A stretch of 10,451 bases of DNA, taken from IMG/VR virus record IMGVR_UViG_2563366843_000006, one strand, 5' to 3'. Numbering within the stretch: position 1 is the stretch's first letter; each line of letters opens with the position of its first letter. Shown here piece by piece: positions 1 to 10,451 of the stretch. The notes beneath the pieces are model-generated. The model was not told where the DNA came from. It was given only the letters and a program-made list of their open reading frames with translations, and did no database searches. The stretch is from a virus (taxonomy: Duplodnaviria > Heunggongvirae > Uroviricota > Caudoviricetes). A program made the translations under genes and the position numbers.

Positions 1-600
1 ATGCGTAAATTATGTGCTGTTATTCTGTCCGCAGTAGTCTGGCTGGTTGCCGCTGGTACGCCAGCAAGCGCAGCAGAGCATCAGTCCACACTAAGCGCCG
101 GGTATCTTCAGACCCATACTGATATGCCAGGCAGTGATGACCTGAAGGGCATTAACGTGAAATACCGTTATGAATTTACGGACACGCTGGGGCTGGTGAC
201 GTCATTCAGTTATGCCAATGCCAAAGATGAGCAAAAAACGCATTACAGCGATACCCGCTGGCATGAAGATTCAGTGCGTAACCGCTGGTTCAGCATGATG
301 GCGGGGCCATCTGTACGCGTGAATGAATGGTTCAGTGCTTATGCGATGGCAGGTGTGGCTTACAGCCGTGTTTCGACTTTTTCCGGGGATTATCTCCGCG
401 TAACTGACAGCAAGGGGAAAACGCACGATGTGCTGACCGGAAGTGATGACGGTCGCCACAGCAACACGTCTCTGGCGTGGGGGGCTGGCGTGCAGTTTAA
501 CCCGACCGAATCCGTGGCCATTGATATTGCTTATGAAGGCTCCGGCAGTGGTGACTGGCGCACTGACGGTTTCATCGTGGGTGTCGGTTATAAATTCTGA
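1..600 (+). CDS. lom: Outer membrane protein Lom (Ail/Lom/PagC-family beta-barrel), prophage moron
   Basis: 199-aa ORF with an N-terminal signal peptide (MRKLCAVILSAVVWLVAAGTPASA/AEH), amphipathic beta-strand pattern and C-terminal Phe (GVGYKF). Closely matches my recollection of phage lambda Lom. Lies immediately upstream of stf as in lambda and is followed by an intrinsic terminator. Confidence 0.9.
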   Translation: MRKLCAVILSAVVWLVAAGTPASAAEHQSTLSAGYLQTHTDMPGSDDLKGINVKYRYEFTDTLGLVTSFSYANAKDEQKTHYSDTRWHEDSVRNRWFSMMAGPSVRVNEWFSAYAMAGVAYSRVSTFSGDYLRVTDSKGKTHDVLTGSDDGRHSNTSLAWGAGVQFNPTESVAIDIAYEGSGSGDWRTDGFIVGVGYKF

Positions 601-627
601 TTAGCCAGGTAACACAGTGTTATGACA

Positions 628-653
628 GCCCGCCGGTTCAGGCGGGCTTTTTT
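628..653 (+). terminator. Rho-independent terminator downstream of lom
   Basis: Perfect 7-bp GC-rich stem GCCCGCC (628-634) / GGCGGGC (641-647) with loop GGTTCA, followed by TTTTTT (648-653). Confidence 0.65.
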
Positions 654-664
654 GTGGAGTGGAT

Positions 665-3040
665 ATGGCAGCAGTAAAAATCTCAGGTGTGCTGAAAGAT
701 GGTGCGGGAAAACCAATACAGAACTGCACTATTCAACTGAAGGCAAAGCGTAACAGCACCACGGTACTGGTGAACACGGTGGCCTCTGAAAATCCGGATG
801 AAGCCGGGCGTTACAGCATGGATGTTGAGTATGGCCAGTACAGCGTCATCCTGCTGGTTGAAGGTTTTCCGCCTTCACATGCCGGGACCATTACCGTCTA
901 TGAAGGCTCCAGACCAGGTACGCTGAATGATTTTCTCGGTGCCATGACGGAAGAGGATGTCATGCCGGAGGCATTGCGTCGTTTTGAGGCAATGGTGGAA
1001 GAAGTGGCACGCAACGCCGAAGCCGCCTCTCAGAGCGCAGCGGCGGCAAAGAAATCCGAAACTGCAGCGGCATCATCGAAGAACGCGGCGAAAACCTCAG
1101 AAACGAATGCAGCTAACAGCGCACAGGCGGCAGCGACCTCACAGACTGCATCGGCAAACTCCGCGACAGCAGCCAAAAAATCAGAAACCAATGCGAAAAA
1201 CAGCGAGACAGCCGCAAAGACGAGCGAAACCAACGCAAAGTCCAGCCAGACGGCAGCGAAAACCAGCGAAACGAATGCCAAAGCCAGTGAAACTGCGGCG
1301 AAAAACAGCCAGGATGCAGCGGCCCAAAGCGAGAGTGCCGCAGCTGGTTCTGCGACTTCAGCAGCTGGATCAGCAACTGCTGCGGCTAACAGCCAGAAAG
1401 CTGCGAAGACGAGTGAAACCAACGCAAAGTCCAGCCAGACGGCAGCGAAAACCAGCGAAACGAATGCCAAAGCCAGTGAAACTGCGGCGAAAAGCAGTCA
1501 GGATGCAGCAGCCGAAAGCGAGAGTGCTGCAGCTGGCTCTGCAAGCGCGGCGGCTGCTTCTGCCACTGCATCAGCCAACAGTCAAAAAGCTGCAAAAACC
1601 AGTGAAACCAACGCAAAGGCGAGCGAGACTGCGGCGGCTAACTCGGCGAAAGCATCCGCTGCAAGCCAGACGGCTGCAAAAGCAAGTGAAGACGCAGCCA
1701 GAGAGTATGCAAGCCAGGCTGCGGAGCCGTATAAACAAGTATTGCAGCCGCTTCCCGATGTGTGGATACCGTTTAACGATTCACTGGATATGATTACGGG
1801 CTTTTCGCCGTCATATAAAAAGATTGTTATTGGTGATGATGAAATAACGATGCCTGGCGATAAGGTTGTAAAGTTTAAACGCGCATCAAAAGCAACTTAC
1901 ATTAATAAATCTGGTGTGCTGACAGAGGCTGCCATTGACGAGCCACGGTTTGAACGTGATGGCCTGCTTATTGAGGGGCAAAGAACAAACTACATGCTCA
2001 ATTCGGAAAACCCTGCCAGTTGGGGGCGATCGTCAAATATGGATGTGCCCGAAACAGGGACGGATAGTTTTGGTTTTACCTATGGAAAGTTTGTCTGCAA
2101 CGATTCTCTGATTGGGCAAACCTCAGCCATTAATATGGCATCAATTGCTGCAACAAAGTCAGTTGATGTCTCAGGCGATAATAAACACGTGACAACCTCA
2201 TGTCGTTTTAAAACAGAACTGCAGGTAAGGTTGCGTATCCGGTTTGATAAATATGACGGTAGCGCAACAACTTTTCTTGGTGATGCGTATATTGATACAC
2301 AAACGCTTGAAATTAATATGACAGGCGGTGCTGCCTCAAGGATTACTGCGAGAGTCAGAAAGGACGAAGCTACCGGATGGATTTTTGCAGAGGCAACAAT
2401 TCAGGCAATTGATGGGGAGCTAAAAATAGGCTCTCAGATACAGTATTCTCCTAAGCAGAGCGGGGCAACCGTATCTGGTGACTATATTTATCTGGCCACC
2501 CCACAAGTAGAAGATGGGCCTTGTGTATCATCTTTTATTATATCAGGAGCGACGGCGGCGACCCGCGCAAGCGATATAGTTACAGTTCCAATTAAGAATA
2601 ATCTTTATAATCTTCCTTTTACGGTTCTTTGTGAGGTACATAAGAACTGGTATAAAACGCCAAATGCAGCGCCACGTGTTTTTGATACCGGCGGTCATCA
2701 AACCGGAGCGGCTATTATTCTTGGCTTCGGTCGTTCAACAGATTACGACGGATTTCCTTATTGCGATATTGGAGGAGCTAACAGACGGGTAAACGAAAAC
2801 GCATCGCTTGAAAAAATGGTTATGGGGATGCGTGTAAAGTCAGAGCAGTCTACGTGCTCAGTAAGTAACGGGCATATATCCAGCGAAACAAAAACCACAT
2901 GGTCCTGTATTCAGAACACCGCAATTATCCGTATTGGAGGCCAGACTACAGCCGGGTTACGTCATTTATTTGGTCATGTCAGGAATTTCAGAATATGGCA
3001 CAAGGCATTGACTGATGCTCAGGTGGGGGAGTCAATCTAA
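665..3040 (+). CDS. stf: Side tail fibre protein (lambda Stf-like N-terminal anchor, Ala/Ser/Thr-rich repetitive shaft, divergent C-terminal receptor-binding region)
   Basis: Long ORF (track 659-3040 from GTG). ATG at 665 is preferred because GGAG at 656-659 sits 5 nt upstream. N-terminus MAAVKISGVLKDGAGKPIQNCTIQLKAKRNSTTVLVNT... matches my recollection of lambda Stf. Central KTSETNAK-type repeats. The C-terminal ~430 aa is more AT-rich and ends ...LRHLFGHVRNFRIWHKALTDAQVGESI, reminiscent of a LamG/concanavalin-like lectin fold (tentative). Confidence 0.85.
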   Translation: MAAVKISGVLKDGAGKPIQNCTIQLKAKRNSTTVLVNTVASENPDEAGRYSMDVEYGQYSVILLVEGFPPSHAGTITVYEGSRPGTLNDFLGAMTEEDVMPEALRRFEAMVEEVARNAEAASQSAAAAKKSETAAASSKNAAKTSETNAANSAQAAATSQTASANSATAAKKSETNAKNSETAAKTSETNAKSSQTAAKTSETNAKASETAAKNSQDAAAQSESAAAGSATSAAGSATAAANSQKAAKTSETNAKSSQTAAKTSETNAKASETAAKSSQDAAAESESAAAGSASAAAASATASANSQKAAKTSETNAKASETAAANSAKASAASQTAAKASEDAAREYASQAAEPYKQVLQPLPDVWIPFNDSLDMITGFSPSYKKIVIGDDEITMPGDKVVKFKRASKATYINKSGVLTEAAIDEPRFERDGLLIEGQRTNYMLNSENPASWGRSSNMDVPETGTDSFGFTYGKFVCNDSLIGQTSAINMASIAATKSVDVSGDNKHVTTSCRFKTELQVRLRIRFDKYDGSATTFLGDAYIDTQTLEINMTGGAASRITARVRKDEATGWIFAEATIQAIDGELKIGSQIQYSPKQSGATVSGDYIYLATPQVEDGPCVSSFIISGATAATRASDIVTVPIKNNLYNLPFTVLCEVHKNWYKTPNAAPRVFDTGGHQTGAAIILGFGRSTDYDGFPYCDIGGANRRVNENASLEKMVMGMRVKSEQSTCSVSNGHISSETKTTWSCIQNTAIIRIGGQTTAGLRHLFGHVRNFRIWHKALTDAQVGESI
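1211..1623. repeat. In-frame tandem duplication inside stf, period 189 bp (63 aa), about 2.2 copies, embedded in a wider field of shorter KTSETNAK-coding repeats (about 1040-1690)
   Basis: Near-identical blocks: CAACGCAAAGTCCAGCCAGACGGCAGCGAAAACCAGCGAAACGAATGCCAAAGCCAGTGAAACTGCGGCGAAAA starts at 1231 and again at 1420; a third partial unit begins near 1610. Confidence 0.75.
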
Positions 3041-3321
3041 TGAAAGATTTAACACTCAAATTTGCCGACAGGGCCGACTTTTCGGCCTTTATGGATAGCA
3101 CTGGCTATTATGATGACGAGTCGATGCAGGATGATATTCTTATCGACGTGATAGGTAACGTGTACAAAGAAACCGGAGAACTGACTGAAGATGGCGAACC
3201 GGTATGTGTTAAGGAAGACGGATATTTTGTAAACGTGCGCATCATTAATGATTCGCAAATATCGTCATTATTCGATGAATACGTGGTTGCTGTTGAGCAT
3301 CAACTTCGTGGCTGGATGTGA
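3040..3321 (+). CDS. Hypothetical small acidic protein (93 aa), translationally coupled to stf; possibly tail-fibre associated
   Basis: ATG at 3040 overlaps the stf stop TAA (3038-3040) by 1 nt; GGGGGAG 8 nt upstream. Asp/Glu-rich, no TM segment. Function not recognisable by eye. Confidence 0.55.
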   Translation: MKDLTLKFADRADFSAFMDSTGYYDDESMQDDILIDVIGNVYKETGELTEDGEPVCVKEDGYFVNVRIINDSQISSLFDEYVVAVEHQLRGWM

Positions 3322-3330
3322 GGAAGAAAA

Positions 3331-4371
3331 ATGGCTACATCGACAGTAATTCCTGATGACATCAAAACGCTAAAATCCGACGTTAGCAAATTAAAAAACG
3401 ATCAAGGAAGCTACGCAACAAAATTATATGTAGACAGCAAAGATGAAATCGTTGGTGACTGGTCTGCTTCATGGTATCAGCAGGTATTGCCAACTAGCGG
3501 AGCTATATTTGGGAGAAAACTCCGCTCAACTCACAGGACGGCAGGTGTTGAGGATGCGTATTGCGAACTATACCTCAAAAAATGGATAGACAGTCCAGGT
3601 AACGCAATGGCGCGCCTTAACCTGAACGATAACGGGACAAACATTTGCTGGGACTTTACCAACCTTTATGGCGGTACGATGATTTTTCCCGGTGACAGCG
3701 GATACCTCAAAATGGGTAACTGCCTTATGTCATACAGCAAGCGTGGAAGTAGCGCGCTTATTAAATTTGATTACACCGACACATTACAGATCAAATATGC
3801 CAATCATGGGTCAACCATGACATTAAACACACAGGGAACCGCTTATGCTGGTGTTACTGCTCAATTGTGGGGCAACTCCAGCCGTCCTGTTGTTTATGAA
3901 GTCGGTGTTGATGGTGGCGCTTATATGTTCTATGCGCAGAAAAATACCGATAACACCTATATGTTAAGCGTTAATGGTGCATGTCATGCCACCGCATTTA
4001 ACCAGCATTCCGACCGGGATCTGAAAGACAACATTCAGGTGATCGATAATGCAACCGACCGCATCCGTAAAATGAACGGCTATACATACACGCTTAAAGA
4101 AAACGGTATGCCCTATGCTGGTGTCATTGCACAGGAAGCTCTGGAAGCAATCCCAGAAGTTGTAGGTTCCGCAATGAAATATCAGGACGGTGCGAGCGGA
4201 TCGGAAGGTGAAGAAGGTGAACGTTATTACACAGTAGATCATTCTGGTGTTACTGGCTTGCTTGTTCAGGTAGCCAGAGAGTCAGACGACAGGATAACAG
4301 CACTGGAAGAAGAAAACGCAGAATTAAGACAAAGATTATCTGCAATTGAGGCGGCGCTTGCGTCTAAATAA
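3331..4371 (+). CDS. Tail fibre/tailspike-like protein with C-terminal intramolecular chaperone auto-processing domain (peptidase S74-like)
   Basis: 346-aa ORF with AGGAAG SD 4 nt upstream. The C-terminal ~115 aa (SDRDLKDNIQVIDNATDRIRKMNGYTYTLKENGMPYAGVIAQEALEAIPEVV...YYTVDHSGVTGLLVQVARESDDRITALEEENAELRQRLSAIEAAL) matches the pattern of the chaperone domain of phage endosialidases and T5 L-shaped fibre pb1: Ser-Asp at the expected autocleavage point, a VIAQE...PE segment, and a terminal coiled coil. Confidence 0.8.
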   Translation: MATSTVIPDDIKTLKSDVSKLKNDQGSYATKLYVDSKDEIVGDWSASWYQQVLPTSGAIFGRKLRSTHRTAGVEDAYCELYLKKWIDSPGNAMARLNLNDNGTNICWDFTNLYGGTMIFPGDSGYLKMGNCLMSYSKRGSSALIKFDYTDTLQIKYANHGSTMTLNTQGTAYAGVTAQLWGNSSRPVVYEVGVDGGAYMFYAQKNTDNTYMLSVNGACHATAFNQHSDRDLKDNIQVIDNATDRIRKMNGYTYTLKENGMPYAGVIAQEALEAIPEVVGSAMKYQDGASGSEGEEGERYYTVDHSGVTGLLVQVARESDDRITALEEENAELRQRLSAIEAALASK

Positions 4372-4377
4372 TATTAA

Positions 4378-4400
4378 GGGGCCGAGTGCCCCGTTTTATT
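4378..4400 (+). terminator. Possible weak intrinsic terminator after the fibre-like gene
   Basis: GGGGC (4378-4382) / GCCCC (4388-4392) stem with 5-nt loop, then GTTTTATT. Short stem, so possibly only partial termination. Confidence 0.4.
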
Positions 4401-4413
4401 GGGTAGGATGAAA

Positions 4414-4701
4414 ATGGATATAACACCTTTCCTTCATGCGCTTTGTGCTGTGGCTGCGCAGCTACTGATTGGTCTTTTTACCGGAAACTGGGCTTACGGG
4501 GCGATAGCCGGTTGTACGTTCTTCATTGCTCGTGAACATACCCAGGCAGAATATCGCTGGATTGAAATGTTCGGGCATGGCAAGCGTATGAATATGCCGT
4601 GGTGGGGTGGTTTTGATCCACGCGTGTGGGATGTAGGAAGCCTTATGGATTTTTCTGTGCCGGTGGTGGCGTGTCTGCTGGTCTGGCTGTTTATCCGTTA
4701 A
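4414..4701 (+). CDS. Small predicted inner-membrane protein (about 96 aa), unknown function
   Basis: ORF in track (4399-4701 from TTG). ATG at 4414 preferred because AGGA at 4405-4408 sits 5 nt upstream. Hydrophobic segments FLHALCAVAAQLLIGLFTGNWAYGAIAGCTFFIA and SVPVVACLLVWLFI suggest 2-3 TM helices. Confidence 0.6.
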   Translation: MDITPFLHALCAVAAQLLIGLFTGNWAYGAIAGCTFFIAREHTQAEYRWIEMFGHGKRMNMPWWGGFDPRVWDVGSLMDFSVPVVACLLVWLFIR

Positions 4702-4850
4702 ACATAAAAAGCCGCAGCAACTTGTCATGGCAGAATACTGCGGCTGGCTGGTGAACTTCCGATAGTGCGAGTATTGAATGATTTCCAGCCATTACTGATT
4801 TTACGCATTTTTTGCATGAGAGGATTTGCACCTGCTCTCACAGACCATCT

Positions 4851-4927
4851 ATGACTGTACGCCACTATCTCTAGGGCTGCTATGTGCTGTGAGTTCAACC
4901 AATGTACGAACAGCCAGAAGCGGACAA
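4851..4927. repeat. Left copy of an imperfect inverted repeat bracketing the AT-rich cargo operon (core TATGTGCTGTGAGTTCAA at 4881-4898)
   Basis: Reverse complement of 8344-8410 aligns by hand with an 18/18 identical core plus flanks of about 21/29 and partial matches beyond, with one ~9-nt indel. Confidence 0.65.
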
Positions 4928-5037
4928 ATGATGACAAACTATATGCTCATCAACGTAGAGTAAGCCACTCAGTTGATGATGGGAGTGGGTTGCCTGCTGC
5001 CATCACTATTGTCGATTCTTAAGTGTACGCACTCTAA

Positions 5038-5068
5038 TTTACAGTTGCTTCATAGCGTAAAATATGAT
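5038..5068 (+). promoter_or_regulatory. Candidate sigma70-like promoter for the cargo operon (TTTACA ... TATGAT); weak, with non-optimal 19-nt spacer
   Basis: -35-like TTTACA at 5038-5043 and -10-like TATGAT at 5063-5068, about 90 nt upstream of the first ATG. Judged by eye only. Confidence 0.2.
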
Positions 5069-5157
5069 TTAAGATCAAAGACGTTTACATCTCGTACCTC
5101 ACAAGCAGCTTTTACTTGCTGAGGGCGGTAGCGTTTCTATTATTATCTCAAATCAAT

Positions 5158-6150
5158 ATGGATAATGTAATGAGTGAAACTAAACACATATCTGAAATGG
5201 CAGAAAGGGTGGCAAATAATTTATTCTCAATTTTTAAATGGAAAAGGAAGATTGCTTCCGATTTCAGTTGGGATTGTGTAAGCCCTGATGAACATGGAGG
5301 AAAAAAAGATCATCCGTCTGATTGCGTTTTTTATTACAGAGATCCCTATGATAATGAAGTTAAATATATTAATACTGATCTTAAGAGTTATGCGAAAGGC
5401 TCAATAACAAAAGAGCAAATTAATAAAGCAATCAGTTCTCTTTCCTATGCAACGAATTGCGCACCATATAATGATAATTGGAAAAGGTTATTTAAACCAG
5501 AAGGGAATTGGTCTGTAATAGGTATGCTGTTTGTTTATAATCATTGCGGTGAATATAATGGGGACTTTAATGAAATAGTTAAGGCGGTTGAAAATGATGT
5601 CAATCATTTGGATAATGAAAAAATGATATATATTTTCTCCCCAGATAGAATTAGAATATTAAATAGTATTGCTAATGATATCAATGTAATGATAGGGAAA
5701 GAAGAATTACCGTCTAAAAATCATTTTAGCTTCTTTCATCCCAATGAGATATTAACAAAAAATCATTTCAACCATGATTATTCTGAGCCAGCAACTATTA
5801 ATGTTCTTTCTTCACCTTGGATTATAATTAAGCATGCAGATTGTGAGAATGAAAAGGCAGGCTATTTAATATATTATACTAAAGATGGTTCAGAAGATGA
5901 CGAATTTGACTATTTTATTGATGCTCTAAGCTATTACCAAATAATCAATAATACAAGTAATGTCAGAATCAAATTAACAATAAAAAATGAATTTGCAGCA
6001 AGTAATCTTTTAAACTCAATTAGTAAATACTATCAGTCTCTCGGTCGTACCGAAAAAGAATCAATGCAAATCGCCAATACAATGGTAAAAGGTACTATTG
6101 ATTTGGTTACACCACAGTTTTCTGCTAATGAAATTGGAGTTTTACCATGA
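5158..6150 (+). CDS. Hypothetical protein A of AT-rich three-gene operon (about 331 aa); N-terminal region has a tentative PD-(D/E)xK nuclease-like motif arrangement
   Basis: Long ORF in a roughly 30% G+C region; track ORF 5116-6150 begins at TTG. First ATG is at 5158, alternative at 5170; neither has a strong SD. Stop TGA overlaps the start of gene B (ATGA at 6147-6150). Asn/Lys/Ile/Tyr-rich, no TM or signal peptide. Confidence 0.75.
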   Translation: MDNVMSETKHISEMAERVANNLFSIFKWKRKIASDFSWDCVSPDEHGGKKDHPSDCVFYYRDPYDNEVKYINTDLKSYAKGSITKEQINKAISSLSYATNCAPYNDNWKRLFKPEGNWSVIGMLFVYNHCGEYNGDFNEIVKAVENDVNHLDNEKMIYIFSPDRIRILNSIANDINVMIGKEELPSKNHFSFFHPNEILTKNHFNHDYSEPATINVLSSPWIIIKHADCENEKAGYLIYYTKDGSEDDEFDYFIDALSYYQIINNTSNVRIKLTIKNEFAASNLLNSISKYYQSLGRTEKESMQIANTMVKGTIDLVTPQFSANEIGVLP

Positions 6151-7253
6151 GTAATCCTGAGAAAAAATTTGGTCATAGTATTTACTACATGAACGATCAA
6201 AATATTAGGGATGGTTTACTAGCGCAGAAAGTTAAAGCATCACATTTGATAAAAATTTTAAAAGATCGCAACATTTTAGTATCACCTCTATCTTCAAAAG
6301 AAGAACTGATAAACATGTTAAAGTTTATCAGATTCGATTATTATGATTATGTTTATTTATCATCAATTCTTGCAAATCAAGATAAAAAAGAAAGTAAGTC
6401 AAGTATTGATATAGATAAGAAAGTCACTGCTAAGCAAATATTAAGTACGTTTGAGTCGATTAAAGGAGTGTTAGAAGCTCGTCAAATTACAGCCGAGGTT
6501 TCTAAACAAAACAGTAAAAAAATAACTATCAACTTTGAGTATGTTGAGTTTGATCATTCGAAACCACCTATGCGTCAAAAATCATTCCGTAAAGGGGTAG
6601 TTGAATGTGATATAACTGCTACAGGTGCGATGCTTAATTATCCAGCAAATAAAGTTGGGGCAATAATAAAAGACCATTTAATCACACAACTTTCCAAAAA
6701 GTTAGATACTGAATTGAAGCCAATCGAATTTGATTTTGAGAACTCCAGTGTTGCAACTAGAAATAATTTCTTCCTTAGTGTAATCAATAATGTTGAAAAG
6801 TATGAAGTATACGATGTTGTCACTGTGGCAGTTAAGAAGATAGAAGAGAAAAAAGGAAAGGAAAGCTCCTCGTCAGCGGATTCAGACAATGATTCGGTAG
6901 GGGAAGCATTTACTGGAGAAGTTAGAAACGCCATTCTACGCGGAAATCAGATTTTAACTTCAAAAGTATACAGTGGGTTAAATACAGGGAATTATTATAT
7001 TTATAAAATTACTTGGAAGATTAGAGAAATAATTCCGGGCTTGGGATCTGAACAATCTGATTGTTATACGGTTGAGATTGAGTTTAGTGATAAAGATAAG
7101 GCTAAAGGACTAAAGTATTGTGTTAAAACTGTTCAGCGATTCTCCTCAAAAAATAGACTGAATGTTACAACTGAAAATCCTTTAAAAAATGAGCAAGAAA
7201 AATTAGGAAAGCTCATTTATAAAACAGCCCTAGATGTCTATTCTAAAATATAA
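6147..7253 (+). CDS. Hypothetical protein B of AT-rich three-gene operon (368 aa); two regions separated by a Ser/Asp-rich acidic linker
   Basis: ATG at 6147 with GGAG SD at 6136-6139 (7-nt spacing), overlapping the gene A stop. No recognisable catalytic signature by eye; linker KKGKESSSSADSDNDSVGEAF at about 6850-6910. Confidence 0.8.
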   Translation: MSNPEKKFGHSIYYMNDQNIRDGLLAQKVKASHLIKILKDRNILVSPLSSKEELINMLKFIRFDYYDYVYLSSILANQDKKESKSSIDIDKKVTAKQILSTFESIKGVLEARQITAEVSKQNSKKITINFEYVEFDHSKPPMRQKSFRKGVVECDITATGAMLNYPANKVGAIIKDHLITQLSKKLDTELKPIEFDFENSSVATRNNFFLSVINNVEKYEVYDVVTVAVKKIEEKKGKESSSSADSDNDSVGEAFTGEVRNAILRGNQILTSKVYSGLNTGNYYIYKITWKIREIIPGLGSEQSDCYTVEIEFSDKDKAKGLKYCVKTVQRFSSKNRLNVTTENPLKNEQEKLGKLIYKTALDVYSKI

Positions 7254-7268
7254 ATGGGGGATGGCATT

Positions 7269-7946
7269 ATGGAAAAAAGAATCGTTTTTTATGATTTTGA
7301 AACTCCTTTTAATCAGGAGCAAATCAGCAAAAGATTGATTGAAAACCAATTTACAAAAGATGCGATCTCAGGTTTTAGTTTACAGAAAAATAATAGTACT
7401 GGGATTTACTTCCGACATATTAAAAAGATTATTAACATTGACGTTGTGTTAACACCTTTTGGTGAAGAATATGAAAATACCACAATCGCCTACGCTACCA
7501 ATGAGGTGAAAATAACTGATAAGTCTCTTCGTATAATTAACCCATCTAGAACACTTGCTCCCTTTCGAACAGATTTGGTGAAGTCTCTAGACTTTCAGTG
7601 CACTATAAGTAATAAGAATATAGAATTAAGTCCACTATTGTTATCTTTGAGAGAAAGGAATGTTAATATCAACTTGACTGATATTGAACTTACTACATAT
7701 GACCTCTTTAAGGATTCTCGAGTTAAAATGGTCATTTCTTCTAATAGTGATTTAATTGGCAAAGCAGAATCCTATTTAAATAATGTTAAGTCCAACATCA
7801 CAAAAATAGGTTTTTCTTTATTGTTTAATGGTGATTATTATTTTGTTGAAATTGGTTGTAAAGGTTCATTGAAAATATCAGGGGATTTAATAGAGGATAA
7901 TTTGGAATATTATATTATTAATGAAATTCTATCTTTAGATGCTTAA
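7269..7946 (+). CDS. Hypothetical protein C of AT-rich three-gene operon (225 aa from ATG 7269; 230 aa if ATG 7254 is used)
   Basis: ORF directly abutting the gene B stop (TAA 7251-7253). GGGGGA at 7256-7261 is 7 nt upstream of ATG 7269, favouring that start. AT-rich codon usage like A and B; followed by a terminator at 8027-8057. Confidence 0.75.
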   Translation: MEKRIVFYDFETPFNQEQISKRLIENQFTKDAISGFSLQKNNSTGIYFRHIKKIINIDVVLTPFGEEYENTTIAYATNEVKITDKSLRIINPSRTLAPFRTDLVKSLDFQCTISNKNIELSPLLLSLRERNVNINLTDIELTTYDLFKDSRVKMVISSNSDLIGKAESYLNNVKSNITKIGFSLLFNGDYYFVEIGCKGSLKISGDLIEDNLEYYIINEILSLDA

Positions 7947-8026
7947 CCGCCTTGCTGTTGTGGGGGAAGTTTGAAAGTTAATATTTATTAACAAACATAT
8001 TGTTTTTATACCGTTTTTTAAAAAAA

Positions 8027-8057
8027 AGAGTCGAGACTTAAAGCGGCTCTTTTTTTA
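8027..8057 (+). terminator. Intrinsic terminator closing the three-gene operon (possibly bidirectional)
   Basis: Stem AGAGTCG (8027-8033) / CGGCTCT (8044-8050) including one G-U pair, 10-nt loop, then TTTTTTT (8051-8057); A-tract immediately upstream. Confidence 0.5.
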
Positions 8058-8343
8058 TTAGTTGTTGGGTTGAATTGAATTTTAAAATAAGTTCCTGCAA
8101 TAAGAACGAACCAAGTAAACGATCTGGAAATTATTAATCTTTTCCTCCCGATGAAGATTCTTCTGAGTGCGGATCAAAGTAACTTAACGTTACTTTCCTC
8201 ACCAACACAAAGTAAAAAGGTATTTTTTAAATGTAAAATAGTCAAATCCGACGAAAAGTATAAATTAATATACTTGATTTGTTCCTGTTATTTCCTGGCC
8301 AACCTGCAACAATTGGAAGTGGCAACTAAAATTTGCTATGTAT

Positions 8344-8410
8344 ATGTTCGCTTGTCGCTGTGCGTCCATCGATTGAACTCACAGCACATAACAGACATTC
8401 ACTACAGTTA
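8344..8410. repeat. Right copy of the imperfect inverted repeat bracketing the cargo operon (core TTGAACTCACAGCACATA at 8373-8390, the reverse complement of 4881-4898)
   Basis: See left copy. The two copies face each other across about 3.4 kb containing only the three AT-rich genes and their terminator. Confidence 0.65.
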
Positions 8411-8762
8411 TGGTAGAAGGTATGCATGCTGGGTGGGGAAAGTATGAAGGAAAAGAAGACTGCTGCGCCGTTTGTCGTCACATTTATCTTCATTGGCTAT
8501 GCAAGTCGTAATACAAGGTGGGACAAAACAGAGACACATAAGGTCTCACAAAGGTCTGCAAGGCCTCACATGTATTGAGATGTTAATAAAATGTAGACTT
8601 GTAATTTGGATATAAATGGTAGAGAAAACCTTTCCCCAAAATAAAAACGAACGTCAATGAAATCAAACGGTTGAATAAAGTTGATTTTGGCTAATAAAAA
8701 AACAATAAAATAATTTTTATCATTAAATATCAATGACTTGAACTTAATGTTTTTATATACTG

Positions 8763-8924
8763 CTGCGCCATATGGGCTGGACTGAAGCCGCAGACTTGAT
8801 TGTTAAAGGTATGGAAGGCGCAATCAATGCGAAGACCGTAACCTATGATTTCGAACGTCTGATGGAAGGTGCTAAACTGCTGAAATGCAGCGAGTTTGGT
8901 GATGCGATCATCAAGAACATGTAA
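8763..8924 (+). pseudogene. icd: Orphan 3' fragment of isocitrate dehydrogenase gene (last ~54 codons, icdC-like), marking the prophage/host junction (attR side)
   Basis: In-frame translation [53 protein letters not shown] matches my recollection of the E. coli Icd C-terminus. No icd sequence upstream, where unrelated AT-rich DNA begins at about 8760. Followed by a strong terminator. Confidence 0.85.
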
Positions 8925-8947
8925 TTACTACATGTGTTAAATATTGT

Positions 8948-8979
8948 AACGGGCGTATAACACGCCCGTTGTTTTATTT
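8948..8979 (+). terminator. icd intrinsic terminator (could also serve convergent iraM)
   Basis: Perfect 9-bp stem AACGGGCGT (8948-8956) / ACGCCCGTT (8962-8970), loop ATAAC, then GTTTTATTT. Confidence 0.75.
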
Positions 8980-9026
8980 ATGTGGATATTATTAATATCA
9001 TGTCGAGAATATTTATATGAAGGCCA

Positions 9027-9350
9027 TTACTTGAGTCCATATGGGCATATTTTTATAATACAACTATTATGTAAACATTTATTTGTTATTTCGCTTTCTC
9101 CTGGAGGACACTCTTGACTGCTTTTGAGTAAACTCCATAAATTCTTGTTGAATGGTGCAATGTTATAAATAGTAATAGGATATTCTTTATCCTCAAGGAT
9201 AATACCAGGCTTAACCGGTGTAAATATACTTCCAGGAGGAAGAAATATAGTAGATTGATACCAGATGATCATTTTCATATCACCCCATATGGCTGAAAAA
9301 GATATGCCGCATGTAGGTTGAATTACCGTGTCAATTACTACCCACTTCAT
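9027..9350 (-). CDS. iraM: Anti-adaptor protein IraM (RssB inhibitor stabilising RpoS)
   Basis: 107-aa [46 protein letters not shown]...CPYGLK closely matches my recollection of E. coli IraM (YcgW). Located next to the icd remnant as in E. coli K-12; long AT-rich upstream region. Confidence 0.8.
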
Positions 9351-9788
9351 TTGTTATGTCTTATCCCACGGTATTTAATATAGTTCATTTGGATGTTCAT
9401 TTCTTTATTTTGCATATGAGTATATTACCCTTCAAAAAAATAAATTAATTAAAACGATTGCTTATATAAAACAAAATTTAAAGCAAGTAATCTCAATAGA
9501 GATTAAACAAAATGAGATTTAGTGAAAACATTAAATCATTCACTTCGTTTTAGATTTGTTTAGTTAAAATGTTATACATTCAAATGACTGAACATCCTGT
9601 AATTAAAACATAGCCTTTATGCTACTTTGCGCTAATTTGCTAAACATTATGATTGGCCTTTTTATATAACGATAATGATGAATATAAGCATGACATGAGA
9701 ATAAGGTTTCAATTTTTGAGTTATATAGGAATGATTTAACCTGTTCCTGGCTAAAATACATATAACCGGATGATGACTAAACCAAAAC

Positions 9789-9840
9789 ACATGTGCGTTA
9801 AGTATTGAAACGGACGTATGGCACGCCCGTTGTTTTTATA
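9789..9840 (+). repeat. Degenerate second copy of the icd 3'-flank/terminator segment (direct repeat of 8930-8980)
   Basis: ACATGTG(C)GTTAAGTATTGAAACGGACGTATGGCACGCCCGTTGTTTTT aligns with ACATGTGTTAAATATTGTAACGGGCGTATAACACGCCCGTTGTTTTA at roughly 85% identity; the hairpin carries one stem mismatch (A9814). Confidence 0.6.
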
Positions 9841-10046
9841 AATATGTTAACCGTTATAAAATAACGTATAGAAAGTCAAGTAATCACATTTCAAATATCA
9901 ATTTGATAGTATTGATCTGGTGATTATTTATGGGTGGCAATAAAAAGATAGTATTACTCATCCATATGAATAGTCTCTGCACTTTTATTTCCATTATGCT
10001 AATGCCTTACTGAATTATGAAGTATTTTTTAAGCATCCAACTTTAG

Positions 10047-10451
10047 CTAGATTAATGGTTTATTATTTTCTACATCTTCAATATATAAAAGCGTATTATC
10101 AATGGCGTAGTAACTGCGTTTGTTATGATTAACATCAGTAACCCACCGGAAAACGCCCGCGTCTGCCAGTGTTGAACAGTATTCCCGAAATGTTGATTTT
10201 CCGCAAATATGAAGCAATGCGGCCTCTTTTATTTTAGCAGGGTTCTTGGTCGTACTAACTTTTAACAGGTTCCTGGTTCCTCTTAATAACAAAACCGTGT
10301 CATCGTGAGTAATAATTCTGATGTTATCCGTAGCCAGATAATAAATGTAATGTGCAATACGGTGATGTTTTAATTCTGAATAAAACCAGGAGAAGTTTTG
10401 CTCTTTTCTCACTTGCTCAAACATCTTTTGAAAAACAACAACCTGATCCAT
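10047..10451 (-). CDS. ycgX: Hypothetical protein, likely YcgX-like (DUF1398 family); start codon lies at the window edge
   Basis: 134-aa ORF with ATG at 10449-10451 (minus strand) and stop at 10047-10049. Assignment rests on synteny downstream of iraM in E. coli K-12 and on protein size; the sequence itself was not recognised with certainty. Confidence 0.5.
   Translation of the reverse strand: MDQVVVFQKMFEQVRKEQNFSWFYSELKHHRIAHYIYYLATDNIRIITHDDTVLLLRGTRNLLKVSTTKNPAKIKEAALLHICGKSTFREYCSTLADAGVFRWVTDVNHNKRSYYAIDNTLLYIEDVENNKPLI

Follow-up and report, generated by a model that had tools for sequence, protein, structure and literature searches.

Host recognition by a phage begins with its side or lateral tail fibres, and the stf gene in the phage DNA studied here (a stretch of 10,451 nucleotides, hereafter the window) raises the question of where the parts of such a fibre come from and what its distal end binds. 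A preliminary description, made from the nucleotide sequence only, had portrayed the fibre as a mosaic with a lambda-like anchor, an expandable shaft of 189-bp repeats and a C-terminal module with a LamG-like ending. Here we follow the protein from its N-terminus to its tip and extend the comparison to the two genes downstream.

The stf gene and its lambda-type anchor

The stf gene occupies positions 665-3040 of the plus strand, on which all features described below are located, and encodes 791 amino acids (aa) between an ATG and the stop codon TAA. Counted from a GTG in the same frame at 659, the reading frame becomes the longer one listed by the ORF tool (659-3040, 793 aa). The ATG at 665 is preceded by a GGAG Shine-Dalgarno motif and opens with MAAVKISG, a start common to the homologues, so that the coordinates 665-3040 originally assigned to the gene are right. 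Long open reading frames in alternative frames or on the minus strand between 957 and 1793 were attributed to a repeat composition poor in stop codons, and scans of the window for Rfam families and tRNAs gave no match.

The gene is a common and already sequenced prophage side-tail-fibre gene that displays the known modularity of tail fibres and nothing new. An identical 791-aa protein is present in public collections (WP_001605287.1/ELG86969.1), and 556 of 5426 complete E. coli genomes carry at least 80% of stf. The Stf of the phages 2G7b (Nesevirus), Tritos, HannyBb and PhiR63_1 matches at 96-97% nucleotide identity over its full length, both 189-bp units included, and differs by point changes only; these phages also share the downstream genes for proteins of 93 and 346 aa, at 99%. 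In their records stf is labelled generically as tail fibre or tail protein, and functional data on these four proteins were not found in the literature.

Upstream, stf directly adjoins lom (1-600; ORF listing and Pfam), and the order J-lom-stf, which is the gene position of a lambda-type Stf, recurs in phage 2G7b (97% identical). The Stf of lambda (Ur-lambda stf; orf-401/orf-314 in lambda PaPa) occupies the same locus behind J and lom and starts with the same PF08400 anchor; it likewise has an Ala/Ser/Thr-rich repeat shaft and, as presumably here too, is an accessory fibre for reversible adsorption. The anchor (aa 1 to ~120, 665-1024) bears the N-terminal domain typical of a lambda-type Stf, since PF08400 matches aa 5-134 with 223 bits (cut-off 26.6). 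A sequence search of the PDB with the single protein gave, besides low-complexity noise, only the lambda Stf N-domain (9e7m, E 1.4e-49, ~89% aa identity); the other matches, to the RNA polymerase II CTD and to depolymerase N-termini, were dismissed as compositional coiled-coil noise. Nucleotide homology with lambda is limited to window positions 473-1017 (84% identity), and the full-length AlphaFold2 model predicts a beta domain at aa 1-80, with strands at aa 4-78, followed by a linker. The Pfam score, the 9e7m match and the nucleotide identity thus bear out the lambda Stf-like character ascribed to the N-terminal ~120 residues. With 52.5% GC, the anchor hardly deserves its description as GC-rich.

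By contrast, homology to lambda Stf ends at ~aa 120, and the two proteins differ in their distal part, with two predicted jelly rolls here against the lambda/T4 gp37-like tip there, and with a 93-aa gene and a short fibre of the S74 type in place of the tfa chaperone gene. The comparison with lambda showed nothing similar to its orf-314 or tfa, and no Tfa-type Pfam family occurs in the downstream ORFs. The lambda-type anchor hence carries a distal module other than a gp37-like tip with its tfa gene.

A shaft of uninterrupted heptads

The anchor is followed by a shaft of ~250 aa (aa 102-351, 968-1717), for which AlphaFold2, a heptad register and internal repeats point to a long alpha helix. In the full-length model the helices span aa 102-226 and 243-351, with low pLDDT values of 32-69 in the shaft. 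From ~aa 123 onwards, 33-36 heptads of the pattern x-S-(E/Q/A)-T-(A/N)-A-(K/A) follow each other without break; one heptad position is Ser in 32 of 36 cases, another is Ala in 30 of 36, and Fourier analysis peaks at a period of ~7. This register is compatible with a coiled coil, and the shaft is presumably a trimeric, alpha-helical one, the structure models themselves being monomeric.

Superimposed on the heptads is a tandem repeat with a period of 189 bp (63 aa, nine heptads), which Tandem Repeats Finder (TRF) reports in 2.3 copies at 1199-1636 (score 631). Unit 1 (1231-1419) is followed by unit 2 (1420-1608) and by the stub of a third unit (1609-1636, or ~28-40 nt depending on its delimitation), with which the array ends and which had been noticed before. 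The duplication is real, but it is less than the near-perfect one first reported: the two units are 86.8% identical, with 25 mismatches, and agree perfectly only over their first 90 nt (1231-1320 versus 1420-1509). The wider field of KTSETNAK-type repeats around them was recovered as families of 21/42-nt repeats.

The comparison of alleles indicates that the shaft varies in steps of whole heptads. An allele of 728 aa (P0007) has a single copy of the repeat and is shorter by precisely that one unit of 63 aa; further alleles possess no unit or one, or differ by 14, 21, 28 or 42 aa. Allelic shaft lengths of 144, 158, 165, 207, 221, 242 and 270 aa are apart by multiples of 7, a rule that 98 of the 102 sampled proteins obey. 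Of the expandable, length-variable shaft proposed earlier, the variation in length is therefore borne out by the allele series, but not the growth past two units, as no three-unit allele was seen among these 102 proteins. We infer that the copy number changes by slippage or unequal recombination. The Ser/Ala-core heptads would build the coiled-coil shaft and the number of heptad blocks would set its length, each 63-aa block adding about 9 nm at the canonical helix rise of 1.5 Å per residue.

The tip module and its probable ligand

Between 1650 and 1800 the GC content declines from 0.56 to 0.44. The possibility that this drop is purely an amino-acid artefact of the Ala-rich shaft is partly true, as the high GC content of the shaft stems mostly from second codon positions (GC2 = 0.68; Ala/Ser/Thr codons), but GC3 (synonymous sites) falls too, from 0.53 in the anchor and 0.50 in the shaft to 0.38 in the tip. 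The shift towards AT from about 1740 onwards is thus substantiated, and it coincides exactly with the start of similarity to unrelated siphoviruses: from 1741-1745 on, just upstream of a conserved QPLPDVW, the fibres of Seuratvirus/Queuovirinae and other siphoviruses (ESCO3, VogelGryff, C13) match at 80-96%. We regard 1741-1745 as the junction of a cassette, inside whose tip further breakpoints lie at ~1955-1990 and at 2549. The mosaicism of the gene is well founded, given that lambda similarity stops at ~1017, that of other phages begins at 1741-1745, and the ~429-aa tip is found behind at least five unrelated N-termini. Neither uniform similarity to a single Stf nor the lack of a lectin fold, which had been named beforehand as findings that would speak against this picture, was encountered.

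Initial homologue searches yielded hardly anything but close E. coli alleles, and a profile of distant representatives supplied the diversity for structure prediction. The resulting AlphaFold2 model of the tip (~430 aa, from ~1741; pLDDT 84.6, pTM 0.82) contains two jelly rolls of ConA/LamG type. The tip starts with a conserved block (1745-2002; PLPDVWxP, ATYINKSG, EPRFE..GLLIEG..TN) of low entropy in close as well as distant homologues, with invariant columns. Jelly roll 1 (1967-2569) is a 'phage head spike fiber' domain, with NF048003 matching aa 437-637 at 52.5-54.4 bits (curated cut-off 36) and a beta-rich model; moreover, the profile of distant tip-family members retrieves Rcc01080 of the gene transfer agent RcGTA (PDB 6tb9, E 5e-35). 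Jelly roll 2 (2558-3037, boundaries approximate) is LamG/ConA-like according to Foldseek, a partial Laminin_G_3 match and the PF13385 domains of homologues, and closes with the conserved GHVRNFRIWHKALTDAQV.

Above its cut-offs Pfam finds only the N-domain in Stf; Laminin_G_3 (PF13385) appears only at relaxed E-values, with 17.4-19.3 bits against a gathering threshold of 27.6, and covers only the last 53 residues (2867-3025), so that the lectin claim cannot rest on Pfam. However, the domain is present in many 30%-identical homologues, and distant homologues pass the Pfam threshold. The beta-sandwich jelly roll of a LamG/ConA-like lectin is predicted concordantly by AlphaFold2, Foldseek and BFVD: Foldseek assigns the tip model a probability of 1.0 to the tandem LG4-5 domains of laminin, BoNT/TeNT Hc-N, pentraxin and CBM40, and also matches AbnA domain 4 and the Pa193/E217 baseplate protein, while in BFVD the two-domain module recurs in numerous phage proteins labelled 'Concanavalin A-like'. 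Lectins of this type have their ligand-binding site, often dependent on Ca2+, at the rim of the sandwich. The LamG-like ending is thus upheld by the predicted fold and the wider family, and the model of aa ~360-791 agrees with a lectin-like C-terminus, now refined from one jelly roll to two.

Conservation is unevenly distributed over the module. The entropy profile shows conserved blocks at aa 360-445, 610-660 and 765-793, separated by the variable bodies of the domains, namely the hypervariable body of jelly roll 1 (aa ~450-610) and that of jelly roll 2 (aa ~660-765). Across the homologues, polar residues (R, Y, K, R, E, N, Q, E) are invariant; this constellation suggests a conserved site, for which a lectin with a variable ligand alone offers no explanation, and may be structural or form an interface with a partner.

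The closest characterised relative of the module is Rcc01080 (NF048003; PDB 6tb9/6tsu), whose homology covers jelly roll 1 together with the motifs that flank it (ATY, PRF/YE, LLxE..TN and QLExG...SxIPT....TRAxD). It has been described as two-lobed, beta-rich, lectin-like and capsular-polysaccharide-binding (PMC10218006), and binding to capsular polysaccharide is experimental (PMC10218006; PMC7296036). In contrast to Stf, Rcc01080 is a single subunit of 325 aa that is anchored to capsid pentamers by an N-terminal peptide; in Stf the module terminates a tail-fibre coiled coil and bears a LamG-like second domain as well. Data on binding by the tip module in any coliphage were not found in the literature, nor did a search for LamG in combination with tail fibres return anything relevant.

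The tip most likely has a non-enzymatic, surface-glycan-binding function, and we consider it probable that the fibre comprises three exchangeable segments: a lambda anchor, a heptad shaft and a glycan-binding, non-enzymatic lectin tip with its partner genes. The segment homology map, the allele lengths, the heptad register, the predicted fold, the RcGTA homology and the gene linkage support this reading. The PF08400 domain would dock the fibre into a lambda-like tail tip, and the reversible primary receptor bound by the lectin tip would be a variable polysaccharide of the cell surface, namely O-antigen, capsule or LPS. Specificity would reside in the hypervariable bodies of both jelly rolls, and the conserved blocks would act as scaffold and recombination joints.

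The ligands of LamG domains include proteins besides glycans, as in laminin and neurexin, and with laminin LG among the Foldseek matches the tip might instead recognise a protein receptor such as an outer-membrane porin. Lambda Stf is in fact reported to use OmpC (PMC11338833), but the present tip lacks homology to the lambda Stf C-terminus, and its relative Rcc01080 binds capsule (PMC10218006). Furthermore, the structural neighbours CBM40 and AbnA domain 4 are carbohydrate-binding modules, and the allelic diversity of the tip (2073 clusters at 50% identity) fits the diversity of glycans better; we judge a protein receptor to be distinctly improbable.

The ConA-like lectin/glucanase superfamily also includes glucanases, which brings up a glycanase or depolymerase that cleaves the surface polysaccharide. 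Invariant Glu and Gln residues in the tip family, a distant homologue called 'sialidase' by its source and a weak profile match to laminarinase 16A chain 1gui (E 0.09) could be read this way. However, neither Pfam nor NCBIfam finds a glycoside-hydrolase family, and the structural neighbours are binding modules instead of catalytic domains. The invariant motifs are likewise found in the non-enzymatic RcGTA spike and the E217/Pa193 baseplate wedge proteins and therefore look like a signature of the fold, and we attach hardly any probability to an enzyme.

A portable cassette of three genes

The sole under-described aspect of the locus is that the tip forms, together with the 93-aa gene and the short S74 fibre, a portable three-gene cassette. 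The acidic 93-aa ORF (3040-3321) overlaps the stf stop with its start (TAATG) and is a conserved partner of the tip: it occurs in the same position, with 30-51% identity, in Seuratvirus, Warwickvirus, PhiR41_1, a Leclercia prophage and Aeromonas. Altogether 179 phage records carry it, always adjoining the fibre gene among the matches listed, and it has no Pfam or NCBIfam match. The protein is probably an assembly factor or an accessory subunit. A short S74-chaperone fibre usually also follows the tip, here the second fibre of 346 aa (3331-4371; PF13884 with 52.8 bits, phrog_4563, alignments across phage families). Its N-terminus (MATSTVIPDDIKTLK) is conserved and its middle variable, and at its C-terminus (nt ~4009-4164) lies an intramolecular chaperone domain, Peptidase_S74. 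In VogelGryff, the third gene is annotated as 'chaperone'.

The tip cassette is present in 217 phage records from at least five phage groups, behind unrelated anchors of lambdoid, Drexlerviridae, Queuovirinae, T5-like, rV5-like and P2-like phages. Tip and 93-aa gene are shared at 35-96% identity with the lateral fibres of Queuovirinae (VogelGryff, ESCO3, JenP1/2), Drexlerviridae (tinuso and others), Dhillonvirus, T5-like and rV5-like coliphages, which differ in having anchors and shafts specific to each tail type. The fibres of these groups are thought to be primary-receptor (O-antigen) fibres (PMC8594841), and lateral fibres of siphovirus groups with the cassette are held to target the O-antigen (PMC8594841, PMC11990801).

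The short fibre raises the question of its attachment. Its N-terminus (MATxTVIPxDITNLK) is common to the lambdoid, Seuratvirus and Warwickvirus versions although the anchors of the first genes differ; this constancy argues for docking within the cassette rather than on the tail. A branched fibre is expected to include such a second fibre, devoid of a tail anchor and with an N-terminus conserved independently of tail type; autocleaving S74 domains at the ends of both proteins are a further expected feature, but PF13884 is found in the 346-aa protein only. A known parallel is provided by LtfA and LtfB of DT57C (T5-like), which are encoded by adjacent fibre genes with a tail-specific anchor on the first only, and of which LtfB has been inferred to attach through LtfA (PMC4728585, PMC10713586). 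LtfA differs in possessing a C-terminal S74 chaperone domain of its own, without LamG module or 93-aa partner, and was accordingly ruled out as the same module. At the stf locus the short S74 fibre probably docks on the cassette, which would give a branched fibre of dual specificity.

Alternatively, the two-jelly-roll module might be mainly a structural hub that carries the short S74 fibre as the real receptor-binding protein. The constant N-terminus of that fibre and the strongly conserved blocks of the tip accord with a hub, as does a three-gene order kept from E. coli phages to the Leclercia prophage, whose tip is ~30% identical, and DT57C LtfA can serve purely as an attachment site for LtfB (PMC4728585). 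However, PhiR41_1 and Aeromonas have the module and the 93-aa gene without any S74 fibre, both jelly-roll bodies are hypervariable, as expected for surfaces in contact with a ligand, and the homologous RcGTA head-spike fibre binds polysaccharide itself (PMC10218006). A mere hub thus appears rather unlikely to us, and the roles of hub and lectin can coexist.

Going beyond the three-segment lectin fibre that we favour, one could tentatively envisage tip, 93-aa gene and S74 fibre as a single 'branched lectin fibre' cassette capable of joining any trimeric shaft at QPLPDVW, a reading that we deem possible rather than probable. Three separately folded heads of two LamG domains each, monomeric like the RcGTA spike, would then sit on one coiled coil and bind glycan, while the invariant polar surface and the 93-aa protein would hold the second, trimeric fibre. 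If so, one recombination event would provide a phage with two receptor specificities. No paper on a branched lectin-fibre architecture or on the 93-aa family was found in the literature.

The locus represents ordinary biology and leaves current understanding unchanged; its value lies in annotation and in a practical hint. Chimeras of lambda Stf have already been engineered for targeted DNA delivery (PMC11338833; bioRxiv 10.1101/2025.02.28.640725), and the present gene offers natural fusion joints for such work at ~aa 120, at QPLPDVW and at further sites inside the tip, with the shaft as a length dial that moves in whole-heptad steps. The lectin-type tip is widespread and uncharacterised and is accompanied by a constant small partner gene, and a functional transplant of the tip would probably need the 93-aa gene to be carried along.

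The side tail fibre gene stf of a lambdoid prophage

The window covers that end of a lambdoid prophage which holds the tail-fibre genes. The gene lom (window 1-600; Ail_Lom, 423 bits) precedes the side tail fibre gene stf (665-3040), which is followed by an abutting 93-aa ORF (3040-3321), a fibre of 346 aa that carries a Peptidase_S74 chaperone domain (3331-4371) and a hydrophobic, membrane-like 100-aa ORF (4399-4701, + strand; phrog_1443, without Pfam match). A DUF1398 protein (10047-10451, - strand; 161 bits) lies at the right window edge; according to the ORF tool it is complete with 134 aa, its ATG being the last bases of the window. In the lom-stf gap (about 626-655, + strand) a GC-rich hairpin that leads into a T-run, cagcccgccggttcaggcgggcttttttg, looks like an intrinsic terminator directly 5' of the stf ribosome-binding site. 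The ORF tool lists stf as 659(GTG)-3040; a GGAG box lies 5' of ATG 665, which yields the MAAVKISG start common to all homologues, so that the preliminary description had the coordinates 665-3040 right.

After the 100-aa ORF comes an unrelated, low-GC island of three genes (5116-7946, + strand; 344, 368 and 230 aa; GC 27-35%, GC3 about 0.25). Its ORFs match PADLOC PDLC03004/5/6 ('Hp1/Hp2/Hp3'; E 8e-61, 1e-27 and 4e-13) and PHROGs of unknown function, and are without Pfam or NCBIfam family. The island, found in only 4 of 5426 complete E. coli genomes (all at 99.9% identity), looks like candidate anti-phage defence cargo at the place of lambda's b region.

The anchor of Stf is of lambda type: PF08400 matches aa 5-134 (223 bits), residues 1-94 share ~89% identity with the N-domain of lambda Stf in the tail structure 9e7m of that phage, and the full-length predicted model has a beta domain at aa 4-78. 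The nucleotide match to lambda begins at the end of lom and reaches window 1017 (84%), with none beyond; a 58% protein similarity to lambda past the anchor is apparent and reflects Ala/Ser/Thr-rich repeat composition. As a minor correction, the anchor, initially taken as GC-rich, is not notably so; its GC3 is 0.53.

A length-variable shaft

From aa ~123 to 351, Stf consists of unbroken heptads, x-S-(E/Q/A)-T-(A/N)-A-(K/A), with Ser at one position in 32 and Ala at another in 30 of 36, a 3/4 spacing that in sequence is typical of a coiled-coil core of small residues. AlphaFold2 predicts one long helix (aa 102-351) with low confidence, as is expected when a coiled coil is modelled as a monomer. 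At the nucleotide level, TRF reports an array at 1199-1636 (period 189, 2.3 copies, 85% matches, score 631) within nested 21- and 42-nt periodicities. The tandem duplication reported earlier and its partial third unit, a short stub, were thus confirmed, but the description 'near-perfect' does not hold: the units 1231-1419 and 1420-1608 are 86.8% identical (25 mismatches), with perfect identity in the first 90 nt only. ORFs of 278, 146, 87 and 76 aa that overlap the repeats in another + frame (957-1793) and on the - strand (1030-1616) look like by-products of a stop-poor, Ala-codon-rich repeat; a comparable antisense orf206b inside stf is annotated in lambda's record.

The proposed variability in shaft length is supported by other alleles. 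One of 728 aa (P0007; cluster n=219) is shorter by exactly one 63-aa unit, the differences in others amount to 14, 21, 28 or 42 aa, and in 98 of 102 sampled homologues the shaft is offset from that of the window by multiples of 7 residues. Lengths in this sample include 144, 158, 165, 207, 221, 242 and 270; the window allele, with two 189-bp units, is the longest regular form, and none has three. Copy number would most obviously change through unequal recombination or slippage between repeats, and one 63-aa unit would lengthen the shaft by ~9 nm at 1.5 A per helical residue. In E. coli, hundreds of database entries (e.g. P0044, with a cluster of n=364, P0053 and P0055) hold the distal part of Stf alone, as a separate 416-aa ORF starting MITGFSPSYKKI and named 'phage head spike fiber domain-containing protein', and two features are annotated under the stf match in many complete genomes, which suggests that stf is often disrupted or mis-called within the repeat shaft.

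A mobile tip with a predicted two-domain, lectin-like fold

Matches to unrelated phages begin at window 1741-1745 (Seuratvirus ESCO3 96%, VogelGryff 81%, 'Campylobacter phage C13' 80%; in tinuso at 1711), just 5' of a conserved QPLPDVW motif and exactly at the GC drop. Since GC3 falls from 0.50 in the shaft to 0.38 in the following tip module, the compositional shift is real at synonymous sites; the high total GC of the shaft stems mainly from its GC2 of 0.68, i.e. from amino-acid composition. From QPLPDVW to the stop most listed relatives have 428-431 aa regardless of the N-terminus, which may be a lambda-type anchor, a divergent PF08400 anchor (Queuovirinae), Drexlerviridae-type, T5-like, P2-like (PF03406/PF12571) or other. 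With the lambda match ending at 1017 and these matches starting at 1741-1745, the mosaic Stf with host-range module exchange that had been proposed is supported. The tip occurs in 217 phage records (tblastn) from lambdoid, Drexlerviridae, Dhillonvirus, Queuovirinae, T5-like and rV5-like phages, and an exhaustive HMMER scan (E<=1e-3) gives 2073 50%-identity clusters. Matches to PhiR49_1 and IdasGreatGrand end at window ~1955-1990, and those to ev207, 4A7, phage 21 and others at 2549; these are further mosaic joints within the tip, both at edges of conserved blocks.

AlphaFold2, given an alignment of 118 sequences (27-91% identity), predicts a confident, nearly all-beta structure for aa 340-793 (pLDDT 84.6, pTM 0.82). 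Its top Foldseek matches in the PDB are baseplate proteins of Pseudomonas phages Pa193 and E217, besides tandem laminin LG4-5, the lectin-like Hc-N of botulinum and tetanus toxins, pentraxin, sialic-acid-binding CBM40 and AbnA domain 4; in BFVD, many phage proteins labelled 'Concanavalin A-like lectin/glucanase' share the two-domain module. Residues 437-637 pass NCBIfam NF048003 'phage head spike fiber' (52.5 bits, cut-off 36), and a profile of distant relatives matches the RcGTA head spike fibre Rcc01080 (E 5e-35), Pa193 gp46 and E217 gp45 (E about 1e-12) and, in the second half of the tip, a LamG-like S-layer domain. On Stf itself Pfam Laminin_G_3 reaches only the last 53 residues, sub-threshold; PF13385 is present in many 30%-identical homologues (Leclercia, Atlantibacter, Citrobacter, Chromobacterium) named 'LamG-like jellyroll'. 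The predicted fold and these homologues therefore bear out the LamG-like reading of the ending ...GHVRNFRIWHKALTDAQV, refined to two jelly rolls instead of one.

Rcc01080, a lectin-like protein of a single subunit with two lobes, has been shown experimentally to bind the Rhodobacter capsule (PMC7296036, PMC10218006), and lateral fibres of siphovirus groups with this tip cassette are considered to recognise O-antigen, a primary receptor that is dispensable (PMC8594841, PMC11990801). Within the alignment of the family, conserved blocks (aa 360-445, 610-660 and 765-793) alternate with two domain bodies (aa 450-610 and 660-765) that are highly variable even between close E. coli alleles, as would be expected for a fixed scaffold with variable ligand-binding surfaces. 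Because of these analogies and this pattern we favour non-enzymatic glycan binding by the tip, and regard the overall picture that includes it as probable. Alternatively, the tip could bind a protein receptor, or it could be an enzyme, against which stands the absence of any hydrolase family from Stf in Pfam and NCBIfam scans.

A portable cassette of fibre genes

In the window, as in VogelGryff, tinuso, PhiR41_1, a Leclercia prophage and an Aeromonas locus, an acidic protein of 92-100 aa begins at or beside the stop codon that ends the tip gene. Identity to the 93-aa protein is 41-51% in the three phages, and 33% and 30% in the Leclercia prophage, whose tip is itself only ~30% identical, and the Aeromonas locus; D3, D36, G39, E53, G61, Y62, N65, R67, V83 and W92 are invariant. 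The gene, without Pfam or NCBIfam family match, was found in 179 phage records (tblastn) and adjoins the tip gene in those for which both positions are listed, among them T5-like and rV5-like ones, for example Baret, L6jm, T5_ev219, phita32 and APECc02. This constant pairing, whether or not a third gene is present, suggests that its product helps the tip to assemble or forms an accessory subunit of it. The PhiR41_1 and Aeromonas loci lack the third gene, which encodes the short fibre; in PhiR41_1 a homologue of the 100-aa hydrophobic ORF directly follows the 93-aa gene.

In the Aeromonas salmonicida locus (CP091480.1, L008:4001-6259), a 578-aa tip-module protein and its ~100-aa partner lie directly 3' of capsid and SU10_adaptor (head-tail adaptor) genes and not of a J-like gene, so the module may be a head or neck fibre there, as in RcGTA. 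Seven records assigned to other hosts, 'Campylobacter phage C13/C15/C11' (MG065692.1, MG065654.1, MG065652.1) and four 'Listeria' records, carry the coliphage cassette at up to 80% nucleotide identity. Their sizes of 59, 100 and 135 kb are those usual in coliphages of the Queuovirinae, T5-like and rV5-like groups, and the hosts given in the labels look doubtful.

The 346-aa fibre combines a conserved N-terminus with a variable middle and the S74 intramolecular chaperone. Since this N-terminus is constant among lambdoid, Seuratvirus and Warwickvirus versions while the first gene's anchors vary, the short fibre would, on the simplest reading, dock on the cassette and form a branched fibre, analogous to LtfA/LtfB of DT57C (PMC4728585). 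As an alternative to glycan binding, the tip might be mainly a hub for this second fibre.

The identical 791-aa Stf is already public (WP_001605287.1/ELG86969.1; 90%-identity cluster n=4554), the stf genes of phages 2G7b, Tritos, HannyBb and PhiR63_1 are 96-97% identical over the full length, and at least 80% of stf is found in 556 of 5426 complete E. coli genomes (best match 99.3%); stf is therefore a common, sequenced allele that is functionally uncharacterised. Both the gene and the principles that it exemplifies are established knowledge, and the portable cassette of tip, 93-aa gene and, usually, short fibre is the only under-described element found.

Follow-up and report, generated by a model that had tools for sequence, protein, structure and literature searches.

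A probable self-maturing distal subunit of a two-part side tail fibre in a temperate prophage

In the Tequintavirus IrisVonRoten (Bas32), the proximal fibre Gp22, with a galectin-like C-terminal domain, is accompanied by the small ORF Gp23 (PMC11990801) and by Gp24, a distal T-shaped fibre featuring an intramolecular chaperone and two predicted receptor-binding domains (Humolli et al. 2025, PMC11990801); AlphaFold-Multimer places Gp24 on the proximal fibre, a prediction rather than an experimental structure (PMC11990801). Branched lateral fibres have also been described for DT57C and DT571/2, built from LtfA and LtfB, and for phiEco32, built from gp14 and gp15 (Golomidova 2016, PMC4728585; Ayala 2023, PMC10713586). 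In the single-chain fibre pb1 of T5, the chaperone is auto-cleaved, unmasking the receptor-binding tip, and its catalytic pair has been experimentally defined as Ser1264/Lys1269 (PMC4690869).

The locus considered here lies in a stretch of 10,451 nucleotides from a Caudoviricetes virus (IMG/VR record IMGVR_UViG_2563366843_000006), referred to as the window, where a stf-like gene, a 93-aa acidic ORF (orf93) and a fibre gene with a peptidase S74 domain follow one another on the + strand. The S74 gene is a real but ordinary prophage tail-fibre gene, widespread and already annotated, and its 346-aa product is probably a receptor-binding subunit that matures itself and forms the distal part of a two-part side tail fibre.

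Architecture of the S74 fibre protein

The S74 fibre ORF (3331-4371, + strand; 346 aa) starts with an ATG located 6 nt downstream of a Shine-Dalgarno sequence (GAGGA, 3320..3324, + strand) that was read directly from the sequence and overlaps the orf93 stop codon. In a Pfam search, Peptidase_S74 (Pfam accession: PF13884) matches aa 227-278 of the product with an E-value of 4.7e-14 and 52.8 bits, against a curated gathering score of 22, with profile positions 1-57 of 58 covered; the match is far above chance level and confirms the S74-type chaperone domain that an earlier, sequence-only reading of the window had claimed and had proposed to check by this profile search. The domain forms the last 120 aa of the product (aa 227-346; 4009..4371 with the stop codon, + strand) and is the best-conserved part of the family, with a mean identity of 81%. 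It opens with the motif S227-D-R-D-L-K232-D-N-I, followed by GVIAQEALEAIPEVV at 264-278 and then by a long C-terminal helix with a heptad-like segment (LEEENAELRQRL) conserved in the family alignment; the SD..LK..I and VIAQE motifs and the C-terminal coiled coil noticed in that reading are thus all present. The spacing of Ser227 and Lys232 (S-x4-K) is the same as that of the catalytic pair of T5 pb1, and alignments of divergent homologues show both residues to be invariant or conserved to at least 90%. An AF2 monomer model from a 26-sequence alignment, too poor for a fold search (mean pLDDT 54), places the C-terminal helix at residues 304-344, with block-mean pLDDT of 61-89 from residue 311 and values below 50 for residues 304-310. 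Searched against the PDB as a single sequence, the fibre finds only S16 gp37 (PDB accession: 6F45), matched by the S74 domain, to which the family profile adds repeats of T4 gp34.

Apart from the chaperone profile, the Pfam search returned no domain in aa 1-226, and the Gly/Thr/Tyr richness previously ascribed to this part amounts to a mild enrichment only (G 9.3%, T 8.8%, S 8.4%, Y 6.6%). An N-terminal anchor conserved in the family (aa 1-19, MATSTVIPDDIKTLKSDVS; 3331..3387, + strand) runs into a short coiled-coil neck, with a helix at residues 10-26 in the low-confidence AF2 model. Products of 234-351 aa that differ in their bodies all have the anchor residues M1, T3, T5, I7, P8, D10, I11, L14, K15, D17 and S19, and in five phage lineages the motif MxTxTxIPxDIxxLK opens the third-gene products, which are 224-586 aa long. 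The beta-rich body (aa 46-168; 3466..3834, + strand), presumed to be the receptor-binding region, has the lowest identity in the family (pairwise mean 44%, minimum 12%). It is followed by a conserved, putative knob or shaft repeat (WGNSSRPVVYEVG...FYAQKN...VNG; aa 169-226; 3835..4008, + strand) that ends at the predicted cleavage site between His226 and Ser227 and contains the residues W180, G181 and R185, invariant in the family alignment; over aa 169-222 the family profile matches the P-domain repeat of T4 gp34 (PDB accessions: 4UXE, E 6.4e-8; 5NXF and 5NXH, about 1e-7).

Judged by established S74 biology, three 346-aa chains would form a trimer, guided by their own C-terminal S74 domains; in the correctly folded trimer each chain would cleave itself at the His226/Ser227 bond, with Lys232 activating Ser227, and the 120-aa chaperone would be released. 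Left behind would be a short trimeric stub (3 x 226 aa, each chain about 25 kDa) made up of the N-terminal anchor, the short coiled-coil neck, the hypervariable beta-rich body and the gp34-like knob. Comparative data suggest that the MxTxTxIPxDIxxLK anchor would fix this stub to the C-terminal module of Stf, an attachment in which orf93 may take part, and the side fibres would then present two carbohydrate- or receptor-binding modules, namely the lectin-like domain of Stf and, distally, the exchangeable stub.

Spread, selection and exchange of the fibre cassette

The 346-aa product matches PHROG 4563, a phage tail-fibre PHROG, end to end, and is 97-99% identical to annotated tail-fibre genes of Tritos, 2G7b, HannyBb and PhiR63_1. 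The gene is found in about 512 of 5,426 complete E. coli genomes, with a reading frame that is intact (345-347 aa) in most prophage loci examined. The arrangement is not peculiar to this prophage; the module is common and has been annotated before. Residues ~150-340 are similar to the C-termini of tail-fibre proteins 500-1,500 aa long, as would be expected if the ORF were a non-functional remnant, derived by recombination from the 3' part of a longer tail-fibre gene; this is almost certainly not the case, given the gene's own strong Shine-Dalgarno sequence and ATG, a specific conserved N-terminus absent from the long tail-fibre proteins, a whole-gene dN/dS of 0.13-0.39, indicative of purifying selection, and full-length copies in most prophage loci and in virulent phages, with at least 80% of the gene present in 489 E. 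coli records (512 genomes).

All third-gene products examined share a short anchor and the chaperone domain as constant ends, between which the body is swapped in a cassette-like manner. In the same gene pairs, dS is ~2 (saturated) in the body versus 0.01-0.02 in the chaperone domain, a mosaic divergence typical of receptor-binding proteins. Exchange also involves a larger cassette, composed of the C-terminal ~430 aa of Stf, orf93 and the S74 fibre, which is found in virulent Nonagvirus, Drexlerviridae and T5-like phages as well, and which has moved as a unit into a virulent Nonagvirus (92-98% protein identity). The three-gene order occurs in T1-like and 9g-like phages, and in T5-like phages it fills the only lateral-fibre locus, directly after the collar protein. 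The window, IrisVonRoten, HMD-P4, T5_ev219, JenP1, JenP2, ESCO3 and tonn all have a proximal fibre gene tightly followed by an ORF of ~92 aa and then by a gene for an anchor-bearing fibre with its own intramolecular chaperone; the distal types of 346 aa and 234 aa have been reshuffled among at least three variants of the Stf C-terminus, with the anchor and orf93 constant. A proteomic study of virions of AKFV33, which has a homologue, identified in the major gel bands no fibre other than the proximal one, and has no bearing on the distal protein.

The sequence-only reading had suggested a second fibre-type protein, possibly docking on Stf. Docking onto the Stf module is indeed favoured by comparative evidence, because the anchor is conserved, the cassette is co-transferred between unrelated lineages and the three products are homologous to IrisVonRoten Gp22, Gp23 and Gp24. 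The lineages that carry the third gene differ in their tail tips and share only the Stf C-terminal module and orf93; the anchor would therefore have to bind one of these. Several independent fibre sets are common among phages, and the S74 product might accordingly be an independent short fibre or adhesin seated on the tail tip or baseplate rather than on Stf and orf93. This is very unlikely, however, since the anchor is conserved across lambda-like, T1-like, 9g-like, Dhillonvirus and T5-like phages despite their differing tail tips, the anchor-motif gene directly follows an orf93 homologue and a Stf-type C-terminal module in every record checked, the cassette occupies a single lateral-fibre locus in the T5-like phages, and in DT57C the first fibre protein alone resembles the T5 attachment region, and only at its N-terminus (PMC10713586).

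The proximal fibre, orf93 and the position of tfa

The stf-like proximal side-tail-fibre gene (659..3040, + strand) encodes 793 aa when read from GTG 659, with ATG 665 rather than GTG 659 the likely true start. Its product runs from an N-terminal domain for tail attachment through a repeat shaft rich in Ala/Ser/Thr to a lectin-like C-terminal globular module of ~430 aa, and matches phage_tail_N (Pfam accession: PF08400; E 1.3e-66), PHROG 1419 (end to end), the NCBIfam model GTA_spike_fiber (NF048003; aa 437-637, E 8e-14) and a PDB entry named 'tail fiber protein' (PDB accession: 9E7M; aa 5-97, E 1.4e-49). A comparison of phages with and without the third gene found no sequence feature of Stf that follows its presence. 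The segment 'IGDDEITMPGDKxVKFKRAS', invariant in six third-gene-bearing phages and different in phage 21, was considered as a docking site and rejected, as it is also present in many phage 21-type loci without a third gene.

The S74 gene had been described as lying 3' of stf, where it would replace the chaperone gene tfa. The gene directly 3' of stf is orf93, however, and the S74 gene is third. That the window lacks a Tfa-like gene was upheld: none of its eight main products has a Tfa-type Pfam match, orf93 and the S74 protein have no Tfa/gp38-type (Caudo_TAP-type) match in Pfam, NCBIfam or PHROG, and tblastn of the window with the Tfa remnants that persist further downstream in sister phages 2G7b, ev243 and PhiR49_1 gave chance-level matches only. 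Of the proposed replacement, the gene position holds and the chaperone function does not. A trans-acting assembly chaperone for Stf, later discarded and not part of the virion, is an unlikely identity for the third-gene product, although the gene occupies the place of lambda tfa and homologues in KurtStettler, PeterMerian, HMD-P4 and ESCO3 are annotated 'putative lateral tail fiber chaperone' or 'endosialidase chaperone'. Variants of 224-234 aa, with the S74 domain starting at residue 99-116 and a mature part of only about 100-115 aa, would also suit such a chaperone, having almost no space for a receptor-binding domain; that this is little for such a domain, and that some annotators name the homologues lateral tail fibre chaperones, both speak against a distal subunit. 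In T5 pb1, on the other hand, and in the K1F endosialidase as cited there, the fibre is assisted in cis by its own S74 domain, which is cleaved off (PMC4690869). Since an intramolecular chaperone works on its own chain, it cannot take over from a chaperone that acts on Stf in trans; the domain serves its own protein only and is no stand-in for Tfa. A Stf of this kind, with orf92 and no third gene, is found in phage 21-type and ev243-type phages, and since the phage 21-type phages work without it, the third gene is dispensable for building Stf. The hypervariable body, swapped as a cassette as in receptor-binding proteins, and the IrisVonRoten Gp24 homologue with its two predicted receptor-binding domains likewise argue for a distal subunit over a trans-acting chaperone.

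Just 3' of the fibre gene, a G+C-rich hairpin (4378..4392, + strand), found by a consensus scan only, resembles a weak terminator and is a candidate for one. The small membrane-protein ORF at 4399..4701 (+ strand; PHROG 1443, E 1.6e-57) belongs to a family that ends the fibre module in lambdoid phages, with or without the S74 gene; the homologue in phage 21, according to its annotation a membrane protein with 2 TMDs, directly follows orf92.

The ATG of orf93 (3040..3321, + strand) shares a TAATG overlap with the stf stop codon and its product has a pI of 4.05 (21 D+E versus 7 K+R), so that the ORF is both translationally coupled and acidic, as had been noticed. The protein matches PHROG 1361 (E 7e-46) and has no match in Pfam, NCBIfam, PADLOC or the PDB, and its AF2 model (mean pLDDT 46) is too poor for a fold search. 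Homologues lie directly 3' of the fibre gene in lambdoid, T1-like, 9g-like, T5-like and Dhillonvirus phages. The family comprises only 50 clusters in 1.8 billion protein representatives, stand-alone proteins of roughly 90-125 aa with the exception of two long proteins matched in several stretches, apparently through low-complexity sequence; HMD-P4 orf91, searched against IMG/VR, gave no match. With or without the third gene, orf93 is always tied to the Stf C-terminal domain, which suggests a conserved companion of that module, putatively an assembly chaperone, accessory or adaptor.

As a true adaptor, orf93 would sit on the Stf C-terminal module and present a site to which the distal-fibre anchor binds, a possible but doubtful role. 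It is coupled to stf and immediately 5' of the fibre gene, stays at least 94% identical in lambdoid prophages while the Stf lectin module and the distal fibre type on either side are shuffled, and retains 21 invariant residues across lineages with only 37-54% identity; a conserved segment between two variable cassettes is, however, equally explained as a recombination linker. Moreover, orf92/orf93 is kept in phage 21-type and ev243-type phages without a distal fibre, no Rosetta-stone fusion of orf93 to a fibre protein occurs among the 1.8 billion representatives, and the residues separating bearers from non-bearers of the third gene are confined to conservative I/L/V-type columns, uninformative given the phylogenetically narrow non-bearer set. 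The adaptor role proposed in the sequence-only reading is therefore neither borne out nor refuted. A role as adaptor only is unsupported, because orf93 also occurs without the third gene (phage 21), and orf93 more likely serves the C-terminal domain of Stf, as a dedicated assembly factor or an accessory, than it acts purely as an adaptor. It might also be a universal coupler on the lectin-like C-terminal module of Stf-type fibres, accepting the 15-residue MxTxTxIPxDIxxLK anchor; if so, it would provide a plug-and-play socket for exchangeable self-maturing distal fibres in five phage lineages.

With the S74 product as the distal subunit, the annotation of the window changes to a side fibre that is probably made of two proteins, possibly three, and carries two sugar- or receptor-binding modules, with the S74 gene encoding its exchangeable tip and no substitute for Tfa. 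The anchor and chaperone domain around a swappable body, together with the constant orf93, would form natural splice points that could serve host-range engineering of lambdoid particles and of T5-, T1- and 9g-like phages.

Comparison with described fibre systems

With lambda Stf-Tfa and T4 gp37-gp38, the likeness is one of genomic position 3' of the side-tail-fibre gene; those chaperones act in trans, whereas the distal fibre of the window would have its folding help built in, in cis. A sialidase catalytic domain of the endosialidase K1F type was not found by Pfam upstream of the chaperone in the S74 fibre. T5 pb1 (PDB accessions: 4UW7, 4UW8) has in common with the S74 fibre the C-terminal S74 intramolecular chaperone and its Ser-x4-Lys arrangement, direct similarity falling below threshold in the PDB search; pb1 is one chain of 1,396 aa with its own tail-attachment N-terminus, whereas the window divides the fibre among a proximal protein, a small ORF and a distal protein of 346 aa.

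At the genetic level, the LtfA/LtfB-type fibres are the precedent for virions into which a second fibre protein is incorporated solely through the first. Their docking system is different: the N-terminus of phiEco32 gp15 (MARELMPKSGIMMPHVVV...), an LtfB-type anchor, is unrelated to the anchor of the window, Stf has no similarity to phiEco32 gp14 (E 0.37), and homology of the anchor to the docking segment of phiEco32 gp15 or DT57C LtfB was rejected, none having been found. The consecutive gene numbers of DT57C LtfB (gp107) and LtfA (gp108), taken alone, suggest that no small ORF lies between them.

IrisVonRoten differs from the window in that Gp24, at 574 aa, carries two receptor-binding domains, where the 346-aa fibre has a single, unrelated and smaller stub; its fibre is attached via the T5 collar, that of the window to a lambdoid tail via PF08400, and the host element here is, unlike IrisVonRoten, a temperate prophage. 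The three-gene order and its coupling are the same in both. In BLASTP comparisons, Stf is 52% identical to Gp22 over aa 115-793 (663 bits), with higher identity over the C-terminal ~430 aa, orf93 is 38% identical to Gp23 (E 2e-25), and the S74 fibre matches the intramolecular chaperone of Gp24 with an E-value of 2e-6, with 10 of 17 anchor residues identical; the window fibre (MVTKTVIPTDITKLK) and Gp24 (MATSTVIPDDIKTLK) thus have an N-terminal anchor and an S74 domain in common.

The S74 chaperone domain and its family

The 346-aa product of the gene at 3331-4371 (+) matches Pfam PF13884 (Peptidase_S74, 'chaperone of endosialidase') over residues 227-278, scoring 52.8 bits (cut-off 22; E 4.7e-14); the sequence-only reading thus correctly spotted a genuine S74-type fibre gene, and all the features it described are present on re-examination. 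The domain begins S227-DRDL-K232, with both S227 and K232 kept in alignments of divergent homologues. The Ser-x4-Lys spacing is identical to that of T5 pb1, where Lys1269 activates the scissile, catalytic Ser1264 and the chain is cut at Thr1263|Ser1264 (PMC4690869). The predicted mature part comprises 226 aa (24.9 kDa) and the predicted released chaperone 120 aa (13.1 kDa). The family profile ties the chaperone domain to gp37 of phage S16 (PDB 6F45), and residues 169-222 (pattern WGxxxRxxVfEvG..FYaQkN..vNG) to the P-domain repeats of T4 gp34 (PDB 4UXE, E 6e-8).

The gene is a member of a widespread, previously annotated family, for whose architecture a homologous model has been published. Its product aligns over all 346 positions with PHROG 4563 ('tail fiber protein'; E 2e-219); the 90%-identity cluster, with the name 'tail fiber domain-containing protein', contains 2,132 sequences; phages Tritos, PhiR63_1, 2G7b and HannyBb encode products with 97-99% protein identity; and at least 80% of the gene is present in 512 of 5,426 complete Escherichia coli genomes.

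A three-gene cassette in a lambdoid prophage

The window spans the right arm of a lambdoid prophage integrated at E. coli icd, in which lom (1-600) is followed by an stf-like gene (659-3040), a 93-aa ORF (orf93, 3040-3321) and the S74 gene. A 50-aa ORF at 8772-8924 (+), a second copy of the C-terminal end of isocitrate dehydrogenase, marks the right-hand attachment site left by integration of the phage 21/e14 type at icd, beyond which lie the host genes iraM, ymgK/L and ycgX. Between lom and stf, a strong terminator-like hairpin at 627-648 (+), with an 8-bp stem of which seven pairs are G-C, precedes a T-run, so the fibre cassette may need read-through, antitermination or its own promoter. The stf shaft consists of Ala/Ser/Thr-rich repeats with SETNAKxSxTAAKT units, which cause a marked AT-skew peak; long ORFs in its other frames, including overlapping minus-strand ones (one example being of 278 aa, 957-1793 (+)), were rejected as repeat artefacts.

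The fibre module of lambdoids, with or without an S74 gene, ends in a membrane ORF of ~97-100 aa (PHROG 1443; here 4399-4701 (+)) that is missing from cassette-bearing virulent phages and may have a lysogeny-related or exclusion function. Further downstream, three cargo genes of 29-34% GC (5116-7946 (+)) lie before the icd remnant; their products match the PADLOC candidate-defence models PDLC03004, PDLC03005 and PDLC03006 (Hp1/Hp2/Hp3; E 8e-61, 1e-27 and 4e-13), with no significant match in Pfam or NCBIfam. The corresponding slot of strain C4 holds an Avs2 gene, for which reason this prophage end looks like a defence hotspot.

A long fibre protein, a ~92-aa ORF and an S74 protein, always third, form a fixed trio in lambdoids, Nonagvirus (ESCO3, JenP1, JenP2), Drexlerviridae and T5-like phages, in the last of which it fills the lateral-fibre locus directly after the collar protein. 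The last ~430 aa of the long fibre protein comprise a conserved junction (PLPDVWIPFNDSLDM...) and a lectin-like globular module, matched in Stf by NCBIfam GTA_spike_fiber at residues 437-637. The ESCO3 trio is the lambdoid version with hardly any change: its Stf C-terminal module is nearly identical and its fibre 92% identical up to residue 333. The three parts thus travel together between unrelated phages.

No Tfa-like gene is present in the window, as first noted, nor was a Tfa remnant found there; the proposal that the S74 gene replaces tfa fails where function is concerned, because the S74 domain acts in cis, on the chain that carries it. That the third-gene product is a trans-acting chaperone for Stf is unlikely, even though its gene takes the place of lambda tfa. 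Fragments of lambda-type Tfa genes are kept a few kb downstream of the cassette in the sister phages 2G7b (L001:11027-11325), ev243 (L151:5500-5805) and PhiR49_1 (L006:6883-7017), which suggests that an ancestral stf-tfa distal end gave way to the cassette.

Constant ends and an exchanged body

Third-gene products range from 224 to 586 aa and have in common only the C-terminal S74 domain and an N-terminal anchor, M-[AVT]-T-x-T-x-I-P-x-D-I-x-x-L-K, continued by heptad-like repeats that vary in number. Across the 346-aa family, conservation peaks in the chaperone core (81% identity) and is lowest in the body, residues 46-168 (mean 44%, minimum 12%). Several alleles have a body with saturated dS (about 2) beside a chaperone domain that has hardly changed (dS 0.01-0.02), which shows that recombination between constant ends has replaced the body. 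Whole-gene pairwise dN/dS is 0.13-0.39, and it is highly improbable that the ORF is a gene remnant. In short alleles of 224-234 aa (comparison loci L006:4792-5496, L007:4792-5496 and L149:4292-4966), the S74 domain starts at residue 99-116; their predicted mature product would consist of the anchor, the coiled coil and only some 50 residues more.

The small ORF and the proposed joint with Stf

The 93-aa ORF is acidic, as described (pI 4.05); it starts at an ATG that shares bases with the stop codon of stf, and its own stop codon is overlapped by the GAGGA Shine-Dalgarno of the S74 gene. Its family (PHROG 1361) is a small, restricted one, for which 1.8 billion representatives yield 50 clusters at 50% identity, and the protein always stands alone, except for two multi-stretch, apparently low-complexity matches in long proteins. 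Lambdoids of the phage 21 and ev243 types carry a Stf of this kind together with the small ORF but lack the third gene, which marks the latter as an optional addition and gives the small ORF a role independent of it; comparison of Stf and the small ORF for features tracking third-gene presence found none. The most economical suggestion is that the small ORF folds or stabilises the Stf C-terminal module, and its proposed role as an adaptor is doubtful. In rV5-like JeffSchatz (Vequintavirinae; L153:4001-5022), a divergent 110-aa relative follows a very large lateral-fibre gene, and the 196-aa product of the gene after it has neither anchor nor S74 domain; the small ORF can therefore pair with other partners.

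The phage lineages bearing the anchor differ in their tail tips and share the Stf C-terminal module and small ORF, which the anchor gene directly follows at every locus fetched, and in 20 of the 20 records found in both the anchor and orf93 match lists; an independently attached fibre is rather improbable. In E. coli prophages, distal types of 346 and 234 aa are paired with three or more Stf C-terminal variants, while identity in the anchor and small ORF never falls below 94%; this speaks for a modular fibre in two parts that meet at a conserved joint. Docking on the Stf module, first raised as a possibility, is favoured to that extent, with either Stf or the small ORF as candidate partner of the anchor; single-chain structure predictions were uninformative. 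The S74 product is most likely a self-maturing distal receptor-binding subunit, whose N-terminal anchor would hold it to the module of Stf and orf93.

Branched fibres of DT57C (LtfA/LtfB) and phiEco32 (gp14/gp15) offer a functional analogy only, their docking segment being unrelated to the anchor described here. Each protein of the trio has its homologue in phage IrisVonRoten (Gp22, Gp23 and Gp24, respectively), for which published AlphaFold-Multimer models seat the chaperone-bearing distal Gp24 on a proximal fibre whose C-terminal protruding domain, the counterpart of the Stf lectin-like module, is termed galectin-like (PMC11990801).

What the first reader, a model, noticed from the sequence alone, without database searches (positions are those of the whole stretch)
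4851..8410. Cargo operon is bracketed by ~70-80-bp imperfect inverted repeats with an 18-bp perfect core
Seen: 4881-4898 (TATGTGCTGTGAGTTCAA) is the exact reverse complement of 8373-8390. Flanks extend the match (about 21/29 on one side, partial on the other with a ~9-nt indel), giving facing repeats at about 4851-4927 and 8344-8410. They enclose only the three AT-rich genes and their terminator. Both copies keep a short CTGT(G)...(C)ACAG stem around the core. The frame-track ORFs overlapping them (4725-4937 minus, 8151-8447 plus) share only the peptide LNSQHI encoded by the core, so conservation is at nucleotide level, not protein level. Inference: terminal inverted repeats of a mobilisable cassette (no transposase visible, so possibly non-autonomous or recombination-delivered), or paired regulatory or RNA elements.
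Basis: seen in the sequence. Interest (0 to 1): 0.7.

Follow-up and report, generated by a model that had tools for sequence, protein, structure and literature searches.

The report
IS30 end relics in cassette sites
The inverted repeats around this prophage's three-gene anti-phage operon are real; each is half of a 24-bp palindromic site that bounds accessory-gene cassettes in lambda-like and P2-like phages, split by a leftover end of an IS30-family insertion sequence that specifically targets those sites.

Summary
The repeat is confirmed but shorter than described. There is an 18-nt exact core (4881-4898 / 8373-8390). The arms are 53 nt and 83% complementary (4877-4929 / 8342-8394), not 70-80 nt.

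Each arm is a composite of two things. The first is a 24-bp palindromic junction site, (G/T)TCCGCT-N4-GC-N4-AGCGGA(C). Such sites bound the variable cargo slot of lambdoid prophages, including phage lambda itself (around ea31-ea59). They also bound P2's fun(Z) cassette and cassettes in P2-like hotspots. The second is a solo 25-nt terminal inverted repeat of an ISCfr4-like IS30-family element, sitting at the site's central GC.

Five full-length copies of that IS (four distinct target sites) all lie at the central GC of such a site, with a 2-bp GC duplication.

The cargo is an Rst_3HP-type defence operon. But there is no transposase in the window. No full-length IS copy was listed in the four carrier genomes. 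The unit sits in one place only, and the structure does not recur elsewhere.

The most likely reading is a decayed IS30-type insertion. The general finding is that palindromic sites bound cassettes in two phage families. How cassettes move between those sites is not known.

The parts
4738..4887 (.). Left conserved flank of the cargo slot. It ends at the central GC of the left junction site.
   Evidence: 80-88% identical to lambda 24190-24339 and to about 1900 E. coli genomes. Homology stops at 4887 in nearly all of them.
4875..4887 (.). Outer half of the left junction site: half-site GGCTGCT (4875-4881), spacer ATGT (4882-4885), central GC (4886-4887).
   Evidence: Aligned with 17 slots and with linker sites.
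4888..4914 (+). Solo IS30-family terminal inverted repeat, TGTGAGTTCAACCAATGTACGAACA (4888-4912), tip facing the left flank. It is followed by GC (4913-4914), which is either a duplicated target dinucleotide or IR positions 26-27.
   Evidence: 19/25 identical to IRRs and 15-18/25 to IRLs of full ISCfr4-like copies; 21/25 to the right arm.
4915..4925 (.). Inner (cassette-side) half of the left junction site: spacer CAGA (4915-4918), half-site AGCGGAC (4919-4925).
   Evidence: Same motif at the left end of every cassette compared. Aligns to the L031 site at 6991.
4915..5115 (+). Left end region of the cassette, non-coding. About 70% identical to the left end of a P2-hotspot cassette that carries different genes.
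   Evidence: The 3HP operon homology in L159 only starts at 5014.
5170..6150 (+). hp1, first gene of the Rst_3HP-type defence operon. A longer ORF from a TTG at 5116 is possible.
   Evidence: PADLOC Hp1 (PDLC03004), E 9.5e-61. The same CDS is annotated in RefSeq strain TCM3e1.
6147..7253 (+). hp2.
   Evidence: PADLOC Hp2 (PDLC03005), E 1.2e-27.
7254..7946 (+). hp3. RefSeq starts it 15 nt further in.
   Evidence: PADLOC Hp3 (PDLC03006), E 4.1e-13.
8028..8058 (+). Terminator-like hairpin, AGAGTCG-N10-CGGCTCT, followed by a run of seven T.
   Evidence: Read from the sequence. The terminator scan missed it because its loop limit is 8 nt.
8256..8356 (+). Right end region of the cassette. About 79% identical to the right end of the L031 P2-hotspot cassette.
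8346..8356 (.). Inner half of the right junction site: half-site GTTCGCT (8346-8352), spacer TGTC (8353-8356).
   Evidence: Aligns with the L031 site at 8877 and with the right ends of other cassettes.
8357..8383 (-). GC (8357-8358) followed by a solo IS30-family IRR (8359-8383; on the minus strand TGTGAGTTCAATCGATGGACGCACA), tip facing the right flank.
   Evidence: 21-22/25 identical to IRRs of full copies and to the L030 remnant.
8384..8396 (.). Outer half of the right junction site: GC (8384-8385), spacer ACAT (8386-8389), half-site AACAGAC (8390-8396).
   Evidence: It corresponds to the outer half of lambda's right site, which spans 27323-27344.
8384..8510 (.). Right conserved flank of the slot. 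Conserved with lambda to 8510, and with other icd-integrated prophages through the icd fragment.
   Evidence: Present in about 2000 E. coli genomes, with homology starting at 8384.

Best explanation
The window is the right end of a lambdoid prophage integrated at icd. Between the tail-fibre genes and attR lies a cargo slot whose two boundaries are 24-bp near-palindromic junction sites. Each site has a half-site (G/T)TCCGCT, a 10-bp spacer with GC at its centre, and a half-site AGCGGA(C). The phage side contributes one half of each site and the cassette contributes the other. The two sites therefore face each other as a ~24-bp inverted repeat in every phage that has the slot.

These sites are the specific insertion target of an ISCfr4-like IS30-family insertion sequence, which enters at the central GC and duplicates it. 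In this prophage both sites were hit. All that remains of the IS at each site is its outermost 25-nt terminal repeat, tip outwards. That roughly doubles the length of the inverted repeat. It also creates the 18-nt perfect core, which is 7 nt of site (TATGTGC) plus the 11-nt IS tip (TGTGAGTTCAA).

Shown: the composite anatomy, the generic sites, the IS target specificity, and the identity of the cargo as an Rst_3HP-type defence operon.

Inferred: that the solo ends are relics of full IS copies reduced by deletion, either as a decayed composite or cointegrate-like structure or as two separate insertions. Also inferred: that the unit is now immobile.
For: The slot boundaries are the same, to the nucleotide, in an ST131 prophage and in lambda itself, at 4887|4888 and 8383|8384 (lambda 24339).

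Seventeen slots with at least 10 unrelated cargos (1.2-6.2 kb) share CTGCTATGTGC|CAGGAGCGGAC on the left and its inverted counterpart on the right. Multi-module cargos contain a 70-nt linker made of two full sites 42 bp apart.

P2's fun(Z) cassette is flanked by the same sites at 15336 and 17433. Five sites separate genes in a P2-like hotspot. In 1.6 Mb of fetched loci there are 333 sites at up to 2 mismatches, against 3 in shuffles, and they are strongly intergenic.

The full IS in L029 sits at a right junction site with a GC duplication. Four further full copies, representing three more distinct target sites and including one on a plasmid, also sit at the central GC of a site. The transposase has HTH_38 and rve domains. 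Truncated IS ends occur at a right site (L030, about 47 nt) and at a left site (L035, about 62 nt).

The window's arms match the IS ends at 19-22 of 25 positions. The cargo matches PADLOC Hp1/Hp2/Hp3. Rst_3HP is reported as mostly prophage-borne.
Against: No intermediate with full IS copies at both sites of one cassette was found.

Both remnants end exactly at IR position 25 and are followed by GC. Two independent random deletions would not be expected to do that. It needs either microhomology (TGTG/CACA at the IR tip and at its inner end) or a transposase-linked process, and neither was shown.

Both arms look IRR-like and are closer to each other (21/25) than to any full copy. One arm may therefore have been copied from the other, or the IS copies may have been inverted rather than direct.

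The GC after each 25-mer could be IR positions 26-27 rather than a target duplication, because genuine IRLs also carry GC there.
Confidence: 0.72

Rival explanations
1. The unit 4888-8383 is a working non-autonomous transposon, a mobile insertion cassette with IS30-family ends and a defence operon as passenger. It entered an empty palindromic slot site (…ATGT-GC-ACAT…) in one step, and it can be moved in trans by an ISCfr4-like transposase.
For: Two complete-length IS30-family ends face outwards and are flanked by GC on both sides. The surrounding outer half-sites would together form a good 24-bp palindromic target. IS30 is reported to excise any segment delimited by its IRL and IRR (PMC9333248).
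Against: The unit is found in 4 of 5426 genomes, all at the same site. There is no second structure of this kind in IMG/VR, and only chance-level hits in species genomes. None of the full-length IS rows listed belongs to a carrier genome. The left end is diverged (15-19/25). Cassette-side half-sites lie just inside both IRs, which is what insertion into two pre-existing junction sites predicts. No clean empty site was found: the 17 'empty' genomes carry a microhomology deletion.
Confidence: 0.15
2. The two arms pair at the RNA level, or fold locally, as processing, stability or termination signals for the cargo transcript.
For: Arms of 22-53 nt would form a duplex long enough for RNase III if both were on one transcript. 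The 70-nt double-site linker folds well (z -3.6).
Against: There is no Rfam match at the arms. The arms fold no better than shuffles. Across 246 distinct sites the two half-sites vary independently, with no compensatory changes (p = 0.82). Lambda's own junction sites do not fold. The left and right sites keep fixed mismatches to each other across phages.
Confidence: 0.04
3. The inverted repeats are crossover sites for a DNA invertase or other site-specific recombinase that flips or swaps the cassette. The IS ends are incidental.
For: The sites are 24-bp near-palindromes with a self-complementary central GC, which resembles serine-recombinase crossover sites. Phage-side and cassette-side bases next to the GC differ consistently: T-GC-C on the left and C-GC-T on the right (154 and 102 of 281 distinct sites). 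That is the pattern expected if exchange happened at the GC. Cargo orientation differs between phages (lambda minus strand, window plus strand).
Against: There is no recombinase gene in the window, and none is common to lambda and P2. No cassette was found in both orientations among 19 compared. The sequence does not resemble the hix/gix sites that I recall from memory. This reading would explain the generic sites but not the IS-derived 25-mers that make up most of this window's repeat.
Confidence: 0.09

Closest known systems
IS30-family insertion sequences and their 'hot-spot' targeting (IS30; ISCfr4)
   Same: About 26-bp terminal inverted repeats starting TGT…; insertion at the central 2 bp of a roughly 24-bp near-palindromic target with a 2-bp duplication (PMC9333248; seen here); a transposase with HTH_38 and rve domains.
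   Different: The window has no transposase and only solo ends. The target palindrome differs from IS30's lambda hot spot LHS (lambda 33244-33498). The targets here are cassette boundaries in phage hotspots.
Mobile insertion cassettes (MICs) and decayed IS30-family composite transposons (for example ISApl1-mcr-1; recalled from memory)
   Same: Passenger genes are bracketed by IS-type inverted repeats without a transposase.
   Different: There is no evidence of copies at other loci. Each IR is embedded in a pre-existing junction site. No carrier genome appears among the full-length IS rows listed.
Defence hotspots of P2-like phages and P4 satellites (Rousset et al. 2022, PMC9122126)
   Same: A variable anti-phage cargo at a fixed position between conserved phage genes; the Rst_3HP system; cassette end regions shared with a P2-like hotspot.
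   Different: That paper describes neither palindromic boundary sites nor a lambdoid slot, and it proposes cos-end recombination. Here the same 24-bp sites bound cassettes in P2, in lambda and in other contexts.
Integron cassette arrays (attC) and T4-type PeSL regulatory cassettes (recalled from memory)
   Same: Arrays of unrelated gene cassettes are separated by a short conserved imperfect palindrome.
   Different: There is no integrase and no attC-type architecture. There is no covariation that would point to a folded strand. The sites occur as inverted pairs or as 42-bp double sites.
[quoted passage not shown]
   Same: It deals with foreign DNA at fixed positions (Z/fun and tin-old regions) of P2-like phages. 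Judging by its title, it argues for site-specific recombination.
   Different: The paper is not held in the library. I could not check whether it describes these very sites. Any overlap rests on my memory only.

Membership tests
IS30-family insertion sequence (autonomous) | Transposase gene with HTH and DDE (rve) domains between the ends | tested here: not met
   No such ORF lies between 4888 and 8383. The three genes have no Pfam hit and match PADLOC Hp1-3.
IS30-family insertion sequence (autonomous) | Terminal inverted repeats of about 26 bp matching the family | tested here: met
   25-mers at 4888-4912 and 8359-8383 match the ends of full ISCfr4-like copies at 19-22 of 25 positions.
IS30-family insertion sequence (autonomous) | Insertion at the central 2 bp of a near-palindromic target with a 2-bp duplication | tested here: met
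   This holds for the full copies, which represent four distinct target sites. In the window, GC flanks each 25-mer and also the whole unit, but the GC is part of the symmetric target, so it does not decide the question here.
Non-autonomous IR-bounded cassette (MIC-like) | Two IS-type IRs in inverted orientation around passenger genes | tested here: met
Non-autonomous IR-bounded cassette (MIC-like) | Copies or insertion polymorphism at different loci | tested here: not met
   Four genomes, one locus. No hits in IMG/VR, and chance-level hits in species genomes.
Non-autonomous IR-bounded cassette (MIC-like) | A cognate transposase available in the same genome | tested here: not met
   Full-length IS copies occur in 42 of 5426 genomes. 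None of the four carrier accessions appears among the full-length rows listed.
Rst_3HP / PADLOC 3HP defence system | Three adjacent genes matching Hp1, Hp2 and Hp3 | tested here: met
   E-values 9.5e-61, 1.2e-27 and 4.1e-13, in order and on one strand. Anti-phage activity was not tested.
Integron gene cassette | IntI integrase, attI, and attC with paired R/L boxes folding as a hairpin | tested here: not met
   No integrase in the window. The site architecture is different, and the half-sites show no covariation.
Invertible DNA segment (Hin/Gin/Pin type) | An adjacent invertase gene, and both orientations found in nature | tested here: not met
   No invertase in the window. No reverse-strand matches among 19 cassettes.
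Known structured RNA (Rfam) | A match to a covariance model at the arms | tested here: not met
   Only three weak hits, all elsewhere in the window.

The most novel reading that the evidence does not exclude
The 24-bp palindromes are not just landing pads for one IS. They could be the exchange sites of a cassette system shared by lambda-like phages, P2-like phages, defence islands and some plasmids. In this reading, anti-phage cassettes each carry half-sites at both ends and are swapped at the central GC, either by an IS30-type transposase or by a recombinase not yet identified. The window's cassette, which still carries IS ends at both junctions, would then be a trapped intermediate of that process.
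Probability: 0.22. Interest if true: 0.85.

Novelty: new variant of a known kind. Interest (0 to 1): 0.6.

Why it matters
Defence hotspots in P2 phages and P4 satellites are well documented, but how cargo is exchanged so precisely is an open question. Rousset et al. could only speculate about cos ends.

Here the boundaries of such cargo are resolved to a defined 24-bp site. That site is shared by lambda's b region (around the Septu-like ea59/ea31 pair) and by P2's fun(Z) locus. It also occurs at four of the five full-length IS copies examined: three chromosomal loci next to defence-type genes and one plasmid. An IS30-family transposase demonstrably recognises it.

This gives a concrete sequence to test for recombination, a way to delimit cassettes computationally, and a candidate enzyme family. 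For the window itself the result is modest: the striking inverted repeat is mostly a pair of IS relics.

Tried and rejected
- **Rfam scan of the whole window:** nothing at the arms.
- **Folding of the arms and of lambda's sites:** not better than shuffles.
- **Covariation between half-sites:** none, so hairpin and RNA readings were dropped.
- **Search for an empty slot:** the 17 genomes with contiguous flanks turned out to carry a TATGT-microhomology deletion that also removes about 38 nt of the right flank. They are not clean empty sites.
- **Comparison with IS30's lambda hot spot LHS:** a different locus (lambda 33244-33498) with a different sequence.
- **Search for inverted isoforms of cassettes:** none.
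- **Pattern scans for other 'IS tip + GC + half-site' structures:** none in IMG/VR, and chance level in species genomes.
- **Literature:** no paper in the library describes inverted repeats or palindromes at these boundaries. Nilsson 2004, Olasz 1997 and the IS30 inverted-repeat paper sought by DOI are not held; Olasz 1998 was not looked up.
- **Ideas considered from memory and dropped for lack of sequence match:** a Tn7-end resemblance (GGGCGGACA), LexA or Int arm-type boxes, and Xer/dif.
Full report
**Observation**

The exact 18-nt inverted repeat is real. 4881-4898 (TATGTGCTGTGAGTTCAA) is the reverse complement of 8373-8390. It is longer than any inverted repeat found in 100 composition-preserving shuffles, where the maximum was 16 nt and 12-14 nt was usual.

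The arms extend to 53 nt without gaps, 44/53 identical (4877-4929 and 8342-8394). They do not reach 70-80 nt.

They bracket three AT-rich genes. The ORFs that overlap the arms share only the hexapeptide encoded by the core.

**Setting**

The window is the right end of a lambdoid prophage integrated at icd. In order it carries:
- Lom, a side tail fibre with a phage_tail_N domain, and a second fibre protein with a Peptidase_S74 domain;
- a 100-aa membrane ORF;
- the cargo;
- an icd fragment, then iraM and ycgX.

The RefSeq annotation of the near-identical strain TCM3e1 confirms this layout.

The three cargo proteins have no Pfam domain. They match PADLOC models Hp1, Hp2 and Hp3 (E 9.5e-61, 1.2e-27, 4.1e-13). 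This is the Rst_3HP system of DefenseFinder, reported as mostly prophage-borne.

**The cargo sits in a conserved slot**

BLAST of either side against 5426 complete E. coli genomes shows two short conserved flanks. They are 4738-4887 (about 1900 genomes) and 8384-8510 (about 2000 genomes). In nearly every hit the homology stops inside the 18-nt core, at 4887 and at 8384.

The same breakpoints are found in two other phages:
- An ST131 prophage at icd, where a 1.2-kb one-gene cargo fills the slot.
- Phage lambda itself, where the slot is lambda 24340-27332 and holds ea31 and ea59 on the other strand. The left flank ends at lambda 24339 (annotation).

Lambda Ea59 matches the Septu ATPase PtuA (E 8.8e-185), and Ea31 matches its partner family PDC-M01B.

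**The slot is bounded by a generic inverted repeat**

Seventeen slots from IMG/VR and E. coli were compared. They hold at least ten unrelated cargos of 1.2-6.2 kb. All have CTGCTATGTGC|CAGGAGCGGAC… on the left and the inverted CTGTTATGAGC|GAGGAGCGGAAGT… on the right.

Multi-module cargos contain a conserved 70-nt linker. It shows the full structure as two complete sites 42 bp apart.

Each site has these parts:
- a half-site (G/T)TCCGCT;
- a 10-bp spacer with GC at its centre;
- a half-site AGCGGA(C).

The phage backbone contributes one half, which is degenerate in the outer flanks (GGCTGCT on the left, AACAGAC on the right). The cassette contributes the other half.

**The same sites bound cassettes in P2-type phages**

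- P2's fun(Z) gene is flanked by sites at 15336 and 17433.
- In a P2-like prophage, five sites separate the hotspot genes between the tail-fibre assembly gene and FI.
About a third lie 60-90 nt after a P2-type G gene, others lie near lambda-type integrases, and many are in contexts I did not identify.

**Statistics of the site family**

In 1.6 Mb of fetched DNA there are 159, 232 and 333 sites at 0, 1 and 2 mismatches. Shuffles give 0, 1 and 3. Most of these loci were chosen because they contain one site, so only the additional sites count as independent.

Sites are intergenic. Only 12% lie inside long open frames, which cover 80% of the bases. Adjacent sites are either 42 bp apart or 0.5-5 kb apart.

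The bases next to the central GC fall into two classes: T-GC-C and C-GC-T (154 and 102 of 281 distinct sites). Where the sides can be assigned, the phage side carries T and the cassette side carries C.

The two half-sites vary independently, with no compensatory changes. This argues for recognition by a protein and against a conserved hairpin.

**What is special about this window**

Both of its sites carry a 27-nt insertion at exactly the central GC.
- Left: TATGT-GC-[TGTGAGTTCAACCAATGTACGAACA-GC]-CAGA-AGCGGAC.
- Right, read on the other strand: TATGT-GC-[TGTGAGTTCAATCGATGGACGCACA-GC]-GACA-AGCGAAC.

The 25-mer is the terminal inverted repeat of an IS30-family element that NCBI annotates as ISCfr4 family. 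The evidence is as follows:
- **A full copy at a slot junction.** In strain 3359 a full 1220-bp copy sits at the right junction site of the same slot, with a GC duplication.
- **Further full copies.** Four more full-length copies were examined: L155 and L156 (which share one target sequence), L157, and L158 on a plasmid. Each lies at the central GC of a site of this family, flanked by GC on both sides.
- **Four distinct targets in all.** These are GTCCGTT-CTTC-GC-TCAT-AACAGAC, GACCGCT-TCCG-GC-GAAA-AGCAGAA, GTCTGCT-CCTG-GC-ACTA-AGCGGAC and TTCCGCT-TTTG-GC-ACAA-AGCAGAC.
- **Transposase domains.** The transposase has the HTH_38 and rve domains.

This behaviour matches what is published for IS30: insertion into the central 2 bp of a near-palindromic hot spot with a 2-bp duplication (PMC9333248). 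The site differs from IS30's known lambda hot spot.

Truncated IS ends also occur at junction sites: about 47 nt of the right end in strain M18 and relatives, and about 62 nt of the left end in strain MFDS1022581.

So the 18-nt perfect core is 7 nt of site plus the 11-nt IS tip. The 53-nt arms are site half, then IS end, then site half.

**Is it a mobilisable cassette?**

Formally the unit 4888-8383 has two outward-facing IS30-type ends. IS30 is reported to act on any segment delimited by its ends. The evidence points against current or recurrent mobility:
- The unit is in four genomes, all at one locus.
- The structure 'IS tip, 12-17 nt, GC, N4, AGCGRA' is absent from IMG/VR. It gives only 11 hits in unrelated taxa among 100,044 species genomes, which I estimate to be about the chance number.
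- Full-length IS copies exist in only 42 genomes, and none of the four carriers appears among the full-length rows listed.
- The left end is diverged.
- Cassette-type half-sites lie immediately inside both IS ends. This is what insertion into two pre-existing junction sites predicts.

The operon itself (5014-7944) occurs at 87% identity in a distant P2-like contig, with neither sites nor IS tips. The cassette's non-coding end regions are shared with a P2-hotspot cassette that carries other genes. The repeats therefore belong to the slot and the cassette shell, not to the operon.

**What remains unexplained**

Both IS remnants are exactly 25 nt followed by GC. They resemble each other (21/25) more than any full copy, and both look IRR-like.

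Deletions between the TGTG/CACA microhomologies at the IR tip and at its inner end could do this. The M18 remnant is consistent with a CCGC-microhomology deletion (sequences; my reading). Copying of one arm onto the other, or a transposase-linked event, is not excluded.

I did not find an intermediate with full IS copies on both sides of a cassette.

How ordinary, IS-free cassettes come to carry half-sites at both ends is unknown. Neither lambda nor P2 encodes an obvious enzyme for it. IS30-type insertions are described as irreversible.

**Known or new**

IS30-family hot-spot targeting, IS remnants, the 3HP system and P2/P4 defence hotspots are all known.

I found no description of these palindromic boundary sites, of their presence in lambda, or of their being an IS30-family target in the searchable library. 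A 2004 paper on P2-like phages, whose title invokes site-specific recombination, could not be read and may overlap with this.

**Verdict**

- The 'mobilisable cassette' reading is partly right about the nature of the ends and probably wrong about present function.
- The more interesting result is the site family behind the repeat.

Noticed in passing
L003 5177-7641 (lambda 24509-26973): Lambda's own slot cargo looks like a Septu-type defence pair. Ea59 matches PADLOC PtuA at E 8.8e-185 and PDC-M01A at 8e-202. Ea31 matches PDC-M01B at 5.8e-113.
   Followed up: partly
L005, L007, L008, L009, L010, L012, L015, L021 (inside their cargos); NC_000913 1646969-1646999: A conserved 70-nt linker made of two junction sites exactly 42 bp apart divides slots into two sub-slots (34 such pairs). 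Its first site also matches the Qin cryptic prophage of K-12, and 1283 of 5426 genomes have a match.
   Followed up: partly
window 8426-8578 (+): A small ORF in the conserved right flank (MKEKKTAAPFVVTFIFIGYA…, hydrophobic) is preceded by a GGGGAA ribosome-binding-like sequence. The matching stretch is annotated 'putative membrane protein' in phage 21 and 'hypothetical protein' in several lambda-like records.
   Followed up: no
window 4736-4810 (+); L035 5920-6039: RefSeq annotates a tiny 'capsid protein' CDS or pseudogene in the conserved left flank of many prophages. The name looks spurious. Whether the flank encodes anything is unknown.
   Followed up: no
L032 6001-6198 (NZ_AP021893) and 16 other genomes: The whole slot and about 38 nt of the right flank are deleted between two TATGT repeats, so the left flank joins directly to …ATGCTGATTGGGG.
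   Followed up: yes
L002 4318-7767: In the ST131 prophage at icd, the sitABCD iron/manganese transporter is inserted between the 100-aa membrane ORF and the left flank. This is a second variable position just left of the slot, occupied by ea47 in lambda.
   Followed up: no
window 8933-8975 and 9794-9836: Two 43-nt copies (86% identical) of a GC-rich hairpin (AACGGGCGTATAACACGCCCGTT) followed by a T run lie on either side of iraM. The first gives a weak Rfam tpke11 hit (E 0.18, below threshold).
   Followed up: no
window 1080-1700: The side tail fibre gene contains nested tandem repeats with 21-nt and 189-nt periods, encoding an Ala/Ser/Thr/Lys-rich repeat (…KTSETNAKSSQTAA…).
   Followed up: no
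L155, L156, L157 (around the IS copies): The chromosomal full-length ISCfr4-like copies examined lie next to defence-type genes: an nSTAND1 NTPase, a restriction endonuclease, and AAA ATPase/TOPRIM genes. The plasmid copy (L158) lies next to dynamin-family, RdcB-family and patatin-like phospholipase genes. The sites therefore also occur outside prophage tail-fibre regions.
   Followed up: partly
(about 560 E. coli genomes, e.g. SE15, Ecol_448): A truncated copy of the same IS (positions 1-677 only, 91% identical) is far more common than full copies. I did not look at its context or at whether it also sits at a junction site.
   Followed up: no

Follow-up and report, generated by a model that had tools for sequence, protein, structure and literature searches.

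The window, that is, the whole 10,451-nucleotide stretch of viral DNA that was analysed, carries a three-gene cassette that homology identifies as a divergent member of the 3HP anti-phage family (DefenseFinder Rst_3HP; PADLOC Hp1/Hp2/Hp3). It forms a self-contained moron, in which the three genes are accompanied by an upstream region and a terminator of their own, and it lies next to attR in a lambdoid prophage that is inserted in icd. We consider it reasonably probable that this divergent 3HP moron works as an abortive DNase resembling GAPS4, extended by a third subunit. The features on which the analysis is based are as follows.

4877..4929, no strand: at the segment junction, left arm of a 53-nt inverted repeat with imperfect pairing, 83% complementary to 8342-8394
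4887..8384, no strand: 3.5-kb segment confined to cassette-carrying prophages, delimited by flank searches and breakpoints
5022..5169, + strand: upstream region that moves together with the cassette and presumably holds the native promoter and 5' UTR, from homology to Klebsiella DNA
5170..6150, + strand: hp1, predicted PD-(D/E)xK nuclease, GAPS4a-like, 326 aa
6147..7253, + strand: hp2, predicted SAP-like N-terminus and RdgC-like body, probable GAPS4b counterpart, 368 aa
7269..7946, + strand: hp3, conserved third subunit, 225 aa, PADLOC Hp3 and phrog_5850
8020..8057, + strand: hairpin resembling an intrinsic terminator, flanked by A and T runs, at the end of the unit, from its fold and conservation in Klebsiella
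8342..8394, no strand: right arm of the imperfect 53-nt inverted repeat, pairing with 4877..4929
8772..8924, + strand: duplicated 3' icd fragment marking attR, whose translation is the C-terminus of isocitrate dehydrogenase

The original prediction described three co-directional ORFs, and these are present on the + strand, tightly packed in the order hp1-hp2-hp3, with 31% G+C. The hp1 ORF ends at 6150 and has candidate starts at 5116, 5158 and 5170. The gene had been started at 5158, but the true start is most likely the ATG at 5170 (326 aa), because RefSeq uses it, the homologues are all about 326 aa, and M1, E3 and T4 are near-invariant. The signals at the gene boundaries were located where they had been described: hp1 and hp2 overlap in ATGA at 6147-6150, with GGAG at 6136-6139, and the ATG of hp3 at 7269 is preceded by GGGGGA at 7256-7261. 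The coordinates of hp3, 7269..7946, agree with RefSeq. The boundaries had been called coupled; hp1 and hp2 overlap, and hp2 and hp3 are close without overlap: hp2 stops with TAA at 7251-7253, 15 nt before hp3. The hairpin and T tract said to end the unit were borne out by both fold energy and conservation. The hairpin at about 8020-8057 has a folding energy of −15.1 kcal/mol (z = −2.0; equalled by 4 of 200 shuffles), and the Klebsiella copy of the cassette retains the stem and the T-run but not the surrounding spacer. An automatic terminator scan did not call the hairpin at 8020-8057, apparently because its predicted loop is about 10 nt, whereas 3-8 are allowed. On the 5' side, DNA homology to the copy in a Klebsiella P2-like prophage begins at about 5022-5024, 146 nt upstream of hp1, at about 90% identity, and 5022..5169 presumably contains the promoter. 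A consensus scan called no sigma-70 promoter upstream of hp1, and reading 5000-5170 by eye gave only poorly spaced hexamers. The predicted switch in composition holds for the cassette itself (31.1% G+C in hp1-hp3 versus 48.5% in 1-4701), but the stated return to about 50% G+C after 8100 is not seen: 8385-10451, comprising the prophage end and adjacent chromosome, has 33-35%.

Homology to a validated defence system carries the family assignment. PADLOC profiles matched Hp1 (PDLC03004, E = 6.7e-61, residues 5-293 of the protein against 2-297 of 333 in the profile), Hp2 (PDLC03005, E = 1.2e-27, near full length) and Hp3 (PDLC03006, E = 4.1e-13), and Hp3 also matches phrog_5850 (E = 1.3e-24). In BLASTP against the proteins of the validated 3HP, identity was 38% for Hp1 (E = 6e-64), 26% over 363 aa for Hp2 (E = 2e-31) and 29% over 164 aa for Hp3 (E = 2e-13). 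The order Hp1-Hp2-Hp3 was the same in all of the related loci inspected (at least 10) and is retained down to 31% identity, once amid a defence island. The present cassette belongs to a subfamily that is nearer to copies in Klebsiella, Kosakonia, Yersinia and Vibrio than to the validated 3HP, and a Vibrio prophage homologue with 52% identity bears the depositor's label Rst_3HP__Hp1/2/3. The validated system, named "hp+hp+hp" (pFR109, from a P2-like prophage hotspot of E. coli E1114), protects E. coli against P1 (PMC9122126); P1 was the one phage restricted out of eight (Rousset et al. 2022, PMC9122126), and defence was obtained under the native promoter (PMC9122126). Thus, the proposal of an anti-phage defence system is supported by homology to validated 3HP. 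The further suggestion that the system may be undescribed does not stand, as PADLOC and BLASTP to the Rousset 2022 proteins match it, at the family level, to a characterised system, an outcome that the prediction had itself named as counting against it. The three genes are annotated as hypothetical proteins in RefSeq, and the cassette should instead carry the label of a 3HP (Rst_3HP) defence system.

Hp1 is a PD-(D/E)xK nuclease as judged from its predicted fold and its motif. The structural model is confident and has a restriction-endonuclease-like alpha-beta-beta-beta-alpha-beta core, and its structural neighbours include the PD-(D/E)xK effectors of Shedu and Hachiman. Among 49 sequences, H48, P49 and the catalytic-motif residues D51, D70 and K72 never vary (HPxD...DxK). 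It had been stated that no signature could be called confidently in the three proteins. This is correct for Walker A and for Pfam (a copy without PF26115 and PF26110) and NCBIfam scans, which gave no match, but not for the invariant PD-(D/E)xK motif of Hp1. In profile searches of PDB sequences, no relative with a solved structure was found for any of the three subunits. We recognised here that Hp1 is homologous to GAPS4a, as sequence profiles indicate: PF26115 (PDDEXK_GAPS4) is assigned to the representative of the Hp1 cluster (93% identical) and to all but one of the listed homologues, and hhalign of Hp1 against GAPS4a gave a probability of 96.8% with E = 2.3e-10 over 208 columns. The C-terminal 100 residues of Hp1 do not align with GAPS4a, and the motif differs, HPxD-DxK with a canonical DxK in Hp1 versus HGxD-SxK in GAPS4a. 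In the alignment, D51 of Hp1 is matched with the aspartate of HG-x-D in GAPS4a, and by motif position it corresponds to D49 of GAPS4a-RiKo, whose alanine mutant serves as an inactive control (10.1101/2025.09.07.674715).

Hp2 is predicted to have an RdgC-like fold. The best structural match of its model, which is of moderate confidence (pTM 0.67), is the ring-forming RdgC (PDB 2owl). At the sequence level no relationship to RdgC was detected, as there was no Pfam match and hhalign against the RdgC alignment was not significant (E = 0.46). A disordered acidic insert is located at 235-260. Hp2 is likely the counterpart of GAPS4b. In hhalign, Hp2 and GAPS4b were aligned weakly over 198 collinear columns with E = 0.0085 and a probability of 4.7%, with only two GAPS4b sequences in the profile; the score of 27.7 is above all 60 shuffles (15.1 ± 2.8, maximum 24.4). 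The Pfam family GAPS4b_N weakly matched 3 of 28 Hp2 homologues. A search for GAPS4b homologues that would deepen the profile yielded two close copies in plasmids and none in phages. The sizes also match, with 326 + 368 aa for Hp1 and Hp2 and 308 + 385 aa for GAPS4a and GAPS4b. Phage P1, the target of validated 3HP, has an RdgC homologue of its own, and an interplay of 3HP with a phage RdgC is therefore conceivable.

Hp3, also newly recognised here, appears from profile comparisons to be a conserved extra subunit without detectable relatives. It was present in every cassette inspected. Its family comprises 234 clusters at 50% identity, and the best 150 of these are stand-alone proteins of 200-238 aa, with no fusion among them. 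Profile comparison of Hp3 with GAPS4a, GAPS4b, Hp1 and Hp2 gave no significant match. In the GenBank record of Pseudomonas phage 54-4, which is Pf-like, Hp3 is annotated as 'RdgC-like exonuclease'; hhalign with shallow and deep profiles aligned Hp3 with RdgC at the N-terminus only and without significance (E ~0.04, probability 1.2%), and we rejected this relationship. The presence of a small, conserved Hp3 without a recognisable enzymatic motif, in a compact and translationally coupled operon with the nuclease gene first, would fit a toxin-antitoxin-like or addiction module, in which a toxic Hp1 is restrained by Hp3, Hp2 or both. Such a module would serve mainly to keep the prophage end stable or to shut out competitors, with defence as an incidental effect. 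Autoimmunity upon overexpression of GAPS4 points in the same direction. We regard this explanation as improbable, however, since the validated homologue defended from its native promoter, the genes are neither ordered nor sized (326, 368 and 225 aa) like those of typical type II toxin-antitoxin pairs, and the predicted fold of Hp2 indicates DNA binding rather than a small antitoxin.

On one side of the cassette are the tail-fibre genes and on the other is the icd attachment site. In NZ_CP066806, 8772..8924 is annotated as partial isocitrate dehydrogenase, and the chromosomal genes iraM and ycgX come next. The breakpoints of 4887..8384, a segment with 32.2% G+C, were mapped against sitABCD-type relatives. 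The 53-nt inverted repeat is not present in cassette-less relatives and matches no identifiable recombinase site. Flank searches found the cassette in 4 of 5426 complete E. coli genomes and the flanks in thousands, and related icd prophages carry sitABCD and a different gene in the slot of the cassette. This comparison of prophages with and without the cassette, as had been proposed, shows that the slot is variable, and it supports the view of the cassette as AT-rich, horizontally acquired cargo between the side-tail-fibre genes and attR. The icd attR-adjacent slot of lambdoid prophages thus swaps virulence cargo (sitABCD) and immunity cargo. Elsewhere, 3HP cassettes were found in P2-like, Vibrio and filamentous (inovirus) phages and in one defence island. 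RdgC homologues of lytic phages are thought to serve the phage's own DNA metabolism. By analogy, the RdgC-like protein and the nuclease might be a recombination or replication accessory that benefits the prophage, with no role in defence; phage genomes often encode RdgC-like proteins (432 phage records), the fold of Hp2 matches these proteins, and the Pf-like phage record names Hp3 after them. This explanation seems very improbable to us. The cassettes are found in cargo slots that vary in content, within elements unrelated to one another (lambdoid, P2-like, Vibrio prophage, inovirus, defence island), and not in replication modules, the present one is rare although the host prophage backbone is common, and a homologous system blocks P1 (PMC9122126).

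Our literature search found no published mechanism for 3HP. GAPS4 is a ring-plus-nuclease complex that degrades DNA on sensing DNA breaks (10.1101/2023.03.28.534373; 10.1101/2025.09.07.674715), in which GAPS4b is predicted to form the ring (10.1101/2025.09.07.674715), and therefore the cassette is best modelled on GAPS4, as an abortive DNase that has a third subunit. In this model the PD-(D/E)xK DNase Hp1, a homologue of GAPS4a, would act as the effector. Hp2 would be its DNA-binding partner, consisting of a SAP-like N-terminal domain on a ring-forming RdgC-like body, and, as the counterpart of GAPS4b, it would dock and control Hp1. We infer that the subunits form a complex which, as in GAPS4, would be activated when it meets DNA ends, DNA breaks or aberrant DNA that arises in infection. 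The activated complex would degrade DNA, probably that of both phage and host, and this would lead to abortive infection. Hp3 would be an obligatory third subunit without a GAPS4 equivalent, and it most likely tunes sensing or restrains the nuclease in uninfected cells. The same family and nuclease evidence would also suit a targeted, restriction-like nuclease, in which Hp2 and Hp3 recognise a DNA feature specific to the phage, which might be a free end, an intermediate of replication or recombination, or DNA complexed with a phage protein, and Hp1 cuts only the invader, so that the host survives. DNA ends or aberrant DNA are the targets of Shedu and Hachiman, two of the structural neighbours of Hp1, and the narrow range of validated 3HP (P1, one of eight phages) suits specific recognition better than a general DNA-damage alarm. 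We consider this explanation unlikely, because the closest characterised relative, GAPS4, is a non-selective DNase that degrades both host and phage DNA (Mahata et al.), and because the cassette has no self/non-self marking, e.g., a methylase.

The GAPS4-like model can be extended, tentatively, to a 'DNA-integrity sentinel' like that of GAPS4 but elaborated to three subunits. An RdgC-like Hp2 clamp, whose ring is possibly completed or gated by Hp3, would load on DNA ends or on recombination or replication intermediates and license the GAPS4a-type DNase, and Hp3, as a regulatory subunit not recognised before, would narrow the trigger or suppress autoimmunity. If this is true, it would be the first mechanism for 3HP and would unite two separately described defence families; it would also mean that a bacterial RdgC-fold protein is used as an immune sensor. 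We found no link between RdgC and defence in the literature.

Comparison with known systems places the cassette nearest to 3HP of pFR109. The gene order is the same, the sizes are close (333, 359 and 227 aa versus 326, 368 and 225 aa here), all three proteins are homologous and fall into the same PADLOC and PHROG families, and both cassettes are variable cargo of temperate phages. They differ in location, the pFR109 cassette being from the P2 hotspot and the present one lying next to attR in an icd-integrated lambdoid prophage, and identity is only 38%, 26% and 29%; with such divergence (26-38%), the activity and phage range of the present copy may differ from those of validated 3HP. Shedu (SduA), a single protein with another domain organisation, and Hachiman (HamA), whose partner is the HamB helicase, are related to Hp1 at the fold-superfamily level only. 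RdgC, a recombination-associated, ring-shaped DNA-binding dimer (PDB 2owl), differs from Hp2, which has an additional SAP-like N-terminal domain and the acidic insert and whose ring is putative. About 210 residues of Hp1, including the catalytic HxxD...xK core, are homologous to GAPS4a, Hp2 is similar to GAPS4b in that it has a comparable length, a SAP-like N-terminus, common motifs and a predicted ring-type architecture, and in both 3HP and GAPS4 the nuclease gene precedes the partner gene. The GAPS4 papers do not mention 3HP (10.1101/2023.03.28.534373; 10.1101/2025.09.07.674715). GAPS4 consists of two genes or one fused gene, whereas in the cassettes inspected 3HP always has the third conserved gene, hp3, and for this reason we do not class the cassette as GAPS4. 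The motif and the C-terminal third of Hp1, which is not alignable, also differ from GAPS4a, and the break trigger and abortive outcome have been demonstrated for GAPS4 only. The comparison gives testable assignments to a system without a published mechanism, with Hp1 as a GAPS4a-type PD-(D/E)xK nuclease, Hp2 as a SAP plus RdgC-like protein that is the likely GAPS4b counterpart, and an additional subunit in Hp3. Should they be confirmed, one superfamily of ring-plus-nuclease DNA-damage sensors would include both 3HP and GAPS4.

By sequence comparison, the cassette hp1-hp2-hp3 can be assigned to a divergent subfamily of 3HP, a known and experimentally validated defence family. The PADLOC models Hp1, Hp2 and Hp3, which are the proteins of DefenseFinder system Rst_3HP, matched the three products at 6.7e-61, 1.2e-27 and 4.1e-13, respectively. 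3HP was cloned by Rousset et al. 2022 (PMC9122126) as 'hp + hp + hp' (pFR109; E. coli E1114, P2 hotspot). BLASTP against these validated proteins gave 38% identity over 274 aa (6e-64) for Hp1, 26% over 363 aa (2e-31) for Hp2 and 29% over 164 aa (2e-13) for Hp3, and the gene order is the same. Each product also falls in a PHROG family of unknown function. The original prediction, which proposed the PADLOC search, read the operon as defence cargo that may be undescribed. The matches bear out the defence cargo, but PADLOC or DefenseFinder would call the cassette and therefore it is not a new system. Literature searches returned no paper on the mechanism of 3HP, and no solved structure was found for Hp1, Hp2 or Hp3.

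The three genes run in one direction and are coupled as an operon. The likely start of hp1 is ATG 5170, because the RefSeq product has 326 aa, homologues have 326-333 aa, and Met1, Glu3 and Thr4 are nearly invariant; the start at 5158 proposed originally is less likely.

Features of the window
659-3040, stf, with overlapping internal direct repeats at 1199-1447 and 1388-1636 (~249 bp, 86%)
6150, + strand, end of hp1; ATGA at 6147-6150 overlaps the hp2 start, with GGAG at 6136-6139
7251-7253, + strand, TAA stop of hp2
7269, + strand, ATG start of hp3, seven bases 3' of GGGGGA at 7256-7261
~8020-8057, A-run, hairpin and T-run, folding at -15.1 kcal/mol (z = -2.0)
8151-8447, 98-aa ORF in the AT-rich spacer from the cassette terminator to the conserved prophage end
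8772-8924, duplicated icd 3' end, followed by iraM and ycgX
8930-8975 and 9789-9836, 48-nt direct repeat (85%) in the chromosomal iraM-ycgX intergenic regions

The co-directional ORFs, the ATGA overlap with its GGAG, the hp3 start behind GGGGGA and a closing hairpin with T tract (placed at 8027-8057) had all been read correctly from the sequence. G+C is 31.1% in the three cassette genes versus 48.5% in the lom-to-tail-fibre part, so the proposed drop to about 30% is real, but the return expected after 8100 is not: downstream G+C is still 33-35%, because AT-richness extends over the prophage end and into the iraM-ycgX chromosome. The first copy of the 48-nt repeat overlaps a short palindrome (8938-8980) that resembles a REP- or terminator-type element.

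The duplicated icd 3' end followed by iraM and ycgX identifies the element as a lambdoid prophage inserted at icd, with the cassette as its final item before attR. The genes upstream of the cassette are lom, a long stf, one small ORF, a gene for a tail-fibre protein (phrog_4563) and one for a small protein of unknown function. The stf repeats encode an Ala/Ser/Thr/Lys-rich 'SETNAK...AAKTSETNA' region. Strain TCM3e1 otherwise shares the prophage end and differs in the tail-fibre module (~1990 to 4405). Cassette DNA (4900-8150) is present in 4 of 5426 complete E. coli genomes, at the same place each time and annotated as three hypothetical proteins, whereas the flanks are common: 2338 genomes contain the right flank from 8384, and thousands contain the left flank as far as ~4805-4887. 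In strains H105 and PMV-1 the slot holds sitABCD and a 256-aa hypothetical gene. Breakpoint mapping revealed that the window lacks sitABCD and has a 3.5-kb segment (4887-8384), versus ~1.2 kb with the hypothetical gene in sitABCD-type phages. The position is a slot for alternative cargo, as had been proposed. In H105 and PMV-1, sitABCD (an iron/manganese transporter) lies between the small unknown-function gene (phrog_1443) and the prophage end, a site of only 48 bp in the window (4691-4739); therefore the slot comprises two or more sub-slots that vary independently.

A cassette copy in a Klebsiella P2-like prophage shares DNA over 5024-7938 at 86% identity. This copy keeps the terminator hairpin and about 146 nt ahead of hp1, but the remaining spacers are not conserved. 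The mobile unit spans ~5022-8057. An imperfect 53-nt inverted repeat (83%; 4877-4929 and 8342-8394) lies exactly on both junctions of the 3.5-kb segment, which is confined to cassette-carrying prophages. The repeat is absent from sitABCD-type relatives and could not be linked to a known recombination site. The 98-aa ORF, which overlaps its right arm, had no match among PHROG families and is probably not a gene.

3HP cassettes are located in defence and cargo hotspots, and a lambdoid prophage at icd is a new carrier for the family.

3HP cassettes elsewhere
Vibrio prophages, adjoining the integrase (depositor label Rst_3HP__Hp1/2/3)
Klebsiella Peduoviridae, at the P2 hotspot
Another Klebsiella P2-like prophage, between gpU and tail-fibre genes
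Pseudomonas phage 54-4 (OR621021.1), Pf-like inovirus, 485-3252
Metagenomic contig SRR31327227_158, 5563-8718, distant (Hp1 31% identical)

Phage 54-4 is a 13-kb Pf-like filamentous phage (Tubulavirales) with 3HP at its left end; its depositor labelled Hp1 'nuclease related protein' and Hp3 'RdgC-like exonuclease'. The cassette of SRR31327227_158 neighbours BubE, ThiF and Multi_ubiq genes and an AAA_15/AAA_21 ATPase, a typical defence-island setting.

Alignment of 49 Hp1 homologues showed that H48, P49, D51, D70, L71, K72 and S73 are invariant, which makes up a canonical PD-(D/E)xK signature. The AlphaFold2 model of Hp1 is confident (pLDDT 86.6, pTM 0.88), and precomputed Pfam annotation of the protein collection places PF26115 (PDDEXK_GAPS4) on all but one of the listed homologues. 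GAPS4 is a two-gene defence system of Vibrio GMT islands (10.1101/2023.03.28.534373). According to a 2025 preprint (10.1101/2025.09.07.674715), GAPS4a is an enzyme of the PD-(D/E)xK type whose motif reads HGxD-SxK; it assembles with GAPS4b into an a2b2 complex, for which a ring made by both b subunits is predicted, and when DNA breaks are sensed, GAPS4 degrades host and phage DNA. We took GAPS4a and GAPS4b sequences from the supplementary files of that preprint; the transcription was checked on GAPS4b of RiKo and MAVP-R, which came out 25.5% identical, equal to the published figure. The Hp1 profile matched seven GAPS4a sequences (probability 96.8%, E = 2.3e-10, 208 columns), with residues 1-225 aligned to GAPS4a 1-224 and D51 to the HG-x-D aspartate. 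By motif position the partner of D51 is D49 of GAPS4a-RiKo, the residue mutated for the inactive control (10.1101/2025.09.07.674715). The alignments identify Hp1 as a homologue of the GAPS4 effector and a conserved, catalytically intact PD-(D/E)xK nuclease.

The Hp2 model is of moderate confidence (pLDDT 78.5, pTM 0.67) and has a disordered acidic loop at 235-260. Structural matches after RdgC, a ring-shaped DNA-binding dimer, were the RdgC/TBP-like kinetochore proteins Chl4, CENP-N, CENP-L and Iml3, and also KA1 domains. In an independent Foldseek search against viral models, phage RdgC proteins were again on top (E = 1.3e-5); at the sequence level no Hp2-RdgC link was found. The model indicates that Hp2 is a partner with a SAP-like and RdgC-like DNA-binding architecture. 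Furthermore, the extended Hp2 profile aligned collinearly with GAPS4b over 198 columns (20-222 versus 14-241, E = 0.0085), and the score of 27.7 was higher than that of any of 60 column-shuffled controls (15.1 +/- 2.8, maximum 24.4). Hp2 and GAPS4b have in common a helix-hairpin near the N-terminus ("L..LLk.RG(I/L)") and the motif "DF.NE.R..(F/Y)L", and Pfam GAPS4b_N gave weak matches on three Hp2 homologues. Hp1 and Hp2 (326 and 368 aa) also correspond in size to GAPS4a and GAPS4b (308 and 385 aa). Hp2 is probably, though not provenly, a GAPS4b homologue.

Hp3 is the strictly conserved third protein, found in every cassette inspected. Its family comprises 234 clusters at 50% identity, and each of the best 150 listed is a protein on its own, 200-238 aa long. 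Hp3 had no significant match to RdgC, GAPS4a, GAPS4b, Hp1 or Hp2, not even when a profile of 151 sequences was used. The label 'RdgC-like exonuclease' in one GenBank record was not reproduced by sequence.

In the model judged most likely, Hp1, Hp2 and Hp3 would assemble into one complex, in which a ring or horseshoe of Hp2 would bind DNA and control Hp1. If the system works like GAPS4, the trigger during infection would be DNA ends or breaks, or aberrant replication or recombination DNA, and activation would lead to DNA degradation and abortive infection. Hp3 might gate or tune activation. Validated 3HP has a narrow range (P1), which would also be compatible with a more specific trigger. That is the main rival, a targeted and non-abortive nuclease, and it is rather unlikely; a toxin-antitoxin module or a role in phage recombination is less likely still. 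P1, the phage blocked by validated 3HP, itself encodes an RdgC homologue (MH445381.1 29046-29936; 61% identical to E. coli RdgC). This and the RdgC-like fold of Hp2 may be a coincidence, or a clue to trigger or counter-defence. The 3HP-GAPS4 link and the RdgC-like Hp2 fold are new relative to the searchable literature, and both lead to concrete experiments.

Follow-up and report, generated by a model that had tools for sequence, protein, structure and literature searches.

A divergent 3HP-type cassette at the end of an Escherichia coli prophage encodes a predicted PD-(D/E)xK nuclease related to GAPS4a

Our analysis of a 10,451-nucleotide stretch of prophage DNA (the window) makes it highly probable that positions 5314-5385 encode the catalytic β-hairpin of an N-terminal PD-(D/E)xK (restriction-endonuclease-fold) domain, and that the genes A, B and C, the first of which contains this segment, constitute a divergent 3HP cassette related to GAPS4. 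A sequence-only reading of the same DNA had tentatively placed protein A among the PD-(D/E)xK nucleases. The core of the predicted model, the Pfam family assigned to its homologs and the profile homology to GAPS4a support that reading in substance, with its motif corrected and the activity of A as a prediction. Protein A consists of this nuclease domain and a family-specific C-terminal region. The feature is not new in kind, as Pfam already has a family for the domain and the defense system to which the cassette belongs is a published one; the link among 3HP, GAPS4 and RdgC is modestly new.

The coordinates of the genes and of the other features of the window are collected in Table 1. The open reading frame of gene A also offers starts at ATG 5158 and TTG 5116, the conserved one being ATG 5170 (MSETK...), which is used in RefSeq and in all homologs. 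Residue numbers are counted here from ATG 5158, and 4 has to be subtracted to number them from ATG 5170. The start codon of B overlaps the stop codon of A (ATGA), and the open reading frame of C opens at 7254, with a GGGGGA Shine-Dalgarno sequence ahead of its ATG at 7269. A-B-C (5170-7946) is a translationally coupled three-gene operon and a low-GC cargo cassette. A search for a sigma-70 promoter upstream of A returned no convincing candidate. Approximately 80 nt after the stop codon of C, at 8028-8058, lies a short GC-containing hairpin (GAGTCG...CGGCTC) with an A-run on one side and a T-run on the other. The element resembles a bidirectional intrinsic terminator; its stem has one mismatch and a terminator scan made no call there.

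Table 1. Features of the window, with positions counted from its first nucleotide.
Feature	Coordinates	Strand	Remarks
lom	1-600		In the tail-gene part of the window
Long tail-fiber gene	659-3040		
Further tail-fiber genes	3040-4371		
Small membrane protein gene	4399-4701		Ahead of the low-GC block
Inverted repeat, left arm	4877-4929		53 nt, imperfect; 83% complementary to 8342-8394
Gene A	5170-6150	+	326 aa; Hp1 of 3HP; start of RefSeq WP_001605291.1 at 5170
E7 codon	5176-5178	+	E3 from ATG 5170; Glu of helix α1 (model helix 2-25); 80/80
HPSD to DLK segment of A	5314-5385	+	β2-turn-β3 hairpin of the predicted nuclease core; D55, D74-L-K76 and non-conserved E67-V-K69
N128-H129 codons	5539-5544	+	End of core strand β4 (LFVYNH[D/C]); invariant, 80/80
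Gene B	6147-7253	+	368 aa; Hp2 of 3HP; remote GAPS4b homolog
Gene C	7269-7946	+	225 aa; Hp3 of 3HP; predicted RdgC-like fold
Inverted repeat, right arm	8342-8394		53 nt, imperfect; pairs with 4877-4929
icd' fragment	8772-8924	+	Duplicated 3' end of isocitrate dehydrogenase, from its translation; annotated in the RefSeq genome as partial isocitrate/isopropylmalate dehydrogenase

The segment 5314-5385 encodes residues P53-K76 of protein A (PSDCVFYYRDPYDNEVKYINTDLK). D55 (5320-5322), E67-V-K69 (5356-5364) and D74-L-K76 (5377-5385) lie exactly at the positions given for them in the sequence-only reading, which had also warned that so short a motif could be due to chance. For the bare pattern the warning was justified. 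When protein A was shuffled 2000 times, D-x(10-20)-[DE]-x-K was found at least once in 86% of the shuffles and at least three times, the number observed in A, in 44% of them, so that in this form the pattern is present in A no more than expected by chance. The conservation of the individual residues is another matter. In an alignment with 80 homologs of A, taken from one-genome-per-species loci, E7, W28, C40, H52, P53, D55, D74, L75, K76, S77, N128 and H129 are invariant, while E67 is conserved in only 8 of the 80 sequences and K69 in 10. A second alignment, built from 34 database homologs with identities down to 30%, agrees with this conservation. These results indicate that D55 and D74-L-K76 form a genuine motif and that E67-V-K69 is a chance look-alike. 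Accordingly, of the two (D/E)xK triplets put forward earlier we retained D74-L-K76 and rejected E67-V-K69 as the catalytic one, and the warning about chance does not extend to D55, D74 and K76.

The acidic residue of the preceding helix had to be reassigned as well. The glutamates of the SEMAERVANNL segment, pointed to in the sequence-only reading, are both variable (E13 is found in 19 and E16 in 46 of the 80 homologs); the invariant glutamate of the helix is E7, which aligns with the invariant Glu of the GAPS4a 'MGE'. Many PD-(D/E)xK enzymes have an accessory acidic residue at an equivalent position in helix α1. Judging from the alignments, the motif of the A family reads E7 ... H-P-x-D55 ... 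D74-L-K76, and the predicted metal-binding and catalytic set would be E7, D55, D74 and K76, without E67-x-K69. The residues to mutate in A would then be D55, D74 and K76, rather than E67 or K69. Next to the invariant N128-H129 pair, residue 130 (5545-5547) is an Asp in 73 of the 80 homologs and a Cys in the E. coli/enterobacterial clade to which this protein belongs.

The AlphaFold2 model of A (pLDDT 85.9, pTM 0.88) comprises a helix (2-25), short strands, a strand at 56-61, a strand at 68-78, a helix at 85-104 and a strand at 118-128. The strand 56-61 starts right after D55 and the strand 68-78 contains D74-L-K76; a conserved Asp therefore opens core strand two and a (D/E)xK triplet lies on core strand three, within the 10-30 residues that separate the two in the PD-(D/E)xK superfamily. 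The α-β-β-β-α-β core that had been named earlier as the test of the fold is present in this model, whose structural matches are nucleases. Moreover, the precomputed Pfam family PF26115 ('PDDEXK_GAPS4') is assigned to all the homologs of A, including the 93%-identical P0001, and the UniRef title of one homolog is 'GAPS4 PD-(D/E)XK nuclease domain-containing protein'. When A, B and C were scanned against NCBIfam, PHROGs and a copy of Pfam lacking PF26115, no informative domain was returned, and profile searches of the three families against the PDB sequences recovered nothing meaningful. The frequency of the pattern among shuffled sequences, the poor conservation of E67-V-K69 and the lack of a match in Pfam (the copy without PF26115), NCBIfam and the PDB sequences are what could be expected if the motif were an accident of an Asp/Glu/Lys-rich protein and A were not a nuclease. 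We consider this explanation exceedingly improbable: D55, D74, L75 and K76 are shared by all 80 homologs among sequences with as little as 30% identity, which refutes it for D55, D74 and K76; the conserved residues fall on the canonical secondary-structure elements of a model that resembles nucleases; and the A family is homologous to GAPS4a, in which the equivalent Asp is needed for defense. The assignment of A as a PD-(D/E)xK nuclease is supported by the invariance of D55, D74, L75 and K76, from their placement in the secondary structure and from the homology to GAPS4a.

Next, we compared the three proteins with known defense systems. The PADLOC models Hp1, Hp2 and Hp3 matched A (E 6.7e-61), B (E 1.2e-27) and C (E 4.1e-13), respectively. 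We take these to be the models of the Rst_3HP system, 'Rst_3HP' being the DefenseFinder name in use, and the sequence comparison is consistent with that naming. In BLASTP searches with the HP1-HP3 protein sequences from Table S2 of Rousset et al. (PMC9122126), A showed 38% identity to HP1 (E 7e-64), B 25.6% identity over 363 aa to HP2 (E 2e-31) and C 28.7% identity to HP3 (E 2e-13); the family HMMs that we built scored 358 bits for HP2 and 195 bits for HP3. The HP+HP+HP system was found in a P2-like phage hotspot and protected E. coli against phage P1, the only one among eight phages against which the cloned system was effective (Rousset et al., 2022; PMC9122126). The same authors reported no clear domain in any of the 3HP proteins, their HHpred table holding sub-threshold matches only (PMC9122126). 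A-B-C shares with Rst_3HP three co-directional genes in the same order, the homology of all three proteins, the HPSD...TDLKSY sequence of HP1 and carriage by temperate phages. It differs in its divergent sequence (25-38% identity) and in its location, as the prophage that carries the cassette studied here is lambdoid and sits at icd, with the cassette at its tail-fiber/attR end and not in the P2 gpA-gpQ hotspot. By sequence homology, then, A-B-C is a divergent member of the known 3HP (HP+HP+HP, Rst_3HP) anti-phage system, and WP_001605291-293, three E. coli 'hypothetical proteins', could be named as a 3HP-type defense cassette with a putative PD-(D/E)xK nuclease effector.

GAPS4 is a two-gene anti-phage system of Vibrio GMT islands (Mahata et al., bioRxiv 10.1101/2023.03.28.534373). 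Its subunits assemble into an a2b2 heterotetramer of GAPS4a and GAPS4b, a non-selective DNase that attacks host and phage DNA alike, and the motif of GAPS4a is the non-canonical HGxD...SxK, in which an Asp-to-Ala change abolishes defense (bioRxiv 10.1101/2025.09.07.674715). The system responds to DNA breaks, whether these are caused by a phage infection, by nalidixic acid or by a T6SS DNase effector, makes the host sensitive to quinolones and DNase toxins and protects against many phages (bioRxiv 10.1101/2025.09.07.674715). For the comparison we used the GAPS4a sequences from File S1 of the paper together with GAPS4 loci from plasmids and viral contigs. A pairwise BLASTP of A against E. coli GAPS4a was below significance (E 0.43), and in it HPSD/HGID and DLK/SSK still aligned. 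At the profile level, hhalign matched the A family to six GAPS4a sequences with a probability of 97.6% (E 3.6e-12) and to fourteen of them with 98.7% (E 2.6e-16) over 241 columns. The B family gave a probability of 13.5% with two near-identical GAPS4b sequences, and the match became significant once seven viral-contig sequences were added, the resulting nine sequences giving 97.3% (E 1.6e-11) over 268 co-linear columns. The significance of both profile matches indicates that A and B are remote homologs of the two GAPS4 subunits, with an identity of only 10-18%.

The homology of A to GAPS4a extends over ~240 columns and includes the E...H-x-x-D...x-K core, the conserved Cys and the LF-x-x-N strand, and that of B to GAPS4b covers ~270 columns. 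PF26115, as assigned to the homologs of A, is common to both systems, the subunits are of similar size, and B, the GAPS4b homolog, is encoded immediately downstream of A. On the other hand, GAPS4 has two genes and no homolog of C at its loci, whereas A-B-C has three, and the A family carries the canonical HPxD...DxK in place of HGxD...SxK. The three-gene order and the HPxD...DxK motif make A-B-C a relative of GAPS4 and not a member of it. Furthermore, the a2b2 complex and the sensing of breaks are known for GAPS4 and would be expected of A-B by analogy; given the three genes and the different motif, the GAPS4 trigger and stoichiometry may not transfer to A-B-C. The other PD-(D/E)xK effectors that we considered, Shedu SduA, Hachiman HamA, Cap4, Upx and Hna, respond to DNA ends or aberrant DNA, have no sequence homology to A and differ from it in partners and domain architectures. 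In the searchable literature we found no paper that mentions 3HP together with GAPS4.

Protein C has no counterpart in GAPS4. The best structural match of its predicted model is RdgC, a toroidal, sequence-independent DNA-binding protein tied to the control of recombination; lambda RexA is another protein with the RdgC fold. The alignment behind the model was shallow, with 19 sequences of no less than 55% identity, and only two of the five models had a mean pLDDT above 70 (83.4 and 78.9). The likeness is one of predicted fold only: unlike RdgC of E. coli (PDB 2OWL; 301-303 aa), C is 225 aa long and so may lack a portion of the ring architecture, and it has no detectable sequence similarity to RdgC. 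Congruently, none of the 63 members of the C family matched the RdgC Pfam model, and a search of the PDB sequences with the C-family profile did not recover RdgC. The prediction is of an extra subunit with an RdgC fold, and an RdgC-like nature of Hp3 was not found in the searchable literature. In hhalign comparisons, C showed no sequence similarity to A, B, GAPS4b or the NA37-type genes that lie upstream of some GAPS4a genes (see below), and we discarded at the sequence level the idea that C is a split-off piece of GAPS4b or a relative of NA37.

A search of the literature returned no published mechanism for 3HP. By analogy, the homology of A and B to GAPS4a and GAPS4b suggests one that can be tested, namely a DNase triggered by DNA breaks, and the predicted RdgC-like third subunit would be what sets 3HP apart from GAPS4. 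We infer the nuclease activity, the formation of a complex, the trigger and the abortive outcome as follows. A and B would assemble like GAPS4a and GAPS4b and stay inactive until phage infection. The trigger would arise during the infection, as DNA ends, as breaks or as aberrant intermediates of replication or recombination, and would be sensed by B and/or by the RdgC-like C, which could contribute sensing or gating. A would then degrade DNA through its D55/D74/K76 site, with the assistance of E7, and phage replication would be stopped, with the infected cell probably dying as a result. As a tentative extension, which we hold to be less likely than not, 3HP could be a three-component elaboration of GAPS4, in which a GAPS4a/b-like nuclease is joined by an RdgC-like toroidal clamp, C, that recognizes DNA ends or intermediates of recombination and replication and licenses or restrains the E7/D55/D74/K76 site. 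If this were true, it would provide the first mechanism for 3HP and, taken with lambda RexA, would mean that the RdgC fold recurs in phage exclusion as a sensor of the state of DNA.

The chief competing explanation retains the PD-(D/E)xK fold and the defensive role and replaces the break-triggered, indiscriminate degradation of GAPS4 by another mechanism, such as the direct, targeted cleavage of phage DNA or of replication intermediates without cell death, or a trigger that is a phage protein. The third gene, strictly conserved here and absent from GAPS4, speaks in its favor, as do the canonical DxK in place of the SxK of GAPS4a, the identity of only 10-18% to the GAPS4 subunits and the protection range, which for the 3HP system tested covers P1 only of eight phages and for GAPS4 covers many. 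However, the co-linear homology of A and B to the two GAPS4 subunits points to a core machine common to the two systems, and an RdgC-like DNA ring suits the sensing of a DNA structure better than that of a protein. We therefore regard a mechanism unlike that of GAPS4 as less likely than not, and favor for A-B-C a nuclease that responds to the state of the DNA.

We then examined the setting of the cassette. The window covers the right-hand end of a lambdoid E. coli prophage that is integrated at icd. The icd' fragment, just downstream of A-B-C, is the junction between prophage and chromosome and is followed by the chromosomal genes iraM and ycgX; the duplication of icd directly 3' of the cassette places the attachment site of the prophage in icd. 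This arrangement shows that A-B-C occupies the last cargo position before attR. At position 5000 the GC content falls from ~0.48 to ~0.30, and it stays at 0.29-0.35 across 5000-8000, compared with 0.42-0.57 in the neighboring tail genes. An imperfect 53-nt inverted repeat flanks the low-GC cassette on both sides and may be a relic of its insertion or exchange. The region of its left arm is uncommon, with matches in only 10 E. coli genomes. The 3-kb block itself was found, with 99.9% identity, in only 4 of 5426 complete E. coli genomes, and A, B and C are all annotated as 'hypothetical protein' in these four. Within the tail-gene part, the open reading frame of the long tail-fiber gene holds a repetitive stretch rich in Ala, Ser, Thr and Lys (1000-1750, KTSETNAK-type repeats) with a strong AT skew of 0.63, and in the RefSeq genome that matches the window the gene is annotated as a pseudogene and as partial. 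An Rfam scan of the whole window detected no RNA family.

The whole family comprises ~570 clusters at 50% identity. Wherever the contig was long enough, A was followed by B and then by C in all of the 80 genome loci, which span Proteobacteria, Cyanobacteria, Acidobacteria, Verrucomicrobia, Bacteroidota and Myxococcota. We identified family members in a P2-like phage of Klebsiella, where the portal gene and gpA flank the site (the P2 gpQ-gpA hotspot), and in a Providencia P2-like prophage, adjoining a reverse transcriptase gene; further ones are present in Vibrio phage-like elements and on 22 plasmids. Carriage within phages, a filamentous Pf-like phage among them, would fit a recombination or DNA-processing module that benefits the phage and has no part in defense, pairing a nuclease with an RdgC-like modulator of RecA; the make-up of a nuclease plus a DNA-binding protein suits such a module, and the RdgC fold is tied to recombination control. 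We consider this very unlikely. A homologous three-gene cassette, cloned alone, gave phage resistance; the cassette occupies known defense hotspots (P2 gpQ-gpA); it occurs outside phage-gene neighborhoods too, on plasmids and in the chromosomes of many phyla; and its presence in so few E. coli genomes is the behavior of accessory cargo. If the cassette, taken as a defense system, sensitizes its host as GAPS4 does, its carriage by prophages of clinical E. coli and Klebsiella could entail a fitness cost.

Finally, we observed variants of the gene arrangement. The plasmid CP007061.1 of Halobacterium sp. DL1 carries at 3307-6273 an archaeal version with the gene order C-A-B, its three genes being recognized with hhalign probabilities of 97.0, 97.8 and 97.7% and confirmed by PHROG matches. 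The motif of its A homolog, HGID...ESK, is intermediate between those of 3HP (HPxD...DxK) and GAPS4 (HGxD...SxK). At two GAPS4-type two-gene loci from IMG/VR contigs, a gene for NA37 (PF04245, the 37-kDa nucleoid-associated protein) abuts the start of GAPS4a (L096, 2935-3978; L098, 2913-3995), and by analogy NA37 may be an alternative DNA-binding third subunit, comparable to the RdgC-like C. In a third one (L100) a shorter upstream gene, at 2979-3659, ends ~340 nt before GAPS4a; its N-terminus is similar to that of the NA37-type genes, and the gene gave no match to the NA37 model. The archaeal order and the NA37-GAPS4 variants point to an accessory DNA-binding subunit that can be swapped for another. 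The Pseudomonas phage 54-4 (OR621021.1), a 13-kb Pf-like filamentous phage, has a complete A-B-C cassette at 485-3252, adjoining its repressor and excisionase genes, and is unusually small for a carrier of a 2.8-kb defense system.

Follow-up and report, generated by a model that had tools for sequence, protein, structure and literature searches.

Why does the 3' end of icd stand alone between phage DNA and iraM, where a lambda-like prophage ends on the right, and does this stranded gene end belong to the host or to the phage? The window analyzed here, a stretch of 10,451 nucleotides, is identical over its whole length (10451/10451) to part of scaffold KB733135.1, from the draft assembly GCA_000352705.1. 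An initial annotation of this DNA had proposed that the orphan 3' end of icd lies at the right-hand junction of a prophage inserted in this gene, and the icd tail, the host flank and the phage arm described below all support that proposal. We are highly confident that 8384-8980 represents the attR of a lambda-like prophage integrated in the 3' end of E. coli icd through a phage 21-type tyrosine integrase. The features of the window are collected in Table 1.

Table 1. Features of the window, from the prophage tail genes on the left to the host chromosome on the right.
Feature	Position	Strand	Evidence
lom	1-600	+	Pfam Ail_Lom
Side tail fibre	659-3040	+	Pfam phage_tail_N; PHROG tail fibre families
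Small ORF	3040-3321	+	Late-region end of prophage
Tail fibre with endosialidase-chaperone domain	3331-4371	+	Pfam Peptidase_S74; PHROG tail fibre families
Three-gene AT-rich cassette, 3HP-like (ORFs 5116-6150, 6147-7253, 7254-7946)	5116-7946	+	PADLOC profiles
P arm of attR (phage 21-type attP left arm), prophage right end	8384-8765	+	~91-95% identity to phage 21 and induced lambdoid phages
Int arm-type dodecamer CTTTCCCCAAAA (consensus YYTTCCCCAAAA)	8630-8641	+	Sole exact match in the window
IHF-consensus match AATCAAACGGTTG, candidate, in P arm; same in phage 21	8661-8673	+	Consensus match
IHF-consensus match TATCAATGACTTG, second candidate, not conserved in phage 21; weak evidence	8728-8740	+	Consensus match
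CTGCTG, phage version of icd codons 363-364 (host: ATGTTA)	8760-8765	+	Same in attP of phage 21, ev017 and Lambda_4C10
Stretch common to host attB and phage 21 attP, CGCCATATGGGCTGGACTGAAGCCGCAGAC; crossover interval	8766-8795	+	Identical in window, empty-site icd and phage 21 attP
Displaced icd 3' end, host-original (codons 365-416 and stop; K-12 icdC equivalent; non-functional fragment)	8766-8924	+	159/159 to empty-site icd, 151/159 to phage 21
icd intrinsic terminator, 11-pair hairpin and T-run	8946-8980	+	Hairpin search; same sequence in empty-site strain
iraM, first host gene right of the junction	9027-9350	-	Annotation of matching genomes

Translation of 8757-8927 in frame yields the C-terminus of Icd (55 residues), and 8760-8924 reads in frame with icd through its final 54 codons and stop, followed by a terminator hairpin and then by iraM. 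When two full-length icd genes, those of K-12 and WP4-S18-ESBL-07, were compared with the window by BLASTN, the sole match was icd nt 1093-1251 of 1251, which aligns to 8766-8924 without any mismatch to the WP4-S18-ESBL-07 gene (159/159, 100%, E=2.6e-80). At the protein level, Icd residues 362-416 are likewise the sole part present, and neither the nucleotide nor the protein search with these two full-length genes found the rest of icd anywhere in the window. The terminator hairpin (8946-8972) is G+C-rich, has 11 pairs and is followed by a T-run; shuffled sequences predict 0.6 terminator-like sites. Translation, BLASTN and the hairpin thus bear out the initial description of an orphan icd 3' end with its terminator and without upstream icd. 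The two C-terminal differences from K-12 Icd given in that description are real: D398E, which changes MDGAK to MEGAK, and E414K, which changes IIENM to IIKNM. The fragment itself also stands where the last ~54 codons had been placed (8757-8924), with the exception of 8757-8765, which is not host icd: ATA (8757-8759) is phage-arm sequence, and CTGCTG is the phage version of the two following codons. In other genomes, the matching feature carries the PGAP label of a partial isocitrate dehydrogenase pseudogene. On its right, many E. coli chromosomes match the host flank (8925-10451) at 100% identity, and the gene order beyond iraM, with ymgK, ymgL and ycgX, is that of E. coli chromosomes.

Concerning the left side of the junction, the DNA immediately upstream of the icd fragment has a GC content of 33-38% and is phage-derived, in agreement with the earlier remark that AT-rich prophage DNA directly precedes the fragment. 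The window is the right end of a lambda-like prophage, because lambda-type tail genes continue leftward on scaffold KB733135.1, where the end of the tape measure gene H is followed by M, L, K, I and J. A gap of 2210 N (4428-6637 of the scaffold segment compared) lies inside gpJ and ends 33 bases before the start of the window, so that the tail-tip gene is not fully assembled in the source record. We found no Rfam match in the window at the gathering threshold; absence of the small RNA C0293 is expected, since the C0293 of e14 sits on the attL side in K-12.

The phage DNA that adjoins the icd fragment is closely related to the attachment site of phage 21. Region 8384-8930 aligns to phage 21 attP, represented by OL657228 (complete genome) and M61865 (int-xis-attP clone), with 91.8% identity over 545 nt (99% query coverage), and the same arm region is 90-95% identical to a series of induced lambdoid coliphages. 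In a global alignment of the P arm, 351/382 nt match phage 21. Most E. coli matches start at 8384/8387, which marks the left edge of the conserved module. The arm contains one Int arm-type dodecamer, identified with the consensus taken from the attP annotation of OL657228, at an offset of -294 nt from the icd stop that is equal in the P-arm copy of phage 21 and in the attR of strain 20. In phage 21, the left arm has one such site and three more closely follow the icd-like terminator, with a total span of 397 bp that fits the minimal phage 21 attP of 366-418 bp reportedly delimited by Wang et al. in 1997. Downstream of the terminator, the window has no match to the three P'-arm dodecamers, which both phage 21 attP and the attL of strain 20 contain. 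Presence of the left-arm dodecamer and absence of the P'-arm copies is therefore the arrangement expected of an attR. IHF-consensus matches, which may represent binding sites, number three in the whole window, two of them between the arm site and the core. We could not align the e14 arm of K-12 with the window anywhere upstream of the core. As judged from these alignments, the arm belongs to the phage 21 type rather than to that of e14. The original proposal of an e14 or phage 21-type site consequently holds for a prophage at the icd site and for the phage 21 type, supported by the global alignment and the arm site, and not for the e14 type, whose arm is unaligned.

One repeat within this arm deserves separate mention. 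Two copies of the 11-nt sequence ACTGCTGCGCC are present, one at 8459-8469 and the other at 8759-8769, with a spacing of exactly 300 bp; ~0.1 matches would be expected by chance. The sequence includes the beginning of the att core. The upstream copy lies within a 50-codon ORF (8426-8578) homologous to a 'putative membrane protein' of phage 21, which reads ACAGCTGCTTT at this place. We judged the duplication to be coincidental or lineage-specific. Its interpretation as a second att core or as the scar of a tandem prophage was ruled out, as the upstream copy lies within a small ORF that phage 21 has in conserved form, with no icd sequence after it.

The junction is widespread: a 201-bp probe made of arm and core (8600-8800) was covered, at coverage of at least 80%, in 1466 of 5426 complete E. 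coli genomes, with no genome at 100% and a best identity of 99.0%, and a longer probe (8300-9400) was covered in 486 complete E. coli genomes. Among complete genomes, the nearest to the window are GIMC1405 (96.8% identity, 84% coverage) and strain 20 (97.2%, 81%), which share its cargo cassette and have an identical P arm. Both also possess, to the left, an intact icd beside a 380-aa site-specific integrase and an excisionase, at a distance of ~31 kb in GIMC1405 and ~48 kb in strain 20, so that the initial prediction of an intact icd and int at the far left holds in these two genomes. The integrase of GIMC1405 is identical to phage 21 Int at 379/380 positions (99.7%) and has 60% identity to IntE of e14. 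The attL of these relatives includes the three right-arm dodecamers and an icd 3' end unlike the attR copy. The prophage of strain 20 is a complete lambda-like prophage; that of GIMC1405 is deleted and defective, with loss of the head genes and most tail genes, a partial J and a truncated stf. By analogy with these relatives, we strongly infer that the source genome would likewise harbour an intact icd and int at the left end of the prophage. Int in the source prophage could nevertheless be absent or damaged, since the record is a draft scaffold with an N gap in gpJ.

Which of the two possible icd copies is present in the window can be decided from a strain whose icd site is empty. In WP4-S18-ESBL-07, which shares the flank haplotype of the window, an intact icd directly precedes iraM. 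Compared base by base with this strain, the window is identical from 8766 onward, including the stop codon, terminator and flank, and is unrelated upstream of 8766. The copy of icd carried by phage 21 attP differs from the fragment at 8 positions, and leads into the three arm-site repeats and int, where the window has iraM. Host allele and phage 21 attP encode the same peptide (LLRHMG...IIKNM), so that only the DNA tells which copy this is. A reading of the fragment as the replacement 3' end supplied by the phage (P' arm) would draw on this shared peptide, with the protein alone being undecisive; it is highly improbable in view of the complete DNA match to the empty-site host allele, as opposed to 151/159 for phage 21, and of the host flank that lies downstream in place of the three P'-arm dodecamers and int. 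Since the match to the empty-site allele extends over all 159 positions and into an identical flank, the fragment is, on this nucleotide evidence, the host's original 3' end (B' arm) and the counterpart of K-12 icdC.

The origin of the junction as a whole can be weighed in the same manner. The cryptic prophage e14 of K-12, inserted by IntE, uses the same target gene at nearly the same position and leaves the layout icd ... icdC-iraM, which invites the reading of the window as an e14-type element. We give this very little credence: the sequence upstream of the core is unaligned with the K-12 e14 arm and matches phage 21 attP including the arm-site consensus, relatives with identical arms encode an integrase that hardly differs from phage 21 Int and has only 60% identity to IntE, and the genes of the window are lambda-type tail genes, lom and stf, with no e14 gene content. 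That the orphan fragment might be an artefact of assembly or scaffolding, or a chance similarity, could be suspected in a draft scaffold whose N gap ends so close to the window, but its probability is negligible, as the junction lies within contiguous sequence and is the same in 1466 complete genomes, and as the icd match is perfect over 159 positions with an E-value of 2.6e-80. Somewhat more room must be left for a decayed prophage whose left end (int, xis, even the icd junction at attL) has been deleted or rearranged, in which case the interpretation of the window as attR would still be right. GIMC1405 holds such a defective version, headless and with a partial J and a truncated stf, and the source scaffold has its assembly gap in J. 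However, both close relatives, even the deleted one, keep int, xis and an intact icd, the source scaffold displays a full set of lambda-type tail genes left of the window, and icd is a core metabolic gene that is intact in essentially all genomes searched; a fossil of this kind is accordingly unlikely.

Under the preferred reading, that of an attR generated by a phage 21-type integrase, the phage attP would bring its own copy of the icd 3' end (the last ~55 codons) together with a terminator, and Int would exchange strands in a short segment common to attP and attB, somewhere in 8766-8795. At the left end, the 5' part of the host icd would be joined to the phage 3' copy and icd would stay intact. 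At the right end, the 3' end of the host gene would be stranded and fused to the phage P arm, which would give the observed order of P arm (8384-8765), core, host icd tail (8766-8924), terminator and iraM.

The position of the exchange can be narrowed from the bases that distinguish host and phage. Diagnostic differences flank CGCCATATGGGCTGGACTGAAGCCGCAGAC at 8760, 8763 and 8765 on the left and at 8796 on the right. The last phage-specific base is 8765, and the first base that separates host from phage 21 is 8796, where the window has the T of the host and phage 21 a C; from there on, the sequence is host-type. Because these differences bracket the common stretch, strand exchange must have occurred within 8766-8795, provided that the host read ATGTTA before integration and that the attP was phage 21-like downstream of the core. 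If the ATGTTA assumption is removed, the interval becomes 8761-8795. The boundary initially suggested at about 8757-8769 is compatible with this result, and is now refined to the crossover interval and to the last phage-specific base. ATGTTA is found at codons 363-364 both in the empty-site host and in the attR of strain 1190, which has a 100% identical flank and a different prophage. The possibility that CTGCTG derives from a host allele reading ATGCTG, as in K-12, was considered and rejected: a synthetic query composed of the host B arm, ATGCTG and the 3' end of the window has no 100% match in the 5426 complete genomes, the best two having one mismatch each. As no exact ATGCTG allele was recovered and strains with identical flanks have ATGTTA, the phage origin of CTGCTG is retained.

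The codons at the boundary between arm and core (8760-8765) are polymorphic among 21-type attP and attR, in lysogens and free phages alike. Free phages carry both CTGCTG and CTGTTA, the latter in the attP of Lambda_2E9, and attR sites with the same arms read CTGTTA in VCSW7, GIMC1405 and strain 20. These attR sites need no other exchange point, because free phages with a CTGTTA attP exist. The block of identity between attL and attR amounts to 16 bp in GIMC1405 and 28 bp in strain 20. In K-12 e14, it amounts to 11 bp, ATGCTGCGCCA, corresponding to 8760-8770 of the window. If e14 and 21-type Int exchange strands at one place, the overlap would centre on CGCCA (8766-8770).

Two further matches to the core lie in iraM. 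The core decamer CCATATGGGC (8768-8777) has one additional copy in direct orientation at 9037-9046, and a 20-nt inverted match to the core region, 80% complementary, is found at 9274-9293. Both probably reflect chance similarity around the palindrome CCATATGG.

The stranded icd tail has coding potential of its own, with an in-frame ATG at 8772 opening a 50-codon ORF; copies of this ORF in phage genomes form their own PHROG family, phrog_7588. The native terminator is retained as well. A weak promoter-like match (9/12) is located just upstream, at 8733-8761; promoter-like matches in the region are not in excess (7 versus 4.7 expected in shuffles), and we could not find any Shine-Dalgarno sequence for the ORF starting at 8772. 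Conservation of this ORF is fully explained by the origin of the fragment as attB/attP sequence. Expression of the tail in lysogens, to yield a micro-protein from the Icd C-terminus or an RNA that would affect Icd or icd expression, seems very doubtful.

The icd junction described here is of a type already known in kind and detail, and adds no new biology. The resemblance to phage 21 (OL657228 / M61865) extends to the P arm (~92%), the offset of the dodecamer, which is the same, and the core CTGCTGCGCCATATGGGCTGGACTGAAGCCGCAGAC, which is identical; the icd-like 165 bp and terminator follow the same logic, and the relatives of the window encode a practically identical Int. The differences are the cargo beside attP, which is sitABCD in phage 21 and a 3HP-like cassette in the window, an arm divergence of ~8%, and the nature of the site, which is a recombinant attR (P arm plus host B') and not an attP. 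Phage 21 attP and attR at icd are reportedly described in work from the Campbell laboratory, which PMC12803456 cites as its reference 55.

With e14 of K-12, the window shares the target gene and, within a few bases, the position, as well as an intact hybrid icd on the left and a displaced 165-bp 3' pseudogene beside iraM on the right. The arm is however unrelated, the integrase only 60% identical, and e14 a 15-kb element with other gene content. The e14 icd and icdC sequences contain 11-bp direct repeats (PMC4759930), e14 supplies the icd 3' end and leaves a pseudo-icd behind (PMC6379469), and its excision recombines icd with icdC (PMC13626634); passages of these three papers (PMC6379469, PMC4759930, PMC13626634) trace e14 at icd and icdC to Hill, Gray and Brody (1989). 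NC-SV, 50icd and other lambdoid prophages are lambda-like and occupy the phage 21 site in icd (PMC12803456, PMC10111431). By description this is the same icd site as in the window, with cargo that presumably differs.

The main value of the junction lies in annotation, as it fixes the right boundary of the prophage to within 30 bp. It also indicates that the feature annotated as 'partial isocitrate dehydrogenase' represents the displaced end of the host gene rather than a degraded paralogue. Precise excision is predicted to restore an icd ending in the exact sequence of the fragment. Finally, the junction places a small constraint on strand exchange by 21-type Int, which would take place to the right of icd codon 364.

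Between the tail fibre genes and attP, the prophage carries three adjacent and co-oriented genes with a GC content of 27-35%, whose products belong to PHROGs of unknown function. They match, in gene order, the PADLOC profiles Hp1, Hp2 and Hp3 (PDLC03004, PDLC03005 and PDLC03006) with E-values of 7.7e-61, 1.2e-27 and 4.1e-13. We take these PADLOC models to correspond to the 3HP system of Rousset et al., who reportedly validated it. In our Pfam scan, neither the three cargo proteins nor the ORF at 8151-8447 had a hit; a precomputed Pfam record exists for the first cassette protein on the source contig (PF26115, PDDEXK_GAPS4). From these profile matches, the prophage cargo probably encodes an anti-phage system of the 3HP type. 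The 98-codon ORF at 8151-8447 has no match in Pfam, PHROG or PADLOC.

The region from ~4700 to 8384, left of the conserved attP module that starts at ~8384, looks like a slot into which variable cargo is swapped, here with 3HP-like content. In phage 21 and Lambda_4C10, sitABCD occupies the position of the cassette, and for strain C4 the features listed under its match with the window include avs2 (Avs2). Between the cassette and the attP module lies an unannotated spacer (7947-8384), with a hairpin at 8021-8056 that has a 13-nt A-run and T-run and resembles a bidirectional terminator.

A last observation concerns the side tail fibre gene (659-3040). Positions 1000-1800 show a strong excess of A over T with a skew of up to 0.67, at a GC content of 55-57%. 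This A-skewed stretch corresponds to a long series of imperfect repeats rich in Ala, Ser, Thr, Lys and Glu (…AAKTSETNAKSSQTAAKTSETNAKASETAAK…), located in the N-terminal third of the side tail fibre.

Follow-up and report, generated by a model that had tools for sequence, protein, structure and literature searches.

In the DNA analysed here, a viral record of 10,451 nt (the window), iraM occupies an AT-rich segment of 813 nt (8976-9788) that is bracketed by two copies, designated A and B, of the terminator region of icd. As judged from comparisons of sequences, both copies are probably the paralogous remains of successive integrations of lambdoid phages at the 3' end of icd, a reading to which we assign a probability of about 0.75. 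The iraM segment between them is interpreted as what remains of a lambdoid prophage after decay.

The resident prophage spans window positions 1-8760, and the prophage part of the window closes with its right (P) arm, in which a phage-21-type integrase arm-site motif, CTTTCCCCAAAA, is located on the plus strand at 8628-8645. Motifs of this type recur in type-1 attL junctions and are comparable to the consensus of the phage 21 attP subsites, YYTTCCCCAAAA. To the right of the prophage, the window continues with a 3' fragment of icd (ORF 8772-8924) and a hairpin terminator, then with iraM on the minus strand and an AT-rich spacer, and lastly with ycgX, which is preceded by a short ymgL-like ORF. 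The icd fragment, annotated by RefSeq as partial isocitrate dehydrogenase, comprises the last ~53 codons of the gene, with the stop codon at 8922-8924, and forms together with the terminator the att identity block at the attR of the resident prophage (8761-8976, plus strand); genomes without a prophage at icd matched the query only from its position 62 or 67, i.e., from window position 8761 or 8766. Copy A (8930-8975, plus strand) is the region of the icd intrinsic terminator and consists of a hairpin at 8946-8972 and a T-run. The gene for IraM, an anti-adaptor of RssB, extends over 9027-9350 on the minus strand (NF007393, phrog_4407), and its upstream promoter/regulatory region over 9351-9788. 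Copy B (9789-9836, plus strand; hairpin 9809-9831), read as the remains of an earlier copy of this identity block, is adjoined on its right by a putative decayed e14-type P' arm (9837-9892, plus strand; compare GCTAACGGTTATCAAAATTTTATCAAAA). The ymgL-like ORF (9884-9994) and the DUF1398 gene ycgX (10047-10451; PF07166, phrog_413) both lie on the minus strand. A previous sequence-only reading of the window described the DNA between the copies as AT-rich and iraM as the only gene in it. The GC content of 0.225-0.36 over 8900-9800 agrees with the first statement; the second holds for sizeable genes, of which iraM on the minus strand is the sole one, but RefSeq adds ymgK, with 14 codons, at ~9607-9651 within the iraM upstream region.

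A repeat search of the window revealed a direct repeat of 43 nt with 86% identity and a spacing of 861 (8933-8975 and 9794-9836). Gapped local alignment, a check proposed in the sequence-only reading, widened the repeat to 8930-8975 versus 9789-9836, with 41 of 48 columns identical and one 2-nt indel. The alignment score of 60 compares with a mean of 23.7 (sd 3.0) and a maximum of 37 among 300 shuffles. The repeat is therefore real but somewhat shorter than the 8930-8980 and 9789-9840 first claimed. An identical block of 15 nt, CACGCCCGTTGTTTT, is common to copy A (8961-8975) and copy B (9822-9836). The copy A hairpin is perfect, with a stem of 10-11 bp followed by the T-run; it is called as a plus-strand terminator (z -3.9) and folds with -15.8 kcal/mol on the plus strand and -15.5 kcal/mol on the minus strand. 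The hairpin of copy B is degenerate, as had been noticed, with a single stem mismatch, an A.C on the plus strand that corresponds to a G.U pair on the minus strand; its folding energies in the window are -8.1 kcal/mol (plus) and -12.6 kcal/mol (minus). A scan of 185,579 species genomes, one per species, and of IMG/VR found the hairpin confined to icd-related junctions, which argues against a dispersed repeat. Scanning 8400-10451 with Rfam at E <= 1 revealed no known RNA family, only sub-threshold matches to tpke11 (23.7 bits versus a gathering threshold of 43) and to an L20 leader. The insertion of a transposon or IS element with target-site duplication was considered and rejected: neither inverted repeats at the ends of the iraM segment nor a transposase ORF within it were found, and the duplication comprises 47 nt, not 2-14 bp.

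Integration of e14 or phage 21 into icd duplicates the 3' end of the gene. The gene is well known as an integration site with an extended identity block shared by phage and target (PMC6379469, PMC10111431). We found the block corresponding to window 8761/8766-8976, which extends through the T-run, in 28 isolated phages, among them phage 21, ev017, 4A7 and 1H12, with 89-95% identity. The phage 21 record contains, in this order, an ICDH-like pseudogene (the last 53 codons), the terminator, three attP subsites and a tyrosine integrase. In E. coli K-12, the attL of e14 is composed of the icd 3' end, a variant hairpin and a P' arm of the GCTAACGGTTATCAAAATTTTATCAAAA family. Besides chromosomal sites, the hairpin scan yielded ~20 prophage attL junctions, in E. 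coli, Shigella, E. albertii, one Escherichia sp. and three Citrobacter species, in which the icd 3' end and the hairpin are directly followed by phage DNA. Homology with the chromosome in these junctions ends right after GTTGTTTT, the same base at which the homology between copies A and B ends, and the arms beyond it belong to two families, one with repeats of TTCCCCAAAAC and the other with GCTAACGGTTATCAAAATTTTATCAAAA. By these comparisons the repeat is the last ~47 nt of a ~216-nt identity block, composed of the icd 3' end and the terminator, of icd-specific lambdoid phages. It belongs to the distal end of this block and does not include the crossover core, which lies at the other end, near 8761. 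That the repeat matches the end of the block carried by 28 phages agrees with the earlier view of the icd 3' end as a recurrent integration target. Only the last 47 nt of the phage block are repeated in the window, with an identical 3' boundary. Neither anchored nor local alignments disclosed significant homology to the icd coding sequence in the window DNA that precedes copy B (z -1.0 to 1.0). The score of a long-gap alignment to the icd coding end was reached by 10 of 2000 shuffles, an uninformative value since this alignment includes the already known proximal homology.

A larger version of the interval, of ~6.3 kb, is found in 19 complete genomes designated E. coli (e.g., N96), which were reached via YcgX variants of 89-90% identity. 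Read in order, the interval comprises rluE, icd with the hairpin, ~105 nt of an e14-type P' arm, an orphan ORF of 455 aa, a transposase pseudogene, trkG, iraM, a ymgB-like gene, a homologue of window 9379-9728, copy B, ycgX, bluR and bluF. The P' arm is 86-94% identical to extant attL junctions, without an integrase next to it in the island, and trkG together with the adjoining lysis-gene sequence is 90% identical to trkG of Rac. The N96-type iraM is 80% identical to the window iraM at the nucleotide level, the 813-nt segment of the window is 72-80% identical to part of the island, and the iraM upstream region has its only homologue there (72-74%). No match of the ymgB-like gene was obtained in phage genomes, and the 455-aa ORF belongs to no Pfam, NCBIfam or PADLOC family and shows weak matches to PHROGs of unknown function. 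The N96-type copy B holds 13 nt more of the phage block exactly than does copy B of the window: it is preceded in register by the 13-mer ATCAAGAATATGT, which equals the last 13 nt of icd before the stop codon. The chance expectation for such an exact in-register match is well below 1e-4; beyond the 13-mer, the N96-type sequence resembles the start of the icd fragment collinearly, but only marginally so (the score is reached by 29 of 2000 shuffles). The in-register icd remnant shows that copy B stems from a duplication that took in icd coding sequence, the outcome of a phage integration. The N96-type island likewise demonstrates that a recognisable prophage remnant can lie between the copies. 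Two elements may, however, have contributed to the island, in which case iraM could have arrived apart from the e14-like arm.

The DNA to the right of copy B, or of the single copy described below, was compared with e14-type P' arms in alignments anchored at the hairpin end, with shuffled sequences as the reference. For the K-12 allele, the observed scores against the arms of e14 and of the left side of N96 were reached by 0-1 of 2000 shuffles, and for the single-copy allele by 2-4 of 2000. The flank of the N96 allele scored less well (42/2000 against the e14 arm and 196/2000 against N96's own left arm), as did that of the window allele (186-249/2000 against both). With type-2/3 arms (L022, L031, L059) the values were 0-1 of 1000 for the single-copy allele and 4-96 of 1000 for the window allele. 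These similarities suggest that an e14-like element of even greater age once had its attL at copy B and its flank. The right flank of copy A, in contrast, resembles neither phage-21-type nor e14-type P' arms, and the 813 nt between the copies contain no integrase, excisionase or recognisable P/P' arm in the window. Because the segment has neither integrase nor arms it does not belong to a prophage in the strict sense, but it fits a prophage integration followed by deletional decay.

The states of the locus in the population were determined by megablast of window 8700-10451 against 5426 complete E. coli genomes, in which the short allele was counted with a junction-spanning query. The whole iraM interval was present in 3843 genomes, and 1037 genomes contained a single hybrid copy without iraM. 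The latter matched ~54% of the query in two pieces with a span of 889-891 bp compared with 1752 bp, so that the missing DNA amounts to ~861-863 bp, near the spacing of the repeat. In strains MCJCHV-1 and GN05476 the left side of the single copy consists of the icd end with the hairpin of copy A, and after CACGCCCGTTGTTTT the right flank of copy B follows; six more single-copy loci were obtained from IMG/VR. A single copy in genomes lacking iraM had been anticipated from the sequence alone, and the opposite constellation, an iraM-less genome with both copies, is absent from the loci examined, with ~546 of the 5426 genomes falling in neither counted class. The short-allele matches include the type strain ATCC 11775 and ATCC 25922, which, like CFT073, we take to be members of phylogroup B2, and the single-copy allele is probably that of this phylogroup. 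CFT073 was reported to be devoid of iraM (PMC4045071). L078-type strains have retained iraM and lost copy B and ymgL. This lineage and the occurrence of at least five alleles of copy B in ~16 loci contradict the notion, raised earlier as a possible objection, that copy B is a conserved regulatory element of iraM.

IraM stabilises the stress sigma factor RpoS in magnesium starvation, and published work assigns the chromosomal iraM gene to the host PhoQ/PhoP regulon. Its relatives are found in phages. The protein matches NCBIfam NF007393 over residues 1-107 with 168.7 bits (cut-off 121) and phrog_4407 with an E value of 3e-51, and the coding sequence is ~72% (nucleotides) and 65% (amino acids) identical to an ORF in 46 phage records, mostly of Stx2 phages. 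In Stx2 phages and vB_EcoS phages this ORF lies antisense between Q/stx and the holin gene, and the IraM homologue of E. albertii occupies the same Q-to-lysis position in a lambdoid prophage. The slot between Q and the lysis genes is a classic moron position; the moron traits observed are the antisense location of the homologues between Q and S and the low GC content of iraM in the window. When phages were searched with the whole segment, the iraM coding sequence alone matched and the upstream region gave no phage nucleotide match. No phage was found to have both an icd-type attP and an iraM-like gene, the intersection of the 28 and the 46 records being empty. Plasmid matches were rejected as mobile copies since they represent chromosomal fragments or misassigned records. 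The E. albertii homologue of ycgX, a member of phrog_413, is located between Rz and Nu1 of a lambdoid prophage. In the window, ycgX may be what an even earlier insertion left behind, perhaps that of the e14-like element suggested by the flank of copy B.

The single-copy allele can be understood in two ways. It could be the ancestral, unoccupied state, in which case the iraM element would have integrated only in the ancestor of the non-B2 lineages and would afterwards have spread or been inherited, with N96-type iraM stemming from the same or a parallel event. We consider this rather unlikely, even though the clean hybrid make-up of the single copy is what an attB would show, the single-copy loci fall into one clade, and an identity of 15 nt is short for a RecA-dependent deletion. 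Arguing against an ancestral empty site is the branching order of the flanks. In a neighbour-joining tree of the 614-nt right flank, all eight single-copy loci form one clade inside the main E. coli cluster and the iraM-positive N96 and L078 types are placed outside of it. Identity between B2 and K-12 is 98.4% in the left and 97.2% in the right flank, compared with 96.2-97.5% and 95.0%, respectively, between N96 and either of them. Both flanks thus give ((single-copy, K-12), N96), and both iraM-positive outgroups carry the island; with N96-type strains outside the group of K-12 and the single-copy strains, an originally empty site would call for two gains or lateral transfer. Furthermore, 5-7 of the 47 positions of copy B deviate from the single copy, as opposed to ~3.5% in the adjoining 614-nt flank, a difference that could be blurred if phage-borne copies refreshed the copy in use, and a TTAAG change is common to the copy B of mainstream strains and of N96. 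From the branching and the divergence of copy B, parsimony favours an old island and one precise deletion in the ancestor of the single-copy strains, and we lean toward a secondary deletion between the repeats, not a virgin site, as the origin of the single-copy allele. This polarity is read from loci of the K-12, single-copy, N96 and L078 types, in a region that recombines and in which phage-borne copies may overwrite the copy in use, so that the opposite polarity retains some probability. In outgroup species proper, homologues of the genes downstream of icd were met elsewhere, YcgX and IraM of E. albertii in lambdoid prophages and the YcgX homologue of Escherichia sp. E10V10 at the fliDST-yedEF locus.

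The repeat might also have arisen without a phage, if a small circular or linear DNA with iraM and a terminator had recombined at the icd terminator and duplicated ~47 nt without the aid of an integrase. The confinement of the window repeat to the intergenic terminator, where it begins 5 nt past the icd stop codon, and the lack of int and arm sites inside the segment would agree with such an event. It is nevertheless very improbable, since the N96-type copy B reaches into the icd coding sequence and the island begins with a phage P' arm, the 3' boundary of the repeat is that of the phage attP blocks, the flank of copy B resembles the e14 P' arm, and iraM cassettes with terminator-only repeats are absent elsewhere. 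Chance resemblance, or convergence of GC-rich terminators, has next to no probability: terminator hairpins are short and alike in design, as the weak tpke11 match illustrates, but the alignment score far exceeds the shuffle maximum, the similarity takes in the loop and a stretch of 16 nt ahead of the stem, and the DNA missing from the single-copy allele is exactly that between the copies. A different question is whether copy B has been kept mainly for its function, as a terminator of ycgX-ymgL and an insulator of the iraM promoter, with its likeness to copy A being functional. As a present-day role this would be compatible with an origin as an integration relic. Copy A most likely terminates the convergent transcripts of both the icd fragment and iraM, and single-copy strains have one hairpin between the convergent icd and ymgL/ycgX. 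Of the five or more copy B alleles, four of five keep an unbroken 10-bp stem on the minus strand, with folding energies of -12.6 to -15.3 kcal/mol, and three independent stem changes are G-to-A on the plus strand and create G.U pairs on the minus strand, so that they fit a stem on the minus strand only. These features hint that copy B still terminates ycgX/ymgL transcripts. That the copy A hairpin seems invariant is partly due to ascertainment by the search pattern. Three of three changes give only p ~0.125, however, the K-12 allele is mismatched on both strands, the U-tract on the minus strand is poor, no terminator is called in copy B on either strand despite minus-strand folding energies of -12.6 to -15.5 kcal/mol, and the copy is deleted in L078-type strains. 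We hold conservation mainly for function to be somewhat unlikely.

For the preferred reading, successive phage integrations at icd, we infer the following course of events. Phages of the phage-21 and e14 types bring along in attP ~216 nt that substitute for the last ~165 nt of icd and the terminator, directly followed by the arm sites and int. Crossover at the core inside icd joins the phage-borne copy to icd and pushes the previous copy to the far end of the prophage. Copy B with its e14-like arm remnant would be an older copy pushed away in this manner, and iraM would have been a moron of the element responsible. Deletions would since have reduced that element to 813 nt in most E. coli and to ~6.3 kb in N96-type strains, and copy A would be the terminator belonging to the copy in present use. 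In the source strain, a third, phage-21-like prophage has integrated again, which places copy A on the icd pseudogene at its attR. The repeats would then serve as substrates for deletion, and recombination in the 15-nt block would yield the single hybrid copy of the iraM-less strains. The sequence-only reading had regarded the second copy as an att-like duplication left by an older element that delivered iraM, a proposal that gains support from the single-copy genomes, the phage block and the N96-type island. It stands as far as the relic of an integration is concerned and is modified in two respects: the duplicated DNA is the tail of the identity block, not the core, and the iraM-less allele is more probably a deletion.

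A close parallel is the duplication of icd by e14 and phage 21 (the K-12 icdC pseudogene; PMC6379469, PMC10111431), which shares with the iraM segment the target, the duplicated sequence and its 3' boundary, the arrangement as a direct repeat around foreign AT-rich DNA, and unoccupied alleles with a single copy. It differs in that copy B of the iraM segment keeps only the terminator tail, that no integrase, arm sites or structural genes lie between the copies, that these are 85% identical compared with 90-95%, and that the unit lies outside the annotated e14-type prophage. Like the cryptic K-12 prophages Rac, DLP12 and Qin (trkG, bor, ybcV/ydfO), the segment would represent host-useful cargo left by deletional decay, and the 90% identical trkG of the N96-type island and the homology of ycgX to phage DUF1398 genes add to this likeness; however, the iraM remnant is far smaller, with one gene of 107 codons and its promoter region, and is recognisable only via the relic att repeat and a rare lineage. 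With lambdoid morons at Q/pR'-lysis (stx; the iraM-like ORF of Stx2 phages 1717 and 2851), iraM has in common that it is a small AT-rich antisense gene, whereas chromosomal iraM has a long, different upstream region without a phage match. IraL of uropathogenic CFT073 is a paralogous anti-adaptor, likewise horizontally acquired and variably present, but encoded on another island, at potB (PMC4045071). The same publication places iraM 'on the e14 prophage' (PMC4045071). This placement has to be corrected, as iraM is located outside the prophage attR in its own repeat-bounded segment. The variable presence of iraM has already been published; a description of the repeat-bounded segment, of its precise absence in a fifth of genomes, of the N96-type island, or of the moron position of iraM homologues as evidence of the origin of iraM was not found in the literature.

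The presence or absence of iraM alters the regulation of the general stress response among E. coli lineages. For iraM itself we propose an origin as cargo of a decayed icd-integrated lambdoid phage, and for its clean absence from about one-fifth of the sequenced strains, well-known extraintestinal pathogens included, a mechanism. No new kind of element or mechanism is involved; the locus is one more case of a known process, and relic att repeats of this type allow the succession of old integrations at a hot spot to be reconstructed. A more speculative view, which we hold to be distinctly unlikely, is that phages have integrated three or more times at one att site and that the DNA 3' of icd preserves these events in layers, which may be the resident phage-21-like prophage, the iraM remnant and an e14-like attL relic beside ymgL/ycgX. 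If this layered reading were true, IraM, YcgX and perhaps the YmgB/AriR-family genes and bluRF would be prophage cargo delivered piecemeal at icd, and a sizeable part of the RpoS/biofilm regulatory neighbourhood of E. coli would have been delivered by phages. The relic repeats would then continue to serve as switches through which whole lineages, such as B2, lose modules.

The discussion of the IraL paper places iraM on the e14 prophage (PMC4045071). Contrary to that assignment, both in K-12 and in the window the gene is found beyond the attR of the prophage, which is formed by the icd pseudogene, and so not within the prophage. Related genes are found in lambdoid prophages of E. albertii (loci L068 and L072), where an iraM-like and a ycgX-like gene, both antisense to the late operon, occur in the gene order Q-[iraM-like]-S-R-Rz-[ycgX-like]-Nu1. 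On the chromosome, iraM and ycgX follow icd in an arrangement that matches the E. albertii prophages in both relative order and orientation.

The region between icd and ycgX varies among strains. In 19 complete 'E. coli' genomes the two genes are separated by an island of ~6.3 kb, exemplified by nucleotides 2549-8835 of the E. coli N96 locus (L083, NZ_CM169999.1; also L078-L082), which combines a P' arm of the e14 type with a transposase pseudogene, a second copy of trkG (90% identity to the trkG of Rac), a divergent iraM (80% at the nucleotide level), an additional gene of the YmgB/AriR family, and an orphan ORF of 455 aa for which no family was found in Pfam, NCBIfam or PADLOC. Both flanks of this lineage diverge by 3-5% from K-12 and B2. 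A lineage related to the N96 type (L078 5405-5560, GCA_009898965.1) has retained iraM and a ymgB-like gene and carries a deletion of ~470 bp, by which the icd remnant, copy B of the terminator repeat and the ymgL region were all lost. In O157 (L084, E. coli O157 AR-0427) the icd terminator is followed by integrase and excisionase genes and a degraded lambdoid prophage, and neither iraM nor ycgX has a match anywhere in the record (NZ_CP044148.1); the O157 lineage therefore lacks iraM by a route other than that of the strains with a single hybrid copy of the repeat.

Within the prophage arm of the window, ACTGCTGCGCCGTTTG (8459-8474) agrees in 14 of 16 nucleotides with ACTGCTGCGCCATATG at the prophage/icd junction (8759-8774), a likeness that could be due to chance or reflect a secondary core-like site. 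E. coli icd/prophage junction sequences were also encountered on contigs of metagenome-assembled genomes that carry the labels Sutterella sp. and Veillonella parvula (L062, L063), most likely as E. coli contamination of the bins.

The replacement terminator borne by e14 (K-12 attL, L007 1990-2030, minus strand) is a variant hairpin, AACGGGAGCGTAACGCTCCCGTT, that differs from the chromosomal or phage-21-type hairpin, AACGGGCGTATAACACGCCCGTT, by paired, stem-preserving changes; these are natural covariation inside the att identity block. In the Citrobacter genomes, attL junctions of prophages are the only sites of an icd terminator hairpin of the E. coli type (L056, L059 and L067, from Citrobacter amalonaticus, Citrobacter sp. 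Cu233 and C. braakii, respectively); phages therefore move this terminator between genera, replacing the native icd 3' end.
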